A program made the translations under genes and the position numbers. The notes under the pieces are model-generated. The model searched no databases. It saw nothing but the letters and a program-made list of their open reading frames with translations, and had not been told where the DNA came from. Shown one piece after another: positions 1-64,000 of a stretch of 64,000 bases of DNA. Numbering within the stretch: position 1 is the first letter of the stretch; every line of letters starts with the position of its first letter. The stretch spans positions 15,066,001-15,130,000 of the forward strand of contig CATNEN010000038.1 of the NCBI GenBank assembly GCA_950097015.1. Direction: 5' to 3'. The stretch comes from Macrostomum hystrix (lineage: Eukaryota > Animalia > Platyhelminthes).

Positions 1-904
1 CTAGAAATCGACAATTTTTTATGTAAGTATGGCTAGTTATCTCGGAATAGGGATTTCTTGGAATGACACGTAGTTTCTAAGAATGTGGTGAGATTGATTA
101 GAATTTAGTTCTAGTCGATGCGGTGAGATATTTAGGAATCTAAATTGATTTCTTAGAATGCCGGAAAGATTTCTAGGAAAGTGTCAATTTTAAGGTGTTT
201 AGTTAGTTTTTCAAATACAACGCAAGCCATATTATGTAAATTTAATTACTTATATATGTGTAATTCGCAGAATCGATTGCTACATGTATTAAACGACAAT
301 TTATTTAGAATGCAAGTAAAAATAATTTAATTTTAGGTAATGGCTATAATATTTTTTAAATGGTTTAGTTGTAATTTTGTTAATTTAAACAAATTGATGT
401 TGCAGTCAGTAATGTTGCTGTTTTAATAATCTATTCAATGCTTTTTTGTAACTGTAATTCAACTTATTTTTGCAACTTTCGATGTTATATTTTTGTCTAT
501 TATTACAATTTGTGTTTGTCTGTTTATTCAATTTAGTTCTCATGGTCAAGCTCACACGATGCATAAAACGAGTAAAACTATTTTAATAAAATGTTTCAAG
601 TTCAAAACATAGCTGAAACTGCTGCCTTCCCTGAGGTCAGCCCGTCTGTGGCTGAGATGTGGCCGACGACAAAAAAAATTGACCGACGCTGTTGCTTAGC
701 TTCGACAGATTGAGTCGAATATTCTAGTTTGTCTCAATTTCGCTTTCGAAATGACAGCTTTTAAGTCCGTTTAAATTATTATATAAAATCGAGTTCACGC
801 TTACTATTAGTAGTTACAACATCCACAATCACAAAACATCCGCATCGTCGAGATATTCAACGATTCTCGTCGGGTGTCTGGTTGTCGCCACACACGCCCA
901 ACAC

Positions 905-1694
905 ACTAGAAATTCCTCGAGCGTTTTCCAGAATGAGGTCCTGGCCATCAGCTACTGCGCTGCGGAGCTGAACGAGAAAAACATCTCAGGCAGGACTATC
1001 ATCTTTCACTCGGACAGGCTGCTCTGCAAGCCCTCTGTCACACCACCACGACCTCCCGGACAGTCTCTGACTGTGTCCGGTAGCTTAACAACCTGGCCGG
1101 TAAGAATACCGTCAGACTCCATACCAGGGCATGCCGGTTTTCCTGGAAACGAGCTTGCTGACTCCCTGGCCAAGCAAGGAGGCGCTAGCTCTGCGCCGGG
1201 CCCCTGCCCCCCCGGTTCCAATTCCGAACACCGTCATCTATATTCAGATTAATGACTGGGCCGCCAACCTTCATCTTGCCCGGTGGAGAAGCGCCATTAA
1301 TTGCCGCCAATACAAAGCGGCAGTCTCAGTGCCATCCACTCGGCTCCGGAAGGTCCTCCTAAACCAGACCCGGAAGGACATCCGGGCCCTCACCATGACC
1401 CTCACGGGTTATGGATGCTACGCCAGGCACTGTTTCCTCCGAGGAGACTTCCGGAGTGAGCTGTGCCCGTTCTGCAACCTTAAGAACGAGGATGCCCTGC
1501 ACTTCGTCTGCCAATGCCCTTTCTTCACCAAAGAGAGGCTTAATCACCTCGGACCAAACCCATCCATGGATGACGTTTGCAGATCCGAGAACATCCCGCG
1601 GCTCGTCCGGTTCCTAAGGGCTACCAGACGAGCATCTTTCTTCCCTAGCGAAGAGCAAGCTGCAGCGTTGGGTGGTGACTGGCTGAGAGACTAG
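905..1694 (+). mobile_element. Degenerate 3' fragment of an RNase H-containing non-LTR retrotransposon (I/LOA-like)
   Basis: Frameshifted RNase H motifs (SVFQNEVLAI, IFHSD, IPGHAGFPGNELADSLAKQG) followed by the C-terminal LTG..C-x2-C..E...H..CxCP motif (CPFCNLKNEDALHFVCQCP). Confidence 0.75.
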
Positions 1695-2171
1695 ACCATG
1701 GTGTCCTGTTTTCGAGCTGCTCCTAGTATTTTAGCTTAATCAGTGAAATTTGAGAAAGTCGCGTCAGGATGTCCATTGTGGCCTAGTTCCACCTGTTGTT
1801 GCCCCTGTAGGTCCAGCAAATCCGTCTAGATAAAGGTAGGTGACCACCGAAGACGGAGATGATGCATGCACATTCGAGTGACATTCAGATAAATCTTCAA
1901 TGCCTTGCACCGCGCCTCAGTGCTGCCTTGCCAATTCGTGTATAGGGGTGAAGTCATATAGTCATGAAATACACTAGCTCTTATGGGAAAAATCGGACCT
2001 TCGGCCAGAAAAATTGAATATCTCGACGGTCTGAAGAGCTGGCGACTTGTTTCTTGTTTCAGAAGATGCGCAACAAAAAGTTGGCCCGTGTTCTTGAGTT
2101 TCGTGTGCTTGCATTGTTCCGTTCGGGTGCAGCAAAAAAGTGGTCCCCCTCCCTTGGTAGTTCTACTGTTA
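1650..2171. mobile_element. Partial copy of a non-autonomous TTAA-flanked DNA element (same family as 21424-22682 and 28872-29529)
   Basis: Shares about 500 bp with 22210-22680 and, inverted, with 28872-29270. Ends in cttggtagttctactg|ttaa. Confidence 0.7.
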
Positions 2172-2329
2172 AAGGGCGAAAAATTTTCATTCGGATGGTG
2201 GACTTTCACGAAAATCGGTCATTCGGTTTGGGAGCTATCGGGAAATAGGCAGTGGTTATTTGAAATACCTTGTGGTCTTTCTCGAGGTTGGAAACCGTGG
2301 TATTTCTACTCTAACCAATAAATGTGGTG

Positions 2330-2520
2330 TAGAACGCCTCACCCAGCCTCAATTACACGCTAGCTCATGCTCGTACCCATTTACCAGCTGGATGAACTGA
2401 AACAATTATGCAGAGTTAAGTTTCTCGCCAAAAGGACACAACTTGTTCCAGTTGCAGGTAAGGAATCGAACCCCGATCTTTCGAACTCGAAAGTCCGACT
2501 CTCTAACCAGTTGGCCGCAA
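2330..2520 (-). mobile_element. tRNA-derived SINE (family B)
   Basis: The minus strand has an A/B-box tRNA-like head (tggttagagagtcggac...gggttcgattcc) followed by a body related to 26562-26760. Confidence 0.6.
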
Positions 2521-2803
2521 CCCGAAATTGTAATATTTATTATTAGAATTTGCCTTGAAACGCGGTAAGCAGTCTCTCTGCCTCTAATCAACTCTCATAC
2601 CTCACTGTTCGAGTACATTGTTTGTGGCATTGACTATGGTGTGTAGCAAATTTAGCCTACTCATTTTCTGTCTGTCCTTCTCTTTCATTATTCTTTCCGC
2701 TGCAGATATAATATAGCTTCAAGAGAAGGTATTTTCGGCTTGTATTTTAAACTGCGGATGCGAAAATACTTAGCCGCTCGTAGAAGTGCGAGTTTTTTAA
2801 TTA

Positions 2804-5800
2804 ATGGTAAGAATTTTTTTGTGTCAATTTTTATCTATTTTTTTCAATCAGTCTTCTACGCTTAAAGCTGTAGGCTTTCGTTGCATTGCAGAAGTGGCAC
2901 GCCAAGGTACTTCTGCTTCTGCTCTGTTCCCATGCGGTTCAGATGCTTAATCATGGCAATTACAGGGGGGAGTCAAACACTGGAGCAGCAATTGGAATCG
3001 ACTTTGGTGCAGCTCATGTCAGGTGGGTTCAGTGTTATTTTATTTATATTAGTAATATTATATGAATATGAATAGAATATGAATATGAATATGAATATGA
3101 ATAGACAGTTCATTGTCAACTGGGGGATCATTGTCAACTGGGGGATCATTGTCAACTGGGGGATCATTGTCAACTGGGGGATCATTGTCAACTGGGGTAT
3201 CATTGTCAACTGGGGGATCATTGTCAACTGGGGGATCATTGTCAACTGGGGTATCATTGTCAACTGGGGGATCATTGTCAACTAGGGTATCATTGTCAAC
3301 TGGGGTATCATTGTCAACTGGGGGATCATTGTCAACTAGGGTATCATTGTCAACTGGGGGATCATTTTCAACTGGGGGATCATTTTCAACTGGGGTATCA
3401 TTGTCAACTGGGGTATCATTGTCAACTGGGGTATCATTGTCAACTGGGGGATCATTGTCAACTGGGGTATCATTGTCAACTGGGGGATCATTGTCAACTC
3501 GGGGATCATTGTCAACTGGGGGATCATTGTCAACTGGGGGATCATTGTCAACTGGGTGATCATTGTAGCCTAGAAAAGCTGAAAATACAGCTGCTAAAAA
3601 GTATATACAAGACGAATTAAAAATATTTCTGCTCCCCGAAGGGGGGCAAAACATGCTAGTAATAATTCTAAAGACGACGGGAGTGGATGTTGGAAAAGGT
3701 CCATGGGCTCGAAACTCGATGGCCGCATCTGGCCTCGGGCCGGAGGTTTCCGACCTCTGATCTGACTTATCGTCTAAAAATTATAGCGAAATTCGTGCAA
3801 AACACTTTAGAGCCGCCGTATTCAGAGATGGCCGGCACAAGGTGCTAAAAAACGAACAGGGAAGCGAACTGACGCCAGCATTCGTTGCATTCACGCCCGA
3901 CGGACATAGGCTCATTGGAGACGAAGCCAAGAGCCAATTGGTGTCGAATCCGAAGAACACCGTGTTTTCTCTGTTCCCAATTCTGGGCGGGCGCAATTTC
4001 GACGATGAAGCGGTGCAGAATCACACGGAGTCCGTGCCCTACTCCATATTCAGCAGTCGCCAGAAGGCTACAGTTGATATTAAATTTGGTGGACGAACCG
4101 AATCATTCTCCACTGAAGAGTTAGTTGCGATGCTGCTCTCCAAGATGAAAGAGATCGCCGAGAAGTATCTAAACGAACAGGCGAGCAGCGCGATCATCAG
4201 CGTCAGCAGCTGCCTCACCTACTCGCAGCGAAGAGCAATGCGAGATGCCGGTAAAATTTGCGGATTCCAAGAGGTGCACATCGTCAACGCTCACATGACT
4301 ACCGCGCTGGCTTACCTGCTTAACGTTGAAATGTTCATCCCGAAGCGCGTCCTGATTGTTGACGCCGGTGCGGCTTCTCTGGGCGTGGCCGTTGTGTCCA
4401 TTGGCAACGGAGCAATCAGGACGTTGGCACAGGACTGCTCAGGCAGCATTGGTGGGGAAATATTTCAGCAGCGCATCTCCAGTTACTTGGAAAGACTGTA
4501 CGAGACTAAGAATGGCCGTAGTATGGCTCTGAGACTGCGCCGAAATCCTAAGGCGCAGCAGAAGCTTCGCAGAGAGGCTGAAAAAGCTGTCAGAACTCTG
4601 TCGTCCAAGGATTTTTCCGATATTGACGTCGACGCCTTATTAAACTGTGCAGATTTTTCCGAGGTGCTGATGCAATCTCGGTTTGAAGAGCTGAACCTGG
4701 ATCTGCTGAAGAGCTCCGTTGATCTTGCTGAACAGGTGGTGAACAGAGCTGGCCCGAAAGCAAAACAAATTGACGACATCTTGCTAGTCGGAGGAAGCAG
4801 CAGGATTCCCATGCTGCGAACTTTGATTCAAAACGCTTTCTATGATATACAGCTAAGCGAAGTGGTCGATCCGGACACGTCATCGGCTATTGGAGCAGCC
4901 GTCTGGGCTGGCAGCTTGGGCGGACGAGCGTTCGACGACGGCATCATCGGAGCGTTCAAACCGGGCCTGTTGTCCTCTGGCAATTTTGCCCTGGTCGACA
5001 GCACATCAAACTGCCTGGGCTACCAGGCAAAAAAATACTATTTTAGCAAGGTTATTTCGCAGAATGATCCGCTTCCGGCTACATCAGAGGTAAAAGTTTC
5101 TCTGCCAGATATTGACGATGACAAGGTGAGCGAAGCCACCCTCGCGGTGTTAGAGGGCGAACAGCTCTTTGCGTTGAACAAGAATCACCTTGGATCCGTC
5201 AGTTTGTACTTTCAGTCGACCACGTTTCCTGCCCTATGGGCCAACTTCACGGTCAACAACGAGCATGTAGTTAAGGTACGTTGGTAACTTAAAAACGTGT
5301 TTGATTATGCAGATACTAATCAGTCTATTACCCCCATTTGACTATTAATAACTAAACTATGCAAAGCAAGTCAAGCAGTACAATTTTCTTTGAGCTAGTT
5401 CTTCAATCCATCTAAAATATGTTATGGCTTCAGAACCTCAATTGACAACTTCATAATCCAAACTTTTGACTGAAGTCCAAATCACTTGGGCATGTAACTT
5501 ATATATACTCGTATGTAAAAATATTTTCGTATTAGTGGTAGTTCAGCTGGGTGAACTGAAGCAGTGCAGATTTAAGTGGCTTGCTAAAGGATACTAATTG
5601 TTACGGTGCATTACCACACTACAATACGGTAGCGAGGTCCTTGTCTTCTATCGACTTTTCGAACCAAATTTTAGGTCTCGCTTCGAGAAATGAAGGCTGG
5701 CACAATAAATTCAGCAATCTTTGATCATCGATTGGAGCTCAAAGAGATAAGGCGAATGAGCAACCGTTTGCAGGCATTCACGGACAGCGATCGATGGGAG

Positions 5801-6037
5801 GCCAAGCGAATGGAGGCCAGGGACGATCTGGAATCATTGGCCTATCGAATGCGGCAAAGGCTGGACGAGGACACGCCAGCTGATAGTGGCAGTAGCGAGG
5901 TGGAATGGACTAGGGCGCAGCGGGCGGCTCAACGAGCAATCGACTGGTTGGATATGCACGGATCCGACGCTGATGCGGGCGAGTTCATTCAGAGGAAACG
6001 GGAACTAGGGCTTGCTGGACAAAAGACTGAGCTGTAG
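2804..6037 (+). CDS. Divergent ER Hsp70 (BiP/GRP78-like paralog), about 659 aa; exons 2804-2806, 2874-3022, 3811-5275, 5675-6037
   Basis: GT-AG splicing gives a continuous frame: signal-peptide-like KVLLLLLCSHA, IGIDFG, TPAFVAF, LLVGGSSRIP, VLEGE, and a KDEL-like C-terminal KTEL*. The 3-nt first exon is the least certain part. Confidence 0.85.
3108..3563. repeat. 18-bp minisatellite (tcattgtcaactggggga) in the Hsp70 intron
   Basis: About 25 near-identical tandem units. Confidence 0.95.
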
Positions 6038-7720
6038 CTTCTCTGTAGCCGAATAATTGAATGGGATTCTAACAATCTGAGTAATCTAATAGTATAGTTA
6101 CCTAAAAAGGTCACAATTCTCGTATTATAAATTATTTTGAAAAAAATTTTCAGATTTTTTTCTGATAGCTCAAGCTGTACCTGAACTATTAATAACTTTC
6201 CCAAGTTCTATTTCCGCCACTTTTTCAGCCACTCCACACCCACCATAGATTATTTGCTTTGTGTGCCTCATTTATACCTTTAATTTATTTCAGTATAATG
6301 AACAGTTTTACGTACTCCAGAAGCATTCTAAGGTAAAACTACATATATTTCACTATAGTATTTTTAACTATAAACATTACAATTGCTGATTCGAAGCATG
6401 CTATAAGTGACGATTAGAACATTTTTTAATAAATTTGTTTTATGTAGCTACGTGCACACAACAATGTAAACCAAGACGAAAGCCTCTCTAAAGCAGAAGA
6501 GAAAAGCACCAGATAAAACAACAAAGCGAAAAGCAAAGAAAATCACCAGTGTCAGACAGCGTGCTTGCAAGACAAGACAAGGTGCAAGCAAGGCTTGCCT
6601 TGACCCGGGATAGCAAAGATCGGCAATTCCACTGGGGCTTAGGGATCGCTTGGACGCGCAACTCCCCCGTTCATCCGCGGGTGGAGCTTTCACTTTCAAC
6701 ACCAAGGAGCTTTCAGCGATAGTTGCGACGCTACGAGTTTTTAATAAATGCAGAAAGAATAATTATACGAGCGCGTAGGTTTTGATTTTGATGAACCAAT
6801 GATTTCAAATTTTATAAACGTCAAGCTGAATTGATTGAATTCAATGAAACCAAAATATCAGAGTCACAAAGAAATTTTTTTATTAATATTTAATTTTCCT
6901 GCCTGCTTTAGCTAATACAACAAACGTTTTTTAGCATTAAGGCACTTGTTTTAAATTAGTTTCTTAGAAACTAGAAAAAAAACATAAAATTTAACATTCA
7001 AACATTTTTTCTGAAATCGTGTCGTAGGGCCTCTCTCCTCTTGGATTTTACCACCGATACTCTTTTATTAATATTAAAAATTGCTTATTTCGCACCTTGA
7101 ATTAACCTTTGAAATAACTCTTAGATTCCTTTGTCAATGACTTAATTAAACTTCATAGGCTGGCTATGTACCTTTTTATTTCATATGCATATATTGCTTC
7201 AATTGGCCAGATAGGCTGCTTTCCTTCCAAAATTTGGTAGCGTTCGCACGAGTGTCCGAGCGGCAAGACACTTCTTCCTCTCCTTACTTACTCATAAACT
7301 ATCTGACTTTCTGGTTTGTTCCCAGTCTTCAAGGCTTCCAAATAGACTGAAGTTGCCCAACTTTGCACAGTGCTATTTCACTAATCGGGATTTTACCCTC
7401 TGCTCTTTAGTTTTACACTCTACTACTGCTTTTTATAACTATCTCCTTCTTTATTCTTTCGAATATTCACCGACTTGTGTATTATCACAGACCTGCTTTT
7501 CTCCTTCTCTCTAAAATAATTGAATTCAAACACTTTGAGATTTATTCTCCTTTGTTTTACTCAGAACTGGGCACGGGGCACCGGTTGGAGTTGTTGGGCT
7601 AAACTGCGGTTGTATTTATAGCAATATTTGAGGCGGGTGGTGAAGCACATTAAAACAAAATATAAAATCGGGGAAAAGCATTTGGCGGGAATTCAAGTTA
7701 TAAATCTACGGCAAATTTGG

Positions 7721-8038
7721 TGTGACGAATAGAGGTTAGTGTAGCGGTAATATCGTCGAATTATATTTGATATCAATAAGTGTGTATATATATATTTCCA
7801 AAGTAATATTGATGCTCACACGCTCGACACAAGGCACGGTAGAGCAGAAAAATATACATACGTTGCTTTTTAAAAAGGACAGCTAATTCTTAGAATGATA
7901 CAATATAACAATAATTAGTAAACATGCTTAGCATATAAATAATAATCTTGTCAGCAACTTGTAATGTAGCGAATTACTATAAAATAAAGAAGCAATTAAA
8001 CTACCAATTAAACTACAATTAAAGGTTACACCGTCACA
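7721..8038 (-). repeat. 3' LTR
   Basis: Direct repeat of 16058-16375, with tgtgacg...cgtcaca termini and an adjacent polypurine tract. Confidence 0.95.
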
Positions 8039-8459
8039 CCCGCCTCCCTCCCCAAAAGGCGGTAGGTGAGCGCAAAAAAGATCGAAAGCATCAAATTACG
8101 ATAAATAGCTAGTATAAATGTCTCTTAGAGTCGAACAACGTGAAAGGGTGTTTAAAAACCGAAGCAAACTAAATTTTTCTTCGCAAGCAACCTACTACGA
8201 GTAATAATGCTGGAAATGACAATCGAAATACGAATATTCTTGGTCACAAAATTGGCACGAAAAATATTTGACTGATTTAGGAAATTAAAATGCACTGGCG
8301 GAAACACGATATGAGAAAAATATTGTATTAGAGATATTCGTTAGAAGAACTGTTATAGTATTGATTATAGTCCAAGTTATCATATAAAAAATTCCTGACT
8401 AGATCGCTGTACGGTGTGATGCTCTACAAGTCATTTACGGAGTTCGAGGCAACGTCACG

Positions 8460-8805
8460 GTCGCGCCTGTGGTGGCCCTGGAACGCCTGTTGTGGCCTTG
8501 ATCGCCTGTGGTGGCCCTGGAACGCCTGTTGTGGTCTTGATCGCCTGTGGTGGCCCTGGAACGCCTGTTGTGGTCTTGATCGCCTGTGGTGGCTCTGGAA
8601 CGCCTGTTGTGGCCTTGATCGCCTGTGGTGGCCCTGAAACGCCTGTTGTGGTCTTGATCGCCTGTGGTGGCTCTGGAACGCCTGTTGTGGCCTTGATCGC
8701 CTGTGGTGGCCCTGGAACGCCTGTTGTGGTCTTGATCGCCTGTGGTGGCTCTGGAACGCCTGTTGTGGCCTTGATCGCCTGTGACGGCCCTGGAACGCCT
8801 GTTGT
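8460..8805. repeat. 39-bp tandem repeat in the retrotransposon 3' untranslated region
   Basis: About 9 units of gatcgcctgtggtggccctggaacgcctgttgtggcctt. Confidence 0.9.
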
Positions 8806-9296
8806 GCTGCAGCCACCGACGTCTTGGCAGCTGGCGGCGACTGGCCTGCCCGCCCCTTTACTAACTAACTGAGCCACCCGCCCGAGAAGAGAAGGAAAGG
8901 AGAGAGAAGAAAAACCGGCGACCTAAACTCACGAGACCGCGAAAATGATGCCAGGAACCAGAGAAATGAACGGAGAGTGCTCGCTGCACCGTCAACCCTA
9001 CAGCCCGAAGCGCAGGCATCCACTGAACAGTAAGTGCGGCAAGCGGACGGACTAACAGCAACCTGGTATCCGATACCAAGAAATAAATATAATGTCAAAT
9101 TTTAGTTTCTTTAACTTGCTTTTTTTATTTTTATTTTAATTTTCAGGAAAACGTTTTTCCTTTTTTTTGACGTTTTTTCACATTTTTCATTTAAAAAGAG
9201 TTCCCTAGTTTTATACAGTAAGAACTTGGGACGTAGGCGGCGAAATCTTTGCTACATGTACGAGCTAACTTCCTAGGTGCACGTAGGCACGGTTAT

Positions 9297-12200
9297 CTAA
9301 CGTCTAGTACAAAATCGCACCACTCTGCTTAGAAAACGTTGAGGCTTGCGCACCTGACGACCGGAACGGGTCGTCATGACCGGAGAAAGTGTGGAACCAG
9401 CACTTGCCGGTTCACTTGGTGCCACCAAGTCCTCAGCTTGTTGACCTGCGCCGGAACTTTCCACGGCGTCTTCATTTAATGACGCCCCAGGCCTGGTGTC
9501 ACCTAAGCCTTTCGAGCTTATACTTTCGTTTACTGCTGCAATGGTACTGTTGGAGTGAATCACCTGGGGTTCAAACCCCTGTTCAGCTAGGATTTGCACC
9601 TCCGCTCCCACCTCAGGTACTTCATCCGGCCGCATCACTACAAGAGAAGTTTCCAAGGCTTCTGGCGGCGAATCCGGAGGCAAGGTGCGTCGTGAGTCAG
9701 GCGAAGTCACACGCGGTGGGTCAGTCGGCAAGATGTGTTGTGGTTCAGGCGACGATGCGCGCCGTGGCTCAGGCGGCTCGGTGCGTGCTGACACAACCGA
9801 CACCGCAGCGTAAGATGGACATCGGACTTCGTCCTCTGAGGAGTACGAAATTTCACTGGCGCGTTTTTCGCATGGGTGATACTCTTCTGACTCGCTGGTC
9901 GTTCCTGGACTAGGGTCAGCTCGACCCACTGACTGATCATCTAACAGGCCCAACCGCGATGGTGGGATCATGGCTGGAACCCTCAGTCCAAATCTGTCCA
10001 CAACGTCCTGATACGTCTGTTTACGAATGCAGCGCTTAATGCGGTCTACATTGTAAATGTTGTGATTCGGATTCGGGGCTTGACAAAGTGGGTTAACCCG
10101 AGCGAACTCGGGTATGAGGCGGTAGTTTCGCTCGGAAATCTTTTGAACCACCTTGTACGGCCCCAGCCACACAGCCGTGTCCAATCCTCGATGGTCAGGA
10201 TTCAGAACCCAGACAAGTTCGCCGATTTCGAAGTTAGAATGGATGGCGTTGCGGTCATAATTCCGTTTTTGCCTTTGCTGGGCTTTGCCTCGCACCTGAC
10301 GAGCAATTGCAGACACCTCCACCAAGAGTTTGTGAAGCCTGTGGGCGTAGGAGTCTGGATTATACCGGTCTTGTCTTGGAGGGTTGAACTTTAGATCCAG
10401 TGGCAGGGTGAGCTCGCGGCCAAAGAAGAGCCTGGCTGGAGTCCATCCTGTTGATTCGGCCGTGGTGCTTCTGATAGAGAGGCCTACTAGCTGGGCTGCA
10501 AACGGCCAGTTTATTCTTTTTTCAAGGCAAACAGCGCGGATCTGGGCTTTGATCGTCTGCACTGTTCGCTCCGCTTTGCCGTTTGCCTGTGGTCTGCGCG
10601 CGGTGATTCGCGATAGGTCTACTTCTAGTAGACGGGCGAGTTCGGCAATGGTCTTGTTTACAAACGCTGTTCCATTATCTGAAATCAAGCTCTCCATGGC
10701 ACCATAGCGGACAACCCACTCAGTTAGAATGGCTGTAGCCGTTGTTTCGGCAGACACGTCAGAGACAGGTATGATCTCCACAAATCCTGAAAAATTGTCG
10801 ACTAAGATTAGCAGGTACCGACTGCCGTCTAGTTCAGGGAATGGACCGGCGTGGTCTGCATGTACGATTTGATTCGGGTATCCTGATTGGATTGGTTTCA
10901 GAGGTTCTTTATTCAAGCGTTTGCTTTTCTTCGTCCGACTACAGATCTCGCACTCCGCTATTACACCTTTGACAAACACTTCCAGGTTTGTGATTTGAAA
11001 CCTCTGCTTCAATGCTCGGACTGTTTTACCAGTTCCACAGTGGTTGATTTCCCTGTGATAGCAGGACACTAGCTCGTCGATATCCGCAGTTTCAGGTATA
11101 ATGACGAGACGTTTGGCTATTTGACCTTGCTTGGCGGGCTTGATGCGAATCAACAGACCGTCCACAACCTCAAGCTCGTCAAACATGGCCCACAACGTTC
11201 GGATTTCACGACTACAGTCCTGAACTTCCTCTTTCTTTAGCTTCGGAGATTTCCCTGCAACAGCTTCGATGAGCCTGACTAGGTCCGTGCTAGACTCTTG
11301 TGCATCTCTGGCCCAAATGTTCTCAGCTTCCTGAGACATCTCATCTTCGTCTGAGTCTTCTTCCAATTGTTCTACTTGACCTGCCCGAGACGCGTGTTGG
11401 CCTTGATTGAATCCGATCTCACCTGACATCTGAGATATGGGAGCAAGCGCAAACTGATTTTCTGACACCTCATTGGGTTGGTAAGATAGTACGGTTGCAG
11501 ATGATGGTAATGTGCATGTACTGTCCTGTTGTACAGGGATGTGTGATGTTCGACTGATTACATTTGGTTGCTCCGTTTGCGTTTCTGTTGTCATCATTTC
11601 TGCGTCGGCTTCATGTCTATCTCTGGCCGTCACTTCAGTTTTAGTGACTACAGAGTCGCTACCTGACTGAGGTTGTGTCTTGCAGAGTTCTGGTGGTGGT
11701 TCTGTTTGACTGGAAGTGTCTGTTCGTGTGGCTCTCAGTTGTACTGGTACCTGGACGAACTCTTGATCCTTCTGGTTTTCTTGTCCTTCTAAGCTTCTAA
11801 ACTTCTCATTGAAAGCTTCGATCTGGCTACATGTAGGACAGTCGTGATGGTCAGCCCTAAATCTTGGATTACGACTGAGCACATCTGCGTTGACATGCTT
11901 GACTCCTGCACGATGCTCAACAGAGAAGTCATATTCAGCCAGCCGCTCTAGGGGTGTTTGACTCACGCTGAAGTCATACACCTCGATCGTAGCTAGCCAT
12001 TGTGCTAGCATACCTGTGGAATGCTTCTTAGTGTGTAGCCATTGTAGGGCGGCTGCGTCTGAGCGCACAAGAAACTTGCGGTCCAGCAGATATGTTCGAA
12101 AATGTTCCAGCATGATGACAAGTCCAAGTAATTCACGCATCGTGGCGCAGTAATTCCTCTGCGATTGTGTGAATTTTTTCGAAGCATACGCAACGACGTG

Positions 12201-15200
12201 CTCCTGACCACCTGGACCTTCTTGTGACAAAACGCCGCCAACTCCTTCAAGCGAGGAGTCGCAATCTAAGATGAAGAGCCCAGCTGACGGACTGAGGTCA
12301 GGGTACGCAAGGATTGGAGGCGCGCACAGATTTGCTTTCAGCTCTTCGAAAGCTTTGTCATGCTGCTCCAGCCAGCAGAATGTCGACGATCCTTTAGCTA
12401 GCGCATACAGCGGCGATGCGATCACGGAAAAACGTTGCACGAACTTTCTATAGTAGTTCGCGAATCCTAGGAACGCTAATAATTGCTTTTTATCTGATGG
12501 TTTGCACCAATTCTTTACCGCGTCGATCTTTGCTGGGTCGGCTTCAATTCCTTGAGCTGAAACAACGAAGCCTAAGAACCGAACGCGATCCTTGAAAAGC
12601 TCACATTTAGCTGGTTTAATTTTTAAGTTTGCCTTTTTAAGTTGCCAGAGGACAAGCGCCAAGTGGACGATCATTTCGTCATTGTCCCTGGCCTTTATGA
12701 TTATATCGTCAAGATAGATAAGACTCACGCGCATGAGTAAAGGCCTGAACACCCTGTGCATCAACTTGGCAAAGTTTGCCGGTGCTGTCTTGATGCCAAA
12801 GGGTACGACCTTCCATCGGAAAGTGCCCTGGGGGCATGAGAATTCTGTGATGTCTCGATCGCATTCGCGAATACCTACTTGCCAATAAGCTGCGGTGAGA
12901 TCTAAACTGGAAAATATTTTCGACTCTGCTAGGCTATCAAACGATTCTTCTATTAGTGGTAAAGGAAAGGTGCATGGCTTGATTACTTTGTTGACCTGTC
13001 GATAGTCAATACACAGGCGCTGGGAACCATCTTTTTTCCGAACTAAGACTATTGGAGAGGACCACTCAGAGTCGCACTCTTCAATGATTCCTTGATTGAC
13101 TAACTGGCTTATATGTTTGTCTAAAAATTCCTTCTGCGAGGGGGTCGTGCGCCTAGATGGCTGCCAGATAGGGCGGCAAGCCGACTCCTGCAGCTCAATT
13201 GTCATCTCATGTACATGTGTTTTTCCTAGGTCTGTTTCGCTAAGCGATATCTGACTACTAAAATAGTTCAGCAGCTTAAGTGTTACTGTCAGCTGGTTCT
13301 TCGATAGGGTGGTCTCATTGAGCTTAAACTGTGTAGTCAGCCAAGATGCTATTCCTGGGTCTGGGTCAGGGAGTTTTGCAAGCTTGGCTCCAAGATCTTC
13401 AGAGCTGCTGATGGAGAAATCTTTCTCAGATACAGGCGTGACAGAAATTGAATCCCCATGTTCAAGGCTCCTAAAAGAGGCGATTTCCTGCCCCATGGAG
13501 ATCGATGATGGCTGGTCACTACTGTTTAATAGGCGCACGAGTACATGGTTAGTGGTGCTTACACTGTCAACAGAGTGTGCTACGAACAGCTCTGAGTCCC
13601 GGCAGAAGAGTTTAGTGCCTAGAACACCCTGAGTACCAGGATCAGCACCTGAGACCCGGCTTGGCACCATAGTCTCTGACCTGGGGAGTAGCTGCACGTT
13701 GCAGGCGGCTGTGACTCTGCGTGCCTGGAAAACTCCCTTGTCACCTTCAATGACTGGTACAGGCTCTCCAGCTACAGTTACCTGACCATCAGCAACAAGC
13801 AAGTTAACGCTAAAACTTCTCATAAAGTCTATTCCTAACAGCAAATCTGAAACCTGACCTTCCGTTACCAGGAAAACGTGGGTCTGCTTCTTCTTTCCAA
13901 GTTTGACCTCACAGTGAAGCGTGCCCAAAATCTGTGACGAGGTTCCATTGAATGCTGTCGCGGCTTGGTATTGTCTAGCAGGGACAAATTTGTGATTTAT
14001 GGGATCATTTGCGATCAGCTGGTCCTTGATTTTAGTTCCAACGACACTAGCATTGCAACCTGAATCAAGGCAAGCGATGTACTTATCGTTACCTATTTCT
14101 AACTGCACGAACATGCTGGACTCGACTCTAGCCTCGTTAGTCAGCGTTTGATCACAACGGACAGGGAATGGATAGCGGCAGACTCCTATCGCCTTATCTC
14201 GGTTGTGAGCTGGGTCCGTTTGACGCCAGAACTGTACGATTGTGCCTACCAGTTGGCGCCGATTGGCTAACTGTTGTAGCTCATTGTCTAAGCTGGATTG
14301 ATGAAAGAAGATGGAGCCTGGTATTTGGCTTGGTTGGATGAAGCCAAATCCAGTCTTCAAAGCCGTGATGGTACCTGTCTCCATCACCTGACTCTGAGAA
14401 ACGATGGTGTTTGGTCTTCCACCACCTGTCCCGCCAAAGGGCAATGGCTGTGGGCAGTCCGCGGTATGATGATCACCAGCACCGCATCGGTTGCAGGACC
14501 TGCGCATCTTGCGAGATTGGTGACTTTTTTGGGTCCTATAACTATCCATTTTGTGTATCTGCGGTCCTTGGCCACAGGTAGAATTAAGATTTGCATGCCC
14601 TTTTAATTGGGACTCTGTCTGGAAGGCTGGCGAAGAAGCCTGATTTTGCTGAAGCAGTTTCTCTAGTTCACGAACACGGGCTTCCAGCTCTGCTGTTCTG
14701 TCAGGAGCTGCTGTCCTTACAACAAGAGGGACAGTTTCACCGGACAGGAGCTTCTTGACGCCTGCTATTTCCCTAGCCTTCTTTGCAAGATCTTCAGCTG
14801 TCCATGATGGGTTCTCTTGCCCAAGAAGTATCAGCCTTTCTGCAAGGGCCTTGTCTCGCAGCCCATAGCAGAACCTTGCTCGGACTAGAGGTTCAGCATC
14901 ACATTTTTTCCTGTTCGCTGTTTTCGACAGCCTTATCAACCTGTCAAAGAACTCTTGTGTGGATTCCAGATTTGTCTGAGTCGCGGCAGCTAGTTCTAAA
15001 AAGCTCTTATGTTCAGTTCCTGAGTCTGTGAATCGCTCTTTAAGCTTCATCAGAGCTGTCTGAATGGATTCATGGTGCAATGAGTTGTTGAATATGAATT
15101 CTTGGCACTCAGGTGCCAGCATGGACAGCAGGACTGCTGGTTGTTGTGGGGTTGGCACGTGGTGTGCATCAACATACGTTAGGAACTGTGTTTCCCAAAG

Positions 15201-15488
15201 CTCGAAATTCATTTCTGGTTGGAATGGTGGTGGTGGTCGCAGTTTAGGGCTTGAATTAGGGATTTTCTCAGCTGCTGTTGATGCTTCTCTGTCACACGTT
15301 TTTTCTAGTATCATAGTCAGAGTCTGGAGAACTTTTTGCAGTTCTAACTGGCCTACATTTACTTCAGGTGGCTTCACATCATTGTTCCCTCCTGGTGGAG
15401 CTGACTGAGTTTGGTTGTCTCCTGCCTGTAGGTTCACTTGAGCTCCAGCACCATCAGGCGGCAGTGCCTCGTCACCCTCTCCGATCAT
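9297..15488 (-). CDS. Gag-Pol polyprotein, 2063 aa: Gag, CCHC knuckle, cold-shock domain, protease, RT, RNase H, integrase, GPY/F
   Basis: CNRCGAGDHHTADC knuckle; LDSG protease; YLDDII RT; DCDSS/ELLG/SDAAAL/NADVLSR RNase H; HHCC plus ADHAGP/SDNG/AERTV integrase; WLGPY; uninterrupted ORF. Confidence 0.97.
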   Translation of the reverse strand: MIGEGDEALPPDGAGAQVNLQAGDNQTQSAPPGGNNDVKPPEVNVGQLELQKVLQTLTMILEKTCDREASTAAEKIPNSSPKLRPPPPFQPEMNFELWETQFLTYVDAHHVPTPQQPAVLLSMLAPECQEFIFNNSLHHESIQTALMKLKERFTDSGTEHKSFLELAAATQTNLESTQEFFDRLIRLSKTANRKKCDAEPLVRARFCYGLRDKALAERLILLGQENPSWTAEDLAKKAREIAGVKKLLSGETVPLVVRTAAPDRTAELEARVRELEKLLQQNQASSPAFQTESQLKGHANLNSTCGQGPQIHKMDSYRTQKSHQSRKMRRSCNRCGAGDHHTADCPQPLPFGGTGGGRPNTIVSQSQVMETGTITALKTGFGFIQPSQIPGSIFFHQSSLDNELQQLANRRQLVGTIVQFWRQTDPAHNRDKAIGVCRYPFPVRCDQTLTNEARVESSMFVQLEIGNDKYIACLDSGCNASVVGTKIKDQLIANDPINHKFVPARQYQAATAFNGTSSQILGTLHCEVKLGKKKQTHVFLVTEGQVSDLLLGIDFMRSFSVNLLVADGQVTVAGEPVPVIEGDKGVFQARRVTAACNVQLLPRSETMVPSRVSGADPGTQGVLGTKLFCRDSELFVAHSVDSVSTTNHVLVRLLNSSDQPSSISMGQEIASFRSLEHGDSISVTPVSEKDFSISSSEDLGAKLAKLPDPDPGIASWLTTQFKLNETTLSKNQLTVTLKLLNYFSSQISLSETDLGKTHVHEMTIELQESACRPIWQPSRRTTPSQKEFLDKHISQLVNQGIIEECDSEWSSPIVLVRKKDGSQRLCIDYRQVNKVIKPCTFPLPLIEESFDSLAESKIFSSLDLTAAYWQVGIRECDRDITEFSCPQGTFRWKVVPFGIKTAPANFAKLMHRVFRPLLMRVSLIYLDDIIIKARDNDEMIVHLALVLWQLKKANLKIKPAKCELFKDRVRFLGFVVSAQGIEADPAKIDAVKNWCKPSDKKQLLAFLGFANYYRKFVQRFSVIASPLYALAKGSSTFCWLEQHDKAFEELKANLCAPPILAYPDLSPSAGLFILDCDSSLEGVGGVLSQEGPGGQEHVVAYASKKFTQSQRNYCATMRELLGLVIMLEHFRTYLLDRKFLVRSDAAALQWLHTKKHSTGMLAQWLATIEVYDFSVSQTPLERLAEYDFSVEHRAGVKHVNADVLSRNPRFRADHHDCPTCSQIEAFNEKFRSLEGQENQKDQEFVQVPVQLRATRTDTSSQTEPPPELCKTQPQSGSDSVVTKTEVTARDRHEADAEMMTTETQTEQPNVISRTSHIPVQQDSTCTLPSSATVLSYQPNEVSENQFALAPISQMSGEIGFNQGQHASRAGQVEQLEEDSDEDEMSQEAENIWARDAQESSTDLVRLIEAVAGKSPKLKKEEVQDCSREIRTLWAMFDELEVVDGLLIRIKPAKQGQIAKRLVIIPETADIDELVSCYHREINHCGTGKTVRALKQRFQITNLEVFVKGVIAECEICSRTKKSKRLNKEPLKPIQSGYPNQIVHADHAGPFPELDGSRYLLILVDNFSGFVEIIPVSDVSAETTATAILTEWVVRYGAMESLISDNGTAFVNKTIAELARLLEVDLSRITARRPQANGKAERTVQTIKAQIRAVCLEKRINWPFAAQLVGLSIRSTTAESTGWTPARLFFGRELTLPLDLKFNPPRQDRYNPDSYAHRLHKLLVEVSAIARQVRGKAQQRQKRNYDRNAIHSNFEIGELVWVLNPDHRGLDTAVWLGPYKVVQKISERNYRLIPEFARVNPLCQAPNPNHNIYNVDRIKRCIRKQTYQDVVDRFGLRVPAMIPPSRLGLLDDQSVGRADPSPGTTSESEEYHPCEKRASEISYSSEDEVRCPSYAAVSVVSARTEPPEPRRASSPEPQHILPTDPPRVTSPDSRRTLPPDSPPEALETSLVVMRPDEVPEVGAEVQILAEQGFEPQVIHSNSTIAAVNESISSKGLGDTRPGASLNEDAVESSGAGQQAEDLVAPSEPASAGSTLSPVMTTRSGRQVRKPQRFLSRVVRFCTRR

Positions 15489-16057
15489 TTAGAGAAGCGG
15501 AATGAGAATATGAAAAGAGGAGATGGAAGGTTAAAGGTGAAGGCAGACACAGAATTGTCTGGCAGAGAAAGAGGCCCCTAATCAAATTCTTGGAAACGCT
15601 GGCGAACGACCAAAATTTTATGTGCTAAACTCTGCCAGACGGGCCCTATACAAAAAATTATTTCTAAGCCTAAAAACGAGACAGCCTCACCAAGCCAGTA
15701 CTGCCAGTGCCGCGGCGTGTTGAGCTCGTGGGGGTGTTGTCGCTCTGGCTGAGGACGTACAATTAACGTTGGACTTGCGGTCGGCCACTGGTTAGGTCGT
15801 CTCTGATTGGTTGGCAGGTAATCAGCCAATTAGGTTGCTCCGACTTCTAACTTCTAGAGAGTATTCCAAACTAGGCAGTCACAGCTAGGCAAACAGGCAA
15901 CTATGACGGTGCATATGCCCTTTAAGTCGGCACTTGCTGTTGGTCAGGGTTAGACGCCGATGTTGATGTGTAGTCAGTAGCAGTGTAGAAGTGTAGCAGT
16001 GTAGCGGTAGCGGTAGCAATTTTGTTCTTGTCTTCGAGGTGGGACCCTCCAAATTTA

Positions 16058-16375
16058 TGTGACGAATAGAGGTTAGTGTAGCGGTAATATCGTCGAATTA
16101 TATTTGATATCAATAAGTGTGTATATATATATTTCCAAAGTAATATTGATGCTCACACGCTCGACACAAGGCACGGTAGAGCAGAAAAATATACATACGT
16201 TGCTTTTTAAAAAGGACAGCTAATTCTTAGAATGATACAATATAACAATAATTAGTAAACATGCTTAGCATATAAATAATAATCTTGTCAGCAACTTGTA
16301 ATGTAGCGAATTACTATAAAATAAAGAAGCAATTAAACTACCAATTAAACTACAATTAAAGGTTACACCGTCACA
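16058..16375 (-). repeat. 5' LTR
   Basis: Direct repeat of 7721-8038, followed on the minus strand by a PBS-like site resembling the complement of a tRNA-Gln 3' end (1-nt bulge). Confidence 0.95.
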
Positions 16376-16569
16376 TTGGGCCTGCCTCCGAAATATTTCA
16401 CGAGGCGGCAAACGTGCATATTTTGATCATCTGTCAAAGCCATCCAACAATAGACTAGAATTCTGTTAGTAATCAAGAAATTTTGCTAAAAATATATTAT
16501 ATTGTAATTGTTTCTCTAAACAGTGTCTGTTAAATTCCAGTCTTGTCACTGACTTGTCTATTTAGCCTA

Positions 16570-17060
16570 TTTAGGACCCACTTCTCTGATGTTAAGGAGT
16601 TGTCAAAGTACTGTTGTACCAATTTCTCAGATCAACTCAGATCCTGTGATTTGGATCAAAGGAGACAGGTATTCATCACAGATTCCGAGTACTGGGACAT
16701 CCTTTTTCAACAGGATGAGCAGCTGGTTTTTATCACTTTTTTTCTTTGCCTCAGAGGGCATTCTGGCATAGCAAGAACACAATGCACTCAATTTATTTTT
16801 CAAGACACTTCCTCCAACATGCCAAATTAGCAGCAGATTGATTAGCCAGCTGTGAGTTGATTGGCTTCTGCCTTTCACTGAGCAGCTTAAAGCATGCTTC
16901 CCAGTGATAGAGATGACTCATGCTTGTTGAAAGACTCTTTGGCCTCCTTCCAGTTGTTGAGCCTGTCCTATATATAGGCAGGGTCTTTGCTCTTGCTCAT
17001 GGTTATTTTTTGTGCTGCTCCTGTTGTCTGATGTTGTCTGACAGAACACTTTTCCAGTTG
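16570..17060 (-). pseudogene. Degenerate hAT (Tip100/ZMYM1-like, DUF4371-type) transposase fragment
   Basis: Stop- and frameshift-ridden motifs LNNWKEAKESFNKHE, IECIVFL..., NQLLILLKKDVP and YLSPLIQ...ELI resemble the TTF-zinc-finger/DUF4371 region. Confidence 0.6.
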
Positions 17061-17126
17061 TTGCACACACACTAAACCAGCTATACTGGCTGTATCACTC
17101 TATGCTGACTGTGTAAGAGCGGCCAC

Positions 17127-17357
17127 CAGTGGTGGCGCAGGACCTCCAGCTGGGGGGGCGGTGTTTGGGTGGTCACCCCCCTGGCCACCAAAAAAAAGGT
17201 CTCAGGTGACCACCCCATGCCCCATGGGGTGACCACACTTGAAGAAATATGGTAAAGTACCAATTTTTTTAAAGTGGTCGGTCACCCCCTGAGGGTGGTG
17301 AGGGGTGGTCACCCGGGGGCAGCCCGCCCCCCCCCCTCCCCCCCTGCGCCGCCACTG
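17127..17357. mobile_element. hAT-type MITE
   Basis: TIRs cagtggtggcgcagg/cctgcgccgccactg; 8-bp TSD gcggccac/gtggccac. Confidence 0.8.
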
Positions 17358-17923
17358 GTGGCCACCTTGAAGACAAGACATTTTTTCTCAGTGTCCATTT
17401 CATGTGGCTGGTATGTCACATCTAATGTGCAGCATGGTAACAAGCAGGACAAGCCAAGGCGAGATTCAACTGAAGCCATAAAATGAGAAAAAAGAAGTGT
17501 CATAGGCCTATTGACAATTCACATTATGATATACAACTAAAGAAAATAAAGACTGAGAAGAAGAATTAATCCCCTGTTCTTAATCTTCCTCACCTAAATC
17601 CTCTGAAAGCATTTCATTAGTGGTAGCACATAGAGTTGTTTGCTGTTCAGTTGGTTGCATTTGCTCTTGTAGTTTAGTAAGCAGAGTAGCACCCATGGGT
17701 TTAGCAAGCAGTGTAGAAACATAAGCACCTAGAGGCTCAGCTGGCATATTAGCACGTGGATATGGATTCCCAGATGCAGGTGGGAATTTTGCAGTTGCAG
17801 TTTTGCAGTTGCAGTTTCTGCAACTGCAATTTCGCAGTTGCAGTTCAGTTAAATTGGATTATGACTTTGTAAAAAAGTTTAATATATCAGTTTTTGTTCT
17901 TTTTATTGTTGCTGATTGCTGTA

Positions 17924-18191
17924 CATACATGCGCAACACCCGGCCGACCCGGGTGAAACAAGGGCCAAGCAAGGTAAGTCGCAAAAACCAATCGACCAAG
18001 TGCAAAAAAATCAAAGGGGGGACCAAGGGACAAAAAAGGAAGGCGTGAAGAAAAGGAAAAAGGGGAGAGAAAAAGAGAGCAAATGAGAGCAAACTAAGTC
18101 ATAAATAGAGCAATGAAACGAACTAAGTCGCAAATGAGAGCAAAAACTAAGTTGCACGGCCGGCTAAGATTTGGGAGGTGGCGCATGTATG
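17924..18191. mobile_element. hAT-type MITE
   Basis: TIRs catacatgcgc/gcgcatgtatg; perfect 8-bp TSD ttgctgta. Confidence 0.8.
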
Positions 18192-18701
18192 TTGCTGTAA
18201 TACTAATATTAAATAGGTTAAATTTTACTAACTTTGTAAAAAGTTTCATATATCAGTTTTGTTCTTTTTATTGTAGCTGGTTGCTGTAATGCTAATACTA
18301 AAGTGATATTAGCAGTAAGATGATAGATTAGATGTAGCTAGATGTACAAGAAATAGACATGCTGAAATATACTGATATACTTTGTACTAATGTAGTCCTA
18401 GCTAGTCCTAGATACTTGAAATTATTCTTGAAAGGATATCTTGAAATACAATTGTTGAATTTATTGTGATATATTTAAAATGAAAATTGAAATAAAATTT
18501 ATATTTTCAAACAGTTCCAAAGTTACCAAAACTTCATATTTAGCTTTATTATAAGCCTGATATATGTACATAATACAAAGCAGCCAGAGCAAAAAATGTG
18601 TAAAATGTATACATTTTTATTTAAAATGTGGGGGGCCATGGCCCCACTGTCCCCCATTCCTATGCCTATGCCATCCTTGAACAATAGGCCTAATATTTTA
18701 G

Positions 18702-19526
18702 TATTGGTTTTGACAATCAATATGAGAAGATGGACAATCAAAATGAAGACAGTCATAGATCTGCATGCAGCAGCTCAGCTCAGCTTCGCAGCAGCTGCGG
18801 CTTAGGCCACATACTTTTTTGACGATCGAAATGAGAATTGGACAATCAAACTGGCAACAGGAGCAGTATGCACGTTTATTTGAACAAAAACTTAACATTA
18901 AAATGTATAAATTAAAAAAAAGTTAAAATTTAACAATAGAAACAAGAAATCAACAACAGAAATGGCAACACAGCCTCTAACAGTCAGAAAAAAAGATGGA
19001 AACACAGCAGTCCAGCAGCATGGGTTCTGAACTCCTGCCCAGCAAGGCAGCATCCAAGCTGACGGAAGCAGCGCAATTCCCACGCAGCTGCCTTATACGG
19101 AGTCACGGCTTCAGGCAGTGACTCACGCGCCACTCTCTCCAGCAGCATGTAACGCCACTCTTCCTGGTTCAAGCCTTCTGGGGCAACTGCCTCTTCCTCA
19201 ACGATGTCAGGCTGCGCCAGTCTGCTTTTGATCTTTGCCTTGCGTACTACAGATGTTGCGGAATGCGCGCTGCTCGATGGAAATGCAGACCGTCCATTAC
19301 AACAAACCACGACAAGCCTGGCGATTCTATTCTTTCCTCCATGGTGCTGCCTCGCTACACTAACCGAGCGTTGCCATTTTGATTGTCCAATTCTCATTTC
19401 GATCGTCAAAAAAGTCTGTGGCCTAAGCTGCAGCTGCTGCGAAGCTGAGCTGAGCTGCTGCATGCAGATCTATGGCTGTCTTCATTTTGATTGTCCATCT
19501 TCTCATATTGATTGTCAAAACCAATA
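18702..19526. mobile_element. Non-autonomous DNA element with about 157-bp terminal inverted repeats
   Basis: 18702-18858 is the near-perfect reverse complement of 19370-19526; TA at both ends. Confidence 0.85.
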
Positions 19527-20001
19527 AAAGTGGCATTCAAATTAGACAATAGGTCCAGATAGAGTTGTGAAACATAGGTACAGAGAGACAAAAATATAGA
19601 TTTACTATAAACATGGCAATAGAGATTAGGCCCTAATGTTGTAAGCTAGGCCAAATATCACAAATTTACAAAACAAAGAAATTTGTTGACTGAGATAACA
19701 AAAAGTATTTAGTAAACCCTTATATAAGGAAAATTGTCAGTTTCCATAGTGCATTCAATGTATGTAAGTTTCCCTCATATTGTGCCATCAAGTAGTTTAC
19801 ATTTATTGTTTATAAACCTTTGCTAGGCCTATTCTAGGAAACCTAACTAATTAAAGGTATTCTATAGACCAGACCAGACCTTTAGATTAAGCCAGATTAA
19901 CCCTGTTATATCTTCATGCAGCTGATTAAAGCCATTTCAGCTTTTTTGGAACAACTCACACACTTGGCTAAATTCGTGCAAAAAAATACATAAATAGTAA
20001 G

Positions 20002-23000
20002 ATGGCGTCATCAGGTCAAGCGCCTGGTCAAACTATGGACCTATCCAATCAAGGTCTTCGCCAATTAGTCCTGCCATCTGATGCGCATCCTGTTACACTA
20101 ATTCTTGATAAGAATGAACTGAAGCGAATCGAGAATTTGGAAGGCAAACAAGACTTGAAGCAGGTTGGCTTTTTAATCCTTGATACTTGAATAATTAAAT
20201 TTGTTAACAATATTAATCCTTTCAGTGATGAAACCTTGATCCCTAGGTCTGCAATCTAGTTGCAATTATGATTGCTCCTTTGTTGCAACATAAATGTCCC
20301 TCTTTACCACTAGGTTACCACTGTCTACCACTAGGTTGCCACTGTCTACCACTAGGTTGCCCCTCTTTACCACTAGGTTACCACTGTCTACCACTAGGTT
20401 GCCACTGTCTACCACTAGGTTGCCCCTCTTTACCACTAGGTTACCACTGTCTACCACTAGGTTGCCCCTGTTTACCACTAGGTTACCACTGTCTACCACT
20501 AGGTTGCCCCTGTTTACGGCTAGGTTGCCCCTCTTTACCACTCGGTTACCACTGTCTACCACTAGGTTGCCCCTCTTTACCACTAGGTTACCACTGTCTA
20601 CCACTAGGTTGCCCCTCTTTACCACTAGGTTACCACTGTCTACCACTAGGTTGCCCCTCTTTACCACTAGGTTACCACTGTCTACCACTAGGTTGCCCCT
20701 GTTTACGGCTAGGTTGCCCCTCTTTAGCAATTATTGTCCCTGTCTACTTCTTATTTGTCCTCAGTTGCCTTAGTGTTTTCATTCTTGATTACCTGATAAT
20801 CTTCAATAGGAACGTCGCTAATGTCCTTCCATTTTTCAATGTATTTTTTTCTAAACAGCTCTCTATAGCCAGCAATCGCATTGTGAGCATGTCTGGCGTG
20901 CTTCATTTGGCCAACCTTACTGTACTAAATCTGCCCAACAACGATTTATCAGCCATCGAGGGTACAAGGAATTTAACCAAGCTAACTTGGCTTAATTTGT
21001 CCGCTAATAGGATACGGGTTAGTCCTGTTTAGTTATTATTTTGTGCTATAATTAGTTCATATAGATGTACTTTCATTCGGTATGCCTTCAATTATATTCT
21101 GCAGAGCATCGAGAATCTCATGCGTACTATTAACTTGCGCCACCTCGACCTGTCGGACAATCAGATTACTGCACTGACCGATTTGTCGCATTTAAAATCG
21201 CTCAGAGTAAGTTTGAAAAAAAATCCAATAAAAATCAACAATTGAGCCCTTTATCTTCTATTGTTTTATAATTTATTTTAGACACTTCTACTACATGGCA
21301 ATCGCTTAGTAACGCTGCGACGAATGCCGCAATATTTGCCGGCGTCGATTACAATACTGTCACTGGCCGAGAATCTCATCGACGATCTAACTGATGTAAG
21401 TTGAGAGAAAATTAACAAATTAACAGTAGGACTACCAAGCCATTTTGCTGCCTGTTTTTATACCAAGGGGCGGAATCCGCCTAGAAATTTTTTTAACAGC
21501 GCCCGAACGCTAACAGCGTTGGTTGGTGACTGATTGGTTGACAGACTAGGCCAGGGGTAGGCAAACTTATTTGCTGGCGGGCCAAAGAGCGAACCTAAAA
21601 GACGACAGCGGGCCGCATTGACTGTATAAATATGAGATTGGGGAGAGATGAGACACGGGAGAGATGAGACACAGAAAGATGATACAAGGGAGAGATTAGT
21701 CACGGGAGAGATGAGACACGGGTGAGATTAGACACGAGAGCGATAGGACACAGGAGAGATTAGACACGGGAGAGATGAGACACAGGAGAGATTAAATACG
21801 GGAGAGATTAGACACAGGAGAGATTAGATACGGGAGAGATTAGACACAGGAAAGATTAGACACGGGAGAGATTAGACACAGGAGAGATTAGACACAGGAG
21901 AGACTAGACACGGGAGAGATAAGACAGGGGAGAGATTAGACAGGGGAGAGATGAGACACGGGAGAGATAAGACATGGAAGAGATGAGACACAGGAGAGAT
22001 TAGACACGGGAGAGATAAGACAGGGGAGAGATTAGACAGGGGAGAGATGAGACACGGGAGAGATAAGACATGGAAGAGATGAGACACGGAAGAGATTAGA
22101 CACGAGAGAGATGAAACAGGACACTGTAGATGTCAGAAAGGGCAACAGGCCGGATTTGGGAGCTTCGAGGGCCGCATCTGGCCCGCGGGCCGGAGTTTGC
22201 CGACCCCTGGACTAGGCGATGGTGTCCTGTGTTTGAGCTGCGCCTAATATTTAGGCTTGATCTGTGAAATTGGAGAAAATCGCGTCAGGTTGTAGGTAGT
22301 GGCCTATTTCTGCCTGTTGTAGCCCTTGAAGGTCCAGTAGCTCCGTTTAGATAAAGGTAGGTGACCACCGAAGACGGAGATGATGCAGGCACATTCGAGT
22401 GACATTCAGATAAATATTGAATGCCTGGCAAGGCAGCACTGAGGCGCAGTGCTAATTCGTGTATAGGTGTGTATGATATACACTAGCGCTTATGGTAAAA
22501 ATCTGACCTTCAAAAAAACAATTGAATATCTCGACGGTCTGAAGAGCTGGCGACTTGATTCTTGTTTCAGAAAATGCGCAACAAAAAAGTTGGCCCGTGT
22601 TCCGTGTGCTTGCAATACTCCGTTCGGGTGCAGATCAAATAATTGTCAGGGGGGAATTCCCCCCCCCTTGGTAGTTCTACTCTTAATATTCAGCTCAGGC
22701 TTTGATTGTTCTAGTTTTCTTCATATCTTTCAGATGTCCAACCTTGCTCACCTGAAGAAGTTGGAGCAGCTTTCCGTAAAAAATAATCCTTGCGTTGAGG
22801 CCCTACCAGAATGGTGAGTTTAGATTCGCAGTTTCTATGGGAGTGATTGAAGGTTGCTATGGGAACGGTTGAGGGTTGCTATGGGGCTTATTGAAGGTTG
22901 CAATGGTAATGGTTGAGGGTTGCTATGGGAATTATTGAAGGTTGCAATGGGAATGATTAAAGGTTGCTATGGGGATGATTGAAGATTGCTATAGGAATGA

Positions 23001-26000
23001 TTAAATGTTACTAATCGAATGGTTTAAGGTTGCTATGAAAATGTTTGAAGGTTGCTATGGTAATGAGTGAAGGTTGCTATGGGAATGAGTGAAGGTTGCT
23101 ATGGGAATGAGTGAATGTTGCTTTGAAAATGGTTGAAGGTTGCTATGGAAATGCCTAAATGTTGCTATGAAGATTTCAAGCGGGTGTGTGATGATTATTT
23201 ATCGGAAAATCACAATCTGCACTGCAGCCAGTTCAACTACCGGCCCTACCTGGTTAACTGGTGCCCCAACCTGAAGCTGCTTGACGGCGCGCCGGTGTCG
23301 GAGCCCGAGGCGCTCAAAGCTGAATGGCTCTATAGCCAGGGTAGGGCGCGCCACTTTGTTGCCGGGCAGCACGCCGAGCTAACAGCCTACCTGCGTCAGC
23401 ATTGCCCGCCTAGGGACGCCTCTCAGGAGTCCGACCTGCTAGCCAAAGTGTTGAACAAGCGCCGGCTGCATCGTCAGGAGGTGTCGGCTAGTCGAGCTTC
23501 GGCCGCTTCCGCCGCGGCTGCCGACGATATGGACGCCGGCTCGGTTCGGTCATCTTCATCTACGCTGAATCGTACGCTGAGCTTTGGTGTTGAGGGAGTC
23601 GGCGGCGGTGCTGGCGGAAGCGGTCAGTACCAACCGTTGCGACATTCCAACTTGAGGCCAAGCACCGCCCCCGATCAGCAGCAACGCTTGCCAGTTGCTA
23701 AGGCAAGTTATGTAACTTGATGGTAGCACTATTAGACATCTAGATCAAGCATAAACATATTTCTGGGATCTCAACTTGCAAGGATACTGAAATTAGGATC
23801 CTCACTGTTAAAGTTCCTCAAACTGGGATCACTTGCCTTTAATATACTCCAGTTGGGATCGCAAACCTTCAAGTTCAAGATCCTCAAATCAGGCTCCCGA
23901 ACACTCAAGATCAACATTTTGGGCTCGCCAACCTTCGTGATCCTCAAACTGGGATCGCGAACCCACAAGATCCTCAAACTGGGATCGCGAACCCACAAGA
24001 TCCTCAAACTGGGATCGCTTGCCTTTAAGTTCAAAATCCTCAAATTAGGATCCCTAACACTCAAGATCAACATTTTTTGTGCTCGATAACCTTCGTAATC
24101 CTCAAATTGGGATCGCGAACCCACAAAATCCTCAAATTAGGATCGCGAACCCACAAGATCCTCAAATTAGGATCCCGAACACTCAAGATCAACATATTGG
24201 GATCGCCAACATATTCGTGATCCTCAAATTGGGATCGCGGATCCGAAACTAAAGATTATTAAATAACACCGCCATTCTTTTATCTTGACTTTAGCAGCAA
24301 CAACAACAGCAGCAGCAGCAGCAGCCGCCTGCTTCGTCGCAGGCCACCGCAGGCTCTCGTCGAGTTGTCCGACTGCCGCCTCGGGCCACCCTGGGCTATG
24401 AGACTCACTCGTCGGATTCGGACACAGTCACCAGAGACGAAGAATTGAATAGCTCGATGTTGCACTCCGAATCTGTCTATGTTCCTGTTGCCGGCACCAA
24501 CGGTAGCAACAGTCGAATCTTGGCCTCTGTACAACCGATGCAATCAGCTCAGTCTCACCACCAGGGACCTCCTGGCAGTCCCGCAGCGCCGATGTCTGCT
24601 TTAGTTCAGCCCCAGCAGCAGCAGCAGCAACGGCAGAGACACCAGAATCAGCCTCCTAATTTATCGTCTGGCAATTCGGCCGATTTAGCTTTGAAGCCAC
24701 CGTCGCCGTCAGTTGACGGGCCGCATTTTGCCAGTCCGCGCAATGCCAAACCGGCTGCGGGCAACCCGACGACTCAGTTCGGGCCGGACGCATTGCTCAA
24801 TAAAGGTGAGCTTCATCAAATATTGATCTGCATTTATTCCGCTTTGCGATAACATTGTGACGAAACTGCTTATTAAAAAATGTCAAATCTCAGGCCCGCC
24901 GACACTGTTCTTGATACAATTTCTTAGAAATGTGTTTTAGAGGATTGTCCCGCATAGGCGTAAATTAAGTGATCGACAAGCTACATGGCAATGTGGCCTC
25001 GCTGTTAAATTAATCGTATCTATGGATACTTGGGTGAGAGACTAGCATGCTAAGCAATCTGCCAATCACCCCGTTCCCCTAGAAAAAAATTAAAATCCGA
25101 ATCACAGATTTTGTAACCACTGTCTGAAAAAATATATTTTAAAGAGCTTCTTATAAATTCCAAAATAGTTTTTCTTAGAAATCTTAAGCACCTGATAACT
25201 TAAAAGTCATAACCACTAAATTTCTTATAAATCATAAAATACTCAGTTTCTTAGAAATCCCAACCACCCAATAACTTAGAAATCCCAACCACCCGATAGC
25301 TTAGAAATCCCAACCACCCGATAGCTTAGAAATCCCAACCACCCGATAGCTTAGAAATCCCAACCACCCGATAGCTTAGATCAATCCCAACCACCCGATA
25401 GCTTAGAAATCCCAACCACCCGATAGCTTAGAAATCCCAACCACCCAATAGCTTAGAAATCCCAACCACCCGATAGCTTAGAAATCCCAACCACCCAATA
25501 GCTTAGAAATCCCAACCACCCGATAGCTTAGAAATCCCAACCACCCAATAGCTTAGAAATCCCAACCACCCAATAGCTTAGAAATCCCAACCACCCAATA
25601 ACTTAGAAATCCCAACCACCCGATAGCTTAGAAATCCCAACCACCCGATAGCTTAGAAATCCCAACCACCCGATAGCTTAGAAATCCCAACCACCCGATA
25701 GCTTAGAAATCCCAACCACCCAATAGCTTAGAAATCCCAACCACCCGATAGCTTAGAAATCCCAACCACCCAATAGCTTAGAAATCCCAACCACCCGATA
25801 GCTTAGAAATCCCAACCACCCAATAGCTTAGAAATCCCAACCACCCAATAGCTTAGAAATCCCAACCACCCAATAGCTTAGAAATCCCAACCACCCGATA
25901 GCTTAGAAATCCCAACCACCCAATAGCTTATAAATCCCAACCACCCGATAGCTTAGAAATCCCAACCACCCAATAGCTTAGAAATCCCAACCACCCGATA

Positions 26001-29000
26001 GCTTAGAAATCCCAACCACCCAATAGCTTAAAAATCCCAACCACCCGATTGCTTAGAAGTCTCAACCACCTGATTTCTTTTAAACCCCTAATATTTGATC
26101 TTCTTAATCTTAACCTGAGTCTTAAATCCTTAAATATTTAAATAACTTAATTTCTAAGAAATCCCAAACGCTGACTTTTTTAGAAATCCCGAAATATCAA
26201 TTTCTCAAAAACCCAAACCACCCAGTTTCTTAAAATTCCCAACCACTTAATTTCTTAGCAATACTCACAACTGAATTCCATAAATATCACGAGTGAACGC
26301 TACTGCCAGGTACATTGCGCTGAAATACCTTTAAAAGTTGGTCAGTTTTGACTTTGTTATATTATTTACCAATGAAATTAGAAGTTTTAGATAATTTCTT
26401 CTCATTATTTCTATAGGCTTCACTCTGCGGCAATTAAGTATGTTTCAGTTTTTTTGTGATTGTGTCTTCTTGCACAAATGCGCCTTCACACAGCACTTTT
26501 AAATAATGCAATCGCATGCTAAGTATTAGAGTGGTGCATGTTGTCCTTTGATTGTTGAAACTTTAGTTCAGTGGTAAAAATTTCTGACTTCCGATCGAGA
26601 GGTCGGGAGTTCGAATCTCGGCCCAACGATGGAACTATTTAAGTTTTTAACTAGAGTGAACTCTGTATTTAGTTTAGCCAGCTGTAAAATGGGGTAGCTG
26701 GGATAGACATTTCATATGCGTAGGCGGGCACCCTCTCCAGGCTATTGACATCAATTAGCTGCACATTCGGCCCTAATTGAAACTTAAAAAAAATATTTTT
26801 GTTAGATATTCTCCGTCTTATAATATTAAAAATAATTGCGGGAGGACAGCGGGCAGTGGCACATCATTTGGTGACACTAGACCCGCAGCCAGCGAGGAGG
26901 CAATTCTGCCCGTTTCGCTGACTCCTGAGCACACACGCACACAGATTACCTGTTCGCAGGCACACGCTCACACAGGTGTGTACATCTGCTCTGACTTTCT
27001 CATCGTCAGTCAGTGTACACTCTCACTGTGCCATGGAGGTTGGCCCTCAAAGGCGTAAATTGCACGACAAGCCCCCAAGCCTTCTCTCTGCGGCTGCGCC
27101 CCAAATGAATGTGGCCTCGCCGCGGAATCGAACTTAGGGACCTTGGTGCGAGAGGCAAACTCGTTAACCGCTCTGCTACTCACCCCCTTATTTTGTCAGT
27201 CTTCATGTAGTTCTGTTATTTGCATCGAATTTATTTTCTGCAATTATTGTGGTGCTAAGTTACATATACCGTATATATTATTTTTATGTGAATTTTGGTA
27301 TTCGATCCTCTCAAATCCCATGCTAAGCCTTTAGTCCTCCTAAATCCACGTATTAAATCTTAAATAACCCTAGATCAGCATAATCATTCTGCAATCCTCC
27401 CATCCAAATGTTGAATCCCCGATCCCTTTATCATCCTATATCCAAATCTCCAAAACACTGATTGTGATTCTCTGATCCTTTAAGAGATCCCAATATTAAA
27501 TTTAATATTATCCCAAATCCCAATATTAATTCTGTGATCCTCCTAAATCCTCACGTATAGTCTCCAAAATCCTCCCAGATCCCAATGTTAAATCCCCAAT
27601 CCTCCCAGATCCCAATTTAAAAAAGCCCTCATCCTCCAAGATATCATGTTAAATCCCTAATCCTCCCAGATCCCAATGTTAAATCCCCAAACCTCCCAGA
27701 TCCGAATGTTAAATCCCCAATCCTCCCAGATCCCAATGTTAAATCTCTAATCATACCAGATCCCAATCTTAAATCCCAATCCTCCCAGATCCCAATGTTA
27801 AATCCCCAAACCTTCCAGATCCGAATGTTAAATCCCCAATCCTCCGAGATCCCAATTAAAAAAACCACTCATCCTCCCAGATATCAATGTTAAATCCCTA
27901 ATCCTCCCAGATCCCAATTTTAAATCCCCAATCCTCCCAGATCCCAATGTTAAATCCCCAATCCTCCCAGATCCCAATTTAAAAAAACCCTCATCCTCCA
28001 ATATATCAATGTTAAATCCCTAATCGTCCCAGATCCCAATTTTAAATCCCCCATTCTCCAAGATCCCTATGTTAAATCCCCGATCCTCCCAGATCCTAAT
28101 CTTAAATGCCCGATCCTCCCAGATCCCAATGTTAAATCCCTAATCTTCCCTAACTCCTAGATCGAGTCCGAAATCCTCCCAGATCCTATTTTGCGGTAAA
28201 ATTGCTCCCAGCAGATTCCTGTTTTGAGCACTCCCATTCTATTTCTTGTAGGACTGCACGCGGCAGCCGTTCGCATCCAGTCAGCCTGGCGGGGCTATCG
28301 GGCGCGTCACCTCAATCCGCGCATTCGTCTGCTGAGGGAGCGCCTCTATCGCCGGCGTGTCCAGCAGCACCTGGCCTTCCTTCATCGCCAACTGGAGGCC
28401 TATCACGAGTCCTATCAGCAGGAGCGCCGGTGTCGCCTGCTCCAGGTTGAAGCGATTCGCTGCCTACTAGCCGAAGTTGAGCAGTTAAAAAGCTGGCAGC
28501 CGGCTGTTAACGCTTCGCTGCAAAGATTGGACGAGCGCAGCGATAGAGCCGACAATGAGATCAACCGGCTGCGCGAACTGTTTCGTCGACGAAGATTCGA
28601 CGGAGAAGACTCCGGCCAGGACGATGTCGACGCGGTTACGGCCGGCGTTGGTGGCGCCTCAGAAACTGTCGACACGGCGACGGTCGTGACAGATCTGCTG
28701 AGCAGTGTCAAGCATCCGGGATGTCCTCTGCCTCCAACCATGGTTACCGTGGCCAGCGTCGTTGGAGACGGCGGTGGCGTTAGATCTATCGAAGTCAAAT
28801 GGCAACCGTCCGATGGCTTGGTCACTTCGCAAGGTGAGACATTTTTAATCATCAATGACCATTTGTTATAACAGTAGAACTACCAAGTCGGATAATGTAA
28901 CAATATTGTGCTGCACCCGAACGGAGTAACGCAAGCACACGAAACTCAAGAACACGGGCCAACTTTTTGTTGCGCATCATCTGAAATAAGAATCAAGTCG

Positions 29001-30102
29001 GCATCTCTTCAGACAGTCAAGATATTCAATTGTTCTGGCCGAAGGTCAGATTTTTACCATAAGCGCTTGTGTATTTGATTTGCCCTATACACGAATTAGC
29101 ACTGCGCCTCAGTGCGGCCTTGCCAGGCATTTAAGATTTATCTGAATGTCACCCGAATGTGCCTGCATCATCTCCGTCTTCGGTGGTCACCTACCTTTAA
29201 CTCGACGGATTTGCTGGACCTTCAAAGGCTACAACAGGCAGAAATTGGCCACTATGGACACCCTGACGCGTCCATTTGTTAATTTATTTTAACCAATATG
29301 GATTTGCCATAGAGTTTTAAACAGTGCAATGTTGGTTGTCCTTGTCACCAGGATCGCTGAATATCCCGATGACGCTGACTTAGACGGCTTTGAAAGTCAG
29401 TTTATCGTACGTGAAGGGCGGAAAATGTAGAGTCAAATGGTGGACTTTAACAAAAATCGGTTATTCGGTTTTGGAGCTATCGTGAAGTAGGCAGTGGGTA
29501 TTTGAAACACCGCCGTGTACTTCCTACTGATTAATTAAGGGCCGAATTGATAAATTGTTTAATAGCCAATAAAATACCCCGTTTTATGTTTATCCGTTGC
29601 ATGAAAAATTTCACCAGGCACCCTAAAACCCGACGGTGTGACCGGCTACGCTGTCTACATCAACGGAGCTGAGAAGGCCAGAGTCTACGACTCCAAGTGC
29701 AGCTGTTCTATTCCGTTGCCAACCACGTTGCTAACGACTCCGTCTGCACCAATTAGCGTCGCTGTAGCCGCCGTCTCGGATCTTGGCGAATCTTGTTTAT
29801 CAAATCCGCCAGCCAGATTTCGAATCGATGGCCTGCAGCAGCTGCCTGGAGCCAGGCCGATTCAGGACGTCACCACCGACGAGGATGTCGACGATGAAGA
29901 TCCAATCAGTAGTCGCAGTAGCGACGCCTACGAGCGAGCCGACGTTGAAGATGTGGCCGCGGCTGCGGCGCGTATGCTCAGCCTGACACCAGCCGATGGC
30001 AGCGACGCCGAGGTCAGCGTGGTTGGCGGTGTTGGCCTCGTCGGCGAGGTTACCGAATTTCTCGATATTCCATCTTCGAATGCCACTTCGTTTGCTAATT
30101 AG
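20002..30102 (+). CDS. CEP97: Centrosomal protein 97 (LRR + IQ), about 889 aa; exons 20002-20163, 20859-21017, 21105-21206, 21282-21395, 22734-22813, 23228-23702, 24295-24805, 28252-28833, 29618-30102
   Basis: N-terminal LRRs; the signature [19 protein letters not shown]...[11 protein letters not shown]; IQ motif [15 protein letters not shown] followed by a coiled coil; splice phases are consistent. Confidence 0.9.
20290..20725. repeat. 21-bp minisatellite in CEP97 intron 1
   Basis: Alternating taccactaggtt(a/g)cc... variants. Confidence 0.9.
21424..22682. mobile_element. Non-autonomous TTAA-specific (piggyBac-like) DNA element in CEP97 intron 4
   Basis: ttaa|cagtaggactaccaag ... cttggtagttctactc|ttaa; body shared with 1650-2171. 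Confidence 0.75.
21552..22209. mobile_element. hAT MITE nested inside the TTAA element, carrying a purine-rich tandem repeat
   Basis: TIRs caggggtaggcaaact/agtttgccgacccctg; perfect 8-bp TSD gactaggc (21544-21551 and 22210-22217). Confidence 0.88.
22840..23165. repeat. Degenerate ~21-bp minisatellite
   Basis: gaaggttgctatgggaatg.. units. Confidence 0.75.
23765..24245. repeat. Degenerate ~30-bp minisatellite
   Basis: atcctcaaactgggatcgcgaacccacaag units. Confidence 0.75.
25250..26055. repeat. 25-bp minisatellite
   Basis: atagcttagaaatcccaaccaccc(g/a), about 32 units. Confidence 0.95.
26562..26760 (+). mobile_element. tRNA-derived SINE (family B)
   Basis: agttcagtggtaaaa...gggagttcgaatctc A/B-box-like head without an acceptor stem. 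Confidence 0.55.
26836..27185 (-). mobile_element. tRNA-derived SINE (family A)
   Basis: Homologous to 37455-37668, 42245-42592, 49082-49347 and 52610-52875. Confidence 0.8.
27560..28190. repeat. ~30-bp minisatellite
   Basis: atcctcccagatcccaatgttaaatcccca units. Confidence 0.85.
28872..29529. mobile_element. Inverted, degenerate copy of the TTAA DNA element
   Basis: Starts cagtagaactaccaag; reverse-complement homology to 1760-2130 and 22270-22630. Confidence 0.65.
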
Positions 30103-30204
30103 GCGTTGCGTTATTCATTGCTATTAATATTTGAACTCCTATTATTAGCACTACAGATTAAATCAACACGCTGATACCTGATCAAAGTCACACTGATAAA
30201 TGAA

Positions 30205-31370
30205 TAATCAGCCACACTGATCCCTTAACAATCAGAGCCACACTGATCCCTGAACAATCAGCCACACTGATCCCTGAACAATCAGCCACACTGATCCCTG
30301 AACAATCAGAGCCACACTGATCCCTGAACAATCAGCCACACTGATCCCTGAACAATCAGAGCCACACTGATCCCTGAACAATCAGCCACACTGATCCCTG
30401 AACAATCAGCCACACTGATACCTGAACAATCAGAGCCACACTGATCCCTGAACAATCAGCCACACTGATCCCTGAACAATCAGCCACACTGATACCTGAA
30501 CAATCAGAGCCACACTGATCCCTGAACAATCAGCCACACTGATCCCTGAACAAACAGCCACACTGATCCCTGAACAATCAGCCACACTGATCCCTGAACA
30601 ATCAGCCACACTGATCCCTGAACAATCAGCCACACTGATCCCTGAACAATCAGCCACACTGATCCCTGAACAATCAGAGCCACACTGATCCCTGAACAAT
30701 CAGAGCCACACTGATCCCTGAACAATCAGCCACACTGATCCCTGAACAATCAGAGCCACACTGATCCCTGAACAATCAGCCACACTGATCCCTGAACAAT
30801 CAGCCACACTGATCCCTGAACAATCAGCCACACTGATCCCTGAACAATCAGCCACACTGATCCCTGAACAATCAGCCACACTGATCCCTGAACAATCAGA
30901 GCCACACTGATCCCTGAACAATCAGCCACACTGATCCCTGAACAATCAGAGCCACACTGATCCCTGAACAATCAGCCACACTGATCCCTGAACAATCAGC
31001 CACACTGATCCCTGAACAATCAGCCACACTGATCCCTGAACAATCAGAGCCACACTGATCCCTGAACAATCAGAGCCACACTGATCCCTGAACAATCAGC
31101 CACACTGATCCCTGAACAATCAGCCACACTGATCCCTGAACAATCAGAGCCACACTGATCCCTGAACAATCAGAGCCACACTGATCCCTGAACAATCAGA
31201 GCCACACTGATACCTGAACAATCAGAGCCACACTGATCCCTGAACAATCAGAGCCACACTGATCCCTGAACAATCAGCCACACTGATCCCTGAACAATCA
31301 GAGCCACACTGATCCCTGAACAATCAGAGCCACACTGATCCCTGAACAATCAGAGCCACACTGATACCTG
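30205..31370. repeat. 24/26-bp minisatellite
   Basis: aacaatcag(ag)ccacactgatccctg. Confidence 0.95.
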
Positions 31371-31849
31371 CATGTCTCTCGAATATAGCTGACTAGAAAG
31401 CCTAATTTAGCAAGCAATATCACAGCAGAGTTGTCCTGCTTAACGCATATTCGATACATATCGTTACTATGCAACACTCGTAGTGGTAGTCATATTTAAA
31501 TGGAATTTTTCGAAACTTAAAACAAATTTACTACTTAATCTACCATACTGTGTTTACGTAAGTAGCATGCGAAGAACATTATTGTACAGCTAAATATTTC
31601 TGCAGTGTTTTTAGTTTGTTCTGTGAACGTTTGGCTCAAAATAAATGCACATTCCATGACGTCTAGTGTTATGACCAAGTTTATTTACTGTTGGCCTACC
31701 TACATTTATAATTGCACGTAAACATACGCGTAGTGCCAGTTCTAAATGCCAGTTATGTTATGCTTTTTTAGTTATTTGTTAGACAGATGTATCCTGTTAG
31801 ACAATGTTGTTTCCTGTCAGAGAGGGATTTCATCCTGTTAGACTGACAG

Positions 31850-32745
31850 ATTGTATCCTGTCAGACAGATTTTATCCTGTTAGACGGGGTCGTATCCTGT
31901 TAGACTGGGATTGTATCCTGTGAGACGGGGATTGTATCCTGTCAGACTGGGATTGTATCCTGTGAGACGGGGATTGTATCCTGTTAGACTGGGATTGTAT
32001 CCTGTTAGACTGGGATTGTATCCTGTTAGACTGGGATTGTATCCTGTGAGACTGGGATTGTATCCTGTGAGACGGGGATTGTATCCTGTTAGACTGGGAT
32101 TGTATCCTGTTAGACTGGGATTGTATCCTGTTAGACTGGGATTGTATCCTGTTAGACTGGGATTGTATCCTGTGAGACTGGGATTGTATCCTGTTAGACT
32201 GGGATTGTATCCTGTGAGACTGGGATTGTATCCTGTTAGACTGGGATTGTATCCTGTGAGACTGGGATTGTATCCTGTGAGACTGGGATTGTATCCTGTG
32301 AGACTGCGATTGTATCCTGTGAGACTGGGATTGTATCCTGTGAGACTGGGATTGTATCCTGTGAGACTGGGATTGTATCCTGTGAGACTGGGATTGTATC
32401 CTGTGAGACGGGGATTGTATCCTGTTAGACGGGGATTGTATCCTGTGAGATGGGGATTGTATCCTGTGAGACTGGGATTGTATCCTGTGAGACGGGGATT
32501 GTATCCTGTGAGACTGGGATTGTATCCTGTTAGACTGGGATTGTATCCTGTGAGACTGGGATTGTATCCTGTGAGACGGGGATTGTATCCTGTTAGACTG
32601 GGATTGTATCCTGTTAGACTGGGATTGTATCCTGTTAGACTGGGATTGTATCCTGTGAGACTGGGATTGTATCCTGTTAGACTGGGATTGTATCCTGTGA
32701 GACTGGGATTGTATCCTGTTAGACTGGGATTGTATCCTGTTAGAC
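31850..32745. repeat. 21-bp minisatellite
   Basis: gattgtatcctgt(t/g)agac(t/g)gg. Confidence 0.95.
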
Positions 32746-33169
32746 AATGTGATCTTTTTGTTAAACATGCTTACAAATAAAATGCTATTACTTATTTAAA
32801 TTGTATAAAAGCTAGTTTTCGGAAGTGAAATTCATTCCCAACCTTTGTTATGCTGATTTCCTGTCACAATTTCCAGTACGTTTTAACTTTTTTCTATTTA
32901 AACTTTTATTAATCTTTTTTTAGTGTGCCCGTCCAAAAATTTTCTGGATATTTATTAACTAAGTCTTTGTTTGTGTTCATTTTCTAATCTAATAACAAAG
33001 AACATGCCAGCCAACGAACCATATGCTTTTCTAATATAAAATATATGTTACTATGCTTCTTACGTCTCATCGTCTGAGATCAGCTATTATTCTAAGGCAC
33101 GCACTTTCTTTTGTAATTTAGGCCATGTTATACTGTCGGACGTTTTGTAGTATGGGTGAGGGTGACAGA

Positions 33170-33975
33170 TTTGAGTTCCATCTGTCAGACTAGAGTTTCG
33201 TCTGTCAGACTAGAGTTTCATCTGTCAGACTAGAGTTTCACCTATCAGATTAGAGTTTCACCTGTCAGATTAGAGTTCCACCTCTCAGACTAGAGTTTCA
33301 TCTGTCAGACTAGAGTTTCATCTGTCAGACTAGAGTTTCATCTGTCAGACTAGAGTTTCACCTATCAGATTAGAGTTTCACCTGTCAGATTAGAGTTCCA
33401 CCTCTCAGACTAGAGTTTCATCTGTCAGACTAGAGTTTCATCTGTCAGACTAGAGTTTCATCTGTCAGACTAGAGTTTCACCTATCAGATTAGAGTTTCA
33501 CCTGTCAGATTAGAGTTTCACCTGTCAGATTAGAGTTTCACCTATCAGATTAGAGTTTCACCTATCAGATTAGAGTTTCACCTCTCAGATTAGAGTTTCA
33601 CCTATCAGATTAGAGTTTCACCTGTCAGACTAGAGTTTAATCTGTCAGATTAGAGTTTCACCTGTCAGGTTAGAGTTTCATCTGTCAGACTAGAGTTTCA
33701 CCTATCAGATTAGAGTTTTACCTATCAGATTAGAGTTCCACCTCTCAGATTAGAGTTTCACCTGTCAGACTAGAGTTTAATCTGTCAGATTAGAGTTTCA
33801 CCTGTCAGGTTAGAGTTTCATCTGTCAGACTAGAGTTTCACCTATCAGATTAGAGTTTTACCTATCAGATTAGAGTTCCACCTGTCCGATTAGAGTTCCA
33901 TCTGTCAGATTAGAGTTCCATCTGTCAGATTAGAGTTTTATATGTCAGACTAGAGTTTCATCTGTCAGGTTATAG
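33170..33975. repeat. 20-bp minisatellite
   Basis: tagagtttca(t/c)ctgtcaga(c/t). Confidence 0.95.
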
Positions 33976-34262
33976 TTTTGCACGTTCGATAGGGATTTTA
34001 CCTGTCAGATTACGAGTTGAGTTTGACCTGTTGAGCTTTAATTAGAGCTTTAATTGTTAGATCGGAGTTTTACCTGTTGGATTTCATTTTCACCCGTTTG
34101 TAATTTTACCGGTTATATTTGTTTTCACCAGTTTGATTGCAGTTTTGATGTATTTAGAATGTAGTTTCACCTGTTAAAGTGGTGTTTCACCGGTTAGATT
34201 TCAGTTTCACTGTTTAGATTGTAACTTTGCCGCTAAGATTAGATTTGAGATTATAGATATAA

Positions 34263-35310
34263 TATAGCATTTTGCAGGCTAGTAGAGAAAACAAGCAAGC
34301 AATTAAATAATCGATGACAAAGTCAGTGGAATTTTTTACACTCTATGGTCAAAGCCATGCGCATTCCTGCAACCAAATAAATAATGTGAGCACGCAATTC
34401 ATAAGTCATCAGTTCTTGTGTTTCTTCAGCTCGAAATGGACGCAATCGACATCGAGGAAGATGACATTTTTAAGGAGGATGGAGACAGCTTTGTCACAGC
34501 GGAGGACGCAGTTCAGGCGGCGGCAGCACGTGGTCCGTACTCCAAGATAAGCAACGAAAGATGAACTGATAGTCAGTGCGCTTGAGCGAGGCTGCACAGT
34601 GCTGTTCAGATTTCGAGTTTTTTTAATGTAAAGGTACCAACTGTGTATACTATCCAACGGCGCTACGAGCTGACGGGACGTCGTGATCGACTTAAGTCAT
34701 GCAGCTGCCGCCGTACTCACAATTTTTGAATCCGACTGAGAGTGCGCACTCCTGTCTGAAGGCGACAATAAAACGTCAGTTGTCTTTGCCCCAAGTTCAG
34801 CTCGAACTTGACAATCCCTCACCACAGACAACACTATGCGAGTGGCGAATTCTTGTTCTTCAGAGAATCGCAGAGGAAGCAACTTCCGAAATCACACCGG
34901 TCAAATGTGGAGGATGGTTTCGGAATGCACTCCGCTTCATCCCTAGATGTGTCGCGGGAGAAGACATCGTTTGATTTCTGCCATATATCGGACAGCTTCA
35001 CTGAAGGAAATCTTTTTCGAGTTTCATTTTGTACTTTTCCCTGGGTTTTGCGTACAAGTTTTTCATATGTTTCGTCATATTAAATAGTCACTTTTTGTAC
35101 CACACCATTTAGCTTCTTAAATATACAGCATCACAGTTAGCTGTCGAATGTTTGCTAAGCATTGAGAATTGATGAATTGCGTGCTCACATTATTTATTTG
35201 GTTGCAGGAATGCACATGGCTTTGACCATAGAGTGTAAAAATTCCACTGACTTTGTCATTGATTATTTAATTGCTTGCTTGTTTTCTCTACTAGCCTGCA
35301 AAATGCGATA
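34263..35310 (+). mobile_element. Internally deleted IS630/Tc1-like DNA transposon
   Basis: ~140-bp TIRs (34263-34402 and 35172-35310) with TA ends; N-terminal HTH remnant from 34436; DDE C-terminal motif LPPYSQFLNPTE at 34699-34974. Confidence 0.85.
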
Positions 35311-35343
35311 ATGAAACTATTGCAGGTAAATCAGTGTTGTGCC

Positions 35344-37284
35344 ATGCGGTGGACTGTATCGCAGCTAGCTGTAGCAGTCATTCTGTTATCAGCCGCTTTG
35401 CCAGCCTTCTGTTCCGATGGCGACAGGGCCTACGTGCATCACTTGTGCATGGAAGCCTGTCTGGCTAGAACCAGCTGCGGCCGGGTTGAATATTCTCACC
35501 CTCTGTCTAGATGGGCCATAGATTCGTGCGAGGATCGCTGTAAGCACGACTGTCTCTGGCAGACTGTGGCCGCTTTTCAACGCGACGGCCTGCCAACGCC
35601 GAAGTTCTACGGCCGGTGGCCGTTTCTGCGACTGTTCGGCATTCAGGAGCCGGCATCGGCGCTGTTCTCCGCGCTCAACTGCGCCTGTCATGTCATCATG
35701 TTCGCCAGGTTTAGGAATCAGGTGAGCGATTGTAGTAACACCCACTATAGCCCTCTGATGTAACACCCACTGTAACACCTGCCCTAACACTAGTAACACC
35801 CACTATAGCCCTCTACTGTAACACCCACTTTAACACACACTATAGCCCTCTACTGTAACACCCACTTTAACACACACTATAGCCCTCTACTGTAACACCA
35901 ACTGTAAAACCTGCTCTAACACCTCCTGTAACACCCACTATAGCCCTCTGATGTAACAACCACTGTAACACCCGCTGTAACACCTCCTTTTAACACCCAC
36001 TATAGCCCTCTGATGTAACAACCACTGTAACACCCGCTGTAACACCTCCTGTAACACCCACTATAGCCCTCTGATGTAACAACCACTGTAACACCCGCTG
36101 TAACACCTCCTGTAACACCCACTATAGCCCTCTACTGTAACACCCACTATAGCTCTCTGATGTAACAACCACTGTAACACCTGCTGTAACACCTCCTGTA
36201 ACACCCACTATAGCCCTCTGATGTAACAACCACTGTAACACCCGCTGTAACACCTCCTGTAACACCCACTATAGCCCTCTGATGTAACACCCACTGTAAC
36301 ACCCGCTGTAACACCTCCTGTAACACCCACTATAGCCCTCTGATGTAACAACCACTGTAACACCCGCTGTAACACCTCCTGTAGCACCCACTATAGCCCT
36401 CTACTGTAACACCCACTGTAACACCTCCTGTAGCACCCACTATAGCCCTCTACTGTGACACCTGCCCTAACACCCACTGTAACGCCCACTTGTAAGACCT
36501 ACTGTAACATCTACTGTAACACCTGCTTTAACATCTCTTTGTAACATTATTCTAACGCCTACCGTAACACTTACTATAACACGCAATGCGACTCTCTACT
36601 GTAAAGACCTACTGGAACAATACTCTGTGACAACCTACTATAAAACCGATACTATTAGCTTCGAAATAAAATATCGAACCTTCAACGTAAATATTTTAGG
36701 TGAGCCCACAGTCACCAATGTACAGAGTGTGGCATCTGTACTCTCTGCTTGCCATAGTTACGTGGCTGAGTTCCACAATATTCCACGTAAAAGACATTCC
36801 ACTAACGGAAAAATTCGATTATTTTAGCGCTCTGCTATATCTATTAACCTGCCTGTTCTGTTTGGTCTGTCGCCTGTCTGTTAATCGCGGTAGCCTTGAC
36901 AACAAGAGACCAGATTTGGCACTGCTAGTCATTGTGCTAATAGCATTCTACTCAAGACACGTCTGGTATTTGAGCAATGTACACTTTGACTACGGCTACA
37001 ATATGACAGTGAATCTTAGCGTAGGCGCCTTGAACTGTCTGGGCTGGCTGATCTGGTCTCTGTTAAGGCTTCGAGCGCATCCGTACACGCTAAACTGCCT
37101 ACTGACAGTAGTCTTACTAAATGGCCTAGTAGTGTTAGAAGTATTCGACTTTCCGCCAATCTGGTGGCTATTTGATGCGCACAGCTTGTGGCACGGCGGT
37201 ACTGTGATACTGGCTGTGCCCTGGTATCGATTTGTCATTGCTGATTGTCAGCAACTCATGGATGAGAAGAATAAGCTGCAGTAG
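35344..37284 (+). CDS. PGAP3: Post-GPI attachment to proteins factor 3 (Per1 family), 320 aa; exons 35344-35721, 36700-37284
   Basis: Signal peptide, SDGDR, FYGRWPFLRLFGIQEPASALFS, FDYGYNM, DFPPIWWLFDAHSLWH. Confidence 0.93.
35735..36560. repeat. Complex minisatellite in the PGAP3 intron
   Basis: tgtaacacc.. and cactatagccctct subunits. Confidence 0.85.
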
Positions 37285-37454
37285 CGGCCACTTCCGAATC
37301 GAACTTAACTGTATGAACTTTGAAAATGATCATTTTTACACCAGACTGTCGAATTGCATTCCTGCTGTTTCACTGTCATAAGAAATTGAATCCAGTCGCA
37401 CAGCCGCAGTTATTCAAATGCGCTTCTCAATGTTGCGTACAACTGTTCCGTCCA

Positions 37455-37668
37455 GTTGAGTGGCAGAGCGGTCTAAGGCGTTTGCCTCTCGCGCCAAGGT
37501 CCCTGAGCTCGATTCCGCGACGAGGCCACATTCTTTTTGGCCTAGGGGCTTGGCGTGCAATTAACGCCCTTGAGATTCCTGATGAAAAAGTCGGGGCAGA
37601 TGTACACACCTGAGTGACTGTGTGCTCAGGAGTCAGCGAAATGGGCAGAATTGCCTCCTCGCTGGCTA
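37455..37668 (+). mobile_element. tRNA-derived SINE (family A)
   Basis: gtggcagagcggtctaaggcg...gagctcgattcc head; multi-copy in the window. Confidence 0.8.
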
Positions 37669-38049
37669 TTTCTCTATTTACCTATTAGAGAAATAAGTAA
37701 TTTTCTATATTAAAATCCCATCGATTTCAATTGTACTCGTAGAATCGATTGTAGAATTTTGTTTTTGATTTTGAGAATTTTGATCATATATTTCTATTCG
37801 TTGTCCTTGATTTCAAATTGTGTCAATTCTTGATTCTCACCTTTTAGCTGATGTAACAGAAATACAATATACAATATGTTCTTACTATGCTACTAACAAA
37901 ATATTTCTGAAAAGTAACGCTTTTAATATGCTTTATTGATATTTTTAAATAAATTCTAACTCTGCCATATTTGGTAGTTATATTTCTTTCACTAATTTAT
38001 AATTTAACTAAATTAAATGTTTACCTGGGCTTCAAGCGTAAAGATTTGG

Positions 38050-39345
38050 ATTCCATCTCCCCAATCAGTTGGGTTTCCATCTCCCCTATAAGTTGGGTTT
38101 CCATCACCCCAATAAGTTGGGTTTCCATCTCCCCAATCACTTGGGTTTCCATCACCCCAATAAGTTGGGTTTCCATCTCCCTAATAAGTTGGGTTTCCAT
38201 CTCCCCAATCAGCTGGGTTTCTATCTCCCCTATAAGTTGGGTTTCCATCACCCCTATAAGTTGGGTTTTCATCTCCCCAATCACTTGGGTTTCCATCTCC
38301 CCAATCAGTTGTGTTTCCATCTCCCCAATCAGTTGTGTTTCCATCTCCCCAATCAGCTGGGTTTCCATCTCCCCTATAAGTTGGGTTTCCATCACCCCAA
38401 TCAGTTGTGTTTCCATCTCCCCTATAAGTTGGGTTTCCATCACCCCAATCAGCTGGGTTTCCATCTCCCCTATAAGTTGGGTTTCCATCACCCCAATCAG
38501 TTGTGTTTCCATCTCCCCTATAAGTTGGGTTTCCATCACCCCAATCAGCTGGGTTTCCATCTCCCCTATAAGTTGGGTTTCCATCACCCCAATCAGTTGT
38601 GTTTCCATCTCCCCAATCACTTGGGTTTCCATCACCCCAATAAGTTGGGTTTCCATCTCCCCAATCAGCTGGGTTTCCATCTCCCCTATAAGTTGGGTTT
38701 CCATCACCCCAATCAGCTGGGTTTCCATCTCCCCAATCAGATGTGTTTCCATCACCCCAATAAGTTGGGTTTCCATCTCCCCAATCACTTGGGTTTCCAT
38801 CACCCCAATAAGTTGGGTTTCCATCTCCCCAATCAGCTGGGTTTCTATCTCCCCTATAAGTTGGGTTTCCATCTCCCCAATCAGATGTGTTTCCATCTCC
38901 CCTATAAGTTGGGTTTCCATCACCCCAATCAGTTGTGTTTCCATCTCCCCAATCAGTTGGGTTTCAATCTCCGAAATCGGTTGGGTTTTCATCTCCCCTA
39001 TCAGTTGGGTTTCCATCTCCCCAATCAGTTGGGTTTCCATCTCCCCAATCAGTTGGGTTTCAATCTCCGAAATCGGTTGGGTTTTCATCTCCCCTATCAG
39101 TTGGGTTTCCATCTCCCCAATCAGTTGGGTTTCCATCTCCCCAATCAGTTGGGTTTCCATCTCTCCAGTTAATTTGGTTCCATCTCTCTATTTAATGGGT
39201 TTCTATTACTCTAGTTAATTGGTTCCCATATCTCTAGTTAATTGGTTCCCATCTCTCTAGTTAATTGGGTTCCATCTCTCTAGTTAATTGGGTTCCATCT
39301 CTCTAGTTAATTGAGTTCCATCTCTCTAGTTAATTGGTTCCCATC
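38050..39345. repeat. 24-bp minisatellite
   Basis: ttgggtttccatctccccaatcag variants. Confidence 0.95.
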
Positions 39346-39536
39346 TTTCCATTGGCAATCAGCTGAGTTCCCATCGTCCCAATCCATCATTCACAGGATT
39401 CTCATTGCCATAATTTTCTAAATGGATAAAACACCTCTTGCCGAATCTGCAGTTGATCTCCTTGACAGAAGTTGTCAAAGAAAAGCTGACAGATCTCGAA
39501 GAATCCGTCTCGCTTAATTGCCTCTGTTAGCCCTAT

Positions 39537-39995
39537 ATGGCAGCAGCCGCAGCTTCAGCCGCAGTGAACGCACAGCATCGCATTCAACAGCTCCGCCGCC
39601 TAGTCCAACTAGTCGACCAAGTCGCTAACAGTCTGCCCCGTTCGCGTCAGAATCATTCGGCCCATCAGCAGCCGGACTTTGGCTTGCACCTGCGCAATCT
39701 AATTAGGATTAGGTGCGCTTCGGCTTCAACGCCGGATAGTTTTGTGAATAGTCAGGAGGTGGCTTTGCGCGATCTGCTAGCTAGCAAGGCTAAGCGAGAC
39801 TTCCCCAGCTCACCCTTGGCTATCGACGTCCAGCCCGACACTCAACGAATTCTTCAGCGTTGGACAGCTTCGGCTCCGACTTCGACTGCTGACGACGCAG
39901 ATTCTACAGCCGGCGACAGATCGGAGGATCAGCAGGCGCTGCAGTTGCGCAAGTGGGAAACTTTCAAATTGCGGCTGGCCAGCTCCTCTTATTGA
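39537..39995 (+). CDS. UQCC2/Cbp6-like complex III assembly factor, 152 aa, intronless
   Basis: Motifs DFGLHLRNLI, QEVALRDLLASKAKRDFP and KWETFKLRL align by eye with UQCC2 (DLGAYLRQRV, LARLHSNYYKHKYP, MWKKLQEKF); GC-rich coding-like composition. Confidence 0.6.
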   Translation: MAAAAASAAVNAQHRIQQLRRLVQLVDQVANSLPRSRQNHSAHQQPDFGLHLRNLIRIRCASASTPDSFVNSQEVALRDLLASKAKRDFPSSPLAIDVQPDTQRILQRWTASAPTSTADDADSTAGDRSEDQQALQLRKWETFKLRLASSSY

Positions 39996-40012
39996 GAGGC
40001 CGAGGCATTTTG

Positions 40013-43000
40013 ATGGAGGCGGTTTCCGCTGCTCTGGACCGGGTCACCCGACTGCTTGACAATTATCTGCCACTGCCCAATGCTCACGCTAATGACTTTT
40101 TAACCTTAGATATGTGGTCTAGCATGCTGCCCGAGGGTATTGCTAGGTTAGTCTGTTTTTTAATTCACTGTTGCCTTTTTCTAATTGAAGAATAGTTTAG
40201 ATATATTTAAGTGTGTGGCTGGCGTTTCTAAGAAAAATGTGATCATTATATCTAGAGAAAGCAGTTAGTTGCGATTTCTAGGAAAATAGAGTAGTTGCGA
40301 TTTCTAGTAGTTGGGGTTACTAGGAAAAGTGAGAAGTAGGGTTTACTAGGAAAAGTGAGTAGTAGGGATTTCTAGGAGAAGTGAGTAGTAGGGATTTCTA
40401 GGAGAAGTGAGTAGTAGGGATTTCTAGGAAAAGTGAGTAGTTAGGGTTACTAGGAAAAGTGAGTAGTTGGGGTTACTAGGAGAAGTGAGTAGTAGGGATT
40501 TCTAGGAAAAGTGAGTAGTTGGGGTTACTAGGAGAAGTGAGTAGTAGGGATTTCTAGGAGAAGTAAGTGGTTGGCAGTTCAAGAAAATTAGGTGTTGAAA
40601 TAATTTCCTCAAAATCTCAACGCCATCAGTGAGTTGGACGGTCTCTCGCGGGATCGCGAATTAGTCGATCTGTTCCAATCGCATCGGGCCCGCCTTCTAG
40701 CGGACGAATCCCATTGGCTGGCCGCTTGCCAGTCGCTTGACGAGATGCCCCAACCGCAACCGTGAGTTCTGTCTTAGATTTTCGAATTTGCAGATTCGAA
40801 TCCATGACCTTCTTGCTAAAACGTCAAACACCCGTCCGTCATTCCCAGTCCCATTGATCTGTTTCCCGATGGCCGTTTTAACAAGCTGGCCGCTCCGGTG
40901 TGGCGTCACTCCAGCCTGGATAGTCTGGCCCGCGACTGCGCCGCCTGCTGTCTGGACTGCCTCCGAGTGGTTCAACGCGTCGCCGATGATGGCGATGAGG
41001 AAGAAGAGGAATCCGCAGTCTTTGTCAGCCACGGTATGGGCGTTAAAAAGTCGCACGAAGTTGAAAAGATGTCTAGAGTCTGCGATCGTCTGGCTAGAAC
41101 TCGCGGCGTCGACCTCCTAGTTGATGTTGGCTCCGGCAAAGGTTACCTGGGCGCCTGTCTGTACCTGGCTCACGGTCAGCGCGTGCTAGAGATTGACGCC
41201 AAGCCTGGCAACACGGCCAGCGCTATTGAGAGGCGTTCAAATCTTGAAGACAAATGGCGATTCCTGATCCGCCGGGCTGAAGGAGACGCTAAACGATTAA
41301 CTAAGGAAGATTACCAGGCCAATCGTGTTGCTGCCGCTGTTTCAGCGGCCGGTGACTCAGGAAACGCCGAGTCATTCTGCGCCTCAATTAGCGCTGAAGT
41401 ACGCGACGCCAAGCATTTGGCTGAGATTGTGGCCGACAGGTGTGGCCGAGATCGGCAGGTTAGATGAAATCTTTGCCGTGTCTCAACAGGTCAATGTGTC
41501 AATCTAGTAGGCCTGTCATTTGTCAATCTAAAAATCCTGCCAATGTGCCAATCTAATAGGGTCAATGTGTCAATCTAATAGATCTGTCAATGTGTCAATC
41601 TAATAGATCTGTCAATGTGTCAATCTAGTAGGCCTGTCAATGTGTCAATCTAGTAGGCCTGTCAATGTGTCAATCTAGTAGATCTGTCAATGTGTCAATC
41701 TTAAAAGTCCTGTCAATGTGTCAATCTAGTAGATCTGTCAATGTGTCAATCTTACATGTTTGTCAATGTGTCAATCTAGTTGGCCTGTCAATTACTCAAT
41801 CTAAAGACTACATTCAAACAAATGATGTTTAACAAAGATGAAAATCACTCTGGTCACTCCGCAGGACACCTGCTTCGGTCTAATTGGTTTGCACACCTGC
41901 GGCCAGTTAGCCTGCACTCTGCTACAATTCTACGATCTGTCGCCCGACTGCGGCCTGCTAGTGAATGTTGGCTGCTGTTACAATCTGCTTGTAGAGGCCT
42001 ATTGCGTGAGCCAGTGCGAGGAACTGCTCAGGGTCAGTCGCTCTGTCCGTTTGATTTGCGGCTTTGAGCTGGAAAATATTTAGAGTCACGAAGGGAACAA
42101 TTTTATTGGACAGTTAGCTCACTAAATCCTCATCGGCAAACGTTTAAATTTGACAGGAAATCTCTAAAATCCTGATTTAAAATGATTATATTGGACTCGA
42201 TCTGTTCATGTCCCGAATCCTAAAATAATAATAATTTTAATTTTAATTGCAGGAGGGCTGCGGGTAATGGCTCATCATTTGGTGACGCTGGACCCGCAGC
42301 CAGCGAGGAGGCAATTCTGCCCATTTCGCTGACTCCTGAGCACACACGCACACAGATACCGTACGCAGGCATTCGCTCACACAGGTGTGTACATCTGCCC
42401 TGACTTTCTCATCGTCAGGCAGTGTACACTTCACTGTGTCTTGGAGGTTGGCCCTCAAGGGCGTAAATTGCACGACAAGCCTCCAAGCCTTCTCTCCGCG
42501 GCTGCGCCTTAAATGAATGTGGCCTCGCTGCGGAATCGAGCTCAGGGACCTTGGTGCGAGAGGCAAACGCGTTAACCACTCTGCCACCCACCGCTTTTTG
42601 TCCCGAATCCTCATCGAGAAACATTTCTATTTCACCGGTAATCTTTAAAATCCCCATTGGGACAAACTATTATTGTTGGACACTTAATATTTCGAATTGC
42701 CAATATCGAAAATCGGGTGAAATATCCTTGATCCCCATCAAAAGTGAGTAGTGAGTAGTAGGGATTTCTCAAAATCTCAACTTTGATATTTTGGTAGACA
42801 ATTAGATAGATTCGTAGATTGGTAGACAATGAATCTCCCCAATTCCATTAATCGGTCCAACAGCAGCAGGAGCAGCCGCAGTCGCTTCCACCGCCATCGC
42901 CCGGCTTCCCCCTGTCCGCCCGCCTGCGCAGTCGCCGATTCGCCATCGGCCGCAACGCTCGAATTCTGGCCTCGCAGAGTCCGGAACGCCTGGCCGACTC

Positions 43001-43424
43001 AGAGGATCAGCGTCAAATGCACCGGTCGATGTTCTACCGGGTGCTGCTTCAGCAGCTGCTGTTGGACAGGCTGGGCCGCACCGAGGACAGCTGGGTCGTT
43101 GGCAAGATTGGCAAGAAGTGTCCGGACTTTTTAGCCTACGCCCGGCTTGGCATGCGTCGACTTGGATTAGCTGATCTGTCCGAACAGATTAGCGACTCTA
43201 GTATTGCGGATTACGAGGTCCGGTTTGCCTATGTTGAGCGAAGATTATTTCGCTTCTTCCTCTTGAGATGCCTGCTAGCGCCGGCTGTGGAAGCCTGCAT
43301 CCTGCTGGACCGCCTGCTGTGGCTGATGGAACATCGGCGAGACTCGGAGACTCCGCCGAAGCTGTGCAGAATCTTTCAGCCCAAGACTTCGCCTCGCTGC
43401 TACGCTCTAGTGGCCACAAAGTAA
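40013..43424 (+). CDS. METTL25: Methyltransferase-like 25 family protein, about 534 aa; exons 40013-40146, 40630-40761, 40849-41458, 41865-42032, 42864-43424
   Basis: NAHANDF, MGVKKSHEV, SAM motif VDVGSGKGYLG, GLHTCGQL, VGCCYNL, GFPLS, SPRCYALVA; consistent splice phases. Confidence 0.85.
40290..40570. repeat. 24-bp minisatellite in METTL25 intron 1
   Basis: tagg(a/g)aagtgagtagtagggatttc. Confidence 0.85.
41490..41790. repeat. ~25-bp minisatellite in METTL25 intron 3
   Basis: tgtcaatgtgtcaatctagtag... Confidence 0.8.
42245..42592 (-). mobile_element. tRNA-derived SINE (family A), near full length
   Basis: Best-preserved copy; tRNA-like head at the 42592 end. Confidence 0.85.
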
Positions 43425-43494
43425 TCAATCCTGTTGAGGCTGTGGGATTCCGGTTCATCGGGATCGAGATTCAAGGAGTAGTTTTTCGGTCTTT

Positions 43495-44100
43495 AGAAAT
43501 GGGATTTCATTGTATATGAAAGGGATTTCTCTGTAAAGGAGTAGGATATCAATGTATAGGAATGGGATTTTATTGTATATGCAATGGATTTCTCTGTAAA
43601 GGTCTAGGATATCAATGTATAGGAATGGGATTTTATTGTATAGGAATGGGATTTCATTGTATATGAAAGGGATTTCTCTGTAAAGGAGTAGGATATCAAT
43701 GTATAGGAATGGGATTTTATTGTATAGGAATGGGATTTCATTGTATATGAAAGGGATTTCTCTGTAAAGGACTAGGATATCATTATATAGGAATGGGATT
43801 TCATTGTATAAGAATGGGATTTCATTGTATAGGAATGGGATTTCATTGTTATATGAAAGGGATTTCTCTGTAAAGGAGTAGGATATCAATGTATAGGAAT
43901 GGGATTTTATTGTATAGGAATGGGATTTCATTGTATATGAAAGGGATTTCTCTGTAAAGGACTAGGATATCATTATATAGGAATGGGATTTTATTGTATA
44001 GGAATGGGATTTCATTGTATAGGAATGGGATTTCATTGTTATATGAAAGGGATTTCTCTGTAAAGGAGTAGGATATCAATGTATAGGAATGGGATTTCAC
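43495..44100. repeat. Composite 21-bp-based minisatellite
   Basis: ggaatgggattt(t/c)attgtata units with higher-order structure. Confidence 0.85.
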
Positions 44101-44601
44101 TATTACTGTTTTTGGGATCGATTTTGTGGTTCTCAACTTATTGAATAAAACTTAATCCCCTTTAATTAATTTATTGCTTCTAGGCGTACTGTTTTTTAAG
44201 TGATCATCAAGTGGCCATCAAATTGCTAATCACCTGTGTAACGAATAATGTGAAATTATAAAACTGTAAAAGCATGAAAAAATAAAATAATTGTGTTTTT
44301 CTACACAGAAAACATTTTGAAGAATTTTCTTACAAGTTGCTCTTTTGTTCTTTGTGTTATGAAACTGTAGGATTGCTAACATTTAACAGTAGGTAGACAA
44401 CGCCAGTTTTTCCTATGGAATGACAATTTCTAATACTGGCTACTTCACTATAGCTCCCATTGAATATTGGTTGAATATTTTAGAAAACACAGAGAAAATA
44501 AAATTGCGGGTATTTAAAATACTGTCGATACATAAGCATACTTTTTTCTTTACAGCCGCATTGTTTAAGTCTCTAGTTTCTATTCCTAGTTTGCCTCAAC
44601 A

Positions 44602-44886
44602 ATGGACTTTGAAGAAAAGTACATCAACACGCCAGCCACGTCCACTAAAGATGACGAAAGCGTCACATCCAATCATAATTACACTTTGGAGACAGCCGCC
44701 CTCGACGCTGCTGATCCGGCTAACCAGGATTTCATTGGCGCTGGCCTAGATGCCCCTGGCATTCCGGCCATACTGCCTGACAATATCCCTATCCAGGCAA
44801 TGGACATTGCTAATCCGCGGCTCGCTAACTCCCTGCCTAGATCGTTTCCGCACACGCCGCCTGAAATTCCCAGTATGCCAGATTAG
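44602..44886 (+). CDS. Hypothetical 94-aa acidic, Pro-rich protein
   Basis: GC-rich ORF island in AT-rich DNA, good aacaATGG context and an upstream polypyrimidine-AG; no recognised domain. Confidence 0.4.
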   Translation: MDFEEKYINTPATSTKDDESVTSNHNYTLETAALDAADPANQDFIGAGLDAPGIPAILPDNIPIQAMDIANPRLANSLPRSFPHTPPEIPSMPD

Positions 44887-44994
44887 ATGCTTTAGCACTA
44901 GTTTAACTCTAGTTTATGTTTATCCTATTGATGAATGTCTGACTGGATCCTAGATCCTAGAGCTAGAGTGGTCCGTGTAAACACCCCTAAGATA

Positions 44995-45100
44995 GCTTGT
45001 AGTCTTGTGGTTAGAGCGTCAGACTCCCGACTTGAAGGTCGGGGGTTCGATTCCCGACGCCACTGGAACAATTTTTGTCCTTTAGCAAGACACTTAAATT
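44995..45100 (+). mobile_element. tRNA-derived SINE head with a CORE-like tail (family B)
   Basis: tggttagagcg...ggttcgattccc, then tcctttagcaagacacttaa. Confidence 0.65.
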
Positions 45101-45860
45101 CGGCTGCTTCTTCGGCGGGTTTTTTGTGCAAAATAGGAGTGGAATCTACCGAAATCCCCCTATCTTTTTTTAGACAGTATATTATTTTTATTTGTAAACA
45201 CCAAAAAGTACCGCAACTGACTACGATATAACCAAGGTAGTAGTTAATTTATTATATTATAATTTAGCTTTAGCAATTTAGCAAAATCTATGCTGATTTC
45301 TATTTAGTATTCGTTATAAGTTAATTTTAAAATGTACTTTTGACTATCTTATCGTCTTTTTGCTTTCTTTTCTCTGCCCGGTCTTAAATCTCGTTTATGT
45401 GAGCCGCTATCTTTATTTTTGTTTTAATTCCGTTGTCCAGTTCTTTAATTTGTTTCAAATCGGTTTAAGGTAGTTTATTTTTTTACTAAACGACTTTAGT
45501 TATAGTCAAGCAGAAAATGTTTTCTTCGAACAAACAAACAAATCATAAGAAATCATGCATTTCAAATTGTTTCTTTGTCCATTTAGATATAAAATATTTT
45601 CATTGTAAATAAATTCTTTGTTAATTCTTTCGAAACAAAGTAAAATTTTATCATTAAATAATAAAATCATCATTTTATCATCATTTAATAAATAAAATTT
45701 TCAATTGTTTAATTTCTTGCATTATTTTATCCGTAGTATCCGTAGACAGCATTTATCAACATTTTAATCGGTTGATAACTAGATCTCATGCTTACACTCG
45801 TTATGCTACTAGTTAGTAGAGTTGAATGAATTATTTTTTCAATTTCACTTTCAGCCTATA

Positions 45861-48800
45861 ATGACTCAAAAGCAGCAATTAATCATTCGAAACCTTCAAG
45901 AGGTGGTCGGTCTGGACAGGTTGAAAGCTAAAACAGCCAAACACGAGCTTAACGTGTACTGGGGCACAGCTACTACAGGTAGGCCCCATGTGGCTTATTT
46001 TGTTCCCATGAGCAAGCTGGCTGACTACCTATTGGCTGGCTGTCACGTGACTGTACTATTCGCCGATCTGCACGCCTACCTGGACAATATGAAGGCGCCT
46101 TGGTCGCTGCTCAGTAAACGAACAAGCTATTATGAGACTGTGATCAAAGGTATGCTCAAATCGATCGGTGTGCCGCTGGATCGACTCAGGTTTGTGCGCG
46201 GCACAGATTTCGAATTGGGCAAAGACTACACTAGGGATGTGTATAGAATGGCTGCCGAAGTCACAGTTCACGATGCTAAAAAAGCCGGCGCCGAGGTGGT
46301 CAAACAGGTGGCCAGCCCCCTGACATCCGGCCTGCTCTACCCCTGCCTGCAGGCCCTAGACGAGCAGCACCTTGGCGTTGATGCTCAATTTGGTGGCGTA
46401 GATCAGCGAAAAATCTTTATGCTAGCCGAGAAATACCTGGTTAATCTTGGCTACACTAAGCGCATCCACCTGATGAACCCGATGATCCCTGGCCTGACTG
46501 GCGGCAAGATGTCCGCCTCCGAGATTGACTCCAAGATTGATCTGCTAGATCCGGCCGATTCTGTCATCGCCAAGGTGGCCGGCGCGCAATGCTCTCCCGG
46601 CCAGACTGAAGGCAACGGAGTTCTGAGCTTTCTCCAGTATGTTGTCTTTCCGTTGCTAGGCAACGATGGCATTGTCATTGGCGACGCCGATAGACGCTAC
46701 GCCGATTTCAAAGAGGTTGCCGACGACTTTGCGGCCGGAAAATTGACGGCCGATAATTTGAAAACTTGCGTAGCCGATAGTTTAAATCGTCTACTTGGAC
46801 CAGTTAGACGAGAGTTCGACGAGTCAGCTGAACTGCAGAATCTCCTGCTAGATGCTTATCCCGCTGCCAAAGAGTCGCCGACTAATGACTGCGGCGATGC
46901 TGTTGGCGACCTTGTCGAAGGTCAGTTTGCAAACTGATTTCTAATAAAAAAGGCTTTTATCTTCAAGACTTCATTTAAACATCCAGGCTTTCCTCTATCC
47001 GAATATTCAGGGCTATCAACCCAATCTTCAGGGCTCTTATTTAAATATTCAAGTCTTTATTCCAAAAGAATTCAGGCTTCCATCTATATTTTCAGGGCTC
47101 TCATCCAAGAATTCAAGATTGTGCCCAGATATATTCATGTACTTAAAAACATTTCCTCTATATGTGAACACTGCAGGCTTAGCTGGAGTAAAGCTGGCCA
47201 ACATCGACGCGAAGCTGTTGGATTCGCTGAGTCAAATCGCCAGCCTTTTCGATTCCAAAGCTCCCATTGGATCAGTGAAATCAGGATCCCAGCCCAGACT
47301 GCTGTGGACCCTGCGACCCTGCGGTCCTATGCACCTGGGCCACCTGGTGCCGCTGTTTGGCGCACTGTCTATGGCCAAAGCTGGCTGGCAGGTCACTCTG
47401 CTGGTGTCAGAAATGCAGGCTTTCCTAGATAAGAAGCGAGCTCCCATCGAATCCCTGGACACCAGGGGCTCGGTTACTAAGGCCCTGCTTGGTCGCTTAG
47501 CAACCGGTCTCCTTGGCAACGATGCGGCCGTCACCGTCACCTCCGGTTTGGAGGAGTTGAGCTATGACAAAGACTACGTGCTTGACATGTACCGCTTGGT
47601 GTCATTGGTTACTGTTGACGAGGTGCGATTATTGGATTGAAAAAGATAAACAGATAGTATTTATAGCTGTAAAATTGGTTCTATCATTAGCTGGAGTGGA
47701 AATTTGGGTTGGTCCGGTGGCCTCTCCAGTCCGCGGACTGAACAGTTGTACACAGTTGTTTAGAGCGCCGCGCAATAGCTGCGTGGCTATGTCTATGGCT
47801 GTACCTGTGTCCCAACTGGGCTAGGTGTTATTTCTTTTCTATCCCTGGTATATTTTCCCTGATCCCAGAGAAAGGCTATAAGGGGTAGAGAAAAAGGAGT
47901 CCAGGGGGAGAGAAACAGGGGTAGAATTGGGGGAGAGAAGAGAAGTATAAAAGGAGGGAAAGAGGAGGTTTCAAAGGGTTGAGAAAAACGGGTAGAAGGA
48001 GAAGAGGAAGATGGGTAGAGTGGGGAATAAAGAGTGGTAGAAGGGCAAAGAAACAAGTATAAAGGGGAGAACGAAGAGGGAAGAGAAACAGGGGTAGAAT
48101 GATGAGGGAAGCAGGGGTAGAATGGTGAGAGAAACAGGGGTAGAATGATGAGGGAAGCAGGGGTAGAATGGTGAGAGAAACAGGGGTAGAATGGTGAGAG
48201 AAACAGGGGTAGAATGGTGAGAGAAACAGGGGTAGAATGGTGAGAGAAACAGGGGTAGAATGATGAGGGAAGCAGGGGTAGAATGGTGAGAGAAACAGGG
48301 GTAGAATGATGAGGGAAGCAGGGGTAGAATGGTGAGAGAAACAGGGGTAGAATGGTGAGAGAAACAGGGGTAGAATGGTGAGAGAAACAGGGGTAGAATG
48401 GTGAGAGAAACAGGGGTAGAATGGTGAGAGAAACTGGGGTAGAAGGAGGAGAGATAGTGGTAGAGCAGAACCAACAGACACCCCATGCAACGGTTCGCCC
48501 GCAGGCAATGCAAGCAGGCTCAGGTGTGCTGTCGCACGGCGAGCATCCGCCCCTGTCCCACCTGATCTGGCCGTGTCTATCAGCTCTGGACGCGCACCAC
48601 TGCGGAGCCTCAATCCGATTGGCTGGCCGAGGCGAGGCTAGCCTGTCCGAATTCGTCTCTGTCGCATTGCAACGTCTCGGCTATCCGGCAACGCCCAGCT
48701 ATGGCCACTCTGAGCTGCCCGGCCTCTCGGGTCTAGCCGGCATGAGCCTGTCCGATCCGGACAATGCCATCCTGGCTCTGGAGCCGCCGGCTAGTCTGCG

Positions 48801-50686
48801 AAAGAAGGTCAAGAAGATGTTCTGCGAGCCGGGCAATCTAGACAGGTGCCCGGCTCTGGACTGCGTTCGATTGCTTCTGCTGCCGTTTAGGCGTCTATTG
48901 GGAAGCGACAGTCTTGGCATCACTGTGCCCAGATCGGCTGAGATCGGCGGTGATTTGAAGTTTGAAAGCTTCGAAGCGCTGAAGACTGCGTTCGCTGATA
49001 AGGTGAGACTGGGTGATGAACAATAAAAGAGAAGTGGGTGAGAAAGATAGGTAGAAAAGGGGATACAGGGTACAATAATAATAATTGCAGGAGGGCTGTG
49101 GGCAGTGGCACATCATTTGGTGACACTTGACCCGCAGCCAGCGAGGAGGCAATTCTGCCCGTTCCCCTGACTCCTGAGAACACACGCACACAAATACTGT
49201 ACACAGGCACATGGTCACACAGGTGTGCACTCTCACTGTGCCTTGGAGGTTGGCCCTTTGAGGGCGTAAATTGCACGACAAGTCCCAAAGCCTTCTCTCC
49301 GCGGCTGCGCCCCGAATGAACGTGGCCTCGCCGCGGAATCGAGCTCATCGAATCGAAAAATGTGTTAGAAGACAGAGAGAGTGAGGTATAGAAAGGAGAG
49401 AGAGTTGGGTAAAAATTGGGACAGAAGCTAAGAGGTGTGAAAGCCCCTTGTGAAATTAAAGTCCAGTATCTGGCCCACTGAATCCACACGAAGCCCTCTC
49501 ACTTGTTACTCGTGACCGCCTGCCCCATTCGCCAGTCGCTACACCCGGGCGATCTGAAAGGCTACGTTGAAGCCGGCCTATTGGAGATGCAGAACCGGCT
49601 GCGCGAGATGGCGTTCGGCGATAGCGCCGAGCTGAGCAAGCAGCTGGACGCGGCTTTCAGTGCTCAGGACAAAAGTGAGTAATCTTATATGGCTTTGACT
49701 GAGTAAAGATTTGCCAGATTGCGGTTTCAGAATTATCGTAAGTTTAGGTGTCAGAAATCTTTTCAGTTGGGTTGTCAGAAATCTTTTCAGTTGGGTTGTC
49801 AGAAATCTTGTCAGTTAAGGTGTCAGAAATCTTGTCAGTTAAGGTGTCAGAAATCTTGTCAGTTGGATATCAGAAATCTTGTCAGTTGAGGTGTCAGAAA
49901 TCTTGTCAGTTGGGGTGTCAGAAATCTTGTCAGTTGGGGTGTCAGAAATCTTGTCAGTTGGGTGTCAGAAATCTTGTCAGTTGAGGTGTCAGAAATCTTG
50001 TCAGTTAAGGTGTCAGAAATCTTGTCAGTTAAGGTGTCAGAAATCTTGTCAGTTGGATATCAGAAATCTTGTCAGTTGAGGTGTCAGAAATCTTGTCAGT
50101 TGGGGTGTCAGAAATCTTGTCAGTTGGGTGTCAGCTACGCACAAACCCACCAACAGAATCGGCCGGGGCCGCAGCCGACGAGTTGAATCCCCACCGTCTG
50201 GACATTCGGGTCGGCCGCATCCTGGAGGTCGCCGTCCACCCGGACGCCGATCAGCTTTACGTTGAATCCGTAGACTTCAGCGACGGCGCCTCGCCGCCTC
50301 GCACTGTTGTCTCCGGCCTGGTGAAGTACCTGCCCGCTGACAGGCTGCGCGGCGGCCTATTTCTGTTCCTGTGCAACCTGAAGCCGGCCAAGATGCGCGG
50401 CATCGAGTCAAGCGCCATGCTGCTGTGCGCCAGCACGGCTGACACCGTCGAGCCGCTGACGCCGCCGGACGGATCGAAGCCCGGCGATCGGCTCGGATTC
50501 GAAGGCGTCGCCGAAATCGCCGCCGGACCAGACGCCGAATTGAATCCCAAGAAGAAGGTCTGGGAGAAAATCGCCGAACACCTGCGGGTCAACGAGGACG
50601 GCATTGCTGTTTGGCGCCAATTTGAAATGCGCTCCGACAAGGGCATTGTCACGGCTCCCAGCCTCTGCTCTGCGCCAATCAAATGA
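45861..50686 (+). CDS. YARS1: Cytoplasmic tyrosyl-tRNA synthetase, double-length (about 890 aa) with a C-terminal EMAP II/tRNA-binding domain; exons 45861-46920, 47177-47622, 48505-49002, 49536-49674, 50157-50686
   Basis: [38 protein letters not shown]; a second TyrRS-like module; LDIRVG...[12 protein letters not shown]; all junctions are GT-AG and in phase. Confidence 0.93.
48075..48440. repeat. ~24-bp purine-rich minisatellite in YARS intron 2
   Basis: gagaaacaggggtagaatggtga units. Confidence 0.9.
49082..49347 (-). mobile_element. 5'-truncated SINE (family A)
   Basis: Homologous to 42245-42545. Confidence 0.8.
49748..50133. repeat. 23-24-bp minisatellite in YARS intron 4
   Basis: tgtcagaaatcttgtcagtt.. 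units. Confidence 0.9.
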
Positions 50687-50924
50687 TGAAGCCCAGTTGC
50701 TGGGCATTCATATGCGAGATTTTTCTTTTTTGACCTGTGTTCCAAACTAATTTTCCCGTTTTTGCCCTACCTTTTTTGCGCCACTTTTTCTGTCGGTATT
50801 ATTCTCCTTAATTTAATATGATCTTTAGTTTTTCTTCTAATAACGGTTATGTCTCTTAAACTTTCCTTGCCCCTTACTTTCCCTGCCTTTCGTTTATGTG
50901 GGCTTAGTATATATTCCCTTACAA

Positions 50925-51280
50925 CCTGACAACATCCACTCTTCCGTTACTTTTCTATCGGACAACATCCACTCTTCCGTTACTTTTCTATCGGACAACA
51001 TCCTCTCTTCCGTTACTTTTCTATCTGACAGCAGCCTTACTTCCGTTACTTTTTCACCTGAAACCAGCCTTTCTTTCGTTACTTTTCCACCTGGGACAAG
51101 CCTCTCTTTCGTTACTTTTCTACCTGACACCACCAGCCTCACTTCCGGTAGTTTTCCACCTGATATCAACCTCACTTCCGTTACTTTTACATCTGACAGC
51201 TGCCTCTTCCTTTACTTTTCCACCAGACACCAGCCTCTCTTCCGTTACTTTTCCACATGACACCAGCGTCTCTTCCGTTA
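50925..51280. repeat. Degenerate 33-bp tandem repeat
   Basis: cttccgttacttttc.. units. Confidence 0.7.
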
Positions 51281-51799
51281 ATTTTAATATGCATTCTTGG
51301 TATTTTACGCTACATTAATTGACTATTCGGTTGCTTTGGTCCAGCTTAGAGCTCTGTTTATCCAAGTCTATTCTTGGCCTAGATTATTCTAACAGTTTTG
51401 AAGTGACATCTTTCGCGCCGTGTTTGTTGCTATGTGACAGATTTAGTTGGTTTCTCACACTATTCTGGTGTCTTGTATTCTTGCGCCCTACAAACTGCTT
51501 GTATTTTAAGTTTTGCTAGTTCGAAGAATACTTTATTTTCTAATTAATGACCTAATGCGATTAGTAATTAGTTGTGTTTGTTAAATTTATTCCGCTGTCT
51601 TCAAAAATTGTGTGCGTCTAACTGTCTTCTGAATTCATAATATTACTGATAATTTCGATTATAAAATTAAACAATTGACCGTGTTACTATGCCGTTGGTA
51701 TGCTCGTTAGTTGATTTATTTGTGTCAGCAAGCACCTGTGTTTTCTGCGCGTTTCGTTAAAAAAAACAGTAAATGAAAGCATAATCTACAAAATGTGGA

Positions 51800-52380
51800 A
51801 TGTTTTTTAGTATAAAATTTTGAGTCAAAATTCATTATAAAGACACATCGGCTGTGGCGGGCCTCCTTAAACCTAGCGGTTGTTGCTTCTTGAGCTGCTG
51901 CTTCTTGCTTGCCTTTGGCAAACATTTTCATAATCAGCAGAAGGACAAGAATAGATCCAGGCAGTGCGAGATGTAATCATTGTCGCCTAAGCGAGCCAGT
52001 TCCACAATCTTCTGCGTCTCGTAGACTAAGAAAGCACAGAAGACCAACAGCGTCAGCTTCAGTGTTCGATTGAAGATGAATGGTGAACGGGCGAAGATGT
52101 TGACAAGTTTCAGTAGGAGCAGGACGGTTAGGCCAGACGACAGTGGACCAGCCAGGAACATCATCCAGCGGCTGGTTCTAGCCAGTAGAGCGGCGCCGCA
52201 GAATGTGACGGTCACCATCATGGCGAGCCAGAGCTTTTCGGCTTGCATCAGCAGTCCTAAATCGTTACGAGTGCTGTGGATGTGCGCACAAGTAGACTAA
52301 GACTGAATAACAGTCGAGCAGAGATGGCAAGCAACCGGCCAGACACAGACCTGGGCGCCACGTGCAAGTAGCTCAACATT
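51800..52380 (-). pseudogene. Degenerate Bax inhibitor-1 (TMBIM6-like) copy
   Basis: LLVFCAFLVYETQKIVELARLGDNDYISHCLDLFLSF matches the BI-1 C-terminal signature; a frameshift or stop follows and no intact N-terminus is visible. Confidence 0.6.
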
Positions 52381-52609
52381 TTTGAGTCTTAGTAAGCTAT
52401 AGGTAAACAGTATTCTTTTGTTGGTAAATTCCTAGAACTCCTTTTCGAATGGTATAACCCGCTGTATGATGCATCAGTTTTTTGTTGCTGCAGACTCTAG
52501 CGTGCTCGCTATGCTCAGGCGCCTGAGCTCAGTCTGAAATTCAAAAGACGAAGCACAGGAATTTGACTTGGCTAAAACAAAAACCAAGCTTTAATAATAA
52601 GAACAAATT

Positions 52610-52875
52610 AATAATTGTAGGACAGCTGCTTGCAATGGCACATCATTTGGTGACAATTGACCCGCAGCCAGCGAGCAGGCAATTCTGCCCATTCCCCTGA
52701 CTCCTGAGCACTCACTCACTCAGGTGTGTACTCGCACATCTGCCCTGACTTTCTCATCGTCAGGTTGTAGGTTGTAGACCTTGTAGGTTGGCCCTCAGGG
52801 GCGTGAATTGCACGTCAAGGCCCCACGGCTCCACAAGCTACCAAATGAATGTGGCTTCGCCGAGGAATCGAGCTT
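52610..52875 (-). mobile_element. Degenerate SINE (family A)
   Basis: Homologous to the other family A copies. Confidence 0.7.
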
Positions 52876-53331
52876 AGATTCGGAATGCACTTAATGAGTC
52901 TGGGTCTCAACATGTCTGGTGAGACTCATGATGTTGCAGAGCTGCTACATGCGCTGTAACACACTAAAAGTGGGGAACGAACCTCGCGATGGCAGACCGA
53001 GACCTGTTTCTGGCTTGTTTGCCTTCGTCAGTCAGCCATAGCCACACGCTGTCCTCTCCCACCACTCTTAGTGTGCACAGAAGTCTCTTTTAATCTTGCC
53101 ATTTTATGGCGATACTTTTTAGTGTTACGAGCGTATGTGAGAGTTTTGCAGCCAAGCCTTTGCTTTTCTACTGTTGTCAGTAGTCTGAATTGTATCTCTC
53201 ACAGTCTTCAAACCGAGCTTGAAATTTGTCCTTTTTACCAGGTGCTTTAGCAGCACAAACACCTGGCCTTGAACGTCTGTCAGGCTCGATCCTCATCAGT
53301 TCTCTCTCGCTTGGTGCGAGAGACAAACGCA

Positions 53332-55398
53332 TTAACCGCTCTGCCACTCACCCCCCTTAAAAAACGAAGCGTTTAAACATACATCATCCGAGACTAGTCG
53401 TTCGAGTTTCTGCCAAACTTCGTCTGTGTTGCAGATCCGCTGCCTATGCCGTTGAATCAGGCTCACCAGCAGATCTTTGTCCCGACAGAATTCCAGAACC
53501 ATCAGCAGCTCCTGCATGTCCGGCTCTTCATCTTGCAGCACATCCTCGAACCATGCCCGATGGTGGGTCTCGTCCGCGACTCCCAAATGCAGACAGAGGC
53601 AGCGGAGAAGCGCCCGCATGTTCATGAACCGAATCTCTGCGAACTGCATCCGACCCGGGAAACAGTTCCTGATGGATTCTGGGAGAATTTCTAGGCTTGG
53701 CACTCGCTCTTCAAATCGAAGACTGAACTTCCAAATAGAGTCGGTGCTGTTCAGATGCCGCCAGACATAATCTTTGGCTTCTTTACCAGACGTCATCCGC
53801 CCGGGACACGGCACCCCTTTGCTGACCTGGAATGTCATTCCATCTCTCAAAATGACGATGGCTTCATCTTTCATGCCGTAGTTCAGATACGTCAGACCCA
53901 TCAGACAGTGTCTAGCTGTGGCTGCAAAGTCTCCAATTCTCCTAATGCTGTTCAACAGACTCTCGCAAGATCCCGGGTTCGCATCTGTCAGCCCTAGCAA
54001 CGCACTCCTCACAGCATCTGACACCGAGTGGTAGGGCAACTCGCCGGACTCTGGCACCGGCTTCACCTGCGTGTACGGAAGTATCAGGAAGGGGTGAAAG
54101 CGAAAGACTTCGCCGTTACTGAGTGGTCTCAACTGCTGTTTAAATTCGAGTATCAGAATTGGAAGCTGTTCCATCATCTTCTTCACAGCCTTCACTACAT
54201 CCGCTTTTTTACTGACGTTTTTTTTCAGATACACGATTGCGTCACGCAGGAAAAAGTGCCTCATGCACTCATGAGAATCCGGGCGAGAATTCTGAAGGCC
54301 ATTCAGCAGAATTTGAAGTGCCCGCCTGGTGAGACTCATGATGCTGCAGGGCTGCCACATGCACGATGGTGTCTCGTCCAGCAGGTAAAAAATCATGGTC
54401 TTGGCGTGGTAGGTCTTTAAACCGAGATTAAAATTTGTCCTTTTTACCAGGTACTTCAGTAGAACAAACACCTGGCCTTGAACGTCTGTCAGGCTCCTCA
54501 TCAGTTCTCTCTCTAGGAAGCTGGTGCTGACCCTCAGTTTCTGGCCCCCTTCTCCAGGTGGAGCCGCAGACACCAGATGACAGGGCGACTTGGTTAGCTC
54601 CCCCCGCAGTGAGCTCAAAACTTCAGGTAAGATTTCAGTCTTGCATCCCTCTATTAGCACATCGATTCGAGGGTAGGCGCAGCAGCGGTAGGCAAAGATG
54701 ACGTCCACAGCTGGTTTCAAAGGCGATCCCTGGCACGCTTTTGCCGGCGTCGATGCTAAAAATGTTTGAGTGAGTCAAGTCATCTTCAGCATTTTTCACC
54801 GCTTGCTCACTGTACGTACATTGTTTATAATAAATGGTCTTACCTGATCCCGGGTACAATACATGCCCATCTTCATAATGCACTCTTTCCTCAGCTGACA
54901 CATATTCGCAGCGGCAAATTTGCTGATCATGGCCTTGCATGTGAAATTCTTGATCCGAGAGTATCACAGTCTCATCAATATCTGCATCGCTGTCGGTGAC
55001 TCCGTTGAGGCTGGCAAGGCTGTTGCCCCAGCCGTCCGAGTAGCTGCCGACAATGTTAACCAGGTTCTCATTCCACCTCCGACGCATAATGTCCTGCAGG
55101 ACGTCTGCCAATGCGCTCTGAATAGCCGCCCTGTGCTGCTGGAATCCAGCCTGTCGCATTTCATCGTGCAGCGAGGTGCTCTGCAGGATCTCAGGACTTT
55201 CTATCTCTCCGGGATTTTCCAATCTGCAAACGAAATGCTTTCGTTACTACCTTTCTTGTCTTCAATAGGATCATGTACAGGTGGTTTTACGAAATCAAAT
55301 CTTACTCAATCTTCTTATCAATCTTCCTCAAGGCCTGAAGTGTCTTCTCTGTGCATTCTGGAAGCTGCAGTTGGTCTAGGGTGCGAAGAAATTGCAGA
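53332..55398 (-). CDS. Mab-21/cGAS-like nucleotidyltransferase; exons about 55398-55306, 55223-54844, 54755-53332
   Basis: VGSYSDG...DSDADIDE NTase motif and a third acidic residue in AVDVI; RVSTSFLERELM, KTYHAKTMIFY and HFFL are Mab-21 C-terminal motifs; splice phases are consistent. The 5' end is uncertain. Confidence 0.8.
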
Positions 55399-55784
55399 CT
55401 AAATCATTTTAGCTTCTAGTATCGACGCGATTTGCTTCCGTATAACCAAAGAATGCACTAAGATCGAAGGATAGCAGACGCAGTTAATCAACGCTTTGAA
55501 AAAATATCGAACGTAGAGAGGAATGAAGGCGGCGTGCAGATTGTCTGGCGAAATAGAGAATTATCGATCGTCGAGTCGAGGAGGGAAGGCTGCGCGTGGA
55601 TTGGCTGGTGGAATCGAGAATATCGATCGTAGAGTGATTAACTTTTTAGCGGGAGATAAATAATGCAGATAAAAATGAAAGTTTTAATCTGACTACGAAA
55701 TCTGACTCTGATTAAAACTGTAGAAATAGGAGAAAAAGAATAAAACATTGACAGTATCACCTATCATCACCTCGATGGTCTCAC

Positions 55785-56589
55785 CTGACAGAGAGAGACC
55801 ATTGATCGGCGTCTGGCGCAGCATCATCATGAGGATGCTAATGTGGCCAAAGCAGCAGGCAGCTGCTGCTGCGCTCAGTCCGGCTGCATTCATCAATCCT
55901 TGATCGCAGCCAAGCTGAAGCAGACGCAGCACCGTATCTTCGTGGCCTACAATGGCAGCCAAGTGCAGCGGAGTAGACCCATTACTATCCGGAGAGTTAG
56001 GGTCGGCCCCTCCGCTGACCAGAAAGGACATTGCCTCCGATCGGCCTCGAACAGCGGCAAGATGGACTGGACTTTCGCCAGTGCATGTTTGCTGATTTGG
56101 GTCCGCAGAAGCAGCCAGAAGAAGTCGCAAGACGTCTATGTGCCCATTTATTGCTGCATGATGCGTGGCGGACCAGCCGTTCTCGTCCTTGGAGTTGGGA
56201 TCCGCTCGGGCACCTAGCAGGTAGTGCGCGCATTCAAGATGGCCTCGGGCCGATGCAATGTGAAGTGGCGACCTGCCGACTGCTGTCCGCAGACTCACAT
56301 CCGCCTGGCTTTTTGTTAGCAGCCGCACCGATTCTTCGTGATTGCGCCAGCATGCCTCGTGAAGGGCCGTCCTCCCGCGAACGTCCTGAACGTCCAACCG
56401 CGCCGGCGCCTCAATCAGCAGCCCAAGGATGGTCGAGTGACCAAGTCGCGCTGCCAAGTACAGGGCTGTCCTGCCATCCTCGTCCTGGCCGTCCAAGCTG
56501 ATGCTGCAGTCGTGTAGCAGTCGTTTCACGTCATAGAGTTTACCGTACGTCGCCGCCCTATTGAGCTCCGAAACTCGATGCTGATCCAT
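55785..56589 (-). CDS. Ankyrin-repeat region (about 7 repeats), probable first exon of the Mab-21 gene
   Basis: GRTAL(Y/H), GRSPLH, GESPVH and GSTPLH repeats; donor tcag|gtgag at 55785/55784. Confidence 0.85.
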
Positions 56590-56720
56590 TAGTAATTAAA
56601 ATTCAGTTTTAAATGGAATTTTTGCTTTTATGAAAGCATTACAATTGCAAGCTTCTTCAGCACAGCCGCAAGCACTGACACTTGCTACAGCTAGCGTACA
56701 CTTGCTAGAGCAGTCGTCCA

Positions 56721-56728
56721 CTTTTATA
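56721..56728 (-). promoter_or_regulatory. Candidate TATA box for the ankyrin/Mab-21 gene
   Basis: TATAAAAG on the minus strand about 130 nt upstream of the ATG. Confidence 0.4.
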
Positions 56729-58299
56729 CTCCATCGGTGTACTCGGTGAAACACGACTGAAGAAACAATAGGAGCGGAAAACTCAACTGTGAAGAATTGA
56801 GTGAATCAGTCAGCGGTTTAATTGTCAGAAAGGGACGCGCTCACACTCGCATGCAGCGCGGGTCATTTATATTATTTTATCAGCACGTTGGCATCAATGT
56901 ACATATATTATTTGATGTACATACTGGCTAGGATAGGCAGGTAATAAATTGACAACGTGCTCAGGTGTATAGTTTTGCACTAAATGAAAAGTAAGCAGCG
57001 GAGCTCTCACATTTTCTTCCTCAAGGGAGTTTGACGCAAATATAAGCAACAATAGAAATAATAATTTACAAACAGCATTAGAAAATATTATGAGCAAATA
57101 GTATAGAATAGCAGCGAAATACGAGCGAAAAAGCAGCGAAGCAGCGAATAGCAGCGAAAAACCTCGTACATATGAAGGTTCTGATTGTCAGTCACTAGCG
57201 CAAAATCATTGATTAGTCAACTTCAAGCTGCAACCTGTCAGTCCGATTTCGGATCCGCTCGGGGTAGCGCCTCACCGAGCTGCCCGGTGGCTCAGCAGCC
57301 GCTGACGTTGGCATTTTGCGTATAAGGTTGGTTGCTTAATTCCTTGACTCTTGGATTGATTCCTGAATCTAACTATCTAGTTATGAAGTCATTTTGCGCA
57401 TCGAAGTTGAACAATACCTGGGGAAGTGTCGCTTGCTCATGTAGGTTCGTGTGCAGAGAATTCCATGGATAAATAACTGGATAATTGACTGAGAATCGCA
57501 TTTTCTGGAAATCTGAGGTGCCTACATAATTTGAGTATTTTCTTTCTAGGAAAACAGTGCTTGATGTCGATGTTACGAGTACATACACTCAAGTCGATGC
57601 ACAATTAACTCACCAGGCGATTGTACATCTGAAATGCTATTGCCATGATTTATCGAAATTTTATCACAATAATCCCACTAGAAATTTGAGCCACTATAAC
57701 TTTTGTGCCATGCACTAGACAGTTAATCCATCAGACAATTATCCCAACAGACAGTTATCCCACCTCACAATAATCCTAGAAGTAATCATATAAATGTTCT
57801 AAAAGCCAAATCGAATCACGAGTGTTAAGCGCAGTTAATTATATTTACAAAGCGATTAGTAAGTTTATCGTACATATTGGAATGAAAAACGTGCCTTTAC
57901 ATATTATTGTTATTTATCCACACACAATGATACTACATGGACGGTCTAATCAACAAAGGCATTGTAAACACAATCAAATCAACGAAGACGCCAGATGGTG
58001 CCGACGACACCGATAGCAGACACCGCCGAGACCCTTGCTGCCGCCGGCGAGGGCCACACTGCGAGCTCTCTGCCGACCAGAAGCCAACTGACAGCTGTCG
58101 AGATCCGGCAGCACCGAGCTCATCTTCTGCAGATCTAGCAGAGCCGCCTTTACATCCTCCGGCAGAGTCTGATTGTTCAGGATGTCCTTCAGCACCGCGG
58201 CGGTGTTCTCGCGTCGTTCAGCCGGCGTCAAGGATTCGACAGCGGAGCGAACCAGCAGCTGACTGCTACGGTGATGCTGCGGCAGCGACTGGCTGTCAG

Positions 58300-61200
58300 T
58301 TAGGACTGGCGGAAGCCGCGAGCCGGAGCCCCGACCGCCGCCAGCGTTGACCTCTTCTGAATTCGGCGACGCAGCGTGGCCAGCTGCTGTTCTCGAAGTC
58401 GGAGACGAGCCTTCAGCTCCGAGTACTGCTCCAGGGTGTAGGAGGCGGCATGATTGCTCGTCTGCAGTTTGACGCCTTCTGTCGGCTGCTGTGGGTTGGC
58501 GAATGATAGAGGGACCAGATTGAATGATTGAGGGACCAGATTGAATGATTGAGAGACCAGATTGAATGATTGAGAGACCAGATTGAATGATTGAGGGACC
58601 AGATTGAATGATTGAGAGACCAGATTGATTGATTGAGAGACCAGATTGAATGATTGAGGGACCAGATTGAATGATTGAGAGACCAGATTGAATGATTGAG
58701 AGACCAGATTGAATGATTGAGGGACCAGATTGAATGATTGAGAGACCAGATTGATTGATTGAGAGACCAGATTGAATGATTGAGAGACCAGATTGAATGA
58801 TTGAGGGACCAGATTGAATGATTGAGAGACCAGATTGATTGATTGAGAGACCAGATTGAATGATTGAGGGACCAGATTGAATGATTGAGAGACCAGATTG
58901 AATGATTGAGAGACCAGATTGATTGATTGAGAGACCAGATTGATTGATTGAGGGACAAGATTATTGAAGCTAATGGATTATTTACAGAAACAATTTTTTT
59001 GGATTTCGTAGATGCAACTGGTTTCATTCCAAACAGTAAAGAAATAGAAGTTTAAAAAATTGAAATACTAGTTAGAACCAGTTATAAATTATGTTTTGTT
59101 ACAAACAAGCAAGCAAGAAAGCACAGCTGTTGTACCTTATCGCTAGTCCTGGCGTTAATAGGATTTTTGCTAGTCTTTAGCGGTTTCCGCCAGGCAGCAA
59201 TGTTTTCACCTTCTAAAAGCAAAACAAAAAAACGAAACAATTAGGGCACCTTTTTAGATGAAGCCACAAAAATAACAGAACAGTCATGAAATCGATAAGA
59301 CAAACGAAAATGATCACCAGATTAAACTGCTTTAAATGCTTCGATATGCTTATTAAATATTTATATAGACTTTTAGAACTACAAAGGAATTACGAAGGCT
59401 TTATATGCTAACAGCTATTATTATTAAAAGCTAACAGCTAGTTCTGTGTATTTTAGCCAGTGGTAAAATGAAACAGTGTCTAACAGGTTTTAGTAACTGT
59501 CTAACAGGTTTCAATAACTGTCTAACAGGTTTCAGTAGCTGTCTAACAGGTTTTAGTAACTGTCTAACAGGTTTCAATAACTGTCTAACAGGTTTCAATA
59601 ACTGTCTAACAGGTTTCAATAACTGTCTAACAGGTTTCAGTAAATGTCTAACAGGTTTTAGTAACTGTCTAACAGGTTTCAATAACTGTCTAACAGGTTT
59701 CAGTAACTGTCTAGCAGATTTCAATAACTGTCTAACAGGTTTCAGTAACTGTCTAACAGGTTTCAATAACTGTCTAACAGGTTTCAATAACTGTCTAACA
59801 GGTTTCAGTAAATGTCTAACAGGTTTCAGTAACTGTCTAACAGGTTTCAATAACTGTCTAACAGGTTTCAATAACTGTCTAACAGGTTTCAGTAAATGTC
59901 TAACAGGTTTCAGTAACTGTCTAACAGGTTTTAGTAACTGTCTAACAGGTTTCAGTAACTGTCTAACAGGTTTCAGTAACTGTCTAACAGGTTTCAGTAA
60001 CTGTCTAACAGGTTTCAGTAACTGTCTAACAGGTTTCAGTAACTGTCTAACAGGTTTCAGTAACTGTCTAACAGGTTTCAGTAACTGTCTAACAGGTTTC
60101 AGTAACTGTCTAACAGGTTTCAGTAACTGTCTAACAGGTTTCAGTAACTGTCTAACAGGTTTCAATAAATATCGTGCATTTTTGTCTTGTCGATTTCAAT
60201 CTACATCTGTTAATTTACTGCGTTAGTTAATTTTTTTGTTAAAAGCACAAATAATGTTAGAAATAGTTTTAAATGGTTAATTCTTACACGCAAACTGCAA
60301 ACAAACTATTAGATTATTATTTGCAAATAAATAAAATAGAAGAAGCAATTAAATATAGTTTTTTACCCCGACTGGTATCCAGCCCGATAAAATCCTCCTG
60401 CGCTTGCCTGAAAAGAAAATCTACTTTGTATTATTCACAGATTGAAAATTGTAATTTTTTCGGACACTGCGCAGTACCCTACTAAAAGTAGAAATGCGAG
60501 GAAAATAGCAATAAAATTACCGCTGCCCGTCTCGTCCGGCCCGGCTCACAAACGATCCAACTGCGCCAGTTTCAGCTTGTTGAGCAGTGATGAACACCTC
60601 GGCTCCGTCATCGTCCGCCACCTGACCGCCTTCGTCATCATCGTCACTTACGTTGTCATTGTTGGCAAGAAGGCCGCTGAACGCCGTCGTCAAACGGGTG
60701 ATAGTCGGCTGACGGCGTGGTCGCATGCACACCCGGCGACCAGGATAAATTTTGTGATCATCCTGGTGGGGAGACGGCAGGTGGGAATCATCCATGAAAC
60801 CTGTCCATGTGAATAACCTGTATAGTCAGTCTACTTCCCTCCAATCACCTGTGCAGTCCACTTCCCTCCAATCACCTGTGCAGTCCACTTCCCTCCAATC
60901 ACCTGTGCAGTCTACTTCCCTCCAATCACCTGTGCAGTCCACTTCCCTCCAATCACCTGTGCAGTCCACTTCCCTCCAATCACCTGTGCAGTCTACTTCC
61001 CTCCAATCACCTGTGCAGTCCACTTCCCTCCAATCACCTGTGCAGTCCACTTCCCTCCAATCACCTGTGCAGTCCACTTCCCTCCAATCACCTGTGCAGT
61101 CTACTTCCCTCCAATCACCTGTGCAGTCCACTTCCCTCCAATCACCTGTGCAGTCCACTTCCCTCCAATCACCTGTGCAGTCCACTTCCCTCCAATCACC

Positions 61201-63293
61201 TGTGCAGTCCACTTCCCTCCAATCACCTGTGCAGTCCACTTCCCTCCAATCACCTGTACACTCACACTACCCAACCAATCACCTGTACACTTACACTACA
61301 CCACCAATCACCTGTACACTCACACTACCCAACTTATCACCTGTACACTCACACTACCCAACTAATCACCTGTACACTCACACTACCCAACTAATCACCT
61401 GTACACTCACACTACCCAACCAATCACCTGTACACTCACACTACCCAACTAATCACCTGTACACTCACACTACCCAACTAATCACCTGTACACTCACACT
61501 ACCCAACTAATCACGTGTACACTCACACTACCCAACCAATCACCTGTACACTCACACTACCCAACCAATCACCTGTACACTCACACTACCCAACCAATCA
61601 CCTGTACACTCACACTACCCAACCAATCAGTTGTATTTCTCAAATCACCAATACAGTGTACTCTCTCCAATTAGTAACATATTTTTCGCTCAAATCGGAC
61701 GACAGTAGTTGGAATAATAAAAAAACCTTGAGCAGCCCATTCAATGGTAGCCAACCTCATTCCTGAAGCGACTCATCATGGTGACGGGCCTGACAGCCAC
61801 ACCTGCCTTGGTAGCATCGACCCGTCGCAGCCAGTTATCGATGCGACTCTCCAAATTGCTCAGCCGTTCGCTGCTAGTGTCAGCATCTTGAAATTTGCGT
61901 CTCCGTGTAATTCTCTGCGAACTATGCAACGCCGCTGTTGAACCGTCGGGTTGTTCGGCCGATAATTCAGCCCCGTGGTCCACCTGTTCATTGTCTCGAT
62001 CGGGTGAGTCGACAGCCGCGGCAGGCTTCGAGTCCGTCAGCGTTGCCGCTGTCTCATTAGATCGAGTTCTAGTAGTCCCAGCGGCTCTGGACTGTTCTCG
62101 CTTGATTCGGTTCCTATAGAAGACTGTGCCAGGCCCGTAGGGATCAATCAGGGCTCCCCTATTCGGGATGAAATGCGCCACGCTGCCTGATCGAATCGCG
62201 TAGCTCGGCGCCGACGCGGCAGCAGCGGCCGCTTCTCTACGCAGCGCGTCGGCCCGTCTAGCCGCGTTGATTCTGGCGCAGAGGCAGCGAATGAGCGGGA
62301 CTCGAGAGTCCAAAGGCCGACTGGCCCGGTTGGCGAGTTTCGCTCGGGCTCGCTCGGCCAACGCCTCCTGGGTGCGGCCCGGGTTCCGCCTGTTCCTAGC
62401 CAGGCGATCAAAATTCTTCGCGTCCAATAGGAACACGACGGTCGGCTGGGTGCAGACAATTGACTGGGCGTAGGTCGCCAGCTCCATGCCGTGCTCAACA
62501 TCTCCGATGAGTTCTCCTGGTCCGACTAGGGACAGCTCGAGGTGGCGCAACTGCTGCTGCTGATGCTGATGATGATGATGATGATGATGATGCAGATGGT
62601 TGAGGCGTCTGTGAGGTGCTGTTTGAGCTCGCTCATCTAGTCCACTGGATACAGGGATAAATAGGTAACATTAATAATATTGCTGCTGAATAATGAACTC
62701 TAAAACTTTTCTAAGCTTTCAAAATTTTCCTCTCGACACTTTGCACAACACTCGAATGTTGTTTGTCACATTCTGAATAATTAATAATGTTGTCTTACAA
62801 TGAAAACATGCTGCTCGGCCGCGTCTATATTCATAGTCACGAAGCTTAAACAATAGTGTGTTAAGCAAAGTAAAGTAAAGATCCTTTCACTTTCTGTTTG
62901 CCAATGCATCTCATGGAGCATGTCTGTCGTGTCTTATGATGCCTGAACAGGGAGTCAATATATTCTTAGTAGACTTTAAATTAAGGTCCACTAGAAGAAG
63001 AAGGACGGGACACTTGGTTAGCTTCATTCATGTACGAGTAAAATAGTTCTTTATACTCGTTATCAATGTTTTATGTGAAAAAAAACGCGAACAGTTCCTA
63101 TATCGCTAGTGCATAGTCACAGAGCAGAGAGACAAAGTTCTGTCACCTGTCAATCGAGATTCTTCCAACAGCTGTTGCTGTAATGTCGTCTGTTCCAGCA
63201 GCTGGCGTTGAGCTGCTGGCGAATTCTTGAAGTGCCAGCTGCGGATACTGGCTGATGTGCATCGGAATGTTCACCACAACTTTGGCCTGACCG
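58300..63293 (-). CDS. 3' part of a cyclic-nucleotide-binding-domain protein (CNBD-like); exons 63293-63147, 62644-61756, 60762-60521, 60407-60367, 59212-59136, 58461-58300; 5' end outside the window
   Basis: SGQAKVVV and VGPGELIGDVE...YAQSIVC...VFLLDAKNFDRL fit a cNMP-binding fold; GT-AG junctions are phase-consistent. Confidence 0.75.
58500..58960. repeat. 21-bp minisatellite
   Basis: gaccagattgaatgattgag(a/g). Confidence 0.95.
59475..60166. repeat. 21-bp minisatellite
   Basis: aactgtctaacaggtttcagt. Confidence 0.95.
60825..61628. repeat. Two abutting minisatellites (27-bp, then 29-bp) sharing the core aatcacctgt
   Basis: Unit switch at about 61257. Confidence 0.92.
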
Positions 63294-63399
63294 CTGCGAA
63301 AATTAATTGGCAGGTTGGGGCGAATGTGAAAGGTTCTGATTGGCTGCTGAGAATGTACATTACATTCTGTCAGAATCGTAGTAAGGTTGCAACCATGGA

Positions 63400-64000
63400 A
63401 GCACCACGAAAAGTACATACATTTCTCATTAAATAAAAGTACATTAACTAGACGCAACAAAAAATCTTATCCGTAAACATTACACACAAAATTTGAAGTA
63501 CATTCACTACACGCCCTATGAAACGTACATTTAGTGCACACCAAAGGAAAAGTACATTTATTTTACGCCATTTGAAAGTACACCACATGAAAAGTACTTC
63601 CAGTACGCAAAAAGAATAAATCGATTCGGTACACGCAACATGATAAGTACATGCAATACACACTATATTAAAAGTACATTCACTACGCACCATTTAAAAA
63701 TTACTTTCCGTACACACAATATGAAAAGTACTTTCACTAAGTACCATATTAAAAGTACAATCATTACGGACCATTTAAAAAGTACATTCACAACACACCC
63801 AATGAAAATTAAACTCATCACGCACCACAACAAAAGTACATACATTACGTACCATATTAAAAGTACATTGATTTCGGACCGAATGAAAAGTACATTCACA
63901 ACGCACGATGTTAAATGTACATTCACCACACACCCAATTAAAATTATATTCATCACGCATAATAAGGAAACTACATACATTACAGACCATATTAAAAGCA
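63400..64000. repeat. Degenerate ~30-bp tandem repeat
   Basis: aaaagtacattcac.. units. Confidence 0.7.

What the first reader, a model, noticed from the sequence alone, without database searches (positions are those of the whole stretch)
45861..50686. Double-length TyrRS with reciprocally degenerated halves: a single-chain asymmetric pseudo-dimer in an animal-type (EMAP II-bearing) enzyme
Seen: the spliced ORF (about 890 aa) holds two tandem TyrRS modules plus an EMAP II domain. Module 1 keeps the catalytic motifs ([32 protein letters not shown]) but has lost the anticodon-domain signatures (AFCEPG becomes AQCSPG; HPGDLK becomes TADNLK). Module 2 has degenerate catalytic motifs ([26 protein letters not shown]) but keeps KKMFCEPGN and LHPGDLK (exon 49536-49674). 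Known: TyrRS is a homodimer that binds tRNA across subunits, and trypanosomatid double-length TyrRS shows this same N-catalytic/C-anticodon division of labour. Inference: an independent metazoan origin of an intramolecular heterodimer with fixed half-of-sites activity.
Basis: partly seen in the sequence, partly recalled or inferred. Interest (0 to 1): 0.85.

Follow-up and report, generated by a model that had tools for sequence, protein, structure and literature searches.

The report
Flatworm double-length tyrosyl-tRNA synthetase pseudo-dimer
This flatworm's only cytosolic tyrosyl-tRNA synthetase is one 890-residue chain of two copies of the enzyme, one keeping the catalytic site and the other the anticodon-reading site; the design is solved in Leishmania and turns out to be widespread but apparently undescribed in animals.

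Summary
Transcript contigs from three runs of one study match the window without a mismatch. They join five exons (45855-46920, 47177-47622, 48505-49002, 49536-49674, 50157-50957) into one mRNA whose CDS runs 45861-50686 and encodes 890 aa.

- **Module 1** is about 60-65% identical to human TyrRS and keeps every catalytic motif. It has lost the anticodon-domain signatures (CEPGN, xFGG with a 4-residue deletion, HPGDLK).
- **Module 2** has lost the tyrosine-binding, GGxDQ and KMSKS signatures but keeps FCEPGN, EIGGD and HPGDLK. An EMAP II domain follows it.
- It is the only cytosolic-type TyrRS locus in the 220 Mb genome.
- The genome is a Macrostomum flatworm. The M. lignano orthologue (892 aa) is conserved in every domain (71-96% identity, against about 50% in the linkers), so module 2 is not decaying.
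- An AlphaFold model of that orthologue superposes on whole Leishmania double-length TyrRS chains (TM 0.79-0.82).

The same architecture occurs in tapeworm, fluke and monogenean proteins, in nematodes and in malacostracan crustaceans, and in other eukaryotes, with the same reciprocal degeneration almost everywhere. It is independent of the trypanosomatid, plant and SAR (stramenopile/dinoflagellate) enzymes. How many times it arose within animals is unresolved. I found no paper describing it in animals.

The parts
45853..45854 (+). AG acceptor after a pyrimidine tract (tttcag|cctataATG); probable spliced-leader trans-splice site
   Evidence: The transcript contigs carry 23 letters that do not lie on the genome before 45854. 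The sequence is read. The genome holds exact copies of the Macrostomum lignano SL RNA 5' end (SL from PMC8629364).
45855..46920 (+). Exon 1: 6-nt 5' UTR, ATG at 45861, whole TyrRS module 1 (catalytic domain intact, anticodon-binding domain degenerate), ends in phase 1
   Evidence: The motifs [27 protein letters not shown] and KMSAS are present. CEPGN reads CSPGQ, there is a 4-residue deletion at the EKWGG site, and HPGDLK reads TADNLK.
47177..47622 (+). Exon 2: inter-module linker, N-terminal helix and first part of the module 2 pseudo-catalytic domain ([15 protein letters not shown])
48505..49002 (+). Exon 3: rest of the module 2 pseudo-catalytic domain ([18 protein letters not shown]) and first part of its anticodon-binding domain ([16 protein letters not shown])
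49536..49674 (+). Exon 4: module 2 anticodon-binding helix with SLHPGDLK, then linker; ends in phase 1
   Evidence: 67% identical to M. lignano residues 674-716.
50157..50957 (+). Exon 5: EMAP II-like tRNA-binding domain, stop TGA at 50684-50686, 3' UTR at least to 50957
   Evidence: PF01588 E 1.7e-25; contig end at 50957; sequence.

Best explanation
This is the single gene for the cytosolic tyrosyl-tRNA synthetase of a Macrostomum flatworm. It is probably SL trans-spliced. It encodes one 890-residue chain: TyrRS module 1, a roughly 40-50-residue linker, TyrRS module 2, and an EMAP II-like domain. The two modules most likely fold against each other as an intramolecular copy of the normal TyrRS homodimer. 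Module 1 supplies the only working active site (tyrosine activation and transfer). Module 2 supplies the only working anticodon (G34) recognition site and, through its well-conserved but inactive Rossmann domain, the dimer-interface scaffold. One tRNA-Tyr would bind across the two modules, helped by the single C-terminal EMAP II domain. Shown: the gene structure, the transcript, the motif pattern, the conservation, and that it is the sole locus. Inferred or predicted: the intramolecular pairing and the one-site/one-tRNA mechanism. The gene arose by tandem duplication of the mini-TyrRS unit of an opisthokont-type, EMAP II-bearing enzyme. This happened no later than the common ancestor of Macrostomum and the parasitic flatworms, and reciprocal subfunctionalisation followed.
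For: - **One mRNA.** Identical 2974-nt spliced contigs in three runs span all five exons.
- **Sole locus.** Module 1 used as a query finds only this locus in the 220 Mb genome. PF00579 finds only three other loci, none matched by module 1.
- **Motif pattern.** Module 1 keeps Y39, HVAY, YPxLQALD, GGVDQ and KMSAS. It has lost CEPGN, the xFGG aromatic (a 4-residue deletion) and the Asp of HPGDLK. Module 2 is the mirror image.
- **Parallel with Leishmania.** In the Leishmania major structure the C half lacks KMSKS and the N half has a 6-residue deletion in its anticodon-binding domain (PMC8319005, citing Larson 2011).
- **Purifying selection in every domain.** Identity to M. lignano is 96% (module 1 catalytic), 71% (module 1 anticodon domain), 82% (module 2 catalytic), 74% (module 2 anticodon domain) and 86% (EMAP II), against about 50% in the linkers. 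H676, P677, D679, L680, K681, G655 and G656 of module 2 are invariant across 15 flatworm, nematode and crustacean proteins.
- **Predicted arrangement.** The AlphaFold2 model of the M. lignano orthologue has pTM 0.69 and module pLDDT of 80-93. It aligns to whole Leishmania double-length chains over about 740 columns at TM 0.79-0.82 by target length. Single-module TyrRS structures cover only about 340 columns.
- **Shared origin in flatworms.** Flatworm catalytic halves (85/91) and flatworm anticodon halves (84/87) each group together in domain-restricted trees.
Against: - There is no biochemical datum for any animal double-length TyrRS.
- The fold was predicted for the M. lignano orthologue, not for the window's joined protein. 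AlphaFold was trained after the Leishmania structures were released, and the alignment was shallow (15 rows).
- Module 2 keeps an H-L-G-H signature and the Asp of QALD, and its 'dead' catalytic domain (82%) is better conserved than its anticodon domain (74%). It may therefore do more than act as a scaffold.
- The transcript evidence comes from assembled contigs of one study. Contigs cannot show minor isoforms. Skipping exons 2-4 would keep the reading frame.
Confidence: 0.75

Rival explanations
1. The chain does not pair with itself. Two chains associate through N:N and C:C (or head-to-tail) TyrRS-type interfaces, giving a dimer with two active sites and two anticodon sites that work in trans between chains.
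For: TyrRS modules dimerise by nature. The inter-module linker (about residues 342-392 in the orthologue) is predicted to be disordered. No experiment fixes the oligomeric state.
Against: The single-chain model places the halves as in the Leishmania intramolecular pseudo-dimer, with TM about 0.8 over about 740 columns. Pairing N:N would put a dead anticodon domain opposite each active site, so tRNA could not be read across that dimer. That is the reverse of what the reciprocal motif pattern suggests.
Confidence: 0.1
2. Module 2 is more than a scaffold plus anticodon reader. Its pseudo-active site still binds a nucleotide or another ligand and regulates module 1 or has a non-translational role. 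This is not exclusive of the main explanation.
For: H(L/I)GH is retained in module 2 of Macrostomum, Taenia, Heterobilharzia, Cichlidogyrus and two unnamed lineages, and as HLGF or HLGY in nematodes. The module 2 catalytic domain is 82% identical between the two Macrostomum species, higher than its anticodon domain.
Against: The tyrosine-binding positions (Y39 to L, Q170 to S), GGxDQ (AGRGE) and KMSKS (GMSLS) are all altered, and they differ again between flatworm classes. Interface and acceptor-stem contacts alone could explain the conservation.
Confidence: 0.12
3. The working enzyme is a canonical-length isoform made by splicing exon 1 directly to exon 5 (both phase 1, so the frame is kept). 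The double-length mRNA would then be a minor or regulatory form.
For: The phases of exon 1 (ends in phase 1) and exon 5 (starts in phase 1) are compatible, as read.
Against: No such joint appears in any of the runs laid, and the only assembled transcript is the five-exon form. That isoform would lack every anticodon-recognition signature. Module 2 is conserved across flatworm classes.
Confidence: 0.02
4. Module 2 is a decaying relic of a recent tandem duplication that is carried along in the transcript.
For: Its catalytic motifs are degenerate and Pfam scores are weak.
Against: The frame is open in every flatworm examined. It is 74-82% identical to M. lignano against about 50% in the linkers. 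Its anticodon motifs are invariant across phyla. It is the only copy of those motifs in the genome's cytosolic TyrRS.
Confidence: 0.01

Closest known systems
Double-length TyrRS of trypanosomatids (Leishmania major 3P0H/3P0I/3P0J, L. donovani 5USF; T. brucei enzyme shown to need both units)
   Same: Two TyrRS modules in one chain, and the only cytosolic TyrRS gene. The N half is catalytic with a deletion in its anticodon domain. The C half has lost the catalytic signature but reads the anticodon. The predicted arrangement superposes at TM about 0.8.
   Different: About 19% sequence identity. It is not the closest sequence relative of either module, so the two designs are convergent rather than orthologous. 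The flatworm enzyme carries a C-terminal EMAP II domain and keeps an HLGH signature in the dead half. The Leishmania C half is reported to have lost its class I signatures, with KMSKS replaced by ARAVL (PMC8319005).
Arabidopsis/Brassica 'tyrosine--tRNA ligase 2' (At1g28350-type tandem TyrRS)
   Same: Tandem TyrRS modules in one polypeptide (PMC9437257, PMC7564348; Brassica P0023).
   Different: In the plant protein both halves still carry catalytic motifs, and the halves are each other's nearest relatives. It belongs to the other eukaryotic TyrRS subclade (YDGFEPSGRMHIAQG type) and has no EMAP II domain.
Canonical metazoan cytosolic TyrRS (human YARS1: mini-TyrRS plus EMAP II-like domain, homodimer)
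   Same: Module 1 is about 60-65% identical to human mini-TyrRS (E 4e-131; Foldseek TM 0.94). The EMAP II domain sits in the same C-terminal position.
   Different: There is one chain with two unequal modules instead of two equal subunits, and one EMAP II domain per pseudo-dimer instead of two. The ELR cytokine motif is not kept (SKR in module 1, alignment).
Database orthologues and look-alikes: M. lignano PAA91082.1/A0A1I8ILR9, Taenia crassiceps KAL5106853.1, Heterobilharzia CAH8606090.1, nematode (Heligmosomoides, Aphelenchoides, Mesorhabditis) and malacostracan (Scylla, Penaeus, Homarus, Hyalella, Idotea) 'tyrosine--tRNA ligase' entries
   Same: The same two-module layout and the same reciprocal motif loss. 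The flatworm and crustacean proteins also end in EMAP II.
   Different: They are annotated only as tyrosine--tRNA ligase or hypothetical protein. The nematode proteins lack EMAP II, and the crustacean ones have an extra N-terminal extension of about 90 residues. Whether they share one origin with the flatworm gene is unresolved.

Membership tests
Class Ic tyrosyl-tRNA synthetase, archaeal/eukaryotic cytosolic type (Pfam PF00579) | Rossmann-fold catalytic domain with HIGH-type and KMSKS-type signatures and tyrosine-binding residues | tested here: met
   Module 1 matches PF00579 at E 7e-53 over profile 3-291. [17 protein letters not shown] and GGVDQ align residue for residue with human TyrRS.
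Class Ic tyrosyl-tRNA synthetase, archaeal/eukaryotic cytosolic type (Pfam PF00579) | C-terminal helical anticodon-binding domain with the G34-reading signatures (CEPGN, xFGG, HPxDLK) | tested here: met
   Met in module 2 only ([23 protein letters not shown]). Module 1 has all three altered.
Double-length pseudo-dimeric TyrRS (architecture defined on Leishmania major) | Two complete TyrRS modules in one polypeptide, translated from one mRNA | tested here: met
   A spliced 2974-nt contig in three runs; domain mapping.
Double-length pseudo-dimeric TyrRS (architecture defined on Leishmania major) | It is the organism's only cytosolic TyrRS | tested here: met
   No second cytosolic-type locus in the 220 Mb, 42-contig assembly.
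Double-length pseudo-dimeric TyrRS (architecture defined on Leishmania major) | One half keeps the active site and has a damaged anticodon domain; the other half is the reverse | tested here: met
   Motif table, compared with the description of the L. major enzyme in PMC8319005.
Double-length pseudo-dimeric TyrRS (architecture defined on Leishmania major) | The two halves of one chain pack as the canonical TyrRS dimer | tested here: inconclusive
   Prediction only, and on the M. lignano orthologue: pTM 0.69 and TM 0.79-0.82 to whole Leishmania chains. No experiment.
Double-length pseudo-dimeric TyrRS (architecture defined on Leishmania major) | Common descent with the trypanosomatid gene (membership as a homologous family) | tested here: not met
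   Both modules fall in the opisthokont TyrRS clade, separated at 100* from the plant/SAR/ichthyosporean double-length proteins. Leishmania chains score far below human, yeast and archaeal TyrRS for exon 1 and do not appear for exons 2 and 3. No trypanosomatid row was in the tree itself.
Double-length pseudo-dimeric TyrRS (architecture defined on Leishmania major) | Both units are required for aminoacylation (shown for T. brucei, Kaser 2018 as cited in PMC8319005) | not testable with these tools
   Needs enzyme assays.
Metazoan-type TyrRS with appended EMAP II-like domain | C-terminal OB-fold tRNA-binding domain (PF01588) after the synthetase core | tested here: met
   PF01588 at E 1.7e-25 over the full profile 1-96 in exon 5; 84-86% identical to M. 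lignano.

The most novel reading that the evidence does not exclude
Single-chain, reciprocally degenerated TyrRS is a recurrent evolutionary end-point rather than a trypanosomatid oddity. Tandem duplication of this half-of-the-sites homodimer would have been fixed and subfunctionalised independently in several animal lineages (flatworms, nematodes, malacostracan crustaceans and unnamed others) and in other eukaryotes. Public data still hold every stage: three intact modules in a snail; a 905-aa protein in which only the N-half anticodon domain has decayed; fully reciprocal forms; and forms with the two roles in reversed order. Because neither half can revert to a self-sufficient enzyme, each origin would be a one-way ratchet.
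Probability: 0.5. Interest if true: 0.65.

Novelty: new variant of a known kind. Interest (0 to 1): 0.5.

Why it matters
TyrRS is the textbook half-of-the-sites enzyme. [quoted passage not shown] So far this has been exploited only in Leishmania.

An animal-type, EMAP II-bearing version exists in free-living and parasitic flatworms. It also exists, possibly by convergence, in nematodes and in decapod, amphipod and isopod crustaceans. This matters in three ways:
- It offers replicated natural experiments on subfunctionalisation of a homodimer.
- It matters for annotation, because these genes are labelled as ordinary tyrosine--tRNA ligases or get split.
- In tapeworms, flukes and parasitic nematodes, an essential enzyme is structurally unlike the host's homodimer, which is the same argument that made the Leishmania enzyme a drug-target candidate.

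For this window alone the result is a well-supported gene annotation rather than a new mechanism.

Tried and rejected
- **Two genes or a pseudogene remnant:** rejected by the spliced contigs.
- **Retrocopy as the source of the spliced form:** rejected, because the genome holds a single locus.
- **A tRNA gene next to the locus**, suspected from a tRNA-like ORF translation near 45000: ARAGORN finds none in 40000-56000.
- **Exon 4 alone against PDB sequences:** no hit because it is too short. Its identity rests on the alignment with full-length relatives.
- **ESM Atlas on the crustacean C half:** it returned only generic TyrRS clusters and no taxonomy.
- **A single origin of all animal double-length enzymes:** the full-length tree gives mirror clades at 98/98*. 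That support vanishes for the catalytic halves once the convergently relaxed anticodon domain is removed. AU tests there reject neither a single clade (p 0.38) nor a taxon-congruent placement (p 0.34). In the anticodon-domain tree the signal is weak and the branches are long (85/73; p 0.077 and 0.0195). I treat the number of origins as open.
- **Literature:** six full-text searches and eight papers read turned up only the trypanosomatid and Arabidopsis cases. Larson et al. 2011 itself is not held, so I could not check whether it lists animal examples.
I therefore obtained no nucleotide sequences or sample names for the unnamed proteins or for M. lignano, and could not run dN/dS.
- **Complex prediction** was not used. 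A pass against unrelated-protein controls would not distinguish intra-chain from inter-chain pairing.
- Each exon was searched by reference, and the M. lignano protein P0001 stood in for the full length in the alignment, the fold and the trees.
Full report
**What is there**

ORF listing and sequence reading give five coding pieces on the + strand. Their GT..AG borders have compatible phases:
- exon 1: 45855-46920 (ATG at 45861, ends in phase 1)
- exon 2: 47177-47622
- exon 3: 48505-49002
- exon 4: 49536-49674 (ends in phase 1)
- exon 5: 50157 onward, with TGA at 50684-50686

The CDS is 2673 nt, or 890 codons.

Pfam finds a full tRNA-synt_1b domain in exon 1 (E 7e-53). It finds partial matches in exon 2 (profile 4-92) and exon 3 (profile 130-230), and a full tRNA_bind/EMAP II domain in exon 5 (E 1.7e-25). 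Against PDB sequences, exon 1 matches human cytosolic TyrRS at E 4e-131. Exons 2 and 3 match human and yeast TyrRS over residues about 35-142 and 147-315.

**Is it one gene?**

That is about the exonic share. I laid three of them on 45500-51100. Each has a single 2974-nt contig with no mismatch that covers 45854-46918/20, 47175/7-47620/2, 48503/5-49000/2, 49534/6-49674 and 50157-50957. All four skipped parts are GT..AG. No other joint between exons was seen.

The spliced form cannot come from a retrocopy. The whole 220 Mb assembly has only this locus for cytosolic-type TyrRS. A PF00579 scan finds just three further loci, which module 1 does not match; these are presumably TrpRS and organellar enzymes, which I did not check further.

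These are assembled contigs from one study, so minor isoforms are not excluded. Exon 1 to exon 5 splicing would keep the frame, but it was not observed.

**Whose genome?**

The best hit of exon 3 among 1.8 billion representatives is an 892-aa protein from Macrostomum lignano. Its identity to the window's exons 1 to 5 is 85%, 77%, 75%, 67% and 84%.

The contigs carry 23 unaligned letters upstream of an AG acceptor at 45853-54. The published 35-nt M. lignano spliced leader plus its GTAAG donor (PMC8629364) occurs 18 times exactly in this genome, and a 3-mismatch variant occurs in a long array. The window therefore comes from a Macrostomum species other than M. lignano, and the mRNA is probably SL trans-spliced. 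I did not see the leader letters themselves.

**Reciprocal degeneration**

I aligned halves of 21 double-length proteins and canonical enzymes, adding the window's exons 2-4 as separate fragment rows.

Module 1 reads [38 protein letters not shown] and GGKMSASE, which is the canonical animal pattern. Its anticodon domain, however, reads [12 protein letters not shown] for FCEPGNVxxNG. It lacks four residues at the ExFGG site, and it has TADNLK for HPGDLK.

Module 2 reads [35 protein letters not shown] and GLAGMSLS. The tyrosine-binding, GGxDQ and KMSKS positions are changed. It keeps [16 protein letters not shown] and SLHPGDLK. By my recollection of the M. jannaschii TyrRS-tRNA complex, the aromatic of xFGG (F261) and the Asp of HPxDLK (D286) contact G34. 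I did not test that assignment here.

The description of the L. major enzyme in PMC8319005 is strikingly parallel: the C half lacks KMSKS, and the N half has a six-residue deletion in its anticodon domain.

**Module 2 is not decaying**

Identity between the window and M. lignano, by domain:

| Region | Identical / aligned | Identity |
|---|---|---|
| Module 1 catalytic domain | 217/227 | 96% |
| Module 1 anticodon domain | 80/113 | 71% |
| Module 2 catalytic domain | 164/199 | 82% |
| Module 2 anticodon domain | 78/106 | 74% |
| EMAP II | 149/173 | 86% |
| Linkers | | about 50% |

In a 15-row alignment of flatworm, nematode and crustacean proteins, the module 2 residues G655, G656, H676, P677, D679, L680 and K681 are invariant. 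The least constrained folded domain is the module 1 anticodon domain, as the division-of-labour model predicts.

One result was not predicted. The inactive catalytic domain of module 2 is better conserved than its anticodon domain, and it keeps an H(L/I)GH signature in most lineages. A dimer-interface and scaffold role would explain this. A residual ligand-binding role is not excluded.

**Predicted architecture**

I folded the M. lignano orthologue with a 15-row alignment instead. The model has mean pLDDT 74.6 and pTM 0.69. Both modules score 80-93, while the linker (342-392) and much of the EMAP II domain are low.

Foldseek against the PDB aligns single-module TyrRS structures over about 340 columns (human, TM 0.94 by target). 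It aligns the Leishmania double-length chains (5USF, 3P0J, 3P0H, 3P0I) over about 740 columns, with TM 0.79-0.82 by target and 0.60-0.63 by query. Both halves therefore superpose at once, so the predicted arrangement is the pseudo-dimer. This is a prediction, and AlphaFold has seen those structures.

**How common is it?**

The same searches show the architecture is widespread.
- **Flatworms:** Taenia crassiceps (984 aa), Heterobilharzia americana (834 aa), Cichlidogyrus casuarinus.
- **Nematodes:** Heligmosomoides, Aphelenchoides, Mesorhabditis (682-712 aa, no EMAP II).
- **Malacostracan crustaceans:** Scylla, Penaeus, Procambarus, Cherax, Homarus, Palaemon, Halocaridina, Idotea, Hyalella (about 960-985 aa, with EMAP II).
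- **Others:** a pseudoscorpion model; several unnamed lineages; Sphaeroforma, Brassica, diatoms and dinoflagellates.

In every one except Brassica, the half with the active site has lost the anticodon motifs, and vice versa.

Other stages exist too:
- a snail protein with three intact modules
- an unnamed 905-aa protein whose two halves both keep the catalytic motifs, while only the C half keeps CEPGN and HPGDLK
- several proteins with the roles in reversed order (P0008, P0353, P0354, P0357, P0361)

**Origins**

A tree of halves separates the plant/SAR/ichthyosporean type from the opisthokont type at 100*. Both Macrostomum halves are in the latter. Together with the weak or absent Leishmania matches, this supports an origin independent of trypanosomatids and plants.

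Within animals, a careful full-length tree puts all catalytic halves in one clade and all anticodon halves in another (98/98* each). On its face that means one old duplication. That reading would require canonical and double-length genes to have coexisted through many deep nodes. The signal also looks partly artefactual.
- With only the catalytic domain, the catalytic-half clade collapses to a polytomy of per-phylum groups (flatworms 85/91). AU tests there reject neither alternative (p 0.38 and 0.34).
- With only the anticodon domain, flatworm C halves group (84/87), and they join nematodes and crustaceans only weakly (85/73). All C halves as one clade gives p 0.077, and crustacean C halves placed with canonical pancrustaceans gives p 0.0195. 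Long branches are involved.

I conclude that the duplication predates the split of Macrostomum from the parasitic flatworms, and that the number of origins among animal phyla is open.

**Literature**

Full-text searches and reading found the pseudo-dimer described only for trypanosomatids and noted for Arabidopsis. I found nothing on flatworms, nematodes or crustaceans. Larson et al. 2011 is not held, and subscription papers are largely missing. 'Undescribed in animals' therefore means not found, not proven absent.

**Verdict**

[quoted passage not shown] The claim of novelty must be narrowed. The kind is known, orthologues are already in public databases under plain names, and the phenomenon is broad in animals. 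What seems new is recognising an opisthokont-type, EMAP II-bearing version and its apparent recurrence.

Noticed in passing
window 45853-45860, and G000 C1, C15, C17, C42, C39 (L004, L005): The mRNA probably receives the Macrostomum spliced leader. There are 23 unaligned letters at the contig's 5' end and an AG acceptor 7 nt before the ATG. The genome has 18 exact copies of the published M. lignano SL plus GTAAG in arrays spaced about 11.6 kb apart. A 3-mismatch SL variant forms an array of at least 65 copies with about 927-bp spacing on C39. If the SL ends in ...GCATG as published, its ATG would be in frame with the gene's own start (ATG CCT ATA ATG) and could add three residues.
   Followed up: partly
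window 49053-49426 (intron 3): Contig depth here is 1000-2600, against about 22 on the exons, with many diverged short contigs and loose ends. This is a highly repeated and/or highly transcribed element sitting inside the intron.
   Followed up: no
window 48082-48444 (intron 2), 49711-50134 (intron 4), 50924-51285 (3' UTR end and downstream): Minisatellite arrays: 23-bp unit x 15.8 copies, 24-bp unit x 17.8 copies (with 71- and 95-bp higher-order periods), and 33-bp unit x 10.9 copies. They generate the long repetitive spurious ORFs seen on both strands. The 24-bp array ends only about 20 nt before the exon 5 acceptor.
   Followed up: partly
proteins P0008, P0353, P0354, P0357, P0361 (unnamed Logan/ENA assemblies): Double-length TyrRS with the roles in reversed order: the N half carries CEPGN and HPGDLK but degenerate catalytic motifs, and the C half carries YWG, QALD, GGxDQ and KMS.
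   Followed up: partly
proteins P0352 (905 aa, unnamed) and P0350 (Gigantopelta aegis, 1151 aa): Apparent early stages. In P0352 both halves have intact catalytic motifs but only the C half keeps CEPGN and HPGDLK. P0350 has three modules with intact catalytic motifs; this may be a real triple enzyme or tandem genes merged by annotation.
   Followed up: partly
window 45861-46920 versus 47177-49674: Module 1 is encoded by one intron-free 1060-nt exon. Module 2 is split by two internal introns, and introns also bound it on both sides. The module boundary coincides with intron 1. Comparing intron positions with canonical animal TyrRS genes could show which module is the older copy.
   Followed up: no
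run X1 (organism A) on window 48646-48828, 49473-49666, 50534-50765: Short contigs with 0-1 mismatches from a second study. One of them runs across the intron 3/exon 4 border, so it is DNA or unspliced RNA of the same or a very close strain. It is not evidence of expression.
   Followed up: no
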